The position numbers and the translations under genes were made by a program. 64,000 nucleotides of DNA from Rhodobiaceae bacterium (GTDB taxonomy: Bacteria; Pseudomonadota; Alphaproteobacteria; Rhizobiales; JANQQB01). This document shows, piece by piece, positions 1-64,000 of this stretch. The stretch is taken from positions 394 to 64,393 of the forward strand of contig JANQQB010000278.1 in NCBI GenBank assembly GCA_028285165.1, given 5' to 3'. Below the pieces are notes generated by a model. It searched no databases and was not told where the DNA came from. It was given only the letters and a program-made list of their open reading frames with translations. The stretch's first letter is position 1. Each line of letters opens with the position of its first letter.

Positions 1-89
1 CGGCGCCGTGAATGCCCCGGAAACGGTCGACAATCTCTGGATGTTCCGGCGCTGTCCGGGAGGCCTTTTCGGTGCAATCCGGCACACCG

Positions 90-656
90 TCAGCCGGTCA
101 CCATGCGCATCAATATGCGGTCGCGGCGCACGAACTGATGATAGAACACCCCGGCTAAATGCAGCACCACCAGAGCGGCGGTGGCCAATCCGAGATAGCC
201 GTGGATCGGCAGAAGGAAATCGGACAGCGGGCGGTTCTTTTCGACGATAGCCGGGAGTTCGAAAAGCCAGAAAACCGTGATCTTTGCCGGATAAGCCGAC
301 GTTCCCACCCAGCCGATGAAAGGGTTCACAAGCAGCAGGGCATAGAGGCTGACATGGACGAATTTGGCCATACCGTGCTGCCAGGCCGGGATGTCGGAGG
401 GCAGGGGACGGGGCGGATTGAAAAGACGGTATGCGATGCGCACGATTATCAGCACCATCAATACGGCGCCGACGGAGCGGTGATAATCATACAGATTGTT
501 CTTGAGCGTGCTGCCCCATTCCAGTTGCACCATGACAATGCCGGCCGGAACCATGGTCAGGACGCCGATGGCCGTGATCCAGTGCAGCAGCCGTGCCGTT
601 GCCGAATAGGCCGGACCGTCCGCCGTCGAGTCTGCCGGGCTGTCAAAGGTGGCCAT
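90..656 (-). CDS. Cytochrome b561 (YceJ/CybB family)
   Basis: ARLLHWITA, YHRSVG, VHVSLY and HLAGVFYHQF heme-His motifs in 4 TM helices; start moved to ATG 656 behind a GGAG RBS. Confidence 0.88.
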   Translation of the reverse strand: MATFDSPADSTADGPAYSATARLLHWITAIGVLTMVPAGIVMVQLEWGSTLKNNLYDYHRSVGAVLMVLIIVRIAYRLFNPPRPLPSDIPAWQHGMAKFVHVSLYALLLVNPFIGWVGTSAYPAKITVFWLFELPAIVEKNRPLSDFLLPIHGYLGLATAALVVLHLAGVFYHQFVRRDRILMRMVTG

Positions 657-798
657 GCCGCACTCCGTGTTCCGGGCGGACTCCGTCGACCGGACCAATC
701 TGGCCATGGATCGCCCTCAGTCGACCAGTACATCATGGATGAGCGGAAATTGTGAAGCGCTCGGCGTATCACAAATGCGCGCGGCGTAACGCCGCGCC

Positions 799-1608
799 TC
801 AGGACGGAAAGGCCGCGACGTCGCGATGCCCGACCACGATGCGGGACACGCCGCTGTCGACGGCCTCCAGCCGACGCGTGAGCCAGGCCTGCGCCTGATC
901 CTCCGTCACCAGGCCGGTCTCCGCGGCCACATCCGCCCAGCCGGTCAAAAGATCGCGCTGGAGTTCCGCATCTGTCTCGTCCAGGCGCCAATTGGCTTCG
1001 CGATCGATCACCTTGAAGCGGGCGACGCCAAACAGTTTGACCAGGCGGTCCGCCGCGGTCGGGCCCAGCGCCGGCCCGAAACCCTTGTCGCCCTTCTGGT
1101 GCCGGTTGTGGGCCGCAACGATCCGCGGATCGCTCGGATCCTTCGGAGTGAAAATGACCGAGCCGGTATAGGTCAGCGCCGCGTAGACGGGAATCCGTTC
1201 CATCATGGCATAGGTCACAAGTCGGGAAAGCCAGTCGGCTGAGACAAGATCGAGAAATGCCGATGTCGTGACCAGGTTCGGCTGATGGCTGACAATCCCT
1301 GACGGAAAGCGGTTCAGGTCGACCGAATGCGTCTGCACGTCGAGCCGCGTCTGCCGGGTCTTTTCTGCCTGACGCCGGGCTTCATCGAGAAGGTCGGTGT
1401 CGTTGTCGAACAGATGCCAGGTCTGCTTGACCTCGATCGCCTCGGCCAAAGCGCGAACCGTCGACCCGGTGCCGGATGCAAGATCGGCAACAACCGCCTG
1501 CTTTGTCTTGTTCAGATAGCCGGTTACGATCTCCCGCACCGCCGGGTTGCGCGCGGCATGGTCCGCGGGTTCCCGCAGGTGCAGCCAGTCAGTCGAGAAT
1601 CCTGTCAT
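799..1608 (-). CDS. Class I SAM-dependent methyltransferase-like protein
   Basis: FSTDWLHLREPAD N-terminus, VADLASGTGS SAM motif, SAFLDLVS; ATG 1608 overlaps the upstream stop (ATGA). Confidence 0.82.
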   Translation of the reverse strand: MTGFSTDWLHLREPADHAARNPAVREIVTGYLNKTKQAVVADLASGTGSTVRALAEAIEVKQTWHLFDNDTDLLDEARRQAEKTRQTRLDVQTHSVDLNRFPSGIVSHQPNLVTTSAFLDLVSADWLSRLVTYAMMERIPVYAALTYTGSVIFTPKDPSDPRIVAAHNRHQKGDKGFGPALGPTAADRLVKLFGVARFKVIDREANWRLDETDAELQRDLLTGWADVAAETGLVTEDQAQAWLTRRLEAVDSGVSRIVVGHRDVAAFPS

Positions 1609-2675
1609 GCGACCTGCTCCAGGATGGATGCGAAGCGGTGCGCAGCATCCTCCCAGGTTTGAAATGCGGCTCCTGACCTGCGTGCCTGTTCCGCCGCTTT
1701 CTGTCTGGCCTGTCCGTCTTCCAGCATGGTGCGCAGGGCGTCGCACAGACCTGTCGGATTATCCGGTGCAACCAGCAGTCCCGTGCCCGGCGGAACGGTC
1801 GAGGTGATGGCGCCGCCGGTTGTCCCGATCACCGGCAAACCATGCAGGACCGCTTCAGCATAGGCCATCCCATATCCCTCATAATGCGATGCGAGCGCAA
1901 ACAGGTCGCTGGACAGATAGGCGTCGCGCAAAGCCTGGTCGGGGACTGCACCGGTCAGGACGACCCTGTCGTGCAGACCGTTGTCTGCGATCAGAGACCG
2001 CAACAACCGGGTATGGTCCGGATCGCGGTCGTCGGCTCCGACGATGGTCAATGTCCAGTCCAGCGCGGTCAGCTCCGCCAGCGCGGTGATCAGCCGGTCA
2101 TGTCCCTTGCGGGGGACAAGGCTGCCGACCGAGAGAATGCGCACGGGACCGTCCCGTTCGATGGGCGGAAGCGTTTCGGGACGGTCGAAACCCGGTTCGA
2201 CGGTCCAGACATTGTGCGCCTCGACAGAGAAGTCTTCACACACACGGGTCTTGGTCTCGGGGCTCGTCGTAATCACGCCGCGAACGCGGGACAGGGCGAT
2301 GCGCTCGCTTTCGAACAGATCGCGGCGTTGCTCCTCCGTAAGCCCGGTCTCAAGGTACAGCGGGTGGTGCACCAGCGCCAGCAAGGGCCGACGCTCCGAC
2401 AGGTGTGCGGCGGTCTCCGGCATGACACCGAGTGCCAGGCCGTCGACGACCAGAACCGACGGATTGCCGTCGCCAAGCAGGTAATCCTGCGCTCGCTGCA
2501 AGGTTTGCGGCTCGGGAAACGGGAAACCGGTGCCGACGTCCAATACGGTCACTGTCCAGCCGTCGGCGTCGAGACCGGAAAGGATCTTCTTGTCGTACAA
2601 GAAGCCACCCGTCGGCGTCTGTAAACTGCCCGGAACCGCAAAAGTGAGATGTCTATGAGACTGTGTCGAGGTCAA
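1605..2675 (-). CDS. Glycosyltransferase family 4 (GT-B)
   Basis: TGGFLYD, VGSLVPRKGHD, SHYEGYGMAYAEA (EX7E) motifs; TTG start overlaps the upstream stop. Confidence 0.9.
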   Translation of the reverse strand: MTSTQSHRHLTFAVPGSLQTPTGGFLYDKKILSGLDADGWTVTVLDVGTGFPFPEPQTLQRAQDYLLGDGNPSVLVVDGLALGVMPETAAHLSERRPLLALVHHPLYLETGLTEEQRRDLFESERIALSRVRGVITTSPETKTRVCEDFSVEAHNVWTVEPGFDRPETLPPIERDGPVRILSVGSLVPRKGHDRLITALAELTALDWTLTIVGADDRDPDHTRLLRSLIADNGLHDRVVLTGAVPDQALRDAYLSSDLFALASHYEGYGMAYAEAVLHGLPVIGTTGGAITSTVPPGTGLLVAPDNPTGLCDALRTMLEDGQARQKAAEQARRSGAAFQTWEDAAHRFASILEQVA

Positions 2676-3073
2676 TAAAGATCCGCCTCGTACCAGGCGC
2701 GGGCCACATGGGATTCGGAAATCGTCACACGGATCGCCTTCAATTGCCTGCCCGGGCGTCCGAGGCCATCGGCGCGCGCCGCTTCGGCCAGCCCGTCATA
2801 GACATGGCGGGTCAGGAATTCCGTCGTGGTGTTGCGGCCGGCAAATTCCGGCATGTCGTCGAGATTCTTGTAATTGATCGGCTCAAGAACAGATCTCAGG
2901 ACATCGTGCGCCCGGCCGATATCGATCACGATGCCGTTCTCGTCCAGTGTTTCGGCGATGAAACACGCGTCGATGACAAAGGTCGCCCCGTGGAGATTCT
3001 GCGCCGGGCCGAACACGTCGCCCCGAAAACTATGGGCGATCATGACGTGATCGCGCACTTCAACGGCATACAT
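2672..3073 (-). CDS. 6-pyruvoyl-tetrahydropterin synthase/QueD-like (COG0720) protein, atypical subfamily
   Basis: MIAHSF, FGPAQNLHGATF, NTTTEFL, ESH T-fold motifs; lacks the QueD CxxxHGH motif. Confidence 0.85.
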   Translation of the reverse strand: MYAVEVRDHVMIAHSFRGDVFGPAQNLHGATFVIDACFIAETLDENGIVIDIGRAHDVLRSVLEPINYKNLDDMPEFAGRNTTTEFLTRHVYDGLAEAARADGLGRPGRQLKAIRVTISESHVARAWYEADLY

Positions 3074-3138
3074 GAACTTCTCCTTCCAGGTTGCGCAACA
3101 TTCCGGGGCGACCGATGACCGAGATGCGCCACTTCGGA

Positions 3139-4140
3139 CTAATCATAAAAACTGCCTCGGTCGTAGGTGATGCGATGGCACAGACCGCCGGCGCCGGGCG
3201 CCAGCCATTCTGCGAGACGGACGGGCGCCTCGCGAAACGGACATGATGAATCGAGGAGGGCGTCAAGGCGGCTGTCGTCTAAAAGCGTCATTGCGGCGGA
3301 AAGACGGCGTCGATGGTCCCAGCGCGCGCGCCGCGGTGCGGAAACGGAGCCGACCTGGCTGGCGATCAGCCGCAGCCGGTTCGCATGAAACGTGCCGCCC
3401 AGTTCGACCGATACGCTGCTTTCTCCGTACCACGACAGCTCAACGATGTCGGATTCGAACCCGGCCAGTGACAGCGCCGTTTGCAATCCGCTTTCGCTGG
3501 CACTTGCGTGGAAGACGATATCGAACGGTCCGCCAAGATCGGAATCGGCACGCCGAAACGGCACGTCAAGCCGTTCGGCGACTGTCTCGCGAGCGGGATT
3601 GACGTCGATCAGGCAGACGTCGCTGCCGGGCAGGCGCGCGGCCAGGTAGGCCGTCAGGCAACCCACGACGCCGGCTCCGACGACGGCAATCCGGTCGGCG
3701 GGACCGGCGCCGGCATCCCAGATCGCGTTCAGCGCGGTCTCCATATTAGCTGCGAGGACGGCCCGATGATCAGGAATTCTGACAGGGATTTCAGTCAATT
3801 TATCGCGATTGAGGACAAACAGGGTCTGGTGCGGATGCAAGCAAAACACGTTTTTTTCAACAAGTTGCGAGCAACCGCCAACAACCCGTCCAACCATCGC
3901 ATACCCGTATTTGACGGGGTACGGAAAGGTACCCTCCTGGCCGGGCGCGCGCATGCGCGAATGCTCCGACTTCGGAATTTTCCCTTGAAATACAAGGCTT
4001 TCCGTTCCCCGGCTTACGCCGCTGACAAGCGCCTCAACCAAAACTTCATCCGGGCCCGGGTCCGAAAGGGGCGCCGGCCGAATGATCGCCTTCGGTCCCG
4101 CGTCGTACCAGATCGCGGCCGCTTCGTTCACATTTTCCAT
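3139..4140 (-). CDS. MDR-family (zinc-type alcohol dehydrogenase-like) oxidoreductase
   Basis: GAGVVG Rossmann motif; SGVSRGTE and KYGY replace the Zn-binding C...GHE motif. Confidence 0.85.
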   Translation of the reverse strand: MENVNEAAAIWYDAGPKAIIRPAPLSDPGPDEVLVEALVSGVSRGTESLVFQGKIPKSEHSRMRAPGQEGTFPYPVKYGYAMVGRVVGGCSQLVEKNVFCLHPHQTLFVLNRDKLTEIPVRIPDHRAVLAANMETALNAIWDAGAGPADRIAVVGAGVVGCLTAYLAARLPGSDVCLIDVNPARETVAERLDVPFRRADSDLGGPFDIVFHASASESGLQTALSLAGFESDIVELSWYGESSVSVELGGTFHANRLRLIASQVGSVSAPRRARWDHRRRLSAAMTLLDDSRLDALLDSSCPFREAPVRLAEWLAPGAGGLCHRITYDRGSFYD

Positions 4141-4241
4141 GGCTAAACGTGTCTTGTTTGCATCGCAATATGGCCTTCCCCTCGTCGTAATCGCGCATTA
4201 GATACCGCGACCAGTCAGTCCTGCCCAAAGGGTTTTTCTAC

Positions 4242-6098
4242 ATGCCATCTGTGGTGCCTCATTCGGGATCCCGCGGTCTTTCGAATTCCGAAACGCTCGT
4301 CCTGCAAAGACGACGCGTGTTTGCTTTGCTTGTTCTGTCGACGATAGCCGGGCTGGTCGCCTTGATGGGCTATACCCTTTCACGGGGCGGTATTTCCGCT
4401 CCGGAGTGGCTTTTATTGGCATGTTTTACAGTCACGCTTCCCTGGACGGTCATCGGCTTTTGGAACGCGGTTATCGGACTGGCGGTCATGCGGCTGGCAA
4501 AGGATCCGGCCCGGCATGTCTTGCCCGCGCTCGGTGCGGTTTCTGACACACAGCAGATCACCGCGTCCACTGCCATGCTGGTCTGCATCCGCAACGAAGA
4601 GGTCGATACGGTCTTCCGGAACGTGGCCGCGATGATCGACGGACTCATTCGTGCGGGGCACGGCGAGAAATTCCATTTTTACGTCCTGAGCGACACCGAT
4701 CAGGCCGATATCGCGGCCGATGAAGACGCGGCCTTTGCAGAGCTGCAGCGCCGGTCTGGCGACCGGATCGCGCTGACATACCGTCGGCGCGAACAAAATC
4801 CCGGTTACAAGGCCGGCAACATTCGCGACTTCTGCGACCGCTGGGGCAACCAGCACGATTTTGCCCTGACACTCGACGCCGACAGCTACATGACGACGGA
4901 CGCGATCCTGCGCCTCGTCCGGCTGATGCAGGCGGATCCGAAGATCGGGATCGCCCAGAGCCTCGTCACGGGATTGCCGAGCACCAGCGCGTTTGCCCGC
5001 ATATTCCAGTTCGGCATGCGCCACGGCATGCGCTCCTACACGATCGGCAGTGCCTGGTGGCAGGGAGATTGCGGTCCGTATTGGGGGCATAATGCCGTTA
5101 TCCGGCTGAAACCCTTCATGGAGCACTGCCATTTGCCGGTGCTTTCCGGCAAGCCGCCGCTCGGTGGCTGGATCCTGAGCCACGACCAGATCGAGGCCGT
5201 GCTGATGCGGCGCGCCGGATATGACGTGCGTGTCGTCGCCGACGATCAGGGCAGTTGGGAGGAGAACCCGACGACGCTGCCGGAATTCATTCGGCGCGAC
5301 CTGCGCTGGTGTCAGGGCAACATGCAATATTTCAAGCTGCTCGGAATGACCGGTCTGAAACCGGTCAGCCGAATACAGCTGGTCCTGGCAATCCTGATGT
5401 TCCTCGGGGCACCGGCCTGGATCCTTTTCGTCATCACCGTGTCGCTGCTCTACGCCTTGTCGTCGTCGCCGGCCGAACTCCTGTGGCCGGGCACCGGTTC
5501 TGCGATTTTCGCCATCATCATGACGATGGTCTTTGCGCCGAAGATCGCCAGCCTGGTCGACACGATGCTGCGGCGTGAGACGCGGCGGAGCTATGGTGGC
5601 GGCTTCCGCCTCATGACAAGCGCTGTCGTTGAAATCGTATTCTCCGTGCTTCTGGCACCTATCATGGCCGTCATCCAAACGGTGTTCCTGGCCGGTCTCC
5701 CGTTCGGCCGCAAGATCGGCTGGCCGTCGCAGCAGCGCACCAGTCATGCCGTACCGATGGCCGTTGCCGTCAAACGTCTCTGGATGCCGACCGTTTTCGG
5801 CGCGATTTCCATGGCGTGGCTGTACAACGGGTTCACGATGGCCACGCTGTTTGCCCTGCCGGTCTTCCTCGGTCCGCTTCTGGCCATCCCGTTTGCGATG
5901 GGATCGGCATGGCAACCGGTCGGCGCGGTCCTCACGCGCCTCGGCCTGGCCGCCGTGCCGGAAGAATATACCAGGCCGCCGGCCCTGCTGCCGCTTCACC
6001 TGGAGGCCATGGGATCGATCGCGCCGGAGGTCGAACCGGAAACCGGTCTGCAGGGCGAGGGCGCGCTGCAACCGGTCTCACAAACGATCAACAGCTGA
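4242..6098 (+). CDS. opgH: Osmoregulated periplasmic glucan biosynthesis glucosyltransferase H (GT2)
   Basis: LSDT, KAGNIRDF, LDADS, YWGHNA, SHDQIEA, EENP and RRDLRWCQGN motifs plus multiple TM helices. Confidence 0.93.
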   Translation: MPSVVPHSGSRGLSNSETLVLQRRRVFALLVLSTIAGLVALMGYTLSRGGISAPEWLLLACFTVTLPWTVIGFWNAVIGLAVMRLAKDPARHVLPALGAVSDTQQITASTAMLVCIRNEEVDTVFRNVAAMIDGLIRAGHGEKFHFYVLSDTDQADIAADEDAAFAELQRRSGDRIALTYRRREQNPGYKAGNIRDFCDRWGNQHDFALTLDADSYMTTDAILRLVRLMQADPKIGIAQSLVTGLPSTSAFARIFQFGMRHGMRSYTIGSAWWQGDCGPYWGHNAVIRLKPFMEHCHLPVLSGKPPLGGWILSHDQIEAVLMRRAGYDVRVVADDQGSWEENPTTLPEFIRRDLRWCQGNMQYFKLLGMTGLKPVSRIQLVLAILMFLGAPAWILFVITVSLLYALSSSPAELLWPGTGSAIFAIIMTMVFAPKIASLVDTMLRRETRRSYGGGFRLMTSAVVEIVFSVLLAPIMAVIQTVFLAGLPFGRKIGWPSQQRTSHAVPMAVAVKRLWMPTVFGAISMAWLYNGFTMATLFALPVFLGPLLAIPFAMGSAWQPVGAVLTRLGLAAVPEEYTRPPALLPLHLEAMGSIAPEVEPETGLQGEGALQPVSQTINS

Positions 6099-6217
6099 TG
6101 CGGTCGTGCAATTCGGCAACAGGTCTTTCGAATTTCGACCGCGCTGCGGCATGAGACGATTTGGAGGCTTTGGGACGGATTGATTCGGCCCCATACTCGG
6201 TCTCGTCAGCAACTATC

Positions 6218-6234
6218 AGAAAGGAGGTGATCCA
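6218..6234 (+). promoter_or_regulatory. Extended Shine-Dalgarno (AGAAAGGAGGTGATCCA), 17-nt complement of the 16S rRNA 3' end
   Basis: Exact reverse complement of TGGATCACCTCCTTTCT; immediately followed by ATG at 6235. Confidence 0.85.
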
Positions 6235-6327
6235 ATGTCTAGTGGGAATACGGCAATTCGCCAGTGCCTTTTCGGGGGTCCGGACAGTGGAGCAGCCTTC
6301 ACCATTCGGGTGTCCCGAGCAATCTAA
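6235..6327 (+). CDS. Putative 30-aa small protein (MSSGNTAIRQCLFGGPDSGAAFTIRVSRAI) or sORF within an sRNA
   Basis: ATG directly after the extended SD, TAA at 6325-6327, terminator about 30 nt downstream. Confidence 0.5.
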   Translation: MSSGNTAIRQCLFGGPDSGAAFTIRVSRAI

Positions 6328-6358
6328 TCCAGAGGCAAGGTGAATTCCTTATCTCACG

Positions 6359-6387
6359 GAAAGGCCGCTTCGGCGGCCTTTCTTTTT
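6359..6387 (+). terminator. Rho-independent terminator
   Basis: GAAAGGCCGC-TTCG-GCGGCCTTTC 10-bp stem with a UUCG loop, followed by TTTTT. Confidence 0.92.
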
Positions 6388-6600
6388 GCCGACGATAGTC
6401 CGGCCCGCCCCGGATCCAGAGTATCGAAGCGGTCGAGTTTGACTAAAACCCTATCGATCCCGACGGCCTCTTCCTAACCCTGCGCCGACAGGTGGCGACA
6501 TTACTTTAAATTGAAAACAATTCCTTTGCGCTTTTGAAGGACGCGCCGCCGATCCTTGCGCGATGTTGCCGAATACTGTTTTCGCGGAGGGACATGCCTG

Positions 6601-8667
6601 ATGACCGCCGATAATGATCAGCGGGCGGATCCGCGTGCCACCGAACTGGCCTATCCGTTTTTCCTGAAGCGCATGACCAGCGCCTACCTGGTGGCGCTCG
6701 CCTTCAGCGCGCTTGTCTGCGTGGCGGGCTTTGCAATCCTGACGCAGATCAGCGCGGGATCGGAAACTGCGCCGTCGGTGGTGAACATCAGCGCCCGTCA
6801 GGCGATGCTCCTGCAGCGATCGGCGACGCTTGCCGGGGAAATGCTGAATGCGACCACGCCGCAGGCGCAGTCTCGCGCGCGGGAGGAACTTGAAAAGGCG
6901 CGCGAACTGATGCTGTCATCGCACACCGCGCTGACCACCGGCGATCCGCTGCTCGGCCTGTCGCGCGATCTGTCGGACTCGATCCACCGGCTGCATTTTT
7001 CCGAGCCCTGGACCATCGACCGAAAACTCAGGGCCTATGTTGCGCTCATCGATCAGATGGTCGCGGAGATCGATTCCGACCGCCCGGCCGCCGAACTCGC
7101 CTACGAGAAACTGCATGGGATGGTGGAAGGCGACCTCCTGACCTCACTCAACCTGGCGGCCGCCGAACATGAGCGCCAGGCCGTGATTAAGGCCGAAAAC
7201 GTGGCCTTCGGCCACGCGCTCTGGACCGCAGCCCTGCTTCTTGCACTCCTGATCCAGGCGGTGTTCATCTTCCGACCGCTTGCCCGGTCGATTGCCGAAC
7301 GCACGTCGGATCTGGTCGAGGCCAAAGCCAAGGTCGAGCATGCCTCTTTGCACGATATGCTCACCAATCTTCCGAACCGCCGGCAATGCGCGGAGGAACT
7401 GGAAAAAGCAATCGCCTCGGCGGCCCGCAACAAGCGCCGGGTGGCGATCCTGCATATCGATCTGGACCGGTTCAAGGCGATCAACGACACGTTCGGACAT
7501 GCGGTCGGGGATTCCGTCCTGGTGGCGGCGGCCCGGCGGTTCGAACGCTCCGTGCGCCGGGGCGATACGATCGCCCGGCTTGGCGGAGACGAATTCGTGA
7601 TCATCGCACCGATCGAAGCCGAACCGACGGAGGCCGCCCGGATCGGCACGCGGATCCTGAAAAAGATGAGCCGGCCGATCCAGTGCGGCTCGCACACGGT
7701 GACGACCGGGGCGAGCGTCGGCATCTCGATCTATCCGGACGACGAGGTCGATCCGGAACAATTGCTGATCAACGCCGACATCGCGCTCTACCGGGCGAAA
7801 GAAGAGGGACGGGGCCGTGTCTCGTTCTTCTCTCCGGAAATGCGCCGCGACTTCGAGGAACGCGAAAAGATCGAAGCCGATCTGCGCCGGGCGATCGCCA
7901 ACGACGAATTCGAAGTGCATTTCCAGCCGCAGGTCCGCGACGATGAGGACAAGGTCGTCGGCATGGAGGCACTGGTCCGCTGGCGGCACCCGGAACAGGA
8001 CCTGATCAGCGCCGAACACTTCATGCCGGTGGCCCAGTCAAGCGGCCTGATCGTGCCGATCGGAAAGCGCGTCATCGACCATGCGCTGGCCGCAGCCCAG
8101 TCCTGGACCGAAAAGGGGTTCGAGTACGGTGTCGTGTCGATCAACGTTTCATCCCAGCAGATCCGGGACGACCGGTTCGTGGAATTCCTGCAGGAACGCA
8201 TGGAGCGGTATGGCATCGACCCGGACAAGGTGGCCATCGAAGTGGTCGAAGCCGTGCTGACCGACCAGCGTAACGAATCCATCGGCAAGATGATCGATCG
8301 GCTGCAGCATCTTGGCGTGACCGTCGAACTGGACGATTTCGGAACGGGCTACGCGGCACTGAGTCATTTGAAGCGCTACAAGATCAACCGGCTGAAAATC
8401 GACCGGACCTTTGTCGGCGCGATCGGGACGGAAGCCCAGAACATCGACCTGATCAAGACGCTGGTCGACGTCGCCCGGAACTTCGGCATCGATGTGCTGG
8501 CCGAAGGGGTCGAGACCGAGGCGCAACGGACATTTCTCAACGCGCTCGGCTGCATGCAGGTGCAGGGATATCAGGTTGCCCGTCCGATGGCCCCGGATGC
8601 GGCAACCGACTGGCTGGCCGCGCGCGAAACCGATCTCGCGACGCCGAACGTGCGCGAATCCGCTTGA
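6601..8667 (+). CDS. Membrane-anchored GGDEF-EAL c-di-GMP enzyme with a PilJ/NarX-like periplasmic sensor
   Basis: 2 TM helices flanking VNISARQAMLLQR; RLGGDEF; MEALVRW; LDDFGTGY; AEGVET; GGAGG RBS before ATG 6601. Confidence 0.9.
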   Translation: MTADNDQRADPRATELAYPFFLKRMTSAYLVALAFSALVCVAGFAILTQISAGSETAPSVVNISARQAMLLQRSATLAGEMLNATTPQAQSRAREELEKARELMLSSHTALTTGDPLLGLSRDLSDSIHRLHFSEPWTIDRKLRAYVALIDQMVAEIDSDRPAAELAYEKLHGMVEGDLLTSLNLAAAEHERQAVIKAENVAFGHALWTAALLLALLIQAVFIFRPLARSIAERTSDLVEAKAKVEHASLHDMLTNLPNRRQCAEELEKAIASAARNKRRVAILHIDLDRFKAINDTFGHAVGDSVLVAAARRFERSVRRGDTIARLGGDEFVIIAPIEAEPTEAARIGTRILKKMSRPIQCGSHTVTTGASVGISIYPDDEVDPEQLLINADIALYRAKEEGRGRVSFFSPEMRRDFEEREKIEADLRRAIANDEFEVHFQPQVRDDEDKVVGMEALVRWRHPEQDLISAEHFMPVAQSSGLIVPIGKRVIDHALAAAQSWTEKGFEYGVVSINVSSQQIRDDRFVEFLQERMERYGIDPDKVAIEVVEAVLTDQRNESIGKMIDRLQHLGVTVELDDFGTGYAALSHLKRYKINRLKIDRTFVGAIGTEAQNIDLIKTLVDVARNFGIDVLAEGVETEAQRTFLNALGCMQVQGYQVARPMAPDAATDWLAARETDLATPNVRESA

Positions 8668-8706
8668 TCGGATACTGGCGAAACCGGTCGGCGCGTGCCC
8701 TAGGCG

Positions 8707-9813
8707 TCAGGCTTCGTCCGATGCCCGCTCGGGGAACATGGTCGCGATCGCCTCGACGGACGCGGCACATACGCCGCGCTCGGTGATCAGTCCGGTGACA
8801 AGCCGTGCCGGCGTGACGTCAAAGGCATAATTCGCCACATCCGAGCCGTCAGGCACGATGGTGACCGTTTCGATGCGTCCGTCGTCCGTGCGTCCGGTCA
8901 TGCGGGACACCTCGTCGCCGGACCGTTGTTCGATCGGCACATCCCGCACCCCGTCGCGGATCGTGAAATCGATGGTCGGGGAGGGAAGTCCGACATAAAA
9001 CGGGATGTCGTTGTCCTTGGCGGCGAGCGCCTTCAAATAGGTGCCGATCTTGTTGCAGACATCACCTGCCGCTGTCGTGCGGTCGGTGCCGGTGATCACC
9101 AGATCGACCAGACCATGCTGCATCAGATGGCCACCGACATTGTCCGCGATCACCGTATGCGGAACGCCGTGATGGCCGAGTTCCCAGGCGGTCAGCGAGG
9201 CGCCCTGGTTGCGCGGCCGGGTCTCGTCGACCCAGACGTGGATGTCCATGCCTTCATTGTATGCGGTGTAGATGGGGGCCGTTGCGGTGCCCCAATCGAC
9301 AGTCGCCAGCCATCCCGCGTTGCAATGGGTCAGCACATTGACGCGTTCGCCGGGCGCCTTGCGCGAAGCGATATCGGCGAGGATGGCGTGTCCGTGGCGG
9401 CCGATCGAGCGGTTGATCTCCACATCCTCATCACAGATCTCCCAGGCCCGCTGGTAGGCGCGTGTCTCCCGGTCTTCACGGGCAAGATTGCGCAACGCAG
9501 CGCGCATCTCGTCGAGCGCCCATTTCAGATTGATCGCCGTGGGGCGCGTCGCGTGCAGCGTCCGGTACGCGCTGTCAAGATTTTCGTCGGACGGATCGGC
9601 ACGGACAGCCAGGCACATTCCGTAGGCGGCCGTTGCCCCGATCAGCGGCGCGCCGCGCACCTGCATGCTGGCAATGGCATGGGCCGCATCGTCGACCGTG
9701 CGCAGTGTCACCGTCTCAAAAACATGCGGAAACCGCGTCTGGTCGATGATGGCAACGGACCATCCATCCTCGTTGAGCCAGATGGTTCGATACGGCGTGC
9801 CGTCGACATTCAT
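8707..9813 (-). CDS. mtnA: S-methyl-5-thioribose-1-phosphate isomerase
   Basis: [46 protein letters not shown] motifs. Confidence 0.96.
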
Positions 9814-9844
9814 GGGGCATTCCTCGCTATCAAGAAGGGTGGCG

Positions 9845-10339
9845 TTACGGTGTGCCTGGCCCGTTGTTCATCCGGATCGGCTCGGCGCTCGCGGCCTCGG
9901 CGAGGCGGTCCGGTTGGGCGGCGAACACGCATGTCGGCGTGCCGGCCGCCGCCCAGACGACCGGATAGGCCAGAAGGTCGACGTCGAAAAACGTCCGCAA
10001 GGGTGTCGCGTGTCCAAGCGGCGGAATCCCGCCGATCGCATAACCCGTCACATCCCGAACATAACTTGCATCGGGGCGCGTCAACGCCTCGCCGAGCGGT
10101 TCGGCAACCGTCTCAAGGTCGACCCTGTTGGCACCCGAGACCAAGAGCAGAACCGGCGAACCGGTTGCATTTCCACGAAAAACGAGTGATTTTACGATCT
10201 GGCCCGGGGTGCAGCCACAGGCTGCAGCCGCCTCGTCGGCGGTCCGGGTCGGCGTGCGCATTTCGATGATCGACGCGTCGAGGCCGGATTCCTGAAGCGC
10301 ATGCGCGACTTTTTGCGCGCTTTTGGGAAGATCGGTCAT
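9845..10339 (-). CDS. YbaK/EbsC aminoacyl-tRNA deacylase family protein
   Basis: [34 protein letters not shown]; start moved to ATG 10339. Confidence 0.9.
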
Positions 10340-10392
10340 CGTATGTAAGCACTGCTCAGGGTGGCGGAACGACGGGACCAAGGGAGCGCCGC

Positions 10393-11136
10393 ATGGTGGC
10401 TCGACCTGACAACGACACCGGAAAAAGCGATATCATCATGGATGCACACAAAGCAATGAACGAAAACGACGCGACGGAAGCGGAAGCCGAAAAGCCGGAC
10501 GCGGCAGCGCTGCCGCGGCTGCAACCGTCGATCGTCAAGATCCGCGACGCGATGGCCGACCGCCAGGACGCCATGGAGCAGTTGCGCGAACGCGACCGTG
10601 TCCTGTTGCAGGCGCTCCAGGAGCATCTGCGCGACCTGGCAAAGGACGTGCCGGCGGATGCCGACTGGGTGCTTCTGACCCTGTCGAATGCAGAAAAACC
10701 ACGCTATTGGGTCGACGCGACCAGTCATGTCTCGATCGACCGCGACAGCCGGACCTACCGGTTTCTGCGGGATACCAGGCTGGGCCGGATCGTCGTGCGC
10801 GAAAGCGACGATGTCGGCGCCATCGGCCAGGCCGTCGCCGACTACCTTGCCGAACGCTTCGTGGAGCGGGACCGTGCCATCGACGGCGACTGGCTCGCCA
10901 TCGTGCAATCCCGCTATCATGAAGAAGCGCAGCGCCGCGAAGCCGAGCGGGTGGAAACCGTAGAGGACGTCGAACCGACCCCGAGGCCGGGTTTTGCGAT
11001 CTATCTGTTCGGATTGCTGACCGGGCTGGCCGTCATGTTCGGTGCACTCTACTACCTCGACCCGGATATCGTGGACACGGTGCGCGCGGCCCTCGGCCTC
11101 ATTGAGACGGTGCCGCCGGCCGAAACGAGCCAATAG
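10393..11136 (+). CDS. Hypothetical protein with a C-terminal TM anchor
   Basis: Coding-like composition, PRYWVD...YRFLRDTRLGR segment, hydrophobic C-terminal helix; start uncertain. Confidence 0.65.
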   Translation: MVARPDNDTGKSDIIMDAHKAMNENDATEAEAEKPDAAALPRLQPSIVKIRDAMADRQDAMEQLRERDRVLLQALQEHLRDLAKDVPADADWVLLTLSNAEKPRYWVDATSHVSIDRDSRTYRFLRDTRLGRIVVRESDDVGAIGQAVADYLAERFVERDRAIDGDWLAIVQSRYHEEAQRREAERVETVEDVEPTPRPGFAIYLFGLLTGLAVMFGALYYLDPDIVDTVRAALGLIETVPPAETSQ

Positions 11137-12022
11137 GTTCGCGGTCGCGAAACGTCACCAATTCGCCGGTCCGGGAATCGAAGCCGCGTTCCGTCCACAA
11201 CGCCTGCCAGCCTGCCGACGCCGTGCGCGCGATGTCGAACAGGTTGTACCGGCCGGCGGGGCGGCTCGCGCCCGGGCCGTTGGACGTTGCCGGAACGCAG
11301 ACCACTGGAACCGGTCCTGCCGGTCCGGCGATTGCGGCGCGGGTCGCAAGATGGGTGTGCCCGTGCAGGATCAGGTCGGCACCGGTTCGCGCGATGACCT
11401 GTCGGAAGACTTCCGCATCGAACAGCGATTTCCGGAAAAGCGTCGCGCGCGGCTGCGGCGGGTGATGGATCATGACGATCCGAAACGTGTCCGCAATGGA
11501 CGGATCGCCGAGCATGGCTTCAAGGCGGGCCGCCTGCGCCCGGCCGAAAACACCGCCGGCGACGAACGGCGGCATGGCGATACCGGTGCTCGTTCCGATC
11601 AGGCAAAGATCGTCTCGCTTGCGCAGATAGGGAAACGCGATCGTTTCGGGGGCGGTGTCTGCGGACATGAAGGGTGCCCATTGCGGAGCGTGTCGCCGGA
11701 AGGCGCCGCGAATATAGGCATCATGATTGCCGGGAATCACCGAGACGTCCCGTGGGTCGCCAAGGCTCTCGAGCCAGGCCCGGCCGCGTTCGAATTCCGT
11801 CTCCAGCGCCAGATTCGTAATATCGCCGGTAACCGCGATGTGGTCGGGCGCCGCGTCTTTCAGGTCGGCGATCAGACGGTCGCGCCATTCGGCGCCCATG
11901 TGGCGTTTGCGGTTGCCCTTCCAGAACAGGAGGCCCAATACTCTCTTGTTAAAATAGTCACCGGGCCCGAGCGCGGGAATCGGTCCGAGATGGGGGTCGG
12001 AAATATGCGCCAGACGAAACAT
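11099..12022 (-). CDS. Metallophosphoesterase (Icc/CpdA-like)
   Basis: HISDPH, TGDITN, PGNHD, IHHPP, LHGHTH motifs. Confidence 0.92.
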   Translation of the reverse strand: MFRLAHISDPHLGPIPALGPGDYFNKRVLGLLFWKGNRKRHMGAEWRDRLIADLKDAAPDHIAVTGDITNLALETEFERGRAWLESLGDPRDVSVIPGNHDAYIRGAFRRHAPQWAPFMSADTAPETIAFPYLRKRDDLCLIGTSTGIAMPPFVAGGVFGRAQAARLEAMLGDPSIADTFRIVMIHHPPQPRATLFRKSLFDAEVFRQVIARTGADLILHGHTHLATRAAIAGPAGPVPVVCVPATSNGPGASRPAGRYNLFDIARTASAGWQALWTERGFDSRTGELVTFRDREPIGSFRPAAPSQ

Positions 12023-12072
12023 CGGGTCGCGATAGCCGATTTGACGCCCGACCGGAAGCGGTTTCTCCGCGC

Positions 12073-12543
12073 ATGAGGACGATCGGTGCTCACCCTCTTG
12101 TCCGGCGGCTTTTCCACGCCTTCGCGCTTGCCACGCGGCCGATGACTCTGGGTACGCGGGTGTTGATCACCGACGATCAGGATCGTGTTTTGCTGATCAG
12201 GCATACCTACGTGCCGGGATGGTATCTGCCGGGTGGCGGGGTCGATGTCGGAGAAACGATCGAGCAGGCGGCGCGGCGGGAAGTGCTGGAGGAAACCGGC
12301 CTCGGCGTCGACGGGCTTGCCCTCTTCGGGCTCTACTACAACACGACGGCCTCGCGGCGGGACCACGTGGCGTTGTTCGTCGCTGATGACTGGCGGCGGG
12401 AGCGGGACCTTGCCGTTCCCAATCGGGAAATCAGCGACGTTGAGTTTTTTGCCCGCAACGCCATTCCGGAGGATGTGACGCCGTCGACCCGGCGCCGGCT
12501 CGACGAGGTCCTTGACGGATCGGCTCCGACCGGATTCTGGTAG
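12073..12543 (+). CDS. NUDIX hydrolase
   Basis: Nudix box GGGVDVGETIEQAARREVLEETG. Confidence 0.92.
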   Translation: MRTIGAHPLVRRLFHAFALATRPMTLGTRVLITDDQDRVLLIRHTYVPGWYLPGGGVDVGETIEQAARREVLEETGLGVDGLALFGLYYNTTASRRDHVALFVADDWRRERDLAVPNREISDVEFFARNAIPEDVTPSTRRRLDEVLDGSAPTGFW

Positions 12544-12556
12544 CGGCGGGACAGCG

Positions 12557-13540
12557 TCACGCGCCGAAGCGGGCCCTGTCGTGCGGCGCATCCAGATCGA
12601 TTTCCGGACCCAACGGTACGATGCGGGTCGGGTTGATCGATTCGTGACTGTAAAAATAGTGCCGCTTGATGTGATCCATGTGCGTCAGCCCGGCAATGCC
12701 GGGCATCTGGTAAAGATCGCGCAGGTAGTTCGACAGGTTCGGATAATCGGCGATGCGCCGCTTGTTGCATTTGAAATGCCCGAAATAGACCGGATCGAAA
12801 CGAACCAGAGTGGTGAACAGGCGCCAGTCGGCCTCCGTCACCCGGTCGCCCACCAGATAGCGCTGGCCCGACAGCCGATCCTCAAGCACGTCCAGCGTGT
12901 CGAACAGCTCCACGAAGGCCGTCTCATAGGCCTCCTGGGTGGTTGCGAAGCCGCATTTGTACACGCCGTTGTTGACCGTGTTGTAGATGCGGTCGTTGAC
13001 GGCATCGATGTCTGCCCGCAGGTCCTGCGGATAATAGTCCGCATTGTTGCCGGTCAGGTTGTCGAAGGCCGAGTTGAACATCCGGATGATCTCGGAGGAT
13101 TCATTGCTGGCAATCGTTGACTGGCTTTTGTCCCACAGCACCGGCACGGTAACCCGTCCGGTAAACGTCGGATCCGCCTTCGTATAGACCTCGAACATGT
13201 GTTTCGCGCCATGGATGCTGTCCGGGATCGTTCCCGGTGCATCGGAGAACGACCAGCCCTTGTCCATCATGTCCGGATCGACCACCGACAGCGAGATCAG
13301 GTCTTCCAGGCCCTTCAGGCGTCGGAAGATCAGTGTGCGATGCGCCCACGGGCAGGCATGGGAAATGTAGAGATGGTAGCGTCCGGCTTCCGCCTTGAAG
13401 CCGGCCTTTCCGGACGGACCGGCCGAACCGTCTGCCGTCACCCAATTGCGGAACCGCGCATCCTTGCGGACGAACTTCCCGCCGGTCGATTTTGTGTCGT
13501 ACCACGTGTCCTGCCAGACGCCATCGACGAGAAGGCCCAT
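12557..13540 (-). CDS. Glutathionyl-hydroquinone reductase (YqjG/ECM4, Xi-class GST)
   Basis: GRYHLY, CPWAHR, VTVPVLWD, NESSEI, NNGVY, RFDPVY motifs. Confidence 0.93.
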   Translation of the reverse strand: MGLLVDGVWQDTWYDTKSTGGKFVRKDARFRNWVTADGSAGPSGKAGFKAEAGRYHLYISHACPWAHRTLIFRRLKGLEDLISLSVVDPDMMDKGWSFSDAPGTIPDSIHGAKHMFEVYTKADPTFTGRVTVPVLWDKSQSTIASNESSEIIRMFNSAFDNLTGNNADYYPQDLRADIDAVNDRIYNTVNNGVYKCGFATTQEAYETAFVELFDTLDVLEDRLSGQRYLVGDRVTEADWRLFTTLVRFDPVYFGHFKCNKRRIADYPNLSNYLRDLYQMPGIAGLTHMDHIKRHYFYSHESINPTRIVPLGPEIDLDAPHDRARFGA

Positions 13541-13736
13541 TGTTCAATCTCCGAAAAACCGTTGTTCGCTCTCCAGTTAGCCTTTTGCGCCGAACGATCA
13601 AGGGTTGTGAACACGCTGTTTCACCTCGGGAAACAATCGTCGTGGAGCGTCTTTACCTTTTGACTGCCGCGTGTTACGTCCCCGCGCACTTCGGAACGGC
13701 AGGATGATTTTTTCCCTGCCCAAGGGACCATCGCTC

Positions 13737-13811
13737 ATGCCGCGCATGACACTCCGACGACGACGCATCGCCCCCGGCTTGTTGCCGGTCGCGTTCGCCT
13801 GCGCGCGCTAG
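13737..13811 (+). promoter_or_regulatory. Putative Arg-rich leader peptide (MPRMTLRRRRIAPGLLPVAFACAR) upstream of the GNAT
   Basis: AAGGGA RBS; CGA CGA CGA CGC codon run; hairpins on both sides; in-frame alternative ATG at 13704. Confidence 0.4.
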
Positions 13812-13878
13812 GCGGCCCGTTCCACGTCGGTACGGGCGCGGCCCGCGTCCCTCCGCTCCGATGTGAGACCTGACAGAT

Positions 13879-14409
13879 ATGACTTCTCCGATCTATGCCA
13901 TCCGGCCCGAGGCGCCGGACCACGAACCTCCCATCGACCATCTGCATGCCGTCTGTTTTGGCCCGGGCCGTCACGTAAAGGCCGCGTTCCGGGTTCGGGA
14001 AGGTTCCGAGCCGGTGCGCTCGTTGAGTTTCGTCGCGCTCAACGGTCCCGGTCTGATCGGCTCTGTGCGCTACACGGCCATCACGATCGGCACGACCGAG
14101 GCCATGCTGCTCGGGCCGCTTGCCGTTCATCCGACCTATTCGGGGAAAGGGGCGGGAAGGGCGCTGGTGCGTGCAAGCCTTGAGGCGGCGGCAGCGCAAT
14201 TCGTGTCCTTTGTCGTGCTGGTCGGCGATCTGCCGTATTACGGACCGCTCGGATTTGCGCCAGTCGCCCCGGGTTCGATCGGGTTTCCGGCGCCGGTCGA
14301 TCCGGCGCGGGTGCTCGTTGCGCGACCGGGCGGCCATAAAAAAACACTGCCAGGCGGCGTGGTCGCCGCCGTGGGCGGCGTTGCCGAGGCTTACAAGGAC
14401 ACCGCTTAG
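13879..14409 (+). CDS. GNAT N-acetyltransferase (YhbS-like)
   Basis: FGPGR, LLGPLAVHP, GKGAGRAL, LVGDLPYYGPLGF motifs. Confidence 0.9.
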   Translation: MTSPIYAIRPEAPDHEPPIDHLHAVCFGPGRHVKAAFRVREGSEPVRSLSFVALNGPGLIGSVRYTAITIGTTEAMLLGPLAVHPTYSGKGAGRALVRASLEAAAAQFVSFVVLVGDLPYYGPLGFAPVAPGSIGFPAPVDPARVLVARPGGHKKTLPGGVVAAVGGVAEAYKDTA

Positions 14410-16472
14410 CGTCCTTCCCGGTACCACGTCGCTGACAGCAGCCCAAGCAGGATGGCCAGTCCGAGGAAGCCGGCCAACAGCGAATACCGGTCGACGCCGC
14501 GCAAAACGTATGCGTCGGTGGTTTTCAGTCCGATCCAGTTCGAGCCGGAATAAGACCGGTTCGCCCGCATCGGAACGACCCGCAGATTGGCATCGTGGTC
14601 GGCTCCGACCCGCCGTACGCTGCCGCTGGTTTCCTCGGCCAGATTGGCCAGAAGGTCGGTCGTCGACCGCACATCGGTGTATTCGCGCGGATTGACGGGG
14701 CCGACATGGGTGAGCGCACGGCGTTCGCCTTCTTCGGCGGTATGAATGCCGAGTTCGTCGGATTCGACAACGGCGGTCCACATGCCGCTCCCATCCTCGA
14801 TCAGCGTGACCTCTTCGGTCCGGCCGCTCGGGAACTTCAGGAAGATCGGTTCGATGCCCTCCGACAGGGTCTGACGTTCTATGGTCAGGCGTCCATCGCG
14901 GGCCTTCAGGCGCAGGGCCTCCTCCTCAAGGTCCGGTTCCTTCATCAGCCAATGCGAAAGCCGCCGCAGCAGCGGCACGTGCGGCCCGCCGCCCTCGAAG
15001 CCGCGCGCCCACAGCCAGGCATGGTCCGACAGCATCAACGCGACCCGCCCTTCGCCTTCGCGATTGAGGATGAGAAGCGGGCGTTCTTCCGGTCCCTGCA
15101 TGACGATCTGGCCGTCATTCGGAATCACGTCCACCAGCCGGAACCAGCGGCTCCAGGACGGCGGCGTGGTCGCGCCGCCCGGCAGATCGCGCGTCACCGG
15201 ATGGCGGTCGCCGGTTTCGCTGACTTCGGCGACATAGGGCTCTTCGAAAACGTTGCCGGTCGGTTCGGCCGGCAGGATCGTCGACAGGGGCGTGCGGAAT
15301 ACGCTGCTCGAATGCGCGTAATCCGGACCGGACGCTATCAGCACCGCGCCGCCGTCGCGCACGTAGCGGGCAATGTTGTCGAAATACAGGAGCGGCAGCA
15401 CACCGCGCCTTCGGTAGCGGTCGAAGATGATCAGGTCGAATTCGTTGATCTTGATCGAAAACAACTCGCGGGTCGGAAATGCGATCAGCGACAATTCGTT
15501 GATCGGCGTGCCGTCCTGCTTTTCCGGTGGCCGCAGGATCGTGAAATGCACGAGGTCGACGGCGGCATCGGATTTCAAAAGGTTGCGCCAGGTGCGCTCC
15601 CCGGCATGCGGTTCCCCGGACACCAGCAGAACGCGCAGGTTTTCCCGCACGCCCTCGATCGTGACCACAACCCGGTTGTTGATGTCGGTCAGTTCACCGT
15701 CGAGGCTCTCGGCTTCGAACTCAAAAATGTTCGAGCCGGCATGGGCAATCGGCACTGGAATGTCGATGGTCTGGCCGGGCGCGACGCGTTCCTCAAGCAA
15801 CGGTTCCCCGTCGCGCTTGACGGCGATCGTGACCCGGCCGCCGTCGGTTATGCCATGGTCGCGCACGGCGAGCGTCACGACCTGGTCCTCGCCGATCAGG
15901 CCGAAACGCGGCGCGCGGTTCAGCACCAATTGACGATCCCGCTCGTCCTCGCTGCCGGTGATCAAGCCATGCAGGGGCGCGGAAAAACCGAGTTGGCGGG
16001 CGGCTTCGGGGATGTCGTGGATCTGACCGTCGGTGACAAGAACCGCACCGGCGACCCGTTCCGGCGGAACGTCGGACAAGGCGTTGTTGAGATCGGAGAA
16101 CAAGACGGTCCCGTCGTTGCGGCGGTCGGTCTGGCCGCCGGATTCAACAATGCGTACGTCGATATTGTTAAGCCGTTCCAGTCTTGCCGTCAGGTTCTCG
16201 ACCATCGCATCGGTTTCCGCCGTGCGCTCGGCCAATCCCTGGCTTTCGCTGCGGTCGACGACAATTGCGGCGACGCTTGACAATTGTTCCCGGTCTTCGC
16301 GCTGCAACGCCGGGTCGAGCAGGGCGACGAACAGGGCGGCAAAGGCCAGCACCCGAACCGCGGCCCCGCGGTGTCTCTGGACCAGACCGACACCGACCAG
16401 CGCCAGCCCGACAATGCCGAGCAGGACAAGAAGCCATACCGGCAGGACCGGATCAAAGGCGATCGACCACAT
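14406..16472 (-). CDS. Membrane protein with vWA-like and glutamine amidotransferase-like domains (MoxR operon)
   Basis: N- and C-terminal TM helices, VVDRSES, TDGQIHD, VSGEPHAGERTWRNLLKSD. Confidence 0.8.
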   Translation of the reverse strand: MWSIAFDPVLPVWLLVLLGIVGLALVGVGLVQRHRGAAVRVLAFAALFVALLDPALQREDREQLSSVAAIVVDRSESQGLAERTAETDAMVENLTARLERLNNIDVRIVESGGQTDRRNDGTVLFSDLNNALSDVPPERVAGAVLVTDGQIHDIPEAARQLGFSAPLHGLITGSEDERDRQLVLNRAPRFGLIGEDQVVTLAVRDHGITDGGRVTIAVKRDGEPLLEERVAPGQTIDIPVPIAHAGSNIFEFEAESLDGELTDINNRVVVTIEGVRENLRVLLVSGEPHAGERTWRNLLKSDAAVDLVHFTILRPPEKQDGTPINELSLIAFPTRELFSIKINEFDLIIFDRYRRRGVLPLLYFDNIARYVRDGGAVLIASGPDYAHSSSVFRTPLSTILPAEPTGNVFEEPYVAEVSETGDRHPVTRDLPGGATTPPSWSRWFRLVDVIPNDGQIVMQGPEERPLLILNREGEGRVALMLSDHAWLWARGFEGGGPHVPLLRRLSHWLMKEPDLEEEALRLKARDGRLTIERQTLSEGIEPIFLKFPSGRTEEVTLIEDGSGMWTAVVESDELGIHTAEEGERRALTHVGPVNPREYTDVRSTTDLLANLAEETSGSVRRVGADHDANLRVVPMRANRSYSGSNWIGLKTTDAYVLRGVDRYSLLAGFLGLAILLGLLSATWYREGR

Positions 16473-16484
16473 GCCTGTCTCCTC

Positions 16485-19295
16485 CTATTGTCCCAGCCGT
16501 TCCAGCAGCGCCGGCACGTGCACCTGATCGGCCTTGTAATTGCCGGTCAGCGTGTACATGACGATGTTGACCCCGACCCGGAACGCCAGTTCGCGCTGGC
16601 GGGCATTGTCCGGGACGGTCGGGTAAAGGTATTCGCCGGTTTCGGATATGGCCCAGGCGCCGGCAAAATCATTGCCGGTGATCATCAGCGGCGAAACGCC
16701 GTCGCCCGCCCGGACCGGGCGGTCCCCCTGCTCGGCCGTCTGCAGACGTTGAACCCAGAGCGGCGAACCGGTCCACCGGCCCGGAAAGTCCTGCAGCAGG
16801 TAGAACGCCTTGGTCAGCACATGGTCACCGGGCACCGGTTCGAGCGGCGGCACGTTCAGCTTTACCAGGATTTCGCGGAGTTTCTGGCCTTCGGGCGTCG
16901 TCGAAAAGCCGCCCGATCTCGATCCCGCAAACTGGTCGGCGGTGTCGAAGATAACGGTTCCGCCGCTTTTCATGAAGCCGTCGATCCGGGCAAGACTGCG
17001 TTCGCTCGGTTCCGGCGAGTCCGCGCTGACCGGCCAATACAGCAATGGGAAAAAGGCCAGTTCGTCCTCGTCGAGATTGACGCCGATCGGGGGGCCGGGT
17101 TCGAGCGCGGTCCGGTCGGCGAGATAAAGCGACAGGCCCAGCAGGCCGTTGCGCGCTTTCTCATCGACCGGAGCAACGCCGGTCATGACATAGGCGAGGC
17201 GGGTTTTCAGGGCCGAATCAATCAGGGCCTGGACATCACCATCCGTCTGACTTTGGGCATGGGCGCGATCGATCGGCGAAAGCGCGCCAAAAACCAGAGC
17301 GCCGGCGATGACCGAAGCGGTGCCCGCGCGCGGGAAGGGTATTTTCGGAAGGCCGCGCACGAAAATCATCACGATCGTGTCCGCCAGAAGCAGCAACAGG
17401 GCTACGAAGAACAACCACGGTGTCAGGTCGAGCGGTTCCGACGCTGCATATTCCCGCTGTTCTGCTCTATCGGTAAGGTTTGCGGAGTCGAGGAGCTGCG
17501 GGACGCGGCCGCTGTGGAACAGGTTGAGCGCCCGAAACCCGTCCTCGGTTCCGTACAGACCCGGCGGATTTTCGGCATTGGCCACGAGAGTTGACAATTG
17601 GCTCTCGAAAATCCCGCGCGCGTCCCGCGTCGGCGGTCCGATTTCTCCGAAACCGTTGAGTGTCCGCAACGGCGGCAGGCTGGCTTCCTGATCGTCGGTT
17701 CCTTGGGTCGTGGCCCCGGCGGCATTGGAAAAGGCGATGATCTTGCGCAGCATTTCAACAAACGTTCCCGATAGCGGCAGGTTCGACCATGTCGTGTCCG
17801 CTGTGACGTGAAACAGGACGATCCAACCGCGGCCGATCTGATCCGCCGTGACGAGCGGCGTGCCGTCGGCCAGGCTCGCCCATGTCTTGTCGGGAAGATC
17901 GACATCGGGTTCGGCCAGGACCTGGCGCGTAACCGTGACGTCTTCGGCAACTCTCAGTCCGGCGAACGGCGTGCCTTCGGAGAATTGCCCGATCGGTTGC
18001 GGTTCTTCCCAGGACAGGTTTCCGCCGAGCGTGCGTTCGCCGTCGCGGAGCCGGACCGGCAACAGGCCGGACGCGCCCTCGGCGAGCCGCGGGCCGGCAA
18101 AACGGACCAGCATGCCGCCGTCTTCGACCCAGGTCTGCAATTGATCTGCGCCGTCGCCGACCAGTGTGCCGATATCGGCCAGCATGATTACGGAGACGTT
18201 CTGGTCGATCAGTTCCTTCGATGCCGCGGCGATCTCGCTCTCGCGCGGCACCCGCACGTCGGCAAACGGAACCAGGGCCTGAGAGAGGTAATGGATCGGC
18301 GACAGGAGCGGCTGCGCCATGTCGAACCCGGATCCGGCAAGCAATCCGACGGTTCTGCGCCGCCAGCGTTCGTCGAGGAAAAAGACCGATCCGGCATCGA
18401 CCTTATCGGCCAGTTCGAGGCGGGCGATCTGGTTGCGCAATTCGATGGGCAGTTCGAAGGCTGCCTCTGCCTCGGTCTGATCGGCCTCGAACGCGAAGGT
18501 GGCGGAGCCTATGGGCCGACCCCGTTCGTCGACCGCGCTCAACGCTCCCGATTGTGCGGGACCCGGCGAGGCCCGAACAACCCGTGCGGTCAGCCGATCG
18601 GCATCATTGGCGGTTTCCACCAGGGCCGTCGCCGCGTTCTCACCGGGCTCGTACAGGGCAATCGGCACGGTTGACGGCAGTTGCGACAAGGCCTGCAGGA
18701 AGTCCGGATCGTCCTGGCCGCTCATACCGTCGGCAAGCCAGACGACTTCTCCGACGAGGTCTGACAGGCCACCAAGCCCGGCCGCGAGGCTGCCGCGGTC
18801 GGCCGGCCAGGGGCGCGGTTCCAGGGCGCGCAGCCGGTCGCGCGCATCGGCTGCGGACACCGGTTCGAAGGTCTGGGCCTGACCGTCGGCCGTCGCGATC
18901 AGCGCAACCGAACGATTGCGGTTTTCCGCCGCCTCGATCAGCCCGTTTGCGGTGAAGAGGACTTCTTCCCAATGCGAAGCGGAGGCCCAGCCGTTGTCGA
19001 CAACGAGGGCAAGGGGACCGTCGGCGGCCGTGCCGGCTTCCAGGGGCCGCCAGATCGGTCCGGCGAGCGCGATGATAATGAGAGCGGCCAACACGAGCCG
19101 CAACAGCGTCAGCCACCACGGCGTCCGGGCCGGCGTCTCTTCGCGGTTCGGGCTGTCGAGCAGCAAACGGGTGGGCGGAAACGTCACTTCCTTGGGGCGC
19201 GGCGGCACCAGGCGCAGCAGAAACCAGATGCCGGCCAGAAGGGCGAGGCCTGTCAGGACGATGGGAGTCGTGAATGCCAGCGGAAGGGAAAACAT
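16485..19295 (-). CDS. BatA-N/vWA/DUF4159 domain membrane protein
   Basis: N-terminal double TM with PPRP...FPPTRLL...TPWWL; C-terminal FFPLLYWP and YTLTGNYKADQVH. Confidence 0.85.
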   Translation of the reverse strand: MFSLPLAFTTPIVLTGLALLAGIWFLLRLVPPRPKEVTFPPTRLLLDSPNREETPARTPWWLTLLRLVLAALIIIALAGPIWRPLEAGTAADGPLALVVDNGWASASHWEEVLFTANGLIEAAENRNRSVALIATADGQAQTFEPVSAADARDRLRALEPRPWPADRGSLAAGLGGLSDLVGEVVWLADGMSGQDDPDFLQALSQLPSTVPIALYEPGENAATALVETANDADRLTARVVRASPGPAQSGALSAVDERGRPIGSATFAFEADQTEAEAAFELPIELRNQIARLELADKVDAGSVFFLDERWRRRTVGLLAGSGFDMAQPLLSPIHYLSQALVPFADVRVPRESEIAAASKELIDQNVSVIMLADIGTLVGDGADQLQTWVEDGGMLVRFAGPRLAEGASGLLPVRLRDGERTLGGNLSWEEPQPIGQFSEGTPFAGLRVAEDVTVTRQVLAEPDVDLPDKTWASLADGTPLVTADQIGRGWIVLFHVTADTTWSNLPLSGTFVEMLRKIIAFSNAAGATTQGTDDQEASLPPLRTLNGFGEIGPPTRDARGIFESQLSTLVANAENPPGLYGTEDGFRALNLFHSGRVPQLLDSANLTDRAEQREYAASEPLDLTPWLFFVALLLLLADTIVMIFVRGLPKIPFPRAGTASVIAGALVFGALSPIDRAHAQSQTDGDVQALIDSALKTRLAYVMTGVAPVDEKARNGLLGLSLYLADRTALEPGPPIGVNLDEDELAFFPLLYWPVSADSPEPSERSLARIDGFMKSGGTVIFDTADQFAGSRSGGFSTTPEGQKLREILVKLNVPPLEPVPGDHVLTKAFYLLQDFPGRWTGSPLWVQRLQTAEQGDRPVRAGDGVSPLMITGNDFAGAWAISETGEYLYPTVPDNARQRELAFRVGVNIVMYTLTGNYKADQVHVPALLERLGQ

Positions 19296-20245
19296 TACAG
19301 GCGCACCTCCCCAATCAGACCGCGCGGCCTGTCGCGGCCCGCGCCGCCGGCATCGGACGCCGAAAGCCCGGCGTAAAGCGCCAACAACGGTTCGGATGCG
19401 GGCCTGTCGGTGTGGTGAATCTGGAATGTCCAGCCAAGTCGGTCGACAAACAGCCGGAGCCGTTCACGGCGCTCGCGCATGCGCTCCAGATAGTGCTCTC
19501 GCCAATCCTCGGCACGTCCCGAAACCAGCTTCATGCCGGTTTCGGGATCGATGAATTCGGTTCGCCCGCCAAAGGGAAAGGTTTCTTCCAGCGGATCCAG
19601 AACCTGGACGAGATGACCCCGCGCGCCCGAGGCTGCAAGTCCGTCAAGCCACGTCGTCAGGTCGGACACAAGGTCAAGGAAATCGCCGATCACGATGACC
19701 TCGGAGAACTCGCGGACCATCTGCGTGTCCGGCCACGCGGCGTCGAGCTTGGCGTGCAGAAGGGTATTGGAGACAAGTTCGGCGGCATTGCGGCTGGCGA
19801 CAGGACGCGACAGGCCGAGCACGCCGACCCGTTCGCCGCCGCGGGCCAAGAGGTCGGCAACCGCAAACATGAGAACCAGCGACCGTTCGCGTTTGGTCAC
19901 CGGTGCCAGATCCGACTTGAAATTCATGGACGAGGAAAGGTCGGTCCAAAGCCAGGCAGTATGGGCCGCCTCCCATTCCTGTTCGCGGACATAAATATGG
20001 TCGTCGCGTGCCGACCGCCGCCAATCGACCGCCTGCGTGGTCTCACCACTGACAAACGGCCGGAATTGCCAGAAGGTTTCGCCCGGTCCGCTGCGCCGGC
20101 GGCCATGCCAGCCGGCGACGATGGTATTGGAAATCCGCCGCGCCTCGACCAGAAGATCGGGAAGCGACTTGGCGAGCGATCGACCTTCGCCGAGCAGTTT
20201 CGGCCAAGATTTATCTTCGGATGGTTTTCTGAAGCCCAGTGCCAT
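19295..20245 (-). CDS. DUF58 domain protein
   Basis: GWHGRRRSGPGETFWQFRP, VDWRRSA, VREQEWE motifs. Confidence 0.92.
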   Translation of the reverse strand: MALGFRKPSEDKSWPKLLGEGRSLAKSLPDLLVEARRISNTIVAGWHGRRRSGPGETFWQFRPFVSGETTQAVDWRRSARDDHIYVREQEWEAAHTAWLWTDLSSSMNFKSDLAPVTKRERSLVLMFAVADLLARGGERVGVLGLSRPVASRNAAELVSNTLLHAKLDAAWPDTQMVREFSEVIVIGDFLDLVSDLTTWLDGLAASGARGHLVQVLDPLEETFPFGGRTEFIDPETGMKLVSGRAEDWREHYLERMRERRERLRLFVDRLGWTFQIHHTDRPASEPLLALYAGLSASDAGGAGRDRPRGLIGEVRL

Positions 20246-20264
20246 GTGCTGTGCCTGTGCTCCG

Positions 20265-21272
20265 TTACCCGAGTTTGGCCTTCACCTCGCCAATCACGTC
20301 GCGAACGGTCTTGCCGTCGGCGCGGGCAGCGAAGGTCAGCGCCATGCGGTGTTGCAGTACCGGTTCCGCCAGAGCGATCACGTCGTCGACCGACGGCGCC
20401 AGGCGCCCGTCGATCAGGGCCCGGGCCCTAACGGCGAGCATCAGCGCCTGGCTGGCTCGGGGACCGGCGCCCCAGGCAATCAATCGGGCGACCGAATCCT
20501 CGGCGTCGTCGGGTCGTGTCGCGCGGACCAGTTCAAGAATTGCCTCGATCACGCTTTCGCCGACCGGCAGGCGGCGCACAAGTCCCTGCAATTGCATGAG
20601 TTCAGCGCCGTCCAGAACTGCGTCCGCACCGCCTTCCTCTACCCCGGTCGTCTCGATCAGGATCTGACGTTCCGCATCGCGGTCCGGATAGACGACGTCG
20701 ATCTGCATGATAAAGCGATCAAGCTGGGCTTCCGGCAGCGGATAGGTGCCTTCCTGTTCCAGCGGGTTCTGGGTTGCCAACACATGGAACGGGCGCTGCA
20801 GATCGTGATGCGCGCCGGTGATCGTCACATGATATTCCTGCATGGCCTGCAGCAGGGCCGACTGGGTGCGCGGGCTGGCCCGGTTGATTTCGTCCGCCAT
20901 CAGCAATTGCGTGAAGATCGGACCCTTGATGAAGCGGAAGGATCGCGAGCCGTCCGGATTCTGATCGAGCACTTCGCTGCCCAGAATGTCCGACGGCATC
21001 AGATCCGGCGTGAACTGGATCCGGTTCGTCGAGATGCCGAGCACGGTCCCCATTGTCTCGACCAGTTTGGTCTTGGCCAGTCCGGGGACACCCACCAGGA
21101 GACCGTGTCCGCCGGCCAGAATCGTCACCAGTGCGTTGTCGATGACGCTTTCCTGGCCGAAGATCACGCCGCCGATCGCCTTGCGGGCGGCGGCGATCCG
21201 TCCCACCGCCTTTTCCGCTTCCGCTACAATTGCCGCATCGGTCTGGTGATCGCCGCGATCAATCACTGTCAT
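20265..21272 (-). CDS. MoxR-family AAA+ ATPase
   Basis: GVPGLAKT, RIQFTPDLMPSD, DEINRASPRTQSALL, ATQNPLEQEGTYPLPEAQLDRF. Confidence 0.95.
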   Translation of the reverse strand: MTVIDRGDHQTDAAIVAEAEKAVGRIAAARKAIGGVIFGQESVIDNALVTILAGGHGLLVGVPGLAKTKLVETMGTVLGISTNRIQFTPDLMPSDILGSEVLDQNPDGSRSFRFIKGPIFTQLLMADEINRASPRTQSALLQAMQEYHVTITGAHHDLQRPFHVLATQNPLEQEGTYPLPEAQLDRFIMQIDVVYPDRDAERQILIETTGVEEGGADAVLDGAELMQLQGLVRRLPVGESVIEAILELVRATRPDDAEDSVARLIAWGAGPRASQALMLAVRARALIDGRLAPSVDDVIALAEPVLQHRMALTFAARADGKTVRDVIGEVKAKLG

Positions 21273-21532
21273 GGCCACACATCCTGTCCCAGTTGTCTGA
21301 AGCTGTTTAAGTTTTCTGAATTGTCCCTTCGGGTCTCCGCCGACCCCAGAACACGCCCCTTCTGCAATGTAGTTCGGCGGGCCGGAATTGCGATGATAGG
21401 CGCCGAGCCCGCGACGATTAAATCACACTTTCGAGCGATTCGAGCGAAATTGATGGTGCGCGATATCGCTTTGCATTTGACTGGAACCGGCATCCGGTGA
21501 CAATCGCCGCGAGGTAAGCCGCGTGCTCGGAA

Positions 21533-22156
21533 ATGGCGGATATGGCAGGTGAATTCGAAACTCACGGGCTCGGACAGGTTCCCGGCGAACTGGAAGCGCT
21601 GATTGCCCGCGCCGGAGGCCTCGGCGCGCTTAAGCCACCGGTTCATAAGTGGAATCCGCCGCACAGCGGCGCCATCGACATGCGCATTGCGGCCGACGGA
21701 TTGTGGTATTATCGGGGCTCATCGATCGGTCGGGAAGCGCTGGTGCGGCTGTTTGCCTCCGTCCTGCGCAAGGACGGTGACGACTATGTGCTCGTGACGC
21801 CGGTCGAAAAGGTGGGGATTACGGTCGAGGATGCGCCATTTGTCGCGGTGGAGTTACAGGTCGTCGGCACCGGCAAGACTCAACAATTGGTGTTGCGGAC
21901 CAATGTCGGCGACGTCGTAAGCGTGGGCAAACAGCATCCCTTGCGGTTTGAGGAAGAAAAAGCCACCGAAGGACAGAAGCCCTACGTGCTCGTACGTGAC
22001 CGCCTGGAGGCCAGACTCGCGCGGCCGCTGCTTTATGAGCTTGCCGAAATCGGTGTCATTGAAAAGGTCTCCGATACGCCGTACTTTGGCGTCTGGAGCA
22101 CCGGCGAGTTTTATCCGATGGTGCCGGAAAGTGAGATCTCGGAATATCTGGAATGA
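21533..22156 (+). CDS. DUF1285 family protein
   Basis: PPVHKWNP, IDMRIAADGLWYY, LVTPVEK, VEDAPF motifs. Confidence 0.9.
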   Translation: MADMAGEFETHGLGQVPGELEALIARAGGLGALKPPVHKWNPPHSGAIDMRIAADGLWYYRGSSIGREALVRLFASVLRKDGDDYVLVTPVEKVGITVEDAPFVAVELQVVGTGKTQQLVLRTNVGDVVSVGKQHPLRFEEEKATEGQKPYVLVRDRLEARLARPLLYELAEIGVIEKVSDTPYFGVWSTGEFYPMVPESEISEYLE

Positions 22157-22836
22157 TTGCGGCGCCGGACGCCAAATCCGCCTTGCCTGAGCTCACGCCC
22201 CCATCGCGTTTCAACGCCTGTGATGTCCGGCGACGCTCGGAGCGGCTCAAACGTCTTGGCGAAGACGTGCTCGCGCAGGAGCCGGACAGTGGTGATTTCC
22301 TCCTCAATCCGGATATCGCAGCTTCCCTGAAAAGCCGGTCCGCCCGCGATGCCGCCGTGCTCGTGCCGATCGTCCGTCGGGAGCCTGAAGCGACCGTCCT
22401 ATTGACCCGACGGACAGACCACCTGCCGTCCCATGCCGGCCAGATCGCCTTTCCCGGCGGCAAAATCGATGCCGACGACAACGGGCCGGTGGCGGCATCC
22501 CTCAGGGAAGCCCACGAAGAGATCGGCCTTGCGTCGGAATCTGTGGACCTTCTGGGTTTCGGCGATACTTATGTGACCGGGTCCGGATACAGAATCGTTC
22601 CCGTGGTCGGTCTGGTCGAAGCGGATCCGGATCTGACGGTCAATCGCGATGAGGTCGCTGCGATTTTTGAGGTGCCGTTGTCGTTCCTGATGGATGCGCG
22701 CAACCACCATCAGGGGCGCCGCACCTGGCAGGGCCGGGAACGCAAGTTCTATGTGATGCCCTATTACGAACACTATATCTGGGGCGTCACGGCGGGGATT
22801 GTCCGCACGCTCTACGAACGGATGTATGAGTCATGA
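22153..22836 (+). CDS. CoA pyrophosphatase (NudL-type Nudix)
   Basis: AAVLVP, LLTRR, HAGQIAFPGG, LREAHEEIG, IWGVTAGI motifs. Confidence 0.92.
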   Translation: MIAAPDAKSALPELTPPSRFNACDVRRRSERLKRLGEDVLAQEPDSGDFLLNPDIAASLKSRSARDAAVLVPIVRREPEATVLLTRRTDHLPSHAGQIAFPGGKIDADDNGPVAASLREAHEEIGLASESVDLLGFGDTYVTGSGYRIVPVVGLVEADPDLTVNRDEVAAIFEVPLSFLMDARNHHQGRRTWQGRERKFYVMPYYEHYIWGVTAGIVRTLYERMYES

Positions 22837-23123
22837 TACGCGTCGTGCTGATCAACCTAGTGCTGTTCCTGTTGCCGTTCATCGCCTATGCGGCGTTCCT
22901 GTATTTCCGGAAGGGACGGTTCAACGCGCTGGAAGAGCTGTCAGGCCGGACGTTTTATTGGCTGGTCGGCGGGGGAGCGGCCTGCGTGGTGATCGGGCTG
23001 GCATCGCTGGCGACCTTTCAGACAGGTGATCCGAATGCGATCTACGAGCCGGCCCGGTTCGAAGACGGTGTCCTGAAACCCGGTCGATTCCGCAGCCCAG
23101 ACGAAGAACCCGAGCCGGAGTGA
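22833..23123 (+). CDS. DUF6111-like small membrane protein
   Basis: LFLLPF...Y, second TM helix, YEPARFEDGVLKPG; ATGA coupling to the upstream gene. Confidence 0.78.
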   Translation: MIRVVLINLVLFLLPFIAYAAFLYFRKGRFNALEELSGRTFYWLVGGGAACVVIGLASLATFQTGDPNAIYEPARFEDGVLKPGRFRSPDEEPEPE

Positions 23124-23213
23124 CCGGGCCGTTCCAGAGTGCCGCCTGGCCCATGCCCGGGACGTGTGCAGGCAATTGGTATAAAAACACGTTGAAAAAA
23201 ACGGTCGACGGGC

Positions 23214-24461
23214 ATGGAACCGGTACCTGGATTTAGTCTTTCGGGCGAATGGCTGGAGGCGGTGCCGGTGCAGCGCCTCCTGAACGTCTTGAACACACAG
23301 GGCGAACGGGCGCTCGTTGTCGGCGGCGCGGTCCGCAACGCGCTGATGCAGCGCCCGGTGTCCGATGTGGACATTGCGACAACCGCGCTTCCGGACAAGA
23401 CCCGCATGCTGGTCGAAAGTGTCGGCTTCAAAGCCGTGCCCACCGGCATCGAGCACGGCACGCTGACCGCTGTCCGCGGCGGCCAGGGGATCGAAATCAC
23501 CACGCTTCGAACCGATGTGGAGACCGATGGCCGGCGTGCCGTCGTGGCCTTCGGACGATCCTGGCAGATCGATGCGGAACGACGCGATTTCACGATGAAC
23601 GCGCTGTATTGCGATGCGGACGGTAGAGTGTTCGATCCGGTCGGCGGGCTTGCGGACTGCCGGACGCGCACGGTGCGCTTCATCGGCGATCCGGACCGGC
23701 GTTTGGCGGAAGACTATTTGCGGCTTATGCGGTTTTTCCGGTTCTACGCTCAGTTCGGCAGCGGCGCGCCGGATGCCGAGGGGCTTGCCGCGTGCATCCG
23801 CGTGCGCGCCGACATGCGCCGGGTCTCGGTTGAACGCATCGCCCAGGAGATGCGCAAACTGATGGTCGCTCCGGGCGCTGCAGCTGCATGCCGTCTGCTT
23901 GCCGATACCGGCCTCGCGCAAGCCCTGTTCGCCGCCGCACCCAATCCGGCGTATCTTGCGGCCCTGTTGGACAGCGACACCGGTCTCGATCCGACGGTCG
24001 CCGTCGAGGCCGCACTTGCGGCCTATCTCTGTTATGGCGGGGAGGGGGCGTCTGCGCTTGCCCGTCGCCTCAAGCTTTCCAATCGGGAACGCCGCAATCT
24101 GGTGGCGATCAGCACGCTTGCGTTCGTTGCCTGGCGTGCCGCATTGCCGGATCGTTCTGGAATGGTCGAATGTGTGCGGGCGCATGGCAAGCCGATTGTC
24201 GCAGCAGCCATTCTGGTGGCTGTGGCCCGTGGCGGATTGTCCGACACCATGGACCCGAGCGATATCCTTGCCTTTCTGGCCGGTCTAACGCCGCCGGAAT
24301 TTCCGCTAAGGGGCAGGGATCTAATGGCCGCGGGCATTGCGCCTGGTCCGGGGCTCGGCGTGCTTCTCGACCGTGCCGAAGAAGCGTGGCGCGCGTCGGG
24401 CTACGCGGACGATCGGGACGCGCTCCTGGCCCGGGTCCGGTCCTGGGCGGAAAAAACCTGA
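23214..24461 (+). CDS. cca: CCA tRNA nucleotidyltransferase
   Basis: VGGAVRN, DVDIAT, HGT, EITTLR, RRDFTMNAL, EDYLR motifs. Confidence 0.9.
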   Translation: MEPVPGFSLSGEWLEAVPVQRLLNVLNTQGERALVVGGAVRNALMQRPVSDVDIATTALPDKTRMLVESVGFKAVPTGIEHGTLTAVRGGQGIEITTLRTDVETDGRRAVVAFGRSWQIDAERRDFTMNALYCDADGRVFDPVGGLADCRTRTVRFIGDPDRRLAEDYLRLMRFFRFYAQFGSGAPDAEGLAACIRVRADMRRVSVERIAQEMRKLMVAPGAAAACRLLADTGLAQALFAAAPNPAYLAALLDSDTGLDPTVAVEAALAAYLCYGGEGASALARRLKLSNRERRNLVAISTLAFVAWRAALPDRSGMVECVRAHGKPIVAAAILVAVARGGLSDTMDPSDILAFLAGLTPPEFPLRGRDLMAAGIAPGPGLGVLLDRAEEAWRASGYADDRDALLARVRSWAEKT

Positions 24462-24485
24462 AGCGACCCCATTTTGGCGGTCAGG

Positions 24486-25394
24486 TCACGGCCATTTGGC
24501 GACCGGTGGCATGGAGGACAGGATCGAGTCGACGTTGCCGCCGGTCTTCAGGCCGAAGATCGTGCCGCGATCGTAGAGAAGATTGAATTCCACGTAGCGT
24601 CCGCGGCGGATCAATTGCTCCTCGCGATCGGCTTCGGACCAAGCCGTGTCCGCATTGGCGCGCACCAGGGTCGGATAGATGTCACGGAAGGCGCGGCCGA
24701 CATCGCGGGTAAAGGCAAAATCGGCGTCCCAGTCCCCGGAATTCAGGTAATCGTAGAAGATGCCGCCGATGCCGCGCATCTCGTTGCGGTGTTTGAGGAA
24801 GAAATAGTCGTCGCACCAGGCCTTGTAGCGGTCGTAATCGGCCACGGCGTGTCCGGCGCAGGCGTCTTTCATGGCCGCATGAAAAGCCTTGGTGTCCGGA
24901 TCGTCCTGAGTTCGCCGGCGATCGAGGACCGGCGTCAGATCGGCACCGCCGCCGAACCATTGGCGCGCCGTCACCACCATGCGCGTGTTCATGTGCACGG
25001 CCGGGATGTTCGGATTGTGCAGGTGTGCGATCAACGAGATGCCGGACGCCCAGAAGCGCGGATCCTCCTCCGAACCGGGAATCTGGCCGCGAAACTCCGG
25101 AGAGAACTCCCCATGGACGGTCGACACATGTACGCCGACCTTTTCAAAGACGCGCCCGCTCATCAGGCTCATCACACCGCCGCCGCCATCGGCGCCGGAA
25201 TGGTCGGTGCGCTGCCACGGTGTGCGCACGAACCGGCCGGCATCGGCCGAAGCGCCGGTCGAATCGAAGTCGTCCTCGAGCGTTTCGAAGGCGGCACAGA
25301 TGGAATCGCGCAATTCGGCAAACCAGGCGCTTGCCGCCTGTTTCTTCTGGTCGAGATCGGCCGGGAGAGGATGGTCGGGTACTTTTGGCTTCAT
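24486..25394 (-). CDS. hemF: Oxygen-dependent coproporphyrinogen III oxidase
   Basis: [44 protein letters not shown]; start moved to ATG 25394. Confidence 0.96.
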
Positions 25395-25536
25395 GTCTGC
25401 CTCGTCTTGCGCGGGACGTGCATGCCGTCCGCTGGCGTATTCGGGTCCCGCCTTCCCAGGACACGGGCTCCCCGGGCATTCCATGAAACAGGCCAAATGG
25501 CAACCGGTCGGGCAGACAGCCCGCCGGTCACGCGTG

Positions 25537-25998
25537 TCATTTCGGAAAGCCGCCGGTTTGACGCAACGCTTCGCCGAGCGCCATGGCGCAGGCCAGCGCG
25601 ACGTTAAGCGAGCGTGTGCCCGCTTGCATGGGGACGCGAATCCGGTCGACAATTTCGGCGTGCACCTTGTCCGGAACGCCGGCGGATTCTCTGCCCAGTA
25701 GAAGAACATCGTCGCGACGGAAGGAAAAGTCGGTATAGGCAAGATCGGCCTTGGTGGTGAGCAAGACGATACGGCGCCGGGCAATAGGGTCGGACGATCG
25801 AAAGGCCTCCCAGGACACATGGCGGGTGACGCTGGCACGTTCCAGGTAATCCATGCCGGCACGCCGAAACGCTTTGTCCGTCAGGGTGAACCCGGCCGGG
25901 CCGATGATATCCACGGCAACGCCGAGACAGGCGCCCAGTCGAACTATAGTACCCGTGTTCTGGGGAATGTCAGGCTGATAGAGTGCAACGCGCAGCAT
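25537..25998 (-). CDS. trmL: tRNA (cytidine/uridine-34-2'-O)-methyltransferase (SPOUT)
   Basis: [32 protein letters not shown]; start moved to ATG 25998. Confidence 0.93.
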
Positions 25999-26300
25999 TT
26001 TTGCGGCTTCCCTGGGAGCCGTCGTCTTGAACCAGTCGTGCATTGCGTATATGCGAATAATTCTAACCTCGAAACGCCGGATTGCGACAAACGGTCCGAG
26101 TGGCAACCGGTTAGCTGGACTTGGCGTATTGACGGTGAGAGACAGGTCAGACGGCAAATGGTTTGGACCCGGAATTCGGGTTGCGCACAGACCGAATGTC
26201 GACCTGGCCACCCGGGCGAACACCGGCGAATGTTCGTTTGGCGGAAGCCGTGTGTCGGGCCGGGCATTAGGAATGGCAGGAAGACTGAAGGGGTAAGACC

Positions 26301-26867
26301 GTGACAGATTCACAAAAACCCGAACCGGGCCGGCGGGACTTTCTCGTTCTCGCCACCGGGGCGATGGGCGCCGTCGGAGCGGCCGGCATGGCGTGGCCGT
26401 TGATCGCGCAGATGAACCCCGATGCGTCGGCCTTGGCCCTGGCGTCGACGGAAGTCGATATCTCCTCGATCGAACCCGGTCAGAGCATTCGCGTCATGTG
26501 GCGCGGCAAGCCCGTTTTCGTGCGGTATCGCACGGAAGAGGAAGTCGAGGCCGCTCGGGCAGTGTCAATAAGCGACCTGCCGGACCCGGACGCCCGCAAC
26601 GCCAATGCCGAAGGGGAAGAAGCGACCGACGAAAATCGCGCCATCCCGGGTCGGGAGGCCTGGCTGGTCATGGTCGGCGTCTGCACGCATCTGGGCTGTA
26701 TCCCGATCGGCGATGTCGGCAATAACGGCGATTACGGCGGCTGGTTCTGTCCGTGCCACGGATCGCACTACGACACAGCCGGACGGATCCGAAAGGGACC
26801 GGCACCGGAAAATCTGCCCATTCCGCCGTTTGAATTCGTCTCAGACAACGTTCTGAGAATTGGTTGA
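26301..26867 (+). CDS. petA: Ubiquinol-cytochrome c reductase Rieske Fe-S subunit
   Basis: Tat motif RRDFL; CTHLGC and CPCHGS. Confidence 0.97.
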   Translation: MTDSQKPEPGRRDFLVLATGAMGAVGAAGMAWPLIAQMNPDASALALASTEVDISSIEPGQSIRVMWRGKPVFVRYRTEEEVEAARAVSISDLPDPDARNANAEGEEATDENRAIPGREAWLVMVGVCTHLGCIPIGDVGNNGDYGGWFCPCHGSHYDTAGRIRKGPAPENLPIPPFEFVSDNVLRIG

Positions 26868-26888
26868 TCGAGGAGGCGAGAAACCAGC

Positions 26889-28178
26889 ATGTCCGGACAT
26901 TCCAGCTATGTACCGTCGACGGGCTTCGAAAAGTGGCTCGATCGTCGGCTCCCCATCATTCGTTTCATGCATGCCGAAACTTCGGGTTTCCCGTGTCCGA
27001 AAAACCTCAGCTATTTCTGGACTTTCGGCGCGATCCTGACCTTCATGCTGGTGGTGCAGATCATCACCGGCATCGTGTTGGTCATGCATTACACGCCCCA
27101 TACCGACATGGCGTTCGCCTCCGTTGAACACATCATGCGGAACGTCAATTACGGCTGGCTGCTGCGCTATGTGCACGCGAACGGCGCGTCGATGTTTTTC
27201 ATCGCGGTCTATATTCATATGTTCCGTGGGCTGTACTATGGATCCTACAAGGAACCACGGGAAGTCCTCTGGATTCTTGGCGTCATCATCTTCCTCCTGA
27301 TGATGGCAACCGCCTTCATGGGCTACGTCCTGCCCTGGGGCCAGATGAGCTTCTGGGGCGCCACGGTGATCACCAACCTGTTCTCCGCGCTGCCGCTGGT
27401 CGGCGAGCCGGTCGTGCAATGGCTGTGGGGCGGTTTTGCGGTCGACAACCCGACGCTGAACCGGTTCTTCTCGCTGCACTACCTGCTGCCGTTCATGATC
27501 CTGGGCGTGGTCATCCTGCACATCTGGGCGCTGCATGTGGCCGGAAACGGCAACCCGACCGGCGTGTCGGTCAAGTCCAAACAGGATACGGTACCGTTCC
27601 ATCCCTACGTGACGATGAAAGACGGGTTTGCGCTGGTTTGCTTCCTGATCTTCTTTGCGTATTTCGTCTTCTACATTCCCAATTATCTGGGTCACGCCGA
27701 TAACTATATCCCGGCGGATCCGCTGGTGACACCGGCGCATATCGTTCCGGAATGGTACTTCCTGCCGTTCTACGCGATCCTGCGGGCCGTGCCGGATAAA
27801 CTCGGCGGTGTGCTGCTGATGTTTGGCGCCATCGCGGTGCTGTTCATCCTGCCCTGGCTCGACACCTCGAAAGTGCGCTCGGCTGCCTTCCGGCCGCTCT
27901 ACAAGCAGGCGTTCTGGATCTTCGTGGTGGTCTGCATCGCGCTCGGATGGCTTGGCGGACAGCCGGCCGAAGGGGGTTACGTGATTGCGGCCCGCATCTT
28001 CACGTTCCTCTATTTCGCATTCTTCCTGATCGTGATGCCGCTGCTTGGAATCATTGAAACACCCAAGAAGCTGCCGGAAAGCATATCCCAATCGGTGCTC
28101 GAGAAGGCCAAGGCGCTCGGGTCTGGCGGCGCCGCGCAGCCGGCGGGATCCGCGGCCGCACCGGATAAGAATGCCTGA
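26889..28178 (+). CDS. petB: Cytochrome b of the bc1 complex
   Basis: [29 protein letters not shown] motifs. Confidence 0.98.
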
Positions 28179-28248
28179 GGGCGGGCAACTGCCATGGAAC
28201 CCGGGGCGGGTCCTTTGATTGGCCCCAGAGACTATACGGCGATTGAAA

Positions 28249-28285
28249 CGCGCGTCCGGGATGACGTTCATGTCCCGGCCGCGCG
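28249..28285 (+). other. Intergenic stem-loop between petB and petC
   Basis: CGCGCG-T-CCGGGA ... TCCCGG-C-CGCGCG imperfect inverted repeat with no U tract. Confidence 0.5.
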
Positions 28286-28324
28286 CTTGAAAACCGCCGA
28301 GCGAAGAAAGAGGAAGTCCCTTCG

Positions 28325-29167
28325 ATGATCCTGAAAAACGCACTCTTGGGAACCATGGCGGTCCTGACCGTGGGCGTGCTGGCTGCCGGCGATGCCCGGG
28401 CGGCAAGCTATGATGTGCATATCGAGCGCCAGGACTGGTCGTTTGCCGGACCGTTTGGAACGTTCGATCCGGCACAATTGCAGCGCGGCTACAAAGTCTA
28501 TCGCGAGGTCTGTGCGAGCTGCCACGGTATGGATCTGGTGGCGTTCCGCAATCTGTCGGATCCGGGCGGACCCGGCTTTACCGAAGACGAAGTCAAGGCG
28601 ATCGCAGCAGAGTACGAAATCGAGGACGGGCCTGACGAGTTCGGGGACATGTTCATGCGGCCGGGACGGCCGTCCGACAGTCATCCTGCGCCGTTCGCGA
28701 ACGAACAGGCTGCACGAGCCTCCAACAACAATGCGTATCCGGTGGACTTTTCCCTGATCGCGAAAGCCCGGCACATCAGCAGCGGCTTTCCCGGGTTCCT
28801 CATCGACATCTTCACCCAATACCAGGAAGCCGGTCCGGACTATATCTACTCGCTTCTGACCGGTTACCGTGATCCGCCGGAAGGCGTCGAGGTCGGCGAC
28901 GGTCAATACTACAACATCAGCTTTATCGCAGGGAACGCCCTGTCGATGGCGCCGCCTCTGGATGATGGTTTCGTCGAATATACAGACGGAACGCCGGAGA
29001 CCCTGCAGCAATATTCCCGCGACGTGTCGGCCTTCCTGATGTGGGCTGCCGAGCCGAAACTGATGGAGCGCAAGCAGACCGGTCTGGTCGTGATGATCTT
29101 CCTCGTCGCCTTCGCGTTCCTGATGTATTACAGCAAGCGCAAGCTGTGGGCTGACGTCGACCACTGA
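28325..29167 (+). CDS. petC: Cytochrome c1
   Basis: Signal peptide, QRGYKVYREVCASCH, MAPPL, WAAEP, C-terminal TM helix. Confidence 0.97.
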   Translation: MILKNALLGTMAVLTVGVLAAGDARAASYDVHIERQDWSFAGPFGTFDPAQLQRGYKVYREVCASCHGMDLVAFRNLSDPGGPGFTEDEVKAIAAEYEIEDGPDEFGDMFMRPGRPSDSHPAPFANEQAARASNNNAYPVDFSLIAKARHISSGFPGFLIDIFTQYQEAGPDYIYSLLTGYRDPPEGVEVGDGQYYNISFIAGNALSMAPPLDDGFVEYTDGTPETLQQYSRDVSAFLMWAAEPKLMERKQTGLVVMIFLVAFAFLMYYSKRKLWADVDH

Positions 29168-29200
29168 CCGGCTCTCGGTAACGCACGGCAAGACAGGATG

Positions 29201-29226
29201 AAGGGCCCTCCAGCAGGGCCCTTTTT
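29201..29226 (+). terminator. Rho-independent terminator of petABC
   Basis: AAGGGCCCT-CCAGC-AGGGCCCTT followed by TTT. Confidence 0.85.
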
Positions 29227-29312
29227 CGTCGTTGGAATTTAAGGTTAATTGGCTCTTCTGATCCGACGCGGCGTTTGCTAAGACACGCAGTCGGACGATG
29301 GAAGGGCAGTAC

Positions 29313-30188
29313 ATGAGCGAAGCGGTATTGGGTGTTCTGGGCGGATCGGGCGTATACGACCTGCCAGGACTTGAGGATGCACGGTGGGAGACCGTGACAG
29401 GGCCGTGGGGCGATCCCTCGGACCAGCTTCGTCTCGGCACGATCGACGGGCTTCAGGTGGCGTTCCTGCCGCGTCACGGGCGCGGCCACCCGCATGCCCC
29501 CACGAGCATCAATTACAGGGCGAACATCGACGCATTGAAACGGGTCGGGGTAACCGATCTCGTCTCGGTGTCGGCATGCGGTTCGCTCAAGGAGGAGCTG
29601 TCGCCCGGCACTTTCGTGCTGGTGGACCAGTTCGTCGACCGGACGTTTTCGCGTCAGAAGAGTTTCTTCGGTCATGGCTGCGTCGCCCATGTCTCCTTCG
29701 GCGACCCGGTCAGTCCTCTGCTCGTCGATCAGGTCGAGGCGGCCGCGCAGGCGGAAGACATCCCGCATGTGCGCGGCGGCACCTATCTTGCGATGGAGGG
29801 CCCGCAATTCTCTACGCTTGCCGAATCCCACCTCTATCGATCCTGGGGCTGCTCGGTCATCGGCATGACCAACATGCCGGAGGCCAAACTCGCCCGTGAA
29901 GCCGAGATCTGCTACGCGACCGTCGCGATGGTGACGGATTACGATTGCTGGCACCATGAGCATGAAGCCGTTGACGTGCAGAGCATCATCAAGGTGCTCG
30001 GCGAAAACCGGGACAAGGCGCAGCGCCTGATTGCCCGGCTCGCCCGAACCTTGCCGCGCGAGCACGAACCGTGCCCGATCGGATCGGACACGGCGCTCGA
30101 CTATGCTCTGATCACCGCTCCGGACGCGCGGGATCCGGCTCTGGTGAAAAAACTCGACGCGGTGGCGGGCCGCGTCCTCAACGCGTGA
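29313..30188 (+). CDS. mtnP: S-methyl-5'-thioadenosine phosphorylase
   Basis: [46 protein letters not shown] motifs. Confidence 0.95.
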
Positions 30189-30234
30189 TCCCAGTCCGCC
30201 CCCTTCCAGCCTGACCCCCACCCGGGAGCCGTCC

Positions 30235-30780
30235 ATGACCATGCATCGGATTGTCGACCTTGAAAGCTATGTGCGTACGATCCCGGATTATCCGAAACCC
30301 GGGATCATGTTCCGCGATATCACGACCCTGATTGCCGATCCCGTCGGGTTCAGGGCGTCGGTCGACGGGTTGCTCGTGCCGTTCCTGACGATGGAAATCG
30401 ATCATGTTGCGGGCATCGAGGCACGCGGTTTCATACTGGGCGGTGCGGTCGCACATGAACTCGGGCGCGGTTTCGTGCCGATCCGCAAGAAGGGAAAACT
30501 GCCCTGGAAGACGATCGACCAAGATTACCAGCTGGAATACGGCGTCGACACGATCGAAATCCATGAGGATGCGATCAAACCCGGCGAGAAAGTGCTGGTC
30601 ATCGACGATCTGATCGCAACCGGCGGTACAGCCAATGCGGCCATCGAACTGATCCGACGGTCCGGCGGCGAGGTGGTTGCCGCGGCTTTCGTGATCGACC
30701 TGCCGGATCTTGGCGGAACGCGCCGCCTGCAGGAAACCGGTGTGCGCGTCCACACCCTTATGGAATTCGAAGGCGACTGA
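30235..30780 (+). CDS. apt: Adenine phosphoribosyltransferase
   Basis: [40 protein letters not shown] motifs. Confidence 0.96.
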
Positions 30781-30804
30781 TCAGCCTGCGACGAGGTACT
30801 AGCT

Positions 30805-31272
30805 TCACAGCCCGATCATGACATGGCCGTCAAAGCTGAACACCAGGTCGCCGTCCTGATTGAAGCCCTCATTGTACGCATCCAGCATTGCCCAGCCGGG
30901 CCGCGATTTCAGGGGCCGTTTGGCCGTGAACGTTCCGAAATAGGTGACCGTGTCGCCGGCGAAGACGGGACGGGTCCATTTTAGGTTCTCAAAGCCCGGA
31001 GACGGACCGAGCCGCGGCGTTTCGTTACCGGCGTCCGTGTAAGCCTTGATTTCCCGTTGCCAGGTCTCGGTGTTGAGGCGCATCCAGATCGATCCCGTAT
31101 GCCATCCGCTGGCGCATAGCCGGCCGAAATGGGTTTTCGCGGCTTCCTCATCGGAGAGATGAAAACGCTGCGGGTCGAACTCCTTTGCAAAGGCGACGAT
31201 GTCTTCGGCCCGGAATGTGTGGGACCCGAGTTCACGGCGCACGCCGATCGGCACATAGTCGTAATAGCTCAT
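30805..31272 (-). CDS. MaoC-family dehydratase (NodN-like)
   Basis: FDPQRFHL, ASGWHT, PVFAGD; ATG 31272 overlaps the upstream stop. Confidence 0.88.
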   Translation of the reverse strand: MSYYDYVPIGVRRELGSHTFRAEDIVAFAKEFDPQRFHLSDEEAAKTHFGRLCASGWHTGSIWMRLNTETWQREIKAYTDAGNETPRLGPSPGFENLKWTRPVFAGDTVTYFGTFTAKRPLKSRPGWAMLDAYNEGFNQDGDLVFSFDGHVMIGL

Positions 31273-31721
31273 GCGGACCCGCGCCTTTCGACAAGGAGCG
31301 AGGTTTCCTGGACCAGAACCAGTTCGTCCCTCTGGTTGTGCATTTCGAAACGGCACAGCGCGATGCCCATGTCCGGACGGCTTTTCGAGATGCGGGCGCT
31401 GACGATATGCATACGCGCTTTGAGAATGTCGCCGGCAAGCACGGGGCGGCCCCACTTTACGCGGTCCACCCCGGGCGAGCCGAGGCTGCGCGTATTGTAG
31501 AGCAGTGCGTCATAGGTCATGCGCATCAGAATTGAGCAGGTGTACCAGCCGGAGGCGGCAAGACCGCCCAGCAGCGAGGTCCGGCCGGCTTCCTCGTCCA
31601 GGTGGAAGGGCTGCGGGTCGAACGCGCGGGCAAAGGCCATGATCTCGTCCTTTACGACGCGATGGGTGCCGAGATCGAACTCGGCTCCGGCCGGAAAGTC
31701 CTCAAAGGCGCGGCTTGTCAT
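31269..31721 (-). CDS. MaoC-family dehydratase
   Basis: FEDF, FDPQPFHLD, ASGWYT, SPGVD, PVLAGD motifs. Confidence 0.88.
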   Translation of the reverse strand: MTSRAFEDFPAGAEFDLGTHRVVKDEIMAFARAFDPQPFHLDEEAGRTSLLGGLAASGWYTCSILMRMTYDALLYNTRSLGSPGVDRVKWGRPVLAGDILKARMHIVSARISKSRPDMGIALCRFEMHNQRDELVLVQETSLLVERRGSA

Positions 31722-32187
31722 ACGGGCTCTTTGAGGCGGGACTCGAGGGGGCAGGCTTCGCAGATGCAGGACTTTTGGGGGCGGGGCTCGCGGAGACGGG
31801 GCCTGTGGGGGCCGTCGATGGACACGTCAGTTCGCGCAGCCAGGGCACCAGTTTTTCGAACCGGAAATCGCCAGCCCGTTTCAGATAGACGAGATAGGTT
31901 GCCGTCGTTTCGGGGTCGCCGTCGAAGCGGTGGCCGTTCATGCGCAAGAACACATCGGTTGCGGCAAAGGCGGTGCGCATGTTGCCCTCGGCAAACGGGC
32001 GGTGGACTGTGAGGCTCTCCATCAGGGCCGCCGCTTCCTCGATGATATCGGCATATTCTCCGGTCTGGGGCCGGAAGAGGGCGGCTTTCAGGGCCCCGCG
32101 GTCGCGCGTTGCGGCGTCGCCACCGAATGTGGCGATCAGCTGTTTGTGGATGCCGATCAGGTCCGCAGTCGTCAGGTAGTCGGTCAC
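31702..32187 (-). CDS. Doc/Fic-family toxin-like protein with a degenerate active site and a Pro/Ser/Ala tail
   Basis: TDYLT..LIGIH..LIATFGG...RD.GAL..ALFRPQTG.Y; HRPFAEGNMRTAF; FLRMNG; start is GTG 32187 or ATG 32199. Confidence 0.8.
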   Translation of the reverse strand: MTDYLTTADLIGIHKQLIATFGGDAATRDRGALKAALFRPQTGEYADIIEEAAALMESLTVHRPFAEGNMRTAFAATDVFLRMNGHRFDGDPETTATYLVYLKRAGDFRFEKLVPWLRELTCPSTAPTGPVSASPAPKSPASAKPAPSSPASKSPYDKPRL

Positions 32188-32276
32188 AGGTCCCGCCATA
32201 GTCCCGGGTCTGCCGGATGCGGCAGCCCTTGGTTCCGTTCGGCCCTGTTGTGCCGGCGGTCGAAGCGCAAGGCGGG

Positions 32277-32501
32277 TTACAGCCATGGGTCCTGATAACA
32301 TGCGTTGTTCCGGATCAGGCTGGCGCGAAGATGATCCATGACGTGCGGGCGCGGATTGTCTCCGCGCTTGCTCTCGATGTAATGCGCCATCGCATCTTCC
32401 AGCACGGCCTGAAATTGTCGGCCTTCCTCGCGCGCAATCGAACGCATCGCCGACAACAGGTCCGGTGTGGCCTGGGACGAAAATTTGACCCTGTTGCTCA
32501 T
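32277..32501 (-). CDS. Putative antitoxin (ribbon-helix-helix-like) upstream of the Doc-like gene
   Basis: 74 aa, KFSSQ...IAREEGRQFQAVLEDAM...PRPHVM; GGAG RBS; position directly upstream of doc. Confidence 0.7.
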   Translation of the reverse strand: MSNRVKFSSQATPDLLSAMRSIAREEGRQFQAVLEDAMAHYIESKRGDNPRPHVMDHLRASLIRNNACYQDPWL

Positions 32502-32760
32502 ATCTCCGTCTTAGGCCGACACGCCGGAGGCGACAAGGGCGCCGTGGAAAGATCCCATGTTTGTTTGAGCGCGGCAGGGGCCTGTCCGCTGCGACTGCCG
32601 GCTCCACCCGTCGTAGGGCCGACGGCGGGCCAGGCGGTTTGGCAGCGGCGACGATTTCGCCGCATGAAATCCGGCATTTGAGGACCGAAGCCGGGCCTTC
32701 TCCACAGTCGGATTTCAAATGATATGCGCGGCTAAATTATATGACATATCATTACTTGCA

Positions 32761-32776
32761 TGGCATATGTATTGCT
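32761..32776 (+). promoter_or_regulatory. Sigma54 (-24/-12) promoter
   Basis: TGGCAT-ATGTA-TTGCT matches TGGCAC-N5-TTGCW with correct spacing, 45 nt upstream of ATG 32822, in AT-rich DNA. Confidence 0.7.
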
Positions 32777-32821
32777 GCTAAGCGAAATGCGCATCAACTG
32801 GAGTTTGGGCGAGACTACGTT

Positions 32822-32974
32822 ATGTTGAGTTTTCTTGAGGAATATTGGCGTTTTCTGAAGGCCAGGAAAAAATTCTGGCTGGCGCCGATCATGATTGCAA
32901 TCATGCTTCTCGGCGGGTTGATTGTGCTCACCCAGGGCACAGCCGTGGCACCGTTCATTTACACGATCTTCTGA
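32822..32974 (+). CDS. DUF5989 (SxtK-like) small membrane protein
   Basis: WRFLKARKKFWLAP...GTAVAPFIYTIF signature, 50 aa. Confidence 0.88.
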   Translation: MLSFLEEYWRFLKARKKFWLAPIMIAIMLLGGLIVLTQGTAVAPFIYTIF

Positions 32975-32983
32975 CGCAACGAC

Positions 32984-33976
32984 ATGAAACGAGTGCTGTT
33001 TCATGCGATGTCGGTGCTGTTTCTGGGAGTTATCATCGGCGGTTCGGCCGAAATCCTGGTTCGTTTCGTGCTCGACGACGGCATGCAATACGACCTGGAA
33101 ATGTGGAAATATGCCCGGCAAGGCAAAAAGCTCTCCGACGATCCCGCAATCGGTCATGAGCATGTCGACAATGCGAAATTTCATGCCATGGGCGTGGATA
33201 TCGAGATCAATTCACACGGCATGCGCGGGCCGGAAGTTGAGCAGGCGAAGCCGGCGGACACATTTCGCATTCTGATGGTCGGGGACTCGCTCACTTTCGG
33301 ATGGGGAGTGAAGGCCGAAGAGACCTTTTCGCAGCGCCTCGAGGCGCTGCTCGTCCAGGACAATCGCCGCGTCGAAGTTCTCAATACCGGTATCGGGAAC
33401 ACAAACACGCCGATGCAGGCGCAATTGTTTGCGGCGCATGGACGAACGTTTCAGCCCGATCTGGTGATCATCAATTACTTCATCAACGACGCGGAATTCA
33501 CGCCTGATCACAGGGAACCGGGTTTCCTTGCGCGAAACTCCTTCTCCTACAATTTCTTCGTCGGCCGCCTCGATTCCGTCCTGCGCCTGTTTTCACAACG
33601 CAGCGGCTGGAAAGAGTATTATGCGGACCTGTATGGCGAAGACGGCAATTGGCAGGCCGCACGCGACGCGATCGGCAAGATCGTGGAGATGGCGCGCGCG
33701 GACGGTGGCGATGTGCTCCTGGTGAATTACCCGGAAATTCGCGAACTCACGCCCTATCCGTTCGAAGAGGTCACTGCCCGTCTGGCCGCGGTCGCGAACG
33801 AACTCGACATTCCGTTCCTGGATCTCCTGCCCTCCGTCGTCGACCAGCACCCCTCTGATCTGTGGGTCACTGTGCCTGATCCGCATCCGAACGGATTTGC
33901 AAACGGCTTCTTTGCTGACGCGCTCTACCGGAAACTGGTCGACGAGCGGATGGTGCCGGAACCGGCCGGAAGCTGA
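32984..33976 (+). CDS. Membrane-anchored SGNH/GDSL hydrolase-family protein
   Basis: N-terminal TM (AEILVR), NSHGMRG, VGDSLTFGWGV, NTGIG, FINDA, DPHPNGFAN. Confidence 0.9.
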   Translation: MKRVLFHAMSVLFLGVIIGGSAEILVRFVLDDGMQYDLEMWKYARQGKKLSDDPAIGHEHVDNAKFHAMGVDIEINSHGMRGPEVEQAKPADTFRILMVGDSLTFGWGVKAEETFSQRLEALLVQDNRRVEVLNTGIGNTNTPMQAQLFAAHGRTFQPDLVIINYFINDAEFTPDHREPGFLARNSFSYNFFVGRLDSVLRLFSQRSGWKEYYADLYGEDGNWQAARDAIGKIVEMARADGGDVLLVNYPEIRELTPYPFEEVTARLAAVANELDIPFLDLLPSVVDQHPSDLWVTVPDPHPNGFANGFFADALYRKLVDERMVPEPAGS

Positions 33977-34057
33977 GTGCACCGGAGCCTGAAATCCCGG
34001 TCCTGATTACGCTGACGGCCATATGCGGTTGAACCGCACAAGTTTGGGGCGACGCCT

Positions 34058-36250
34058 GTGTCCGACATACTGAAATCAATCGCCACGACTCTTGTTTCCT
34101 GTCTGGTGTCCCTGCTCCTGGTCGAGGGCGGATTGCGGCTCTGGCACGGGGTTCCCGTGTTTGCGCTTACCGATTTCCGCGGCCAGCACAAGCCGAACAC
34201 CGCTTTCAAGGGCCTGGTTCGATATGATGCCAATCTCGGTTGGGTGATGGCGGATCACCATTCCTCCGGCCAGATCCATACGGTCGATCACGGAATAAGG
34301 CGCAGTTCCGTCGGACAAAAGGCTGCGCATGAAGGGGGGATCCTGGTTTCCGGATCCTCCTTTACGGCGGGATCGGGTGTCGAGGATTGGGAGACCTGGC
34401 CAGCGTTCCTCGAAAACGAGACCGGTATTCCCGTCAACAATGCGGCCGTTGGTGGATGGGGATTGGACCAGGTCGTCCTACGCGCCGAGGATCTGCTTGA
34501 AAAGACGAAGCCCGATGTCCTCATGGTCGACATCATGGACACGACGATCCGATGGGCCGGCTACTCGATTCTGACCAATCCGAAACCGTATTTCGTTGTC
34601 GAGGACGGTCGATTGACCCGACCGGAGCCAACCGTGCCGAGGCGCGAAAACCAACAGCCTGAAGACGTCGGCATTCTGAAAAAGATCGCCGGGCACATTT
34701 ACGTTGCAGACCGGATCATGGCCATCGTCGATGCTCGGTCCTGGTATGCGCAATCCCCTCGAAGCACGGCCAAGACGAATGCCGATCCGGTTGAAGTCAC
34801 TTGCGAATTGGTCCGCAGGCTGGCGCTCAAGGCGGCTGAGGCGAACATCCGGTTCATGGTCGTGTCCGTCCCGACGGGGCAGGAAATCCAAATTTCGGAA
34901 AAACCGTCCAGCGTCGTCGCCCATACCGAAGAATGTCTCGCCGGATACGACATTCACATCGCACCAATCCGTGAGCGGCTTCTGGAAGCCATCAAAAACG
35001 AGACGATCACGCCCGGCGACTTCTTTCAGGTCGAGAACGGACAGGCGCTCGGCCACCTGACGAGCGAGGGGAACAAGTTCATTGCCGCAGTCGTAACTGA
35101 CGAACTCGCCCGCCAACCGCCTGCCGTCGACTTTGACATTCTGAGCCGATCCGCCGTGTCGGACGCATCGGTTGAGGCCGCTTCGACAACGGGTAACCTC
35201 TTGCAGAATTCGGAACGTCTGGAGGAGGTCTTCACACCGAACACCTTCGCACAGCTTCAACCGGCGGGCGATAGCGGCGACGGGCCGCGGCAATACGAGT
35301 TCCGGTTCTCCGGACTCGACCCGAAGAACCGCGCCTTTCTGGTCGGCCGGGATGTGCCGGTCGAACCGGGCTCCCATGTCTTTTCGATCGACGTCCGACC
35401 CGACCGCGTCGAAGACGTCATTTTTCAGATCTGGAGCCACAACAACGGCAGCACCTTTGCCGGGTTTAACTTCGAGCGAGAGGAAGCGCATATCTTTCCG
35501 GCCCATTTTGCGCTTGGCAGAAGCTGGCGCGCCGGCATGTCGAAAGGCGAGGACGGCTGGTACAGGCTCTGGATGAAGCTCGATCTGCCCGAGGCGACCG
35601 TCCGAATGATGGTCGGCCTCGGTGATGAGGGCGGTCATCTCACTCCTTTCGGCCAGTCGGCCCGGGTCCAGGTCCGTGCGCCGCAAATCGAACAAGGAGC
35701 GCGCGCCACTGCCTACCAGTCAACAAGTGTCAGGCCGGCAGCCGGCGACGGCGTCAATCTTCTGCCGGACGGTGATGCGCTGGTAGCGCTGTTGAACAAC
35801 ACCTCGAACCTGGAGATGAGTGTCGATTCGAATTTCTTTTCGCCGGATGAATACATGCTGAAGGCGTCCGGCGGCGAGGGCGAGCACTACGTCCGGTTTC
35901 CGGTCACGGTTCCGGAAGACGGGACGTATGTCTTTTCCTTTCAAGCCCGGTCTCATGGAACGGACTGGGTGCGCGTTCAATTGTTCGATGAGGCAGGGGA
36001 TGGCGGTCTGGCGGATGTCAATCTGAGACAGGAATCGGTCCGGTCGACCAGGCTGGGCGGCGACAGGGGCATCCAGGCCGGGGTCTTCGATGTGGATAAG
36101 GACCGAAAGACCGTATCTATTGCCGGTACCTTTAGAAGAGGGCCGGTTGTAATAACTGTACAGATACTTGATAATAAAGGCAGTTCTTCATTTTCCGCAA
36201 ACCAAGAGAAGATTATTGGTCGAGAATTTCGGCTCCAAAAAGCAATTTAG
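34058..36250 (+). CDS. SGNH-family protein with two C-terminal beta-rich (CBM/head-spike-like) repeats
   Basis: TM LLVEGGLR, SGSSFTAG, NAAVGGWGLDQ, GHLTSEGN; repeats begin GNLLQNSE and VNLLPDGD. Confidence 0.75.
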   Translation: MSDILKSIATTLVSCLVSLLLVEGGLRLWHGVPVFALTDFRGQHKPNTAFKGLVRYDANLGWVMADHHSSGQIHTVDHGIRRSSVGQKAAHEGGILVSGSSFTAGSGVEDWETWPAFLENETGIPVNNAAVGGWGLDQVVLRAEDLLEKTKPDVLMVDIMDTTIRWAGYSILTNPKPYFVVEDGRLTRPEPTVPRRENQQPEDVGILKKIAGHIYVADRIMAIVDARSWYAQSPRSTAKTNADPVEVTCELVRRLALKAAEANIRFMVVSVPTGQEIQISEKPSSVVAHTEECLAGYDIHIAPIRERLLEAIKNETITPGDFFQVENGQALGHLTSEGNKFIAAVVTDELARQPPAVDFDILSRSAVSDASVEAASTTGNLLQNSERLEEVFTPNTFAQLQPAGDSGDGPRQYEFRFSGLDPKNRAFLVGRDVPVEPGSHVFSIDVRPDRVEDVIFQIWSHNNGSTFAGFNFEREEAHIFPAHFALGRSWRAGMSKGEDGWYRLWMKLDLPEATVRMMVGLGDEGGHLTPFGQSARVQVRAPQIEQGARATAYQSTSVRPAAGDGVNLLPDGDALVALLNNTSNLEMSVDSNFFSPDEYMLKASGGEGEHYVRFPVTVPEDGTYVFSFQARSHGTDWVRVQLFDEAGDGGLADVNLRQESVRSTRLGGDRGIQAGVFDVDKDRKTVSIAGTFRRGPVVITVQILDNKGSSSFSANQEKIIGREFRLQKAI

Positions 36251-36416
36251 ATCTTTGATTCTTACTCACAATTCTTCATAAGACCATCGCCGACCGACGA
36301 CGCTCGATTCGTGCAGAGTTTTCATTCTGCGACCGATTGCGAACAAATCGACCTTGATCGGGGGATGCCGATTCGGCACCAGCTTCGTCGCATCGAAACA
36401 TGGAGCCCTCCGTACC

Positions 36417-37541
36417 GTGAGCACTTCCCCGTCCCGGCAAGCCAGCAACGGCGTGGTCGGTAAAGCAAAGGCATTCGTTGCAAATATCGCCCTTATGGCC
36501 GTCAGTCTCCTGGTCTTTGCTGCAATCACGGAGATCTCCCTGAGACTTGTCAATGGCATTCAGTTCTGGCCGATCGTGAATCTGATTGCAAAAGACAGGG
36601 CACTCCTGACCACGCAAACAGCGAACGAATACCATCCGACCGTCGGTTGGGTCTTGCGTCCGGGCATTGAAGGCAATCCCGACGATCCGGATACGTCGTT
36701 TACGATCGGAGAGTATGGCGTTCGAATGAATGAAGCCGGCATTCGGCCGGTTCCGTCGAATGCCGTCCTTGCGGTCGGAGATTCCTTCACCGCAGGATCA
36801 GAGGTCGGAGACCGTTGGGCCTGGCCCGCGCAGCTGGAAAGGCTGCTCGACAGTCCGGTCGTTAACGGGGCGGCCGGCGGCTGGGCCGCGGATCAGATTG
36901 TATTGCGCGGTGAGCATCTGACACCGCTTATCGAGCCGCATACCGTGATTCTGTCGTTTCTGGCGGATGACATTCTGCGATCGCAGTTTCGGGTCTACGG
37001 GTCGGCCAACAAGCCCTGGTTCTCCATCGACGCGGATGGGAGCCTGGTTCATCACAACAATCCGGTCCCCGAATTCTCCGGCAAACCGAGTGAATCCACT
37101 GCGCCGTTCGTCGGGTACTTTTACCTGCCGATATGGGTGATGGATCGGCTCGGGCTCGGCGCCGACTGGCGCCGTGGCATCGACAGCTACATCAAGGCCG
37201 ACACCGACCCGGTCGCCGTCAGTTGCAAGCTGCTGGAACGGGCCAAGGCCTATTATGCAAAACAAAACATCCGGCTGCTGTTTGTCTTGCAATATGGCGG
37301 TCACATGAACTTCGAAAACACGCCTCAATTGAGCTATGCCGCACCTGTTGTCGCGTGTGCGAGAGAGCTGGATATCGAGACGGTCGACACCTATCCTGCG
37401 CTCCTGAAGGCTTATCAAGCCGGTCTCGAAACCTTCAAGAATCTGTATGTCATGCACGACAACGATCGGGTCTTCGGCCACATGTCCGCTGCGGGCAACG
37501 CCCTGGTCGCTGAACTTGTGGCAAACCAGCTCGGTGACTAG
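36417..37541 (+). CDS. Membrane-anchored SGNH-family protein
   Basis: TM (TEISLR), VGDSFTAG, NGAAGGWAADQ, GHMSAAGN; start uncertain (GTG 36417 or TTG 36354). Confidence 0.82.
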   Translation: MSTSPSRQASNGVVGKAKAFVANIALMAVSLLVFAAITEISLRLVNGIQFWPIVNLIAKDRALLTTQTANEYHPTVGWVLRPGIEGNPDDPDTSFTIGEYGVRMNEAGIRPVPSNAVLAVGDSFTAGSEVGDRWAWPAQLERLLDSPVVNGAAGGWAADQIVLRGEHLTPLIEPHTVILSFLADDILRSQFRVYGSANKPWFSIDADGSLVHHNNPVPEFSGKPSESTAPFVGYFYLPIWVMDRLGLGADWRRGIDSYIKADTDPVAVSCKLLERAKAYYAKQNIRLLFVLQYGGHMNFENTPQLSYAAPVVACARELDIETVDTYPALLKAYQAGLETFKNLYVMHDNDRVFGHMSAAGNALVAELVANQLGD

Positions 37542-37572
37542 GTCCTAGGGCCTGGCCCTGAACAGTGTTGTT

Positions 37573-38670
37573 TCAGGTCGCGAACTTGAACAGCAGGACA
37601 TCGCCGTCCTTGACGACGTATTCCTTGCCCTCATCGCGGGCCTTGCCGGCGTCCTTGGCGCCCTGTTCGCCGTTCAGGCCGACATAGTCGTCAAAGGCGA
37701 TCGTCTGGGCGCGGATGAAGCCGCGTTCGAAATCGGTGTGGATGACAGCGGCCGCCTGCGGCGCCTTGGTGCCCTCACGGATCGTCCAGGCCCGTGCCTC
37801 TTTCGGGCCGGCGGTGAAATAGGTGATCAGGCCGAGCAGGCCGTAGCCGGCGCGGATCATGCGATCGAGGCCGGGCTCCGACAGGCCGATCGTCTCCAGG
37901 AATTCAGCCTGCTCGTCGGCCGGCAATTGCGCGATTTCCGCTTCGATGGCAGCCGAAATCACGACGCTGGCCGCGCCTTCCTCTGAGGCCCGTTCCGCAA
38001 CCCTGTCCGACAGGGCGTTGCCGGCGTCGGCCGAGGCCTCATCGACGTTGCAGACATACAGAACCGGCTTTGCGCTTAACAGGTGCAGCCCGGCAAAGAT
38101 CTTCGCCTGGTCCGGGCCGATGTCGAGCATGCGGGCCGGCTTGCCGTTCTGGAGGAGGTCGAGCGCGGCCTCCATGATCGGCAGAACCGCCTTGGCCTCC
38201 TTGTCGCCGACGGTCGCCTTTTTGCGGAGCGGCACGACACGCCGTTCGAGGCTTTCCAGATCCGCCAGCATCAATTCGGTTTCGATCGTTTCGATGTCGG
38301 CGATCGGATCGACGCGGCCGTCCACATGGGTCACATCGCCGTCCTCGAAACAGCGCACCACATGGGCAATTGCGTCCACTTCGCGGATGTTGGCGAGAAA
38401 CTGATTGCCCAGACCCTCACCCTTCGATGCGCCGCGGACCAGTCCGGCAATGTCGACAAAATTGATGCGGGCCGGAATGATTTCCGCGGACCGTGCAATG
38501 GATGCCAACCGGCTCACGCGGTCGTCGGGCACGGTCACGTCGCCGGTGTTCGGCTCGATCGTGCAGAACGGATAATTCGCCGCCTGGGCGGCTGCGGTTT
38601 TTGTCAAGGCGTTGAACAAGGTGGACTTGCCGACATTCGGCAAGCCGACAATGCCGCATTTGAAACCCAT
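37573..38670 (-). CDS. ychF: Redox-regulated ATPase YchF
   Basis: GIVGLPNVGKSTLFNAL, NYPFCTIEPN, DIAGLV, GEGLGNQFL motifs. Confidence 0.98.
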   Translation of the reverse strand: MGFKCGIVGLPNVGKSTLFNALTKTAAAQAANYPFCTIEPNTGDVTVPDDRVSRLASIARSAEIIPARINFVDIAGLVRGASKGEGLGNQFLANIREVDAIAHVVRCFEDGDVTHVDGRVDPIADIETIETELMLADLESLERRVVPLRKKATVGDKEAKAVLPIMEAALDLLQNGKPARMLDIGPDQAKIFAGLHLLSAKPVLYVCNVDEASADAGNALSDRVAERASEEGAASVVISAAIEAEIAQLPADEQAEFLETIGLSEPGLDRMIRAGYGLLGLITYFTAGPKEARAWTIREGTKAPQAAAVIHTDFERGFIRAQTIAFDDYVGLNGEQGAKDAGKARDEGKEYVVKDGDVLLFKFAT

Positions 38671-38687
38671 GGGTCAGCCCCTGTCTG

Positions 38688-39407
38688 TCATTGTCGGTCG
38701 GATCCCTTGAAGAAACGGCCGAAGGCCTCGACAAAGGGATTGGCGGAGGAGGGTGCGGGATCCGCCGGCCGGTTCCGCTCGGTCTTGGCCGCCGGTACCG
38801 GCGGCCGTTTGTCTGATTTGGCCGGCTTGCGTTCAGACCCGTCGTCCAACAGGGTATGGACCTTGTTGGCAAAACTTGCGTCGGAGCCGGAAGCGAGCGC
38901 CGGGGCGGCGTCGGCGATGGCGTCGATCAGCGGCTCCAGCCAGGTGCGATCCGCCTTGGCGAAGTCGCCCAGCACCCATTTGGTGACCCGCGCCTTGTCC
39001 CCGGGATGTCCGATACCGATGCGCAAGCGGCGATACCCGTCGCCCAAGTGAGCATGCAAGGACCGCAGGCCGTTGTGCCCGCTGTGCCCGCCGCCCAGTT
39101 TCATGCGGATCTTGCCGGGCGCGAGATCGAGTTCGTCGTAGATGACGAGGATATCGCGCGGCAGCAATTTGTAGAATTGCGCCGCCTCGCGGACGGCGCG
39201 GCCGGATTCGTTCATATAGGTGGCCGGTTTCAGAAGCAGAACGCGCGCCCCGTCGATCTGCCCCTCCGACACGAGGGCCTGGAACTTTTTTCGCCAGGCG
39301 GCAAACCCGTGCCGTCGGTGGATCGCGTCGACCGCCATGAAGCCGACATTGTGCCGGTTGTTCTGATATTGCGCGCCCGGATTGCCGAGCCCCGCGATCA
39401 AAAGCAT
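38688..39407 (-). CDS. pth: Peptidyl-tRNA hydrolase
   Basis: [37 protein letters not shown]; start moved to ATG 39407. Confidence 0.97.
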
Positions 39408-39514
39408 GGTGGCCTCCAACGGACGGTGCGCAGTCTTGAAAAACCGGTCGCGGAAAAGGCCGGCGCGGGTCGCGGCGCCGCCCGGCAAATCGTGTTCGTT
39501 GACGGAACGGCGAC

Positions 39515-40156
39515 CTAGCTCTCGGCTTCGGGCTCTTCGCCTTCCGGTGCCTCTTCGCCTTCCTCGTCTTCTTCGGCGGTGTCCGAATAGCCGGCCGGCG
39601 AAGCGATCGTCGCAATCGTGAAGTCGCGATCGCGGATCGTCGGTTCAACGCCCTCGGGCAGAGTCACCGCCGAGATGTGGGCGGAATCGCCGATGTTCAT
39701 CTCGCCGAGATCAACCTCGATGCTGTCGGGAATCGAATCCGCGCGACAGACAACTTCGACCGTGTACCGGACGATGTTGAGGGCACCGCCGGCCTTCAGG
39801 CCCGGGCAGGTATCCTCGTTGAGGAAGTTGACCGGAATGTCGACGGTCACGGTCGTATTGCGGCTGACGCGCAGGAAATCGACATGTTCCAGAAAGTCGC
39901 GGACCGGATCGAGCTGGTAATCCTTCGGGATCACCCGGTGCTTCTCGCCATCCACGTCCAGTGTCATGATCGAGGTCAGGAAACCACCCGCATGCAGGCG
40001 CATGAAGGCTTCCTTGTAGGGGATTGCGATAGGTAGCGGCGGTTTCTTGTCACCGTAGATCACCGCGGGAACCTTGCCTTCACGGCGCAATGCCCGGGCG
40101 GACCCCTTTCCCACCCGTTCGCGCACAGAGGCAGTGAGCTCAGCGCTTTCGCTCAT
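39515..40156 (-). CDS. rplY: 50S ribosomal protein L25/general stress protein Ctc
   Basis: [29 protein letters not shown], acidic tail. Confidence 0.97.
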
Positions 40157-40187
40157 CAGATTTGCTCCAAATGTCGTGGTTTGTCTT

Positions 40188-40239
40188 GGGCCTTTGCCGG
40201 CCCGGACGTGCGGTTTCCTCCAGGGGGGTACTCCGCACG
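40188..40239 (-). promoter_or_regulatory. Structured 5' leader of rplY
   Basis: Two hairpins (CGTGCGG/CCGCACG and GGGCC/GGCCC) just upstream of the RBS. Confidence 0.4.
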
Positions 40240-40368
40240 CCGTGGCTTATAGGCGAGCAAACGGTCCAGCGCAAGCCGTCAACGCGCTCTACCGCCCGTC
40301 CGGCTTGCCCGGCCGTGCCGGACGCTCAGTCTCACAAACATTTCGCGCCGGGGCAGCAACCCTGGCGG

Positions 40369-40869
40369 TCAGGCATGCCCCGCTGTTTCAAACAGCACGC
40401 TTTCCAGCGCTTCGCTCGCGGACTTGCCGGCCCAGACGACAAATTGGAACGCCTGGTAGTACCGGTCGCAGGCGTCGATCGCGTTGCCCAACAGGCCTTC
40501 GATCTGCTGGGTCGTAACCTCCGCGCCGCCGGCCAGGAACAGCGCCTCGCGGAATATCACCACGCCTTCGTCGCTCCACAGATCGAAATGTCCGAGCCAC
40601 ATCTGTTCGTTGACCCGCGCCAGAAGGCGCGTGACTTCGGTGCGTCTCGGCTCGGGAACCCGCAAATCGAAGGCGCAGGCCAGATGCAAGGCCTCCAATT
40701 CGTCCATCCATGAAAACGATACATGATAATCGCACCATGTGCCGGCGCAGGACACCGTGATCTCGTCGTCTCCGGACCGTTCGAACGACCAGTCGCGAAT
40801 GCCGGCGACATCTTCAATCATGTCGACCGGATTCATGTCGCGTTCTAGGGTGATTTCAAGGAGGCTCAT
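40369..40869 (-). CDS. YbjN-domain protein
   Basis: NPVDMIE, WSFER, LHLACAFD, NEQMWLGHFDLW, FQFVVWAG; start at ATG 40869. Confidence 0.88.
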   Translation of the reverse strand: MSLLEITLERDMNPVDMIEDVAGIRDWSFERSGDDEITVSCAGTWCDYHVSFSWMDELEALHLACAFDLRVPEPRRTEVTRLLARVNEQMWLGHFDLWSDEGVVIFREALFLAGGAEVTTQQIEGLLGNAIDACDRYYQAFQFVVWAGKSASEALESVLFETAGHA

Positions 40870-41268
40870 GACCGGAACTCCGCGGTTCGTTGACATGCGC
40901 TCGGCCTCAAGGCCGTCGCGGGCGATAACGTCGGACACCCGAGAGCAACGCGGACTTGCGGGCCGTCACACGCTGCTCCGAACCTGTTCAATCGCTCTAT
41001 GGGCTCCACACTCAGTGCCGAACCCCAGTGATGCGCCCGGCGCGAACCGTGCGAATCACGCCTCTTTTACCGTCATACGACTTGCGGACCATGTCATTCG
41101 AATGACGCGGCTGTCGAATCAAACTCTTACGCTTAATATAAGGTGACCGGGTCGATATCGCCCATCACAATGTGTTTCGCTCAAGCGGCATTGTGGAGAA
41201 TGGTGCGGTGCCGCAAGCCAGAATCGGCTCGGACGGGCGCGAGATCTCTGTCGTCCGGTCCCGCGCGA

Positions 41269-41586
41269 TCAGGTGGCATCCGGCTTGGATTTGGCGGCCG
41301 GTTTGCTTCGGCTGCGCTTTGCCGGGGCCTCTGAAAGTTTCGCCACAAGTGCTTCGAGCTCGTCGATGCGGGCTTTCAGGTCGGCATTTTCGGAGCGGGC
41401 CTTCGATGCCAATTCCTTGACGGCCTCGAATTCCTCGCGCTGCACGATGTCCAATTCGGCCAGAAACCGTTCGGCCTGTGTGCGCACGACGGTTTCCACC
41501 TCGCGCTGCACACCCTGCGCGACGCCGGCGGCGTCGGTCATGAGTTTGGCGAATTCGTCCAGCAGGCGGTTGTTGGTATGGGTCAT
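41269..41586 (-). CDS. UbiK/BMFP-family accessory factor
   Basis: LDEFAKLMTDAAG, LDIVQREEFEAVK, C-terminal coiled coil. Confidence 0.9.
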   Translation of the reverse strand: MTHTNNRLLDEFAKLMTDAAGVAQGVQREVETVVRTQAERFLAELDIVQREEFEAVKELASKARSENADLKARIDELEALVAKLSEAPAKRSRSKPAAKSKPDAT

Positions 41587-41777
41587 GCGGGTCTCCCTGA
41601 CAGGACGCAGCGCAGGAAGCGCATTGCCCCTGCCGGACCTGACCTATCGTCTCCTCCGCTTATTTTCAACGGACAAGGCGCGCTCTGTTCAATATAACGC
41701 AGATCCGCCCATGCCGGTCGGTCCGGTGACCGACATGGTCCCCATCGCCAACCGGGCCGCCCCGGAGGATCTGCACC

Positions 41778-42605
41778 GTGATGCCTTTCGCCATTCCGTT
41801 TCCGGCCATCGATCCGGTGCTGCTGCAGATCGGCCCGTTTGCCATCCGCTGGTATGCGCTGGCCTATGTCGCCGGGCTGCTGATCGGATGGCGGTATGCC
41901 GTTGCGCTTGTCAGGCAGGATCGGCTCTGGGGCGCGGTCCCGCGGCCGACGCCGGTGCAGATGGACGATTTTCTGTTATGGGCAACGCTGGGCGTCGTGC
42001 TGGGCGGGCGTCTGGGATACGTGCTGTTTTACGATCCCGCCCAATACATCGCCGATCCGCTGGCCGTGCTCTTCGTCTGGCAAGGCGGCATGGCCTTTCA
42101 CGGCGGTTTTCTTGGCGTGACCGTGGCCATGATCCTGTTCGCGCGCAACCAGCCGTTTTCCCTCTTCAGCCTTACCGATGTGGTGTCGGCGGTCGTGCCG
42201 ATCGGCATTTTCTTCGGCCGTGTCGCGAATTTCATCAATGCCGAATTGTACGGGCGGACGACCGACATGCCCTGGGGCATCGTGTTTCCCGGAGCGGGAC
42301 CCGACCCCCGGCACCCGAGCCAGCTTTATGAGGCGGCGCTGGAAGGCGCTTTGCTGTTTGCGGTCCTCATCTGGCTCATCTACCGGCACACTGCGTTCCA
42401 GACACCCGGGCGGGTGACCGGCGTGTTCGTTGCCGGATACGGATTGGCGCGCTTGGTATCGGAAATATTCAGGATGCCGGACGCACATATCGGATTTCTG
42501 TTCGGCGGTGTGACGATGGGCATGATCCTTTCGTTGCCCATGGTCATTGCCGGGATCGGGATCCTGATCTGGTCGGCGCGTCGGCCGGCCGAAATGACGC
42601 GATGA
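41778..42605 (+). CDS. lgt: Prolipoprotein diacylglyceryl transferase
   Basis: IRWYALAY, GGRLGYVLFY, GGMAFHGG, GRVANFINAEL, HPSQLYE motifs. Confidence 0.97.
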   Translation: MMPFAIPFPAIDPVLLQIGPFAIRWYALAYVAGLLIGWRYAVALVRQDRLWGAVPRPTPVQMDDFLLWATLGVVLGGRLGYVLFYDPAQYIADPLAVLFVWQGGMAFHGGFLGVTVAMILFARNQPFSLFSLTDVVSAVVPIGIFFGRVANFINAELYGRTTDMPWGIVFPGAGPDPRHPSQLYEAALEGALLFAVLIWLIYRHTAFQTPGRVTGVFVAGYGLARLVSEIFRMPDAHIGFLFGGVTMGMILSLPMVIAGIGILIWSARRPAEMTR

Positions 42606-43747
42606 CGGTTCGGACCGATACGGATTCGCCGGCGCTCGACCGGTTGCGGACACTGATCCGCCAAAACGGACCGATCAGCGTTGCCGATTACATGGCCTTC
42701 TGCCTCGGTGACAGAACCCATGGCTATTACCCGACGCGGGATCCGCTCGGTGCGTCCGGCGATTTCATCACCGCGCCGGAAGTCAGCCAGATGTTCGGGG
42801 AACTGGTCGGGACCTGGCTGCGCGCGTTGTGGGCATCGTGGAATGTCAGCGGACCGCTCCGCCTGGTCGAACTCGGTCCCGGACGCGGCACGCTCATGCA
42901 GGATGTCGTGCGTGTCCTTGCGCGGGACGGCGACCGTTTCGCCGAGCTCAGTGTGCACCTTGTCGAAACCAGTCCGGTCCTGCGGCAGAACCAGAAAGAC
43001 GCGTTGGCCGATGCTATCGCGCGCGGTCTCTCCGTGCGCTGGCACGACAGCCTCGATGACGTGCCCGACGGGCCAGTCCAATTCATCGGCAATGAATTCT
43101 TCGACGCCTTGCCGGTCCGGCAATTTGTCTTCGGCGCATCGGGGTGGGCCGAACGGGTGATTGGGCTCGACGGCGATTCGCTTGCCTTCGGATTGCGGCC
43201 GGCCGGTCTTGACCATACGGCCGCGCCGCCCGGATTACCGCCGCCGGTTCCGGGAGACATTCTTGAAATCTCGCCGGCCCGCGAGGCCCTGGCACAGGAT
43301 GTCGGCCGCCGGATCGCCGCCAGCGGCGGAGCGGGGCTGTTCTTCGATTACGGATCGGCGCCCTGGGGATATGGCGATACCCTGCAGGCCGTGCAAAGGC
43401 ACGCCTACGTGGATGTCCTTGCCGAGCCGGGAGAGGCCGATCTGACCACTCACGTGGATTTTTCGGCGCTCGCCCGCGCGTTTGCCAGGGGTGGCACGAC
43501 CTGTCCGCCTGTCCTGACCCAGGCGGATTTTCTGCTCGCCATGGGCCTGTTGGAACGTGCCGGACAATTGGGGCACGGAGCGGATGCGGCAACGCAGGAC
43601 ATGATCCGCGATGCTGTCGAAAGACTTGCCGGTCCCGCGCAAATGGGTCATGTATTCAAGGCGATCTGCGTCACTGACCGCGAACCCGGACCCTACCCGT
43701 TCGACGGGAAAACTGTTAGGAAAAGCGATGGTCAGCCCTCTGGTTAG
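42602..43747 (+). CDS. MidA/NDUFAF7-family SAM-dependent methyltransferase
   Basis: GDFITAPEVSQMFGE, ELGPGRGTL, NEFFDALP, DLTTHVDF motifs. Confidence 0.93.
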   Translation: MTVRTDTDSPALDRLRTLIRQNGPISVADYMAFCLGDRTHGYYPTRDPLGASGDFITAPEVSQMFGELVGTWLRALWASWNVSGPLRLVELGPGRGTLMQDVVRVLARDGDRFAELSVHLVETSPVLRQNQKDALADAIARGLSVRWHDSLDDVPDGPVQFIGNEFFDALPVRQFVFGASGWAERVIGLDGDSLAFGLRPAGLDHTAAPPGLPPPVPGDILEISPAREALAQDVGRRIAASGGAGLFFDYGSAPWGYGDTLQAVQRHAYVDVLAEPGEADLTTHVDFSALARAFARGGTTCPPVLTQADFLLAMGLLERAGQLGHGADAATQDMIRDAVERLAGPAQMGHVFKAICVTDREPGPYPFDGKTVRKSDGQPSG

Positions 43748-44498
43748 CGACGCGTTTTCTGATTTCGGCGGAACGCACGGTTATTTTACCCGTCAGGGTG
43801 GCGTGTCCGGCGGTGTCTATGACAGCCTCAACATCGGACTGGGATCGGATGATGCGCGCGCCGCGGTTTTGCAAAACCGGGGGCGTGTCGCGGCTGCGAT
43901 GGGCGTCGATGCGGAAAGCCTGGTGCTGCCCTATCAGGTGCACAGCGCCGCTGCCGTGATGGCGTATCCGCAAGGGGCTGCGGACCGGGCGAAGGCGGAT
44001 GCAGTGGTCACCAGGACCCCCGGCGTGGCTGTGGGCGTGTCGACGGCCGATTGCGGTCCCGTCCTGTTCGCCGACGCGACAAACCGCGTCGTCGCCGCAG
44101 CCCATGCCGGATGGCGTGGCGCTCTGACCGGTATCCTGGAAGCGACGCTCGACCTCATGGAAGAACAGGGGGGAGAGCGCGGCTGCACGGTCGCGGTGCT
44201 CGGCCCCACGATTTCGGGCAGCAATTACGAGGTCGGTCCCGAATTCGTCGATCGTTTCGTCGATGCCGATCCGGACAATGCGGGTTACTTCACACCGTCC
44301 GAACGGGCGGAACACGCCTATTTCGATCTGCCGGCCTACATCGTGGCCCGTCTCAAGGCGGCCGGTATCGGTAAGGCGCACGATATCGGCGTGTGCACCT
44401 ATGCCGATGAAGACCGGTTTTTCTCGTACAGGCGATCGGTACATCGAGGCGAACCGGATTACGGCCGGCTGGTGTCGGCGATTGCGCTCAGACCATAG
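43728..44498 (+). CDS. pgeF: Peptidoglycan editing factor / YfiH-family purine nucleoside enzyme
   Basis: FTRQGGVS, QVHS, TADCGPV, HAGWRG, FFSYRR; start at ATG 43728. Confidence 0.92.
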   Translation: MVSPLVSDAFSDFGGTHGYFTRQGGVSGGVYDSLNIGLGSDDARAAVLQNRGRVAAAMGVDAESLVLPYQVHSAAAVMAYPQGAADRAKADAVVTRTPGVAVGVSTADCGPVLFADATNRVVAAAHAGWRGALTGILEATLDLMEEQGGERGCTVAVLGPTISGSNYEVGPEFVDRFVDADPDNAGYFTPSERAEHAYFDLPAYIVARLKAAGIGKAHDIGVCTYADEDRFFSYRRSVHRGEPDYGRLVSAIALRP

Positions 44499-44508
44499 GA
44501 ACGGCACC

Positions 44509-45660
44509 ATGGCGCTGCATTTTGACGAACGGGAATTCGCGGCGCGCAAGGAACGCGTGCTGGCGGAGATGGGCGAACGCAAGCTCGATGCGCTCCTGAT
44601 GTTTGCCCAGGAGAGCATGTACTGGCTGACCGGCTACGACACGTTCGGGTTCTGTTTCTTCCAATGCCTGATTCTGCAATCCGACGGCACGACCAGCCTG
44701 TTGACCCGGTCAGCGGACCTTCGGCAGGCCCGTCATACCTCGACGGTGGAAGATATCCATGTCTGGGTCGACCGCCGCGATGCCGGACCGCAACAGCAAT
44801 TGCGGGATCTGCTCTATGATCTCGGCCTGCTCGGCACCCGGATCGGTCTGGAATACGATACACAGGGTCTGACCGCGGCCAACGGTAAGAAACTCGACGA
44901 GATCCTGTCCGACTTCGCGGAACTCTTCGACGCTTCCGATCTCGTTCACCATTTGCGGCTGGTCAAGAGCGACGCCGAACTGGCCTATGTGCGCAAGGCG
45001 GCCGAACTCAACGATGCGGCGTTTCAAGCCGCTCTCGACACGGCCGGCCCGGGCGTTGACGAGGGTCGGATCCTGGCGGCCATGCACAACGAGATCTTCG
45101 CCGGCGGTGGCGACTATCCGGCAAACGAATTCATCATCGGATCGGCCGAAGACGCCCTTTTGTGCCGCTACAAATCCGGTCGCCGGCAGCTTTCTGAGCA
45201 GGACCAGCTGACGCTCGAGTTTGCCGGGACCTATCGTCACTATCATGTCGCCGGCATGCGCACGATCGCCATCGGCGCGCCGACGGAGCGGCATCTGGCC
45301 CTGCATGATGCCGCGCAGGCCGCGTTGGCAGCCTGCGAAGCGGTCATGCGGCCGGGACATACTTTCGGCGATGTGTTCGAAGCCCACGCCCAGGCATTCG
45401 ACGACCGGGGACTGCACCAGCACCGGCTGAATGCCTGCGGCTACTCGCTCGGAGCGCGGTTTACGCCGTGCTGGATGGACTGGGCGATGTTCTATCGCGA
45501 CAATCCCGTTGAAATCCTGCCCAACATGGTGCTGTTCGCGCACATGATCCTGGCAGACAGCGACACCGGCACGGCCATGACGCTCGGCCGAAGCTACCTG
45601 ACCGGTGAAGACGCGCCCGAACCCCTGACGCGTTTCGGCCTGGAACTGTTCACCCGGTGA
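44509..45660 (+). CDS. M24-family (Xaa-Pro peptidase/creatinase/ectoine hydrolase-like) protein
   Basis: MYWLTGYD, RLVKSDAE, GGDYPA, GYSLG; start at ATG 44509. Confidence 0.85.
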   Translation: MALHFDEREFAARKERVLAEMGERKLDALLMFAQESMYWLTGYDTFGFCFFQCLILQSDGTTSLLTRSADLRQARHTSTVEDIHVWVDRRDAGPQQQLRDLLYDLGLLGTRIGLEYDTQGLTAANGKKLDEILSDFAELFDASDLVHHLRLVKSDAELAYVRKAAELNDAAFQAALDTAGPGVDEGRILAAMHNEIFAGGGDYPANEFIIGSAEDALLCRYKSGRRQLSEQDQLTLEFAGTYRHYHVAGMRTIAIGAPTERHLALHDAAQAALAACEAVMRPGHTFGDVFEAHAQAFDDRGLHQHRLNACGYSLGARFTPCWMDWAMFYRDNPVEILPNMVLFAHMILADSDTGTAMTLGRSYLTGEDAPEPLTRFGLELFTR

Positions 45661-45791
45661 TGGCGGGAAGCAGGCGGGCGTTGTCCGTGCGACTGGATTT
45701 CTTGCTTTGGCGGCGCTAAACAGGCGAGAGCCGACAGCGGATCGCGAGCGCGCTTGCGTGCCGATTCGCTTTGGGGGCAGGGCAGCGGCGC

Positions 45792-46310
45792 ATGGGGATG
45801 CAAGTGGATCTGACGGTGAAGGCAATCACGGGCGGGCTTCTGGCCATGCTGCTCGGACTGCTCACGGCCTGTGCCGACGCGCCGGGCACATTGGCGGGCG
45901 GCGACCTGACCAGTCAGTCCCTCACGGGCACAGCCGAACGCGCACCTGAGGAAACGGCATTCGCCTTTGAACCGTTCGACGGCATTCCGGTGAATATCGG
46001 CGATGCCCTGTTGCGCGAGCTTGGATCGACAGCGGAGCAATACCGGATCCGCGTGGTACCGCGCTCGAGAGACACCGCGACCTATCGGGTCCGCGGATAT
46101 CTGCTGGCCTCGTCGGACGATTCAGCCAGCATCATTTCCTACGTCTACGACATCTATGATCGGGACGGCAGACGGGTGCATCGCATTTCCGGGCGCGAGC
46201 TGGGATCCGCGTCGCCCGGCGACCCGTGGTCCGGCGTGGCGGACGGAACCGTGCAGCAAATCGCCATCCAGTCGCTGATCGCTCTGCGCGACTGGCTCTA
46301 TGCGCGTTAG
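45792..46310 (+). CDS. Hypothetical lipoprotein
   Basis: Hydrophobic signal with lipobox LTAC; YRVRGYL, YVYDIYD, RVHRISG, DPW; start uncertain. Confidence 0.7.
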   Translation: MGMQVDLTVKAITGGLLAMLLGLLTACADAPGTLAGGDLTSQSLTGTAERAPEETAFAFEPFDGIPVNIGDALLRELGSTAEQYRIRVVPRSRDTATYRVRGYLLASSDDSASIISYVYDIYDRDGRRVHRISGRELGSASPGDPWSGVADGTVQQIAIQSLIALRDWLYAR

Positions 46311-46483
46311 CACCGTGGTACCGATCGTTTCGGGATCCGCTCGATCGCCGTTCGGCCAGTCCTCGACACGAACGGTCTCTATAAGGTTGTTCTTCCAGAC
46401 CGGCATTGCTAAAAGGCGGGCGCACTTGCTGGTCGCTGCCACACCCCACCGGATCAAGCCGTAAGAGCCATCGGGACCAATAC

Positions 46484-47416
46484 ATGAAACTTGTCGCGGG
46501 CAACTCGAACCGTTCGCTTGCCGCTTCTATTGCCGGCTATCTCGAGACTTCGCTGGCCGAGTGTCTGGTTCGCCGTTTCGCCGACCAGGAAATCTTCGTC
46601 GAATTGCAGGAAAACGTGCGCGGCGAAGACGTCTTCATCATCCAGTCGACGAGTTACCCGGCGAACGATCACCTGATGGAATTGCTGATCATCGCGGACG
46701 CCCTCCGGCGCTCCTCGGCACGCCGCATCACTGCGGTTCTGCCGTATTTCGGCTATGCCCGCCAGGACCGCCGTTCGGCGGGCCGGACGCCGATTTCGGC
46801 CAAACTGGTTGCTAATCTGATCACGCGATCGGGGGCCGACCGGGTGCTGACGATGGATCTGCATGCGGGTCAGATCCAGGGCTTCTTCGACATTCCGACC
46901 GACAATCTGTTTGCCGCTCCGGTCATGACCCGGGACATCAAGGAACGCTACGACCTGGACAACATCATGGTCGTTTCTCCCGATGTCGGCGGTGTGGTGC
47001 GCGCCAGGGCAGTCGCCAAACGGCTGGGCGCACCGCTGGCCATCGTCGACAAACGGCGGGACCGGCCGGGCGAGTCCGAGGTCATGAACATTATCGGATC
47101 GGTCGAAGGGCGGCATTGCATCCTGTTCGACGACATCGTCGATTCCGGCGGCACGTTGTGCAATGCGGCCGACGCGCTGCTCGAAATGGGGGCGGTTTCC
47201 GTTGCCGCCTACATCACGCATGGGGTCTTGTCGGGCGGTGCCGTAGCACGGATCAGTTCCTCGCAACTGAAGGAATTGGTGATCTCCGATTCCATCGAGG
47301 CGACCCATGCGGTCGCTGGCGCGCAGAACATCCGCACACTCTCGGTCGCACCGTTGCTCGGCGAGGCGATCAACCGGACCGCGCTGGAGAAATCGGTGTC
47401 GAGCCTGTTCGACTGA
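46484..47416 (+). CDS. prs: Ribose-phosphate pyrophosphokinase
   Basis: [42 protein letters not shown] motifs. Confidence 0.98.
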
Positions 47417-47605
47417 GGCACGCCCTTTGTCGAGCGGACGTCGTTGGGCACCAGAAGCGCTTGTTCCGGTTACGCCTTGTTAATCCTGACCATACGCGGC
47501 GACCCGTCGCCTGGATTGTCTGGGTCTCACTCCCATTTTATAGGAAGAGCGGGGCGCACTTTCATGCGCACGCCGCTGACAGGCACTTGAGCAAGGATAG
47601 AGGCC

Positions 47606-48268
47606 ATGGCCACGGAAAAGACCCGGCAAAAGATCATCGACGCTTTCATGGACCTGGTCGCCTCGGAACCCTGGGACGCGGTCACCATGCCCGCAGTCGC
47701 AAAGGCGGCGTCGGTCAAGCTGGATGTGCTGCGAGCGGCTTACGATTCGCGCCTGTCGATCCTTGAGGATTTTGCGCGTCGGACCGACGTCGCTGTCCTG
47801 CGGAATCTCGATCCGAACCTTGAAGAGGAAAAGATCCGTGACCGGTTCTTCGAGGTGCTGATGGAACGGTTCGAAGTGCTGGCACCACACAAACCCGCGC
47901 TGAAGGCGCTGTCGCGCCAGGCACGACGCGATCCGGTTCTGGGGCTGGTGCTCCTGCGGACCGTGTTCCAGTCGCAGTCCTGGATGGTCATGGCGGTCGG
48001 GCTTGGATCGGAAGGCCTTGAGGGTGCGGTGCGCACCCAGGCGGTCACCATGGCCTATCTGGAGACCATGCGCGTCTGGCTGGACGATGACGAACCTGGC
48101 CTTGCCAAGACGATGGCAGCGATGGACAAGGCGCTGCGCACCGCCGAGCGCCGTCTGAAACGGCTGGCCGGTATCGGCAGGATCTTCATGCCCGGTCGGT
48201 TCCGTTCTTCCGGTCGTGCAGAACCGGCGGACGATCGGGACGATGGCGCGGCTGCGGCGGCAACCTGA
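47606..48268 (+). CDS. TetR/AcrR-family transcriptional regulator
   Basis: N-terminal HTH, RDRFFEVLMERFE, WLDDDEPGLAKTMAAMD. Confidence 0.82.
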   Translation: MATEKTRQKIIDAFMDLVASEPWDAVTMPAVAKAASVKLDVLRAAYDSRLSILEDFARRTDVAVLRNLDPNLEEEKIRDRFFEVLMERFEVLAPHKPALKALSRQARRDPVLGLVLLRTVFQSQSWMVMAVGLGSEGLEGAVRTQAVTMAYLETMRVWLDDDEPGLAKTMAAMDKALRTAERRLKRLAGIGRIFMPGRFRSSGRAEPADDRDDGAAAAAT

Positions 48269-48364
48269 TCCCGACGGATTGCGTCTCACCTCTTCTTGCG
48301 GCACATCTGGGCGACGCTGGCCATTCCTGGCCTGTGCGACAGACGATGAGCAGAGGGGACCCGC

Positions 48365-48718
48365 ATGGGCACTGACCGTCCCGGACCGATCGACTTTTCC
48401 GATTTTCTGGCCGTCGATATCCGCGTCGGCACCGTGATCGACGTACAGCCGTTTCCGGAAGCCCGCAAACCGGCCCTGAAACTCTTCATCGATTTCGGCG
48501 AGGAGATCGGCGTGAAAAAGACGTCGGCCCAGATCACCCGCCACTATCGCTCAGAAACGCTGATCGGTACGCAGGTGCTGGCCGTGGTGAACTTCCCGCC
48601 GCGCCAGATCGGCAAATTCATGTCCGAGGTCCTGACGCTCGGTTTTCCGGACGCCAACGGCGAGATTGTGCTCGCCGGTGTCGAGCGGCCGGTCCCGAAC
48701 GGCGGGCGGATGCACTAG
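48365..48718 (+). CDS. csaA: CsaA-family tRNA-binding/export chaperone
   Basis: DIRVGTV, FPEARKPA, SAQIT, VNFPPRQIG, SEVLTLG motifs. Confidence 0.9.
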   Translation: MGTDRPGPIDFSDFLAVDIRVGTVIDVQPFPEARKPALKLFIDFGEEIGVKKTSAQITRHYRSETLIGTQVLAVVNFPPRQIGKFMSEVLTLGFPDANGEIVLAGVERPVPNGGRMH

Positions 48719-48736
48719 CATTTTGTCCTGGACAGG

Positions 48737-49789
48737 ATGATGACGGGCAATTCCTTACGCATCGCCGTTGTCGGTGCCGGCCTTGTCGGCCGCCGCCATC
48801 TGGAAGCGATTGCGGGGGCCGGTCAGCGGGTCGGTGCCGTCGTCGATCCGGACGAACGATCGCAGGCCCTTGCGGAACGCTTCCAGGCACCCAGGTTCAC
48901 CTCCCTGTCGCAGATGATCGATGCCGGGGTCGCGGACGGGGTTGTCATTGCGACACCCAATCAGGCGCATGTGCCGAACGGTCTGGACTGCGTTGCCGCC
49001 GGATTGCCCATCCTCGTTGAAAAGCCGCTGGCGACGGATGTCGCGGACGGGGCCCGGCTGGTGGAAGCGGCAGAGAATGCGGGTGTGGCCGTCCTGGTGG
49101 GGCATCATCGCCGGCACAATCCGCTGATCCGAAAGGCCAGGGAAGAAATCGAGGCGGGCGCGCTCGGTCGGTTGATCGCCGTGCACGGCATGTTCTGGCT
49201 GGTCAAACCGGACGATTATTTCGAGGCGGCGTGGCGTCGGGAGGAGGGGGCCGGTCCCATTTTCATCAACCTGATCCACGACGTCGACCTGCTGCGGCAC
49301 CTGTGCGGCGATATCGTCTCCGTGCAGGCCCTTGAAGCACATGCGGCGCGCGGCTTTGCGGTGGAGGATACCGCCGCAATCCTGTTGCGTTTTGCGAATG
49401 GAGCGCTCGGTACGTTTTCGGTCTCCGACGCGATCCCGGCGCCGTGGAGCTGGGAATTGACGGCGCGGGAAAACCCGGCCTATCCGGCGAGCGGCCAATC
49501 CTGTTACATGATCGGCGGATCGAACGGGGCGATGGAGGTGCCGAGCCTCAGGATCTGGAGTCACGCAGGCGCAAAGAGCTGGTGGGCACCGATCGCGAAC
49601 CGGACGCCGCCCGTCGGGCAGGACGATCCGCTGGTCGCCCAGATCCGACAGTTCGCCGCCGTCATCCGGGGCGAGGAGGATCCGCTCGTATCCGGACGGG
49701 ACGGTCTGCAGGCCATCCGGATCGTGGAAGCCGTCAAACGGTCGGCGCGAACGGGAGACAGTGTGGCCTGCGCGTCCGTCAAGGCATGA
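48737..49789 (+). CDS. Gfo/Idh/MocA oxidoreductase
   Basis: GAGLVG, ATPN..H, VEKP, GHHRRHNP, NLIHDVD motifs. Confidence 0.92.
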   Translation: MMTGNSLRIAVVGAGLVGRRHLEAIAGAGQRVGAVVDPDERSQALAERFQAPRFTSLSQMIDAGVADGVVIATPNQAHVPNGLDCVAAGLPILVEKPLATDVADGARLVEAAENAGVAVLVGHHRRHNPLIRKAREEIEAGALGRLIAVHGMFWLVKPDDYFEAAWRREEGAGPIFINLIHDVDLLRHLCGDIVSVQALEAHAARGFAVEDTAAILLRFANGALGTFSVSDAIPAPWSWELTARENPAYPASGQSCYMIGGSNGAMEVPSLRIWSHAGAKSWWAPIANRTPPVGQDDPLVAQIRQFAAVIRGEEDPLVSGRDGLQAIRIVEAVKRSARTGDSVACASVKA

Positions 49790-49829
49790 AACCTGCCTTT
49801 CCGGTGCGCCGGACCGTGACCGAGGCCGC

Positions 49830-50651
49830 TCAGACCAGATCCGGCTGTCCGTCCCGACGCAGCCAGAAGCAGCCGCCACCGCGTTGAAAACTGTTGCCGA
49901 AGGTGTCACGCGGGCAGACCGCCTCCATTGCATTCTGGATGTCCGGATCATCCGCGCGGGCCAGATAGCACAAAGGCAGGATGATCGTGTCGTGCACCGG
50001 TCCGCCCAGCAGATAGGTGGCCAGCATATACTGCTCATTGTACAGCCTGCCTGCCCAACCGTCCGGATAATCATAAGGCAGGAAAATATCATGGAATCCG
50101 AAGACGATTCCTTTCGGCAGCGTGGGAAGAAGTTCGGTAAAACAAACGGTCACGTCTGAGTTTTGAAGGCTCCTGTGGGAGTTGTCGATAAAGACGATAT
50201 CGTTCTCCGACAGGAAGTCATATTTCGCGAGATCGACGTTCTCAAATCTGTTTCGGATGACCTCATCGCAAATGGAGTCGATTTCTTCGCGCGGTTCCGG
50301 ATCGATCGAAATGATTTTGGTTTCCGGCGACCGGTTTCGAACCGCGAGTCTCGCAAATTTCGTCGAATTTCCAGACCCCACTTCGAGGTAGAATTTCGGT
50401 TTGTACTTGGCGATGAAGTAATAAATGGAGCAGGCGTCGAAGCCCGAGAACCATGGATTGTTCCAAAACGGCAGCGTGCCGCTGTCCTGTCCGTCAAAGC
50501 CGATCGTCTCGAAGTCGGCATTGAATGCCGCCATCTCGTTCAGAAGCTGAACAAAAGCCACGTCGTGCTTCTGAATGATCCGGTCGACAAACCTGTTCTT
50601 TTCACGGGTCTTCAGGTTGTAGCTATAGTCGACGATTTTCGCCTGCAGCAT
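49830..50651 (-). CDS. Class I SAM-dependent methyltransferase (Methyltransf_24-like)
   Basis: LEVGSGNST, SIDPEPR, FIDNSH, HDIFLPYDYP, NEQY; more AT-rich than its neighbours. Confidence 0.85.
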   Translation of the reverse strand: MLQAKIVDYSYNLKTREKNRFVDRIIQKHDVAFVQLLNEMAAFNADFETIGFDGQDSGTLPFWNNPWFSGFDACSIYYFIAKYKPKFYLEVGSGNSTKFARLAVRNRSPETKIISIDPEPREEIDSICDEVIRNRFENVDLAKYDFLSENDIVFIDNSHRSLQNSDVTVCFTELLPTLPKGIVFGFHDIFLPYDYPDGWAGRLYNEQYMLATYLLGGPVHDTIILPLCYLARADDPDIQNAMEAVCPRDTFGNSFQRGGGCFWLRRDGQPDLV

Positions 50652-50786
50652 GTCGGAGCTTTCGGTCGGAACAGAAGTCGTTGTTCTGCGTATAGACCGA
50701 TCGCGGCGGCCAGGCCATCGATGGATAATACTTTGCGTTGTTTATCCCAAGGTCGAACCCGGCGCCTGCATGCATGATCAGCAAAT

Positions 50787-51269
50787 CTAATCTTCGTCCG
50801 GAAGGCTCTTTTCGGCGTTCCAGAATTCAAGATACTCTCCATTTCCGAGATTGTTCGAATCCTTTTCGACAATCGTGTAGCCGAGACTTTCGTAAAACTT
50901 TCGGGATATCAACGAAACGTGCAGCCGGATTTGCCGGTGGCCGGCTTTTCGCGCACCGTCTTCCAGATCTCGCATCAGGCGTCTGCCCAATCCGTGGCCC
51001 TGAAAGGAAGGGCGAACGAACACGGCTGAAATCTTGTCTCCGACAAGACTTCCGGTCGCCGCCGCGACGCCGTTGACTTCGGCCAGCAATACGAGGCCGG
51101 ACGCCGTGCGTTCGGCAATCTCGTCCGGATGATGGATCTGTTTGACAAAGGCCAGGGCACCGGGCGGATAGACGGGCGCATAGCTGACATCGACCGTTTC
51201 GCAGATCAGCTCATGCACAGCGTGGCTGTCTGCGGGATCGCAGCTTCGAACGGTCACGTGGTCGGCCAT
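50787..51269 (-). CDS. GNAT N-acetyltransferase
   Basis: VFVRPSFQGHGLGRRL, KFYESLGY motifs. Confidence 0.88.
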   Translation of the reverse strand: MADHVTVRSCDPADSHAVHELICETVDVSYAPVYPPGALAFVKQIHHPDEIAERTASGLVLLAEVNGVAAATGSLVGDKISAVFVRPSFQGHGLGRRLMRDLEDGARKAGHRQIRLHVSLISRKFYESLGYTIVEKDSNNLGNGEYLEFWNAEKSLPDED

Positions 51270-51310
51270 GGATTAAGGAAAACCTCCGGTTCCGGTACGC
51301 CAGACAGGCC

Positions 51311-52714
51311 CTATCCCGGAATCCGCAGACTGGCCCTGAGGCCGCCGAGCGGGGCGTCGGATAGTTCGACGTCGCCGCCATGGGTGCGGGCAATGTCGCG
51401 GGCGATTGCGAGGCCGAGGCCGGTTCCGGCGTCGTCCTGGTTGCGGGCCTGGTCGAGGCGCACAAACGCACGGAAGACGATTTCGCGTTTTTCCGGCGGA
51501 ATGCCGGGACCGTCATCGTCCACATTCACGGTCAGCCAGCCCTTTTCATGCGTGGCGGTGATGATGACCAGATCGCCGTAACGGCAGGCGTTGACGATCA
51601 GGTTAATGAGGCAGCGCTTGATGGCATTGGGGCGCACCGGCAGAACGGGATCGCCGGTGAAACGCACATCGACCGTTGCGCCGGTGAGTTCGGCGCCGTG
51701 GGCGAGGTCCTTCAAAACGTCCTGGATGTCGGTGTCCTGGGTGCTTTCGTCGCCATCTCCCTTGGCAAAGGCGACATAGGCCTCGAGCATTTCCTCCATC
51801 TCGGTGACGTCCTGTTTCAGGTCGCCGGTGGCCGGCGTGTCGCCGAGCAGGGCCAGTTGCAAACGGAACCGGGTGAGGATCGTGCGCAGGTCGTGGCTGA
51901 CGCCGGCCAGCATGGTGGTGCGCTGTTCGATCTGGCGTTCGATGCGCCGGCGCATTTCGATGAAGGCCTGGGAGGCCCGGCGCACCTCGCGGGCACCGCG
52001 CGGTTCGAAATCGGGCACATTACGCCCCTTGCCGAATCCCTCCGCCGCATCTGCCAGCCGTTCGATCGGCCGAATTTGGTTGCGCAGGAACAGGATCGCG
52101 ACGCCGATGAGCACCACCGACGTGCCGATCATCCATGCCAGGAAGATATGGGTGTTGGACGCATAGGTCTGGCTGCGCCGAGCCAGGATGCGCAGGTTCG
52201 CCTCGTCGAGCTTGATCTGGATTTCGACGAATTTCGAGCGGCCGATCGTATCGATCCAGAACGGCCTGCCGATCCGGTCCGACAATTCGCGGCTCAGCGC
52301 CTGGTCGAGCAGCGAAAAGAATTGTTTGGGTTTCGGCGACGGCAGCGGGCCCGGCGGCAGCACGGCGATCGACAGGTTCAGTTGTTCGTCGGCAAGCCGG
52401 GTGACGGTCCGGTATCCGGGATCCTGGTCATAGGTTTCCAAGACTTCGATGATCGCCGCAATGCTGCGCACCGTGGCGCTCGACAGCCGGGTCGTGACCC
52501 GGTCCCAGTGGCGCTCCATGAAGACGAAGGCGATCACGGATTGCAGAATGACAATCGGCACGATGATGATCAGCAGGGAACGGGTATAGAGACCCTTCGG
52601 GAGAAGCCGGGAGAAGAAGCCCCTGGAGCGTTCGCGCGATGGCGACGCGGGCACCCCGGACGAAGGCGCAAGCGTTCCGGGCGGAGGACCCGCCGATGCA
52701 TCCGTCGTGCTCAT
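51311..52714 (-). CDS. EnvZ-like sensor histidine kinase
   Basis: 2 TM helices, HAMP, SHDLRT H-box, NLIVNA, DDDGPG, GTGLGL; start at ATG 52714. Confidence 0.93.
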   Translation of the reverse strand: MSTTDASAGPPPGTLAPSSGVPASPSRERSRGFFSRLLPKGLYTRSLLIIIVPIVILQSVIAFVFMERHWDRVTTRLSSATVRSIAAIIEVLETYDQDPGYRTVTRLADEQLNLSIAVLPPGPLPSPKPKQFFSLLDQALSRELSDRIGRPFWIDTIGRSKFVEIQIKLDEANLRILARRSQTYASNTHIFLAWMIGTSVVLIGVAILFLRNQIRPIERLADAAEGFGKGRNVPDFEPRGAREVRRASQAFIEMRRRIERQIEQRTTMLAGVSHDLRTILTRFRLQLALLGDTPATGDLKQDVTEMEEMLEAYVAFAKGDGDESTQDTDIQDVLKDLAHGAELTGATVDVRFTGDPVLPVRPNAIKRCLINLIVNACRYGDLVIITATHEKGWLTVNVDDDGPGIPPEKREIVFRAFVRLDQARNQDDAGTGLGLAIARDIARTHGGDVELSDAPLGGLRASLRIPG

Positions 52715-52810
52715 GACGTCTCCGCACGTGGGTAAATGCCACTCAATCCCTTCACGCACCACTCCTTTGCGGGGGCCGGTCGCCGGCGTCCGACGCCGGG
52801 TCCCGGGGCC

Positions 52811-53515
52811 CTAGTCCGTCATCAGCCTATAGCCGATCCCGCGCACGGTCTGCAGGTAACTCGGGTCGGCCGGATCCGGCTCGATCTTGCGACGCAACCG
52901 GTTGATCTGTACATCCGCCGTGCGCTCGCCGAGCGCGTTGCCGTCGCCGTTCAGGTCATAGCGCGACACGGTCTGTCGGGGCTGTTCGGCAAACAGTTTC
53001 AGCAATTGGCGCTCGCGATCTGTGAGGCGGATGCGTTCATCGTCGCGGTGCAGTTCAAGCCGGTCAAGGTCGAACCGGAACGGGCCGAAGGTAACGTGGC
53101 TCGGCTGATCGGCGGCAGCCGGATCGGATTGCAGGCGTTTGAAGATGTTGCTGACGCGCAGCACCAGTTCGCGCGGTTCGAACGGTTTGGTTATGTAATC
53201 GTCGGCGCCGATCTCCAGCCCGTTGATGCGGTCGTTTGCGTCCGAAAGGGCCGTCAAAAGCACGATCGGGATATCCCTTTGCCCGCGCAACCGCTTGGCA
53301 AAATCAAAACCGCTCTCGCCCGGCATCATGACGTCCAGGATCATCAGGTCGAAGTCCAGGCCGTTCAGCTTGCGGCCGGCCTCGTCCGCCGAGGCCGCTT
53401 CCGTGACCCGGTACCCGTTCTCCTTCAGATAGCTCGACAAAAGCACGCGTATGCGGCTGTCGTCGTCGACGAGCAGAATGTGGGCCGCATCGTCTTCCGG
53501 TTTTGAATGCGCCAT
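52811..53515 (-). CDS. OmpR-family response regulator (PetR-like)
   Basis: LVDDD, LDVMMPG, GADDYITKPF, winged helix with YLQTVRGIGY. Confidence 0.94.
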   Translation of the reverse strand: MAHSKPEDDAAHILLVDDDSRIRVLLSSYLKENGYRVTEAASADEAGRKLNGLDFDLMILDVMMPGESGFDFAKRLRGQRDIPIVLLTALSDANDRINGLEIGADDYITKPFEPRELVLRVSNIFKRLQSDPAAADQPSHVTFGPFRFDLDRLELHRDDERIRLTDRERQLLKLFAEQPRQTVSRYDLNGDGNALGERTADVQINRLRRKIEPDPADPSYLQTVRGIGYRLMTD

Positions 53516-53599
53516 ATCCGTCTCCACGGGTCGGCCAGCGGGGCCGTTCCGGCCGGCAGGGACCGCGTCGCGGTCCGCGATCGTGTCACGCAGGGCGAT

Positions 53600-54106
53600 C
53601 TACTTGATGACGACCTGCAACCCCTGACGCTCCGATTCATCCACCATTTCGGTCAGGAACCGACAGATGGTTTCGCGCTTTTCCGGCGAAATTGCGTTGA
53701 GCGCCTTGTCGATCCGCGCCGCCTGCGATTCCGCCAGCCGGGCTGCGAGTTCCCGCCCGCGGTCGGTCATGAACAACAAGCGTTCGCGCCGGTCGACCGG
53801 GCCCGGGCGTTGTTCGATATAGCCCTCATCGAGCAATTGTTTCAGCACCCTGCTGAGGCTCTGTTTGGTGATCTTGAGAATATCCAACAGATCGGAGACC
53901 CGCAAACCCGGGTTCAGATTGACAAAATGGATCACCCGGTGATGGGCGCGTCCGAAATTCATTGACGCCAGGATTTCATCCGGCCTGCCGACAAAATCCC
54001 GGTAGGCAAAGAACAGCAGCGACATGATATCGGCGTGCTTGATCGACGATCCGGATGTGTCGGGATCGCGGGATTGCGACATCGTCATGAAATTTACGTC
54101 AGCCAT
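53600..54106 (-). CDS. MarR-family regulator (PetP-like)
   Basis: LLFFAYRDF, FGRAHHR, LKITKQSLSRVL, DRRER; start at ATG 54106. Confidence 0.9.
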   Translation of the reverse strand: MADVNFMTMSQSRDPDTSGSSIKHADIMSLLFFAYRDFVGRPDEILASMNFGRAHHRVIHFVNLNPGLRVSDLLDILKITKQSLSRVLKQLLDEGYIEQRPGPVDRRERLLFMTDRGRELAARLAESQAARIDKALNAISPEKRETICRFLTEMVDESERQGLQVVIK

Positions 54107-54115
54107 GTTGACATA
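54095..54115. promoter_or_regulatory. Putative MarR operator overlapping its own start codon
   Basis: TACGTCA-N7-TGACATA imperfect palindrome in AT-rich flanks. Confidence 0.45.
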
Positions 54116-54319
54116 TTTTTTTTGAATGTTATTTTCCTCAAACATCGGACGACATGATCCGAAAGATTGCGCTTGTGAATTGAAATATTATTGCGATCTT
54201 TCGAATTTTTTGTCCGCGATGTCGGAAATCAGATCAACCGTTAATCGTGTCGGTGAGGTCGGTGGCCTCATCCGTTTCACTGAAATCGATACGCGCAAAC
54301 GCGGAAAGGGTAAAGTGCC

Positions 54320-55222
54320 ATGGCCGGTCAGTCGTTTGACAAGCTCAATGGTGAGATATGGTTCGACGGGACATTCGTTCCCTGGGAATCGGCAAATGTA
54401 CATGTGCTGACGCATGGCCTGCACTACGCTTCGTCGGTGTTTGAAGGCGAACGCGCCTATGGCGGACGGATCTTCAAGCTGGACGAACACACACGCCGCC
54501 TGCACGATTCCGCGACGCTGATGGGTTTCGAAATTCCGTACAGCGTGGAAGAGATCAATGCGGCCTGCGAGGCGACCCTGGCACGGATGAACCTTCAGGA
54601 CGCTTATGTCCGGCCAGTGGCCTGGCGTGGCAGCGAAATGATGGGTGTGTCGGCGCAGAACAACACGATCCACCTGGCGATCGCCGCCTGGGAATGGCCG
54701 TCCTATTTCGATCCCGCGGAACGGTTGAAGGGCATCCGGCTGCAGATTGCCGATTATTGCCGGCCGGATCCGCGCACGGCGCCGGCCAAGTCGAAGGCTG
54801 CCGGTCTCTACATGATCTGCACGCTCTCCAAACACAAGGCGGAGGCCGCCGGTTATGCCGATGCGCTGATGTTTGACTGGCGCGGACGTGTGGCCGAGGC
54901 GACCGGCGCCAACGTGTTCTTCGTCAAGGACGGCGTGTTGCACACGCCGATCCCGGATTGTTTTCTGGATGGCATCACACGGCGCACGGTGATCGATCTT
55001 GCGCATGCGCGCGGCATCGAGGTTGTCGAACGGGTGATCATGCCGGAGGAAATGGCCGATTTCGAACAATGTTTCCTGACGGGAACCGCGGTCGAAGTCA
55101 CGCCGGTGTCGGAGATCGGGCCGTATCGCTTCGAAGTCGGCGATCTCACCCGGACCCTGATGGAAGACTACAGTGCCGCGGTGCTGCCGCAGCCGGTCGC
55201 CAGTGTCGAGGCGGCTGAATAG
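54320..55222 (+). CDS. ilvE: Branched-chain amino acid aminotransferase
   Basis: HGLHYASSVFEGERAY, KAAGLY, EATGANVF, LDGITR, TGTAVEVTP motifs. Confidence 0.95.
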   Translation: MAGQSFDKLNGEIWFDGTFVPWESANVHVLTHGLHYASSVFEGERAYGGRIFKLDEHTRRLHDSATLMGFEIPYSVEEINAACEATLARMNLQDAYVRPVAWRGSEMMGVSAQNNTIHLAIAAWEWPSYFDPAERLKGIRLQIADYCRPDPRTAPAKSKAAGLYMICTLSKHKAEAAGYADALMFDWRGRVAEATGANVFFVKDGVLHTPIPDCFLDGITRRTVIDLAHARGIEVVERVIMPEEMADFEQCFLTGTAVEVTPVSEIGPYRFEVGDLTRTLMEDYSAAVLPQPVASVEAAE

Positions 55223-55290
55223 GCCGGCGGACAGGCGAACAGGCGAGGTCGGGTAACCCGATGTCTCCAGACATCTCCGGTTGACGCGGG

Positions 55291-56124
55291 TCAGGCCGCG
55301 TCGATCAGCCCGGAAATGAAGCGGTCGGTCCTGTCCGGTCCGACCGTCGCCTGGCGGATCAGAAAATCGAAATGGCGGATCAGCGACTGGATCTGGTCCA
55401 CCGAATTGATCACGACATAGGATCCGCCGACATAGAGCGCTGCGCGCAGCGGTCCGAAAATCGTGTAGGGCGCTGAAAAGACCGTCCGGCCGTCGAACAG
55501 GAACAGCCGGAACGTCGGATACAATTCGTCGAGCAGCGTGCGCATGTGCTCCAATTGCCGGACCCGGACCGGATCGGGGATGCCCGACCACACGGAATGG
55601 CCGGCGGCGAAGTCCTCGATCACCTGTACCGGCATGCAGCACTCGATGTCCGTCTCGGTGAGGCGCGACAGGGCGACCTGGCGGCGCGACCGGGCCAGTG
55701 TCTCGTCATATCCCATCTCGCCGTATTCCTGCGAAATCAGGGATTCGTGGCGCAGGATTTCCGGCAACAGCGCGGGCACATAGCGGATCTTGTAGCCGCT
55801 CGCCTCCCGATACCAGCGTTCCAGCGGCGTGTGGCCGCTGTCGTCTTCGGCCAGTTCGATTTCGACCGACGGGGCGACCTCGGTGACGGTCTCGCTGGAC
55901 TGGCTGAGGCCCAGCAGCCAGTCGAGGCTGACATTCTTGGCCTCGGCGATGCGATGCAGGGTTTCCGCCCGCGGCAGGCGGATCTGGGCGGGGGCGAGGA
56001 ACTGGCTGAGGGCCGACCGGTCGAGGCCGACATCTTTTGAAAACTGCGCGAGGTTGCCGCCATCGGCTGCGATCAGTTGGCCGAGGCGCTGGCGAAACAG
56101 ATGGGTAAGGTCGCGTTTGTCCAT
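55291..56124 (-). CDS. XRE-family HTH regulator with a large C-terminal domain
   Basis: GLDRSALSQF..RLPRAE..VSLDWLLGL HTH; YKIRYVP; LYPTFRLFLFDG. Confidence 0.85.
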   Translation of the reverse strand: MDKRDLTHLFRQRLGQLIAADGGNLAQFSKDVGLDRSALSQFLAPAQIRLPRAETLHRIAEAKNVSLDWLLGLSQSSETVTEVAPSVEIELAEDDSGHTPLERWYREASGYKIRYVPALLPEILRHESLISQEYGEMGYDETLARSRRQVALSRLTETDIECCMPVQVIEDFAAGHSVWSGIPDPVRVRQLEHMRTLLDELYPTFRLFLFDGRTVFSAPYTIFGPLRAALYVGGSYVVINSVDQIQSLIRHFDFLIRQATVGPDRTDRFISGLIDAA

Positions 56125-56279
56125 TCTTTGAATTTCAGCGTTTCCACAACATTTGTGTGAATATACATCATTTTCAAATTTCCGCTGCGTAAATGTATCT
56201 GCGTTTGTAAATTCTCACATTGTCGTGAAACGAACCCTGCCGGCACAGTGTACGCGGTGCAACGGGTCGGGAAACAAGG

Positions 56280-57182
56280 ATGCGACGACGATTTCAAACC
56301 GAATGGCCAACCTGGATGATCCTGACATTGTGCTGGTCGGCATGGATTGGGATCCTTTTGAACGCCGATGCTCTCGGCATCCCGGTCAGCACGGCTTTGC
56401 TGGCCCTGTGTCTCGGGCTCTATTCCTCGCTGCAGCATGAAATTCTGCACGGCCATCCGACGGCGTCGGAACGCCTCAATACGCTGATCGCCCTGCCGCC
56501 CCTCGGCGTGTTCATTCCCTATCCGCGGTTCAGGGATCTGCACCTGGCGCACCATCGCAACGATGCGCTCACCGATCCGTACGACGATCCGGAGAGCTAT
56601 TACGTGCATCCCGAGGACTGGGCCCGGTTTCCGGGTCTCTGGCGGGTCATTCTCCAGATCAACAACACGCTTGCCGGCCGCATCCTGATCGGCCCGGCGC
56701 TGGGACTGTGCGGGTTCTGGCGTGCCGAACTCCGGCGCCTTCATAAGGGTGACCGGGCCGTCTTAGGGGCCTGGTGCCTGCAGGCCGCGCTTCTCCTGCC
56801 GTTCGGCGCTTTCGTCTGGAGCGTCTCGGCCCTGCCGGTCGGCGCCTATCTGGTTGCCGCCTATGCCGGCATGTCGATCATTCATGTGCGCACTTTTGTC
56901 GAACACCGCGCGCATCCGGAAGCGCCCGCCCGCACGGTCATCATCGAGGATCGCGGGCTGTTCGCCTTCCTGTTCCTCAACAACAATTTCCACGCCGTGC
57001 ACCACGTCCGGCCGTCACTGCCTTGGTATGCGATCCCGGGCTTTTATGCCCGGCACCGCGACCGAATCCTGGCCCGAAATCGCGGATATTGGTACCGGTC
57101 CTATGCCGATGTCTTCCGGCTTTATGCGTTTCGCCCCAAGGAGCCTGTACCACATCCGTTGGTCGGTCGGGAGGCACCGTGA
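56280..57182 (+). CDS. Membrane fatty acid desaturase-family diiron enzyme
   Basis: His boxes QHEILHGH, HLAHH and HAVHH; EWPT N-terminus; DPES. Confidence 0.9.
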   Translation: MRRRFQTEWPTWMILTLCWSAWIGILLNADALGIPVSTALLALCLGLYSSLQHEILHGHPTASERLNTLIALPPLGVFIPYPRFRDLHLAHHRNDALTDPYDDPESYYVHPEDWARFPGLWRVILQINNTLAGRILIGPALGLCGFWRAELRRLHKGDRAVLGAWCLQAALLLPFGAFVWSVSALPVGAYLVAAYAGMSIIHVRTFVEHRAHPEAPARTVIIEDRGLFAFLFLNNNFHAVHHVRPSLPWYAIPGFYARHRDRILARNRGYWYRSYADVFRLYAFRPKEPVPHPLVGREAP

Positions 57183-57964
57183 CGGCGCCAGCGGGCGCGG
57201 CCCGGCTGCAACCGGAACCGGGTCCCGCCCTGTTGCCCATGTATGACTGGCCGGAAGTGCGCTGGGCCACCGACGCGCTGTGGCAGGCCATCCGCAAGGC
57301 CAGCCTGCGGGCGGGCCTTGCCGCGCCCGGGACGCTGCTACGGCGCCCGGGCCTGCTCGATCAATGGCTCGATCCGGACCTGTTCCTTGCCCAGACCTGC
57401 GGTCTGCCCTTTGCCCGCCATCTGCGCGGACGGGTCCGGCTGCTTGGGTCGCCGGCCTACGCGCTGGAAGGGTGCCGACCCGGCGATTATTACAGCGTCA
57501 TCGTCGTGCGGCAGACGGACCCGATCGAAAAAACGAAAGACCTGGGGCCCGGCCACCGCTTTGCCTTCAATGGCATTGAATCGCAAAGCGGGTTTCGGGC
57601 CATGCGATTGCTGCTGGAACCCGGCGGACGGAATGCCGACTGGCTCGTCGGGGGGTGCCGGACCGGTTCGCACCGCGCCTCGATCCAGGCGGTGGCGGAC
57701 GGCGTTGCCGATTTTGCCGCGATCGACGCGGTCAGCTGGTTCCTGGCCGGACACCATGAACCGGCATCCCGAAACCTGCGCGTCCTTGCGCGGACCCCGA
57801 CCACGCCCGGCCTGCCCTTCATCACCAGCCTCAACCGTGGCGGCGCCCCGCTGGTCGATGCCTTGGCCGATGCCCTGGAAACGCTGGAACCGCGCGTCGG
57901 CGCAGCGCTCGGCATCTGCGGCTTCCGGCGTCGAGGGGAGGCGGATTACGACGGCATGGCCTAG
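57179..57964 (+). CDS. PhnD/SsuA-like substrate-binding-fold protein without a signal peptide
   Basis: LPMYD, QTCGLP, YYSVIVV, SQSG, TGSHRAS, AAIDAVSW; GTGA coupling to the desaturase. Confidence 0.82.
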   Translation: MTAPAGAARLQPEPGPALLPMYDWPEVRWATDALWQAIRKASLRAGLAAPGTLLRRPGLLDQWLDPDLFLAQTCGLPFARHLRGRVRLLGSPAYALEGCRPGDYYSVIVVRQTDPIEKTKDLGPGHRFAFNGIESQSGFRAMRLLLEPGGRNADWLVGGCRTGSHRASIQAVADGVADFAAIDAVSWFLAGHHEPASRNLRVLARTPTTPGLPFITSLNRGGAPLVDALADALETLEPRVGAALGICGFRRRGEADYDGMA

Positions 57965-58032
57965 CGACCCGGCGTCCCCAGACTCCGACCTGACCTGCAC
58001 CAACCGCCGAACTCGTCGCCGGTCGGTGGTCT

Positions 58033-59319
58033 TTATGTGGGCCCCAGAAAGAAGTTCGGCAGAAACAGCGAGACGGCCGGTACGGTGGCGAGGATCGCCA
58101 GCACGATCACGAGCGGGATGAAATAGGGGATCACCGCGCTTACGATTTCCTCAAACGGAGCGCCGGAGAGGCGCGCCACGATGAACAGGCCGAGCCCGAG
58201 CGGCGGCGTTGCCAGGCCGAGGATCAGCGACATCTGCAACACGATGCCGAAATGCACCCGGTCGATGGCGTAGGCATCGACCAATGGCAGCAGGATGGGC
58301 ACCAGAAGCAGCTTGATCGTCACGCCGTCGATGAAGCAGCCCAGAAGCAGGACCGAGATCATCACCGCCAGAAGAAACAGGAGCGGTGTGTCGATCATGC
58401 CCGGAATGGCGCGGGCCATGTCCTGGGGAATCTGTTCGATCGCCATCAGCCAGCCCATGCTGGCCGCAAAACCGATGATGAGCATGATCATGGACGTGAT
58501 CAGCACCGTCTCCGTCAGCGCCTTGACCAGGGCCTGCCATGTCAGCGTGCGCAGGATCGCGCCGAGAAAGATGACATAGGCACAGGCCAGCACACCGGCC
58601 TCGGATGCCGTCGCAATGCCGCTCAGGATGCCGCCCATGATGATTGCCGGGGCGACCAGGGCGGCCGCGCCGGCAAGTGTATGGCTCCAGATTTCCTTCA
58701 GCGACGCGCGTTCCTGGGTCGGAAAGTCCTGGCGGGTCGCGAGATACCGGTTGAACACCATCAGGCTCAGCGCGACCAGCAATCCCGGCCCAATGCCCGC
58801 AAGGAACATGCGCGCGACCGAGACATTGGCCAGGAACGCATAGACGACAAGCGGTATGGAGGGCGGGATGAACGGCGCGACGATTGCGGAGACAACTGTG
58901 ATCGCCGAGGCAAAGGATGCCTTGTAACCCTTCTCGCGCATGGCACGGATTTCAACGGCGCCGAGCCCGGCGATATCCGCCGTTGCCGCGCCTGTGCCAC
59001 CGGCGAGCATGACGGATGCGAGCACGTTCACCTGCGCCAGCCCGGCGCGGAAATGCCCCACCAGCGCATTGGCGAGATTGAAGATGCGCTCCGTCACACC
59101 GATGGCGTTCATCAGATTGCCGGCGAGCACGAAGAACGGGATTGCCAGCAGCGAGGCGTGCGAGGCCGCTTCCAGCGCCTTCATGGGCACGATCCAGAGC
59201 GTGCCGCCGAAACCGGCAAGAACCAGCGCGCCGACGACGGCAACCCCGATGGCCATGATGACCGGCGTGCGCAGCGCGATCAGACCCAGAAAGACGCCGA
59301 AAAGCGCGACCGCTGTCAC
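58033..59319 (-). CDS. TRAP transporter large permease (DctM)
   Basis: LLAIPFFVLAGNLM, GLAQVNV, IPPSIP, TASEA, VHFG, TPPLG motifs. Confidence 0.95.
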   Translation of the reverse strand: MTAVALFGVFLGLIALRTPVIMAIGVAVVGALVLAGFGGTLWIVPMKALEAASHASLLAIPFFVLAGNLMNAIGVTERIFNLANALVGHFRAGLAQVNVLASVMLAGGTGAATADIAGLGAVEIRAMREKGYKASFASAITVVSAIVAPFIPPSIPLVVYAFLANVSVARMFLAGIGPGLLVALSLMVFNRYLATRQDFPTQERASLKEIWSHTLAGAAALVAPAIIMGGILSGIATASEAGVLACAYVIFLGAILRTLTWQALVKALTETVLITSMIMLIIGFAASMGWLMAIEQIPQDMARAIPGMIDTPLLFLLAVMISVLLLGCFIDGVTIKLLLVPILLPLVDAYAIDRVHFGIVLQMSLILGLATPPLGLGLFIVARLSGAPFEEIVSAVIPYFIPLVIVLAILATVPAVSLFLPNFFLGPT

Positions 59320-59828
59320 GAGACCGCCTTCTGGTCGTCGGTGATGTCCAGCAAGGCGCGAATGGAGCTACGCAACCGCAATACGAACTCGATCGCGATC
59401 AGAAAACACGACAGGAAGAACGGAACGGCGAGCCAGTAGCGCTGGATTCCAATCAGATCGATCGTGCCGACCTGTCGTGGCACAAGGACCGGCGCCTGGG
59501 CCAGAACCAGCACCATCAACGCAATGACAATCACTGCGACAAACGCTTCGGTCGCCGCACGCAGGCGCTCCGGCATGCGCCGGGTCAGGATGTCGATCGC
59601 AACATCCTGGCCGCGCCGGTAGATGACGAAGAACGAAAAGAAGATCACCCAGACGAAGAAGACGCCGGTGAGCGGAAACGCCCAGATGATTGCCTTATCG
59701 AAGAGCAGGCGCGACGCAATGTTGATGAAATTGATCACCAACATTGCGAAGAGAAGGGAATTGGCGATGAACAGGAAGGCCTTTTCCGCCAGTGCCAGGC
59801 ATCTTTCGATGCCCTGGACAAGCCTCAC
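59316..59828 (-). CDS. TRAP transporter small permease (DctQ)
   Basis: 4 TM helices, located between dctP and dctM with overlapping stop/start codons. Confidence 0.9.
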   Translation of the reverse strand: MRLVQGIERCLALAEKAFLFIANSLLFAMLVINFINIASRLLFDKAIIWAFPLTGVFFVWVIFFSFFVIYRRGQDVAIDILTRRMPERLRAATEAFVAVIVIALMVLVLAQAPVLVPRQVGTIDLIGIQRYWLAVPFFLSCFLIAIEFVLRLRSSIRALLDITDDQKAVS

Positions 59829-60829
59829 TGGGCCACCTGCGTCGCCCTGACCGTAGAAACGAACCCTTCCGGCAACTCGCCTTTCCCGTCCATCTCAGCG
59901 TAAAACTCCGCCATCTTGGCGACGATCGGCGCCGTGTCGATTTCCTGGTAGGTGACGCCGGTTTCCTTCATGCGCGCGATCGCCTCATCGGCGATGGCCG
60001 CCGTCATCGGCGCAAACTCGGACGCGACCTCGTCATAGGCCTCGAGGATCTGTGCCCGCGTCTCGTCGTCGAGACCGTTCCAGACGCGTGCGTTGGCCAT
60101 GAACGCAATGCCCTGCGGGTATTCGTTGTGGCGCACGATGTTCGGCGCGACTTCCTGGAAGCGCATGGATTCGACGAGCGCAATCGGGCTGTTGACCGCT
60201 TCCACGATGCCGCGGCCGATCGACTCGTACACGTCTGTCCAGGCAAGCGTGCGCACTTCCGCACCCAGATGGCGCCACGCCGCGGCGGCAAGTTCGTTCG
60301 GATGCATGCGCAGCTTGAGGCCTTCGATATCCTCCAGCCCGGCGACCGGTTTGGCCGTCACCATCACGCGATAGGGCCCGCGCACCATCTTGGTCTGGTC
60401 GCCGATCACGGTGATGCCGGCTTCGGCTTCGATCTGTTCAAGCCAGCCCGCAACAAGATCGCTCGCCATGAAGCGCGACCAGTGGTCGCGATCCTGAAAC
60501 AGGAACGGCGCGCTCATGAAGGTGATGTCGGGAACCCATTTGCGCAGGTAGGCGCCGCCCTCGGGGTAGAGATGCACCGTACCGAGCTGGAGCTGTTCGA
60601 GAATGGCGTCGTCCTTGCCGAGCTGTTCGCTGGGATAGACCTCGACTTTGATGCCGCCGCCGGTCTTTTCGCCGATCTTGTCGGCGAAGGCTTGGAACAT
60701 CTTGCCCTCGATGGATTCGGCGGTCTGCTTGTGCGCCATGCGCCAGGTTTCGGCCATGGCGCTGCTGAAGGGAAATGCCAGCACAGCGACCGCGGCCAGC
60801 ACCAGGCCACGCTTGAAAGAAATCATCAC
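59825..60829 (-). CDS. TRAP substrate-binding protein (DctP)
   Basis: Signal peptide, VEVYPSEQLG, PFLF, GLKLR, DVYESI..GIVEA. Confidence 0.93.
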   Translation of the reverse strand: MMISFKRGLVLAAVAVLAFPFSSAMAETWRMAHKQTAESIEGKMFQAFADKIGEKTGGGIKVEVYPSEQLGKDDAILEQLQLGTVHLYPEGGAYLRKWVPDITFMSAPFLFQDRDHWSRFMASDLVAGWLEQIEAEAGITVIGDQTKMVRGPYRVMVTAKPVAGLEDIEGLKLRMHPNELAAAAWRHLGAEVRTLAWTDVYESIGRGIVEAVNSPIALVESMRFQEVAPNIVRHNEYPQGIAFMANARVWNGLDDETRAQILEAYDEVASEFAPMTAAIADEAIARMKETGVTYQEIDTAPIVAKMAEFYAEMDGKGELPEGFVSTVRATQVAQ

Positions 60830-60943
60830 AACTCTCCTCTCATTTGACGTCTGAACGGTCCAAGGGGGGAAGGTGGCGCGTTGCGGCTTCTGTGGTTTCC
60901 GACACCATAAGCGGTATGGCTCGCCCCGGGAGCCTGTCGGTAC

Positions 60944-60957
60944 GCATTGAATGCATT
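60944..60957. promoter_or_regulatory. Putative operator between dctP and the RraA-like gene
   Basis: GCATT-G-AATGC inverted repeat overlapping an AATGCATT palindrome in the divergent promoter. Confidence 0.4.
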
Positions 60958-61076
60958 TGAAAAATTAAGCACTTTTGCCAGTGGACTCGCAAGCGCCGTT
61001 TCCGGCTTGTGTCGACGTGACCGCAACCGGTGTGAGAAGTTCAGGCCAGCCACAGCACCATGAAAAGGATTCCCGC

Positions 61077-61745
61077 GTGACCTATCAGATCAAAGCGATG
61101 CCGACCCCCGCGCCCGCCGCGCTTGTCGAGAAGGCATCGCGTGCCGAGACCGCCACCATCGGTCACCGCCGCCAGTTGGGCTTTGTCGACCGCACGATCC
61201 AGGGGATCGCACCGGGGCGGATTGCCGGCACCGCCGTGACGCTGGCAATCCCCGCGCAAGACAGCACGTTGCTGCACCACGTGATCCAGTTCTTGCGGCC
61301 CGGCGATGTTCTCGTGATCGACCGGCTCGGCGACGATCGCCATGCCTGTCTCGGCGGCGGCGTCGCGGTCGCCATCAATGCGACGGGCTGCGCCGGCGTG
61401 ATCCTCGACGGCCCGGCGACGGATCGCTCCGAGATCCTCGCCGAAGAACTGCCCGTATGGTGTCGCGGCTTTGCGCCTATCACGACGCGGATCTACGACA
61501 TCGGCGGTGCCTTCAACGTGGATGTCTGCTGCGGCGGGGCCGTCGCGCATCCCGGCGATCTGGTGATCGCCGACGAAAGCGGCGTGCTCATCATGCCCGT
61601 TGACGATTGCGAGGATGATCTCGACTGGGCACTCGGTAAACAGGCCGGCGAACCCGAGGCGCATGAAAGAATGCGCGGAGGCGAGCTCCTTGGCGATCGC
61701 TCAGGGGCGAGCGCCAAGGTGGCGCGTCGTCTTGATCAGGACTAG
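61077..61745 (+). CDS. RraA/HMG-aldolase family protein
   Basis: ETATIGH, GTAVT, PGDVLVID, ACLGG, LDGPATD, PGDLVIADESGV; GTG start after AAGGA. Confidence 0.85.
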   Translation: MTYQIKAMPTPAPAALVEKASRAETATIGHRRQLGFVDRTIQGIAPGRIAGTAVTLAIPAQDSTLLHHVIQFLRPGDVLVIDRLGDDRHACLGGGVAVAINATGCAGVILDGPATDRSEILAEELPVWCRGFAPITTRIYDIGGAFNVDVCCGGAVAHPGDLVIADESGVLIMPVDDCEDDLDWALGKQAGEPEAHERMRGGELLGDRSGASAKVARRLDQD

Positions 61746-62008
61746 GTCGTGGCCTTGCGAACGGTGATATCCGGTTTTGGTGGAGACCGAACTTGAATGG
61801 TCAATCCGACGATGGCGCCAAAGTACCGGTTCCAGAAGCCCGGACCCCATCTTTTCTGGCCCAATGCTCCCGTTCATCACCGTTGATATAACTCCTTGAG
61901 GGGACTGCCATACACGAAGGAGCTGGCGCTGCTATACGATGCACATCGCTGCACAGGGCATTGGTGAGCCTGATGCTGATCACAACGATGTTGAGCGGGA
62001 TTCAAGGG

Positions 62009-62047
62009 CAAAGAAAGAAAAGGACACCAACTAATGTTGGTGCCCTA
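62009..62047 (-). terminator. Rho-independent terminator after the LuxP-like gene
   Basis: Minus strand GGGCACCAAC-ATTA-GTTGGTGTCC followed by TTTTCTTTCTTT. Confidence 0.85.
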
Positions 62048-62064
62048 AACTCTTAGACAATGGT

Positions 62065-63207
62065 CTAGCGTTCCAGTGTGCCGATTCCAGTGTAGCGGAA
62101 TGCCTCTTTTTCAAAGGCATCAACGACCTCTGGTCCGGAGTCTGACGCAACAATGTCGATACGACCTAAGAACACCAACGGGATCTCATCTTGACGGCCT
62201 TCAAGATCTGCGCGGATTGCCTCAGCAAGAGACACGCCAACGTCGTCGCTCATACGCATCGGCGTTGCCATCAATTCCCCTTCGCGTAGCGCTTCGATCT
62301 CATCCCCGGTGCCACCCCACGCGGAGGTTTGCACACGGTCTTGTGCATTTGCCGCTTGAATTGCAGAGATCGCACCCATCGCCATCGCAGTGTTGGCGTT
62401 ATGAATGTAGGTAACTTCCGGATAGCCGGAGAGGATTTGCTGGGTGCCCGCAAAGCCGCCCTCGCGCTGGAACTGTCCGTAATGCTCGTACGCCAACTTC
62501 CAGTTTGAATTCTCCTCGATGCAATCCCGGAACCCGCCGGAGCGCTGGTCATCCACGCCGCCTGGGATGCCGCGGATCATCGCGTAGGTACCCTCGGTGC
62601 CGAGGTTTTCAACTACCCATTTGCAGATATTCAGCGCGCCAAACAGATGCGAGAACGTGCTGTACATCAACGGTTGGTCATCACCCCAATCCTGCAAAGG
62701 TGTATCGAAGTTGAGGATCATCACCTTTTTTCCGGAGTCCATAATCAGCCGGATATCCTCCTGCTGCGCTTGCAGTTCGGACGGACCGAAGACGACATAT
62801 TCGAAGTCATCGGAACGTGCGACCTGTTCCGAGTAGGTCGACAGAAGCAAATTGTCGCCCATGTTCGTGGCAAACTGTGTTGCCTCGAAAGGCAGGCCCA
62901 TTTCATTCAATCGGGCCTCCATAGCCAGGTAAGAGCGGAGCCAGAAATCGGAGACGTCTAAGCTCGGATAGATGACGGCGATTTTCACCGGCTCGGATGG
63001 TGGGTTTTCCATCTGCGTTGCAGGTGCGCCGACAATCTTTTGCATGTTGGCGAGCACTTCATCGGTTTGCACCTGATGATACCACCAGTAATAACGTTCA
63101 TCATCGTCGGCGAGCGGCTTGAGCGGCAGCTCTTGTGCCAGGGCGACACCGCTTAGCGTCAACAATGCGGCGAGTGATGTCGCAAGCGTGTTTTTCTTGT
63201 TTAACAT
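62065..63207 (-). CDS. LuxP-like periplasmic binding protein (type I, AI-2/furanosyl-borate receptor family)
   Basis: Signal peptide; KIAVIYPSLDVSDFW, TPLQDWGDDQP, WGG, MRMSDDVG..LAEAI..DLEG, AFRY resemble Vibrio LuxP; start at ATG 63207 with a GGGAGG RBS. Confidence 0.85.
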   Translation of the reverse strand: MLNKKNTLATSLAALLTLSGVALAQELPLKPLADDDERYYWWYHQVQTDEVLANMQKIVGAPATQMENPPSEPVKIAVIYPSLDVSDFWLRSYLAMEARLNEMGLPFEATQFATNMGDNLLLSTYSEQVARSDDFEYVVFGPSELQAQQEDIRLIMDSGKKVMILNFDTPLQDWGDDQPLMYSTFSHLFGALNICKWVVENLGTEGTYAMIRGIPGGVDDQRSGGFRDCIEENSNWKLAYEHYGQFQREGGFAGTQQILSGYPEVTYIHNANTAMAMGAISAIQAANAQDRVQTSAWGGTGDEIEALREGELMATPMRMSDDVGVSLAEAIRADLEGRQDEIPLVFLGRIDIVASDSGPEVVDAFEKEAFRYTGIGTLER

Positions 63208-63277
63208 AGTCCTTCCTCCCTTAGTGTGAACCGGTTGAGGCGCGCCACCCTCCTGCGGCGCGCCCAATAACTGCGAA

Positions 63278-64000
63278 CTATTCGTCAAAACGTGCGTCCG
63301 GATTGTTGCGCCGCCGCAGATAGGCGTAGAATGCGATGGATGAGATAATGATGACGCCTGCCGCGACCAGCTGCCAGAAGAACTGGAAACGCAACAGCAC
63401 CAAGGCGTTGGTGACCATGGCAAGGAGCAGCACGCCCACCAAGGTGCCAAACATCGTGCCACGTCCGCCGAAGAGCACGGTTCCTCCGACGATAACCGCT
63501 GCGATTGTGTGCAGTGTAAAGCCGACAGCCGCGGTGGACTGAATCGCATTCAGGCGTCCCGTCAGCAAGATACCGGCAATTGCGGCACACAGGCCCATCA
63601 GTGCATAGAGATAAATTTTCTGCTTATCCACGTCGATGCCGGTCAGCTGTGCAGCCTCGCGGTTGCCGCCAATAGCAATGGCATAACGGCCTAACCGAGT
63701 GTGATGGTAAAGCACGTAGCCTATCGCCAGCGCGGCAAGACCGACAATCGCCGCGACCGGAAAGAACCCAAATACATGACCGCGCCCGAGAGTGGGCAGT
63801 GGCTCGGGAAAACGAGCGAGGACGGTTCCCGCCGCCAGCACAAGCCCCAGACCACGATAGATGACGTCCATCGCCAATGTGGCCATAAGGTCCGGTACCC
63901 GTAACTTTGTGATAACCAGTCCATTTGCGATGCCGCAAGTCGTGCCAACGAGCATAGCTGCGATCATTGCGACATAGACGTTGACGCCATGATCCTTGAT
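63278..64000 (-). CDS. Sugar-type (RbsC-like) ABC permease, 5' end outside the window
   Basis: NGLVITKLRVP..ATLA, TRLGRYAIAIGGNREAAQLTGI, IAAVIVGGT..GGRG; frame is open to the window edge. Confidence 0.93.
   Translation of the reverse strand: MKDHGVNVYVAMIAAMLVGTTCGIANGLVITKLRVPDLMATLAMDVIYRGLGLVLAAGTVLARFPEPLPTLGRGHVFGFFPVAAIVGLAALAIGYVLYHHTRLGRYAIAIGGNREAAQLTGIDVDKQKIYLYALMGLCAAIAGILLTGRLNAIQSTAAVGFTLHTIAAVIVGGTVLFGGRGTMFGTLVGVLLLAMVTNALVLLRFQFFWQLVAAGVIIISSIAFYAYLRRRNNPDARFDE

Follow-up and report, generated by a model that had tools for sequence, protein, structure and literature searches.

LuxP is the textbook binding protein that only signals. In Vibrio harveyi and Vibrio cholerae it is the AI-2 receptor of the LuxPQ two-component sensor (structures 1jx6, 1zhh and 2hj9), and passages of PMC3794749 name its Arg215 and Arg310 as contacts of S-THMF-borate. 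LuxP has been treated as confined to Vibrionales and a few sensor-linked homologues (PMC524169, PMC2561040). One passage of a survey counting 267 'LuxP' proteins, three of them tested for AI-2 binding, speaks of LsrB and LuxP in general terms only, as binding AI-2 'for transport into the cell' (PMC12268683). Our full-text literature search returned no description of a LuxP homologue in an ABC transporter operon.

Here we describe such a locus, located at one end of the window, by which we mean the whole 64,000-nucleotide stretch of Rhodobiaceae DNA that was analysed. LuxP works with LuxQ, whereas the LuxP-like protein found here is encoded together with an ABC permease and ATPase, and no LuxQ partner was found. 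Throughout, D-type denotes the clade with Asp at position 77 and Q-type denotes true LuxP with Gln. The features, all on the minus strand, are:

62011 to 62046, minus strand: intrinsic-terminator-like hairpin (11 pairs, 6 of them G-C, loop of 4), then TTTTCTTTCTT
62065 to 63207, minus strand: LuxP-like (D-type) periplasmic solute-binding protein, 380 aa plus stop codon, from the open reading frame and its translation
63211 to 63220, minus strand: Shine-Dalgarno-like GGGAGGAAGG, ending 4 nt upstream of the ATG, read directly from the sequence
63278 to 64000, minus strand: RbsC-like permease, C-terminal 240 codons of 349 aa, continuing past the window to the equivalent of 64327
Equivalent of 64332 to 65111, outside the window, minus strand: single-domain ABC ATPase, 259 aa, matching YtfR, XylG and RbsA models

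The three genes are arranged on the same strand in the order ATPase-permease-binding protein. The binding-protein gene (ATG at 63207, stop codon at 62065-62067) comes last, 70 nt downstream of the permease stop at 63278. Its product matches Peripla_BP_4 (2.8e-18) and carries a predicted signal peptide at about residues 1-24 (MLNKKNTLATSLAALLTLSGVALA followed by QE, read directly from the N-terminus). The permease matches the NCBIfam RbsC model at 202.7 bits and contains a BPD_transp_2 domain, while the ATPase matches the N-terminal halves of YtfR, XylG and RbsA (190-217 bits). A secreted Peripla_BP_4 protein (its signal peptide read from the sequence), a BPD_transp_2 permease and an ABC ATPase together place the system among CUT2 importers. 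The terminator-like hairpin with its T-run (62046-62021) begins 19 nt past the binding-protein stop codon. Three such sites were seen in the region compared with 1.6 expected from shuffles, a count that by itself argues only weakly for a terminator; its position 19 nt after the stop codon is in its favour. The initial annotation had described a secreted 380-aa protein that ends an operon, with an RbsC-like permease upstream and a terminator downstream, and this layout is borne out by the open reading frame, the permease match and the hairpin. It had further proposed reading upstream, where both ATPase and permease were indeed seen; the contig ends 202 bp beyond the ATPase in AT-rich non-coding DNA. 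On the other side, the terminator is followed by an RraA-like gene and a TRAP transporter, leaving the operon solitary in the Rhodobiaceae genome.

A HMMER search against the PDB returned V. harveyi LuxP as the best solved relative (E 1.8e-48, identity about 27%), followed by RbsB as the next family (1.7e-13); judged by sequence, the similarity to LuxP is far beyond chance. Every LuxP motif pair quoted in the initial annotation is present in the alignment to the PDB LuxP chains. An AF2 model of the binding protein (pLDDT 94, low over the first 20 residues) superposes on AI-2-bound LuxP (1jx6: E 6.3e-30, TM 0.92, rmsd 1.9), and the top 8 Foldseek matches are all LuxP chains, with RbsB coming after them (2.2e-19). 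Both proteins also have an N-terminal extension before the PBP core. LuxP residues Q77, S79, W82, N159, R215, T266, W289 and R310, counted along chain 1zhh_A with an offset of +21, are located opposite D84, S86, W89, N166, R222, T273, W297 and R318. The LuxP numbering and the list of eight contacts are reportedly those of Chen et al. 2002. Seven of the eight AI-2 contact positions are thus identical, both arginines included, and Q77 is replaced by Asp, exactly as first read from the letters. On that list the protein falls one residue short of the full LuxP set. It is clearly separated from RbsB-type proteins in sequence, Foldseek and tree, so that the grouping with ordinary RbsB-type proteins named beforehand as a refutation of the initial reading did not appear.

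Collecting relatives of this protein revealed two classes with different partners. Among 81 D-type loci, 80 encode an RbsC-like permease within 7 kb, 77 encode an ABC ATPase and 80 keep the gene order ATPase-permease-binding protein. Q-type LuxP, collected by a metagenome scan with a Q-type alignment, had no RbsC-like permease in any of 80 loci, and the LuxQ-periplasm domain (PF09308) was detected in 9 of 10 sampled genes downstream; a profile of 33 Q-type proteins matches V. harveyi LuxP at 494 bits. A six-frame search of the Rhodobiaceae genome with PF09308 gave no match, control genomes likewise being without match, and it was replaced by a custom HMM built from LuxQ N-termini. This model matched all 52 Q-type downstream proteins (41 of which had been used to build it), none of the 4190 ORFs of D-type loci and none of the 21,798 frames of the Rhodobiaceae genome. 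With a permease upstream, a terminator rather than luxQ downstream and no match to this model in the genome, the original reading of an ABC importer in place of LuxQ holds.

Among 86 D-type sequences the pocket is near-invariant (D in 85, S in 84, W in 84, R in 86, T in 84, W in 84 and R in 86, in order of position), except for position 159, where 44 have N and 37 have A. At position 77, Asp is found in 85/86 D-type sequences and Gln in 33/33 aligned Q-type sequences. Six further class-specific substitutions flank the contact residues (D219, S223, A274, T300, P316 and S186), while 33 positions are conserved in both classes, a C-terminal AFR motif among them. The framework of D, N, R, S/T and R is present in more distant relatives too and thus predates LuxP; both arginines and Asp77, being found there as well, are not diagnostic of borate. 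Equivalents of W82, W289 and R310 are absent from RbsB-type representatives. In the tree, the binding protein and the Q-type LuxP clade group together with support 1.0, and the LuxQ-coupled clade nests inside ABC-linked D-type lineages, so that transport looks ancestral to LuxP, in good agreement with the transport ancestry suggested at the outset. The D-type clade is sister to LuxQ-coupled LuxP and probably ancestral to it in function. Relatives of the binding-protein gene were found at E 1e-60 in 2 of 400 other sampled Alphaproteobacteria, and the P0012 search in 400 Gammaproteobacteria (E 1e-40) yielded nothing beyond the D-type gene of the centre genome itself. Marine groups (Paracoccaceae, Roseobacter, Ruegeria, Granulosicoccus) prevail in the record titles of related loci.

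Two described types of importer are comparable. RbsABC and half-size CUT2 systems such as FrcBCA have the domain family and the operon logic in common with the present system, whose permease is RbsC-like and whose ATPase corresponds to one half of RbsA, XylG or YtfR. However, the binding protein scores only 49.9 bits with the RbsB model, far below the NCBIfam equivalog cut-off of 337. LsrACDB, the enteric AI-2 importer, likewise pairs a Peripla_BP_4 binding protein with a CUT2 ABC importer, and some relatives of the protein studied here have SorC/LsrR-type regulators and FGGY kinases nearby. In contrast, E. coli LsrB shows no significant similarity (BLASTP E 1.8), no LsrB chain is among 46 PDB matches, and LsrA is a two-domain protein working with the permeases LsrC and LsrD where the present system has a single-domain ATPase and one permease. 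Without LsrB similarity or an lsr operon context, the protein does not belong to the LsrB type.

Very probably, the binding protein is a transporter component. We propose a half-size CUT2 importer whose three genes supply a single-domain ATPase, one permease and the binding protein; the ATPase and the permease would presumably each act as a dimer. The secreted binding protein would close round a small furanose in a LuxP-like pocket formed by S86, W89, N166, R222, T273, W297 and R318, with D84 replacing Q77 of LuxP. The loaded protein would then dock on the permease and ATP hydrolysis would power uptake. As ligand we suggest, as a possible but doubtful guess, a SAM-derived 5-deoxypentose furanose (5-deoxy-D-ribose or 5-methylthio-D-ribose), perhaps taken up as a borate ester in sea water. 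The explanation as a whole, a CUT2 importer binding protein with a ligand of the 5-deoxypentose type, is put forward with considerable reservation.

This choice of ligand is based on gene neighbourhoods. Informative neighbours of relatives are mostly methylthioribose/5-deoxyribose salvage genes. MtnK and MtnA are found within 10 kb in 7/81 loci from three lineages (Paracoccaceae, Chelativorans and Trueperaceae), where the transporter is accompanied by these two genes and an aldolase, and the protein studied here nests inside the clade that holds these loci. In one of them (L011, from Pseudotabrizicola sediminis DRYC-M-16), MtnK (TIGR01767, 455 bits, cut-off 275), MtnA (TIGR00512, 418 bits, cut-off 279) and the transporter form a single co-directional gene string. 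One Trueperaceae locus (L043) has the order SorC regulator, MtnK, MtnA, bifunctional aldolase/SDR (990 bits, cut-off 831) and transporter. The seven loci, which combine MtnK and MtnA with a class II aldolase and a SorC-type regulator, resemble the DHAP-shunt operon of extraintestinal E. coli, which, according to passages of PMC12632272, consists of mtnK-mtnA-ald2 and a permease under the repressor MtnR (YjhU) and catabolises 5-deoxyribose. In the same passages its transporter is one gene, called a 'putative permease' or 'putative transporter', and no binding-protein system is described. In contrast to that operon, the Rhodobiaceae genome has such salvage genes away from the LuxP-like operon. 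This genome has MtnP and MtnK, whereas an MTA nucleosidase was not found, and any free methylthioribose or 5-deoxyribose would therefore need an outside source. MtnK lies on another contig, divergent beside a different (CUT1) ABC transporter, and this transporter is at least as good a candidate for the methylthioribose/5-deoxyribose importer.

Several observations count against a 5-deoxypentose. MtnK and MtnA accompany the transporter in only 7/81 loci, and the operon is solitary in the Rhodobiaceae genome. A large subclade (L023-L041) has unrelated neighbours (DNA alkylation repair protein, FAD oxidoreductases, S15 peptidase) that give no catabolic hint. DhaK/DhaL, seen in 10 loci, lie outside any described 5-deoxyribose pathway. 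Further, the LsrF and LsrR-like regulator of locus L043 point to AI-2, and the seven first-shell contacts shared with LuxP by themselves favour an AI-2-like ligand.

The ligand may instead be another small sugar, a ketose, polyol or sugar acid used in ordinary carbon catabolism, with the likeness to LuxP reflecting shared ancestry only; this is conceivable, if again doubtful. Examples would be a tetrulose, a pentulose or, with its carboxylate held by the two arginines, a C4/C5 acid sugar. In agreement with this, DhaK/DhaL are encoded directly downstream in 10 loci, and recurrent neighbours include a psicose-epimerase-like TIM barrel, beta-hydroxyacid dehydrogenases, FGGY kinases, class II aldolases and a split transketolase. 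A paralogous clade (clade A) is found with LacI, a second sugar ABC system, SMP-30 lactonase, SDR and 2-hydroxyacid dehydrogenase, and many loci, the Rhodobiaceae one included, are without a specific catabolic partner. However, no neighbour set is common to the whole clade, the pocket retains the LuxP-specific equivalents of W82, W289 and R310 that RbsB-type representatives lack, and ribose, allose and apiose binders score far lower (E 1e-8 to 1e-13).

D-apiose was considered as a specific ligand, the lead being DhaK/DhaL, the TIM-barrel isomerase and the split transketolase, and was dropped as unsupported. The apiose cluster of E. coli SE15 uses an FGGY kinase, and its RbsB-like binding protein is only 22% identical.

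It is unlikely that the protein binds S-THMF-borate for import through the ABC system, be it to eavesdrop, to quench the signal or to scavenge carbon, in a host that is not itself an AI-2 maker. Sea water is rich in boron, and the mainly marine titles of related loci fit such a ligand, as do the near-invariant contacts with both arginines and the closeness of the model to AI-2-bound LuxP. LuxP crystal structures with other borated furanoses (4yr7 and 4yp9, by their titles) indicate that this pocket type accepts borate esters. Moreover, in Trueperaceae locus L043, from a genome that has luxS, the LuxP-like gene has two Lsr-type genes at a distance of 6-7 kb: one for LsrF at equivalog level (NF006081, 376.9 bits, cut-off 297) and one for an LsrR-like regulator, whose 299 bits fall short of the cut-off (486). 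Against AI-2 stand the exchange of Gln for Asp at position 77, the six class-specific changes beside the contacts and the age of the D, N, R, S/T and R framework. LsrF is found in only 1/81 loci and 1/4 genomes tested, and luxS was not found in the Rhodobiaceae genome (assembly 93% complete). In the same genome, tblastn with the E. coli K-12 Lsr proteins found neither LsrF nor LsrG, in agreement with family searches. There, the LsrK model reached at best 175 bits against a cut-off of 528 and LsrF gave no match; these negatives are soft since the E. coli controls were also below the cut-off (LsrK) or silent (LsrF).

More generally, D-type LuxP-like ABC systems, which are widespread in marine Alphaproteobacteria, Granulosicoccus and Trueperaceae, might import a furanosyl borate ester, be it AI-2 in its borated form or a SAM by-product such as 5-deoxyribofuranose, likewise borated, and LuxPQ might have arisen by capture of such a protein by a LuxQ-type sensor with an Asp77-to-Gln change. 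We regard this combined scenario as a long shot.

E. coli RbsB serves transport and, with Trg, chemotaxis. That the binding protein is chiefly a sensor docking on a non-LuxQ membrane partner (chemoreceptor or kinase) encoded elsewhere, with transport being secondary, is nevertheless highly improbable: RbsB-type proteins can fill both roles and LuxP itself is a pure sensor partner, but the operon order is kept in 80/81 loci, a LuxQ-periplasm-like domain was found in neither the Rhodobiaceae genome nor D-type loci, and there is no sign of another membrane partner.

The D-type proteins form a sizeable, mostly marine clade that combines a near-identical pocket with an ABC importer and brackets the LuxQ-coupled clade in the tree, offering a testable account of an AI-2 sensor evolving from a transporter. 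A ligand that is 5-deoxyribose or methylthioribose would name a missing importer for SAM by-products and link AI-2 sensing historically to SAM-waste scavenging. A borated ligand would open up boron-ester transport; import of a furanosyl borate ester would make these systems the first known to carry a borate-sugar ester and would add a second route of AI-2 interception, one based on LuxP. For annotation, a 'LuxP' label assigned automatically need not mean quorum sensing, and counts of LuxP homologues in surveys like the one whose totals are quoted above (PMC12268683) may take in D-type proteins. One related cluster carries the IMG name 'autoinducer 2-binding periplasmic protein LuxP'.

The 380-residue periplasmic binding protein of the window is LuxP-like and is encoded by the last gene of an ABC importer operon, as follows.

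62065-63207 (-): LuxP-like binding protein ORF, ATG at 63207, stop at 62065-62067, 380 residues
GGGAGGAAGG (-): ribosome-binding site, ending 4 nt 5' of the ATG
70 nt upstream of the LuxP-like gene (-): permease, 349 aa, extending past the window edge
62046-62021: hairpin of 11 pairs with a T-run, 3' of the LuxP-like gene

An adjoining RbsC-like permease and a terminator after the gene had been proposed in the initial annotation and were both found, RbsC being the nearest NCBIfam model for the permease (202.7 bits). Reading upstream into the contig's last 1.3 kb beyond the window, as had been recommended, established the operon order as ATPase, permease, binding protein. The ATPase (259 aa) has a single nucleotide-binding domain and matches one half of YtfR, XylG or RbsA; it is preceded by 202 bp of AT-rich non-coding DNA and the contig end. 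A signal peptide was read at the N-terminus of the binding protein. Immediately downstream of the operon lies an RraA/HMG-aldolase-like gene (60975-61745, +), followed by three minus-strand ORFs (59825-60829, 59316-59828 and 58033-59319) which, judging by order and sequence, we guess to be a DctP-DctQ-DctM TRAP transporter. No link between this region (58033-61745) and the LuxP-like operon is evident.

Pfam assigned Peripla_BP_4 alone to the protein, and the RbsB equivalog model gave 49.9 bits at a cut-off of 337. The four top PDB sequence matches were V. harveyi LuxP entries (E 1.8e-48, residues 52-373), with RbsB as second-best family (E 1.7e-13) and no LsrB chain among the 46 matches. An AlphaFold2 model (83-sequence alignment, pLDDT 94, pTM 0.90) placed LuxP chains at Foldseek ranks 1-8, led by AI-2-bound 1jx6 (E 6.3e-30, target TM 0.92, rmsd 1.9 Å) and followed by RbsB (2.2e-19). 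In the printed alignment (+21 offset), the residues which we take to be the eight AI-2 contacts of LuxP (Q77, S79, W82, N159, R215, T266, W289 and R310) lie opposite D84, S86, W89, N166, R222, T273, W297 and R318. The earlier assignment as LuxP-type thus holds in sequence and modeled structure; in the PDB alignment every contact is retained except for Asp in place of Q77, and each motif pair given earlier for Vibrio LuxP is present. A passage in PMC3794749 describes Arg215 and Arg310 as contacting S-THMF-borate.

An exhaustive HMMER search of 1.84 billion representatives yielded 1080 matches at E 1e-3 and 66 at 1e-30, and the eight-position signatures form four groups.

QSWNRTWR (Q-type): about 35 representatives
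DSWNRTWR (D-type): type of the window's protein
ESWNRTWR
D[ST]FNRS.R: more distant types

Since V. harveyi LuxP scores 494 bits with a profile of 33 Q-type sequences, the Q-type represents LuxP proper. A metagenome scan with the Q-type profile found 275 relatives, and 80 loci were kept. None of these 80 contained an RbsC-like permease (tblastn E 1e-8), and three contained some ABC ATPase. Downstream genes were examined in 62 loci, 18 short contigs being left out; in 52 of the 62, an ORF of 150 aa or more on the same strand starts -60 to +400 nt from the stop, and 41 of these ORFs were at least 600 aa long. PF09308 (LuxQ-periplasm) was present in nine of ten sampled downstream proteins, whose outputs were histidine kinases (eight) or GGDEF-EAL (two). 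At two loci (L151:7074-10253 and L161:7113-10154), Q-type LuxP is followed by LuxQ-periplasm fused to PAS-GGDEF-EAL instead of a histidine kinase, so that LuxP-type sensing may feed c-di-GMP signaling outside Vibrio.

The D-type relatives are wired differently. In a one-genome-per-species scan, 306 stretches encoded relatives and 80 loci were kept, spanning by record title Paracoccaceae/Rhodobacterales, Hyphomicrobiales, Geminicoccaceae, Granulosicoccus (Gammaproteobacteria) and Trueperaceae (Deinococcota), with Pseudotabrizicola, Chelativorans, Tateyamaria, Roseobacter and Ruegeria as cultured hosts. All-against-all clustering of flanking ORFs placed a homologous permease within 7 kb of the LuxP-like gene in 80 of 81 loci, the sole remaining contig beginning at that gene, and an ABC ATPase within 7 kb in 77 of 81. 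Among 86 sequences the pocket hardly varied (D in 85, S in 84, W in 84, R in all 86, T in 84, W in 84 and R in all 86) apart from position 159 (N 44, A 37), where the tree suggests that the split corresponds to the two subclades, A and B. PF09308 had no match in this genome and likewise none in the control genomes. Because this control matched nowhere, we built a LuxQ-type HMM from the N-terminal 300 residues encoded by each of 41 genes following true LuxP genes, which recovers all 52 proteins downstream of true LuxP, 11 of them outside the training set. In this genome (508 contigs, 93% complete) it had no match among 21,798 open frames, nor did it match any of the 4190 ORFs from the D-type loci. 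LuxS, matched in 5 of 14 control genomes, was likewise not found in this assembly. The claim of an ABC importer in place of LuxQ is upheld.

In a FastTree phylogeny rooted on RbsB-like representatives, with the included rows being our choice, the Q-type clade and D-type clades A and B were joined at support 1.0. This group sits within a grade of D-type representatives, and an outer group includes an ABC-linked pair, the second copies in loci L009 and L019; some inner nodes are weakly supported (0.35-0.61). Given this nesting and the outer pair, it is more parsimonious to take Asp77 and ABC linkage as ancestral, and Gln77 with LuxQ coupling looks derived, which fits the transport ancestry of LuxP raised initially. 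A relative at E 1e-60 was found in 2 of 400 other sampled Alphaproteobacteria. A same-genus genome has only a paralogue and is missing the window's gene, and a genome of the same order, which matching coordinates identify as the Hyphomicrobiales MAG of L004, carries an 80%-identical copy. This patchy distribution and the G+C content of 55% in the three-gene operon (62065-64000 on to the contig end), compared with 62% in the rest of the contig and genome, suggest that the operon was gained horizontally.

Passages in Sun et al. 2004 (PMC524169) and Rezzonico and Duffy 2008 (PMC2561040) confine LuxP to Vibrionales and mention a few homologues in Oceanospirillales and Deltaproteobacteria beside PAS-domain regulators, and one without sensor or ABC genes nearby. 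A 2025 survey counts 267 LuxP proteins in RefSeq with AI-2 binding reported for three (PMC12268683). One related cluster is already named 'LuxP' in IMG; our full-text literature search found no description of the ABC-linked clade. We consider the ABC-linked architecture and the evolutionary inference solid and somewhat surprising to an AI-2 specialist, while the exciting part, if true, would be a putative borate-ester or AI-2 importer.

Comparison of 34 D-type with 34 Q-type sequences gave 33 conserved and equal positions and seven conserved but different ones (D-type/Q-type: D84/Q, S186/D, D219/S, S223/G, A274/D, T300/G, P316/V), five of the six other than D84 lying at most three residues from a contact residue. 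These differences argue against the same ligand as LuxP, as does the presence of the Asp-Asn-Arg-Ser/Thr-Arg framework in distant relatives. Another small sugar or acid sugar has, in our estimate, not quite an even chance of being the ligand.

A 5-deoxypentose-type furanose is a tentative candidate, though less likely than not. Seven of the 81 loci have MtnK and MtnA no more than 10 kb away, and these loci fall at three distinct positions in clade B, which also holds the window's protein. Locus L011 has a co-directional string of SorC regulator, beta-hydroxyacid dehydrogenase, ATPase, permease, LuxP-like protein, DhaK, DhaL, TIM-barrel epimerase-like protein, PRK09270 kinase, MtnK and MtnA, with an FGGY kinase and class II aldolase beyond it. 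In the Trueperaceae locus L043 the order is SorC, MtnK, MtnA, aldolase/SDR, transporter, DhaK, DhaL, dehydrogenase, split transketolase and RuBisCO-like protein. Both sets resemble the E. coli DHAP shunt, which is described in a passage of PMC12632272 as handling 5-deoxyribose and methylthioribose, with MtnR as regulator. MtnP and MtnK of this genome also count in favor.

Window 29328-30038 (+): MtnP
Window 8722-9813 (-): MtnA homologue
G000:C177:12243-19696 (another contig of this genome): MtnK, divergently adjacent to a CUT1 ABC transporter made up of SBP_bac_1, two permeases and two ATPases

The assembly, at 93% completeness, yielded no MTA/SAH nucleosidase, so this MtnK may act on methylthioribose or 5-deoxyribose taken up from outside. 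However, it adjoins the CUT1 transporter, a catabolic neighbor is absent beside the window's operon, DhaK/DhaL are not accounted for, and the majority of loci are without MtnK/MtnA genes.

AI-2 in any form is an unlikely ligand, even though seven of the eight first-shell contacts are identical to those of LuxP, the predicted model is close to holo LuxP, and L043, from a genome with luxS, encodes 6-7 kb away both an LsrF that passes its equivalog cut-off (376.9 bits against 297) and a regulator resembling LsrR (299 bits, cut-off 486); LsrF occurs in only 1 of 81 loci and was not found in this genome. A purely sensory role of the window's protein, encoded beside a permease and an ATPase, is highly improbable.

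The LsrR-like regulator and LsrF thiolase of L043 (15710-18812, Trueperaceae MAG) are grouped with the RuBisCO-like protein (MtnW-like, 224 bits) and adjoin MtnK, MtnA, aldolase/SDR, DhaKL and the split transketolase. Speculatively, the chemistry would allow a putative route from 5-deoxyribulose-1-P via a 1-deoxypentulose-5-P to the substrate of LsrF.

This genome also encodes a paralogue (48% identical; C81:8341-9468 (-) and C117:1-1589 (-)), preceded by its own permease and ATPase, this set of genes being split over a break between the two contigs. It belongs to clade A, whose members mostly have Ala at position 159. Clade A neighbors in relatives include LacI, a second sugar ABC system, SMP-30 lactonase, SDR and 2-hydroxyacid dehydrogenase, and these genes suggest that the clade A ligand differs, perhaps being a lactone or acid sugar. 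Near the paralogue on C81 lie a secreted 373-aa ORF and another ORF, which we would guess to be SMP-30/lactonase-like and a LysR regulator, respectively.
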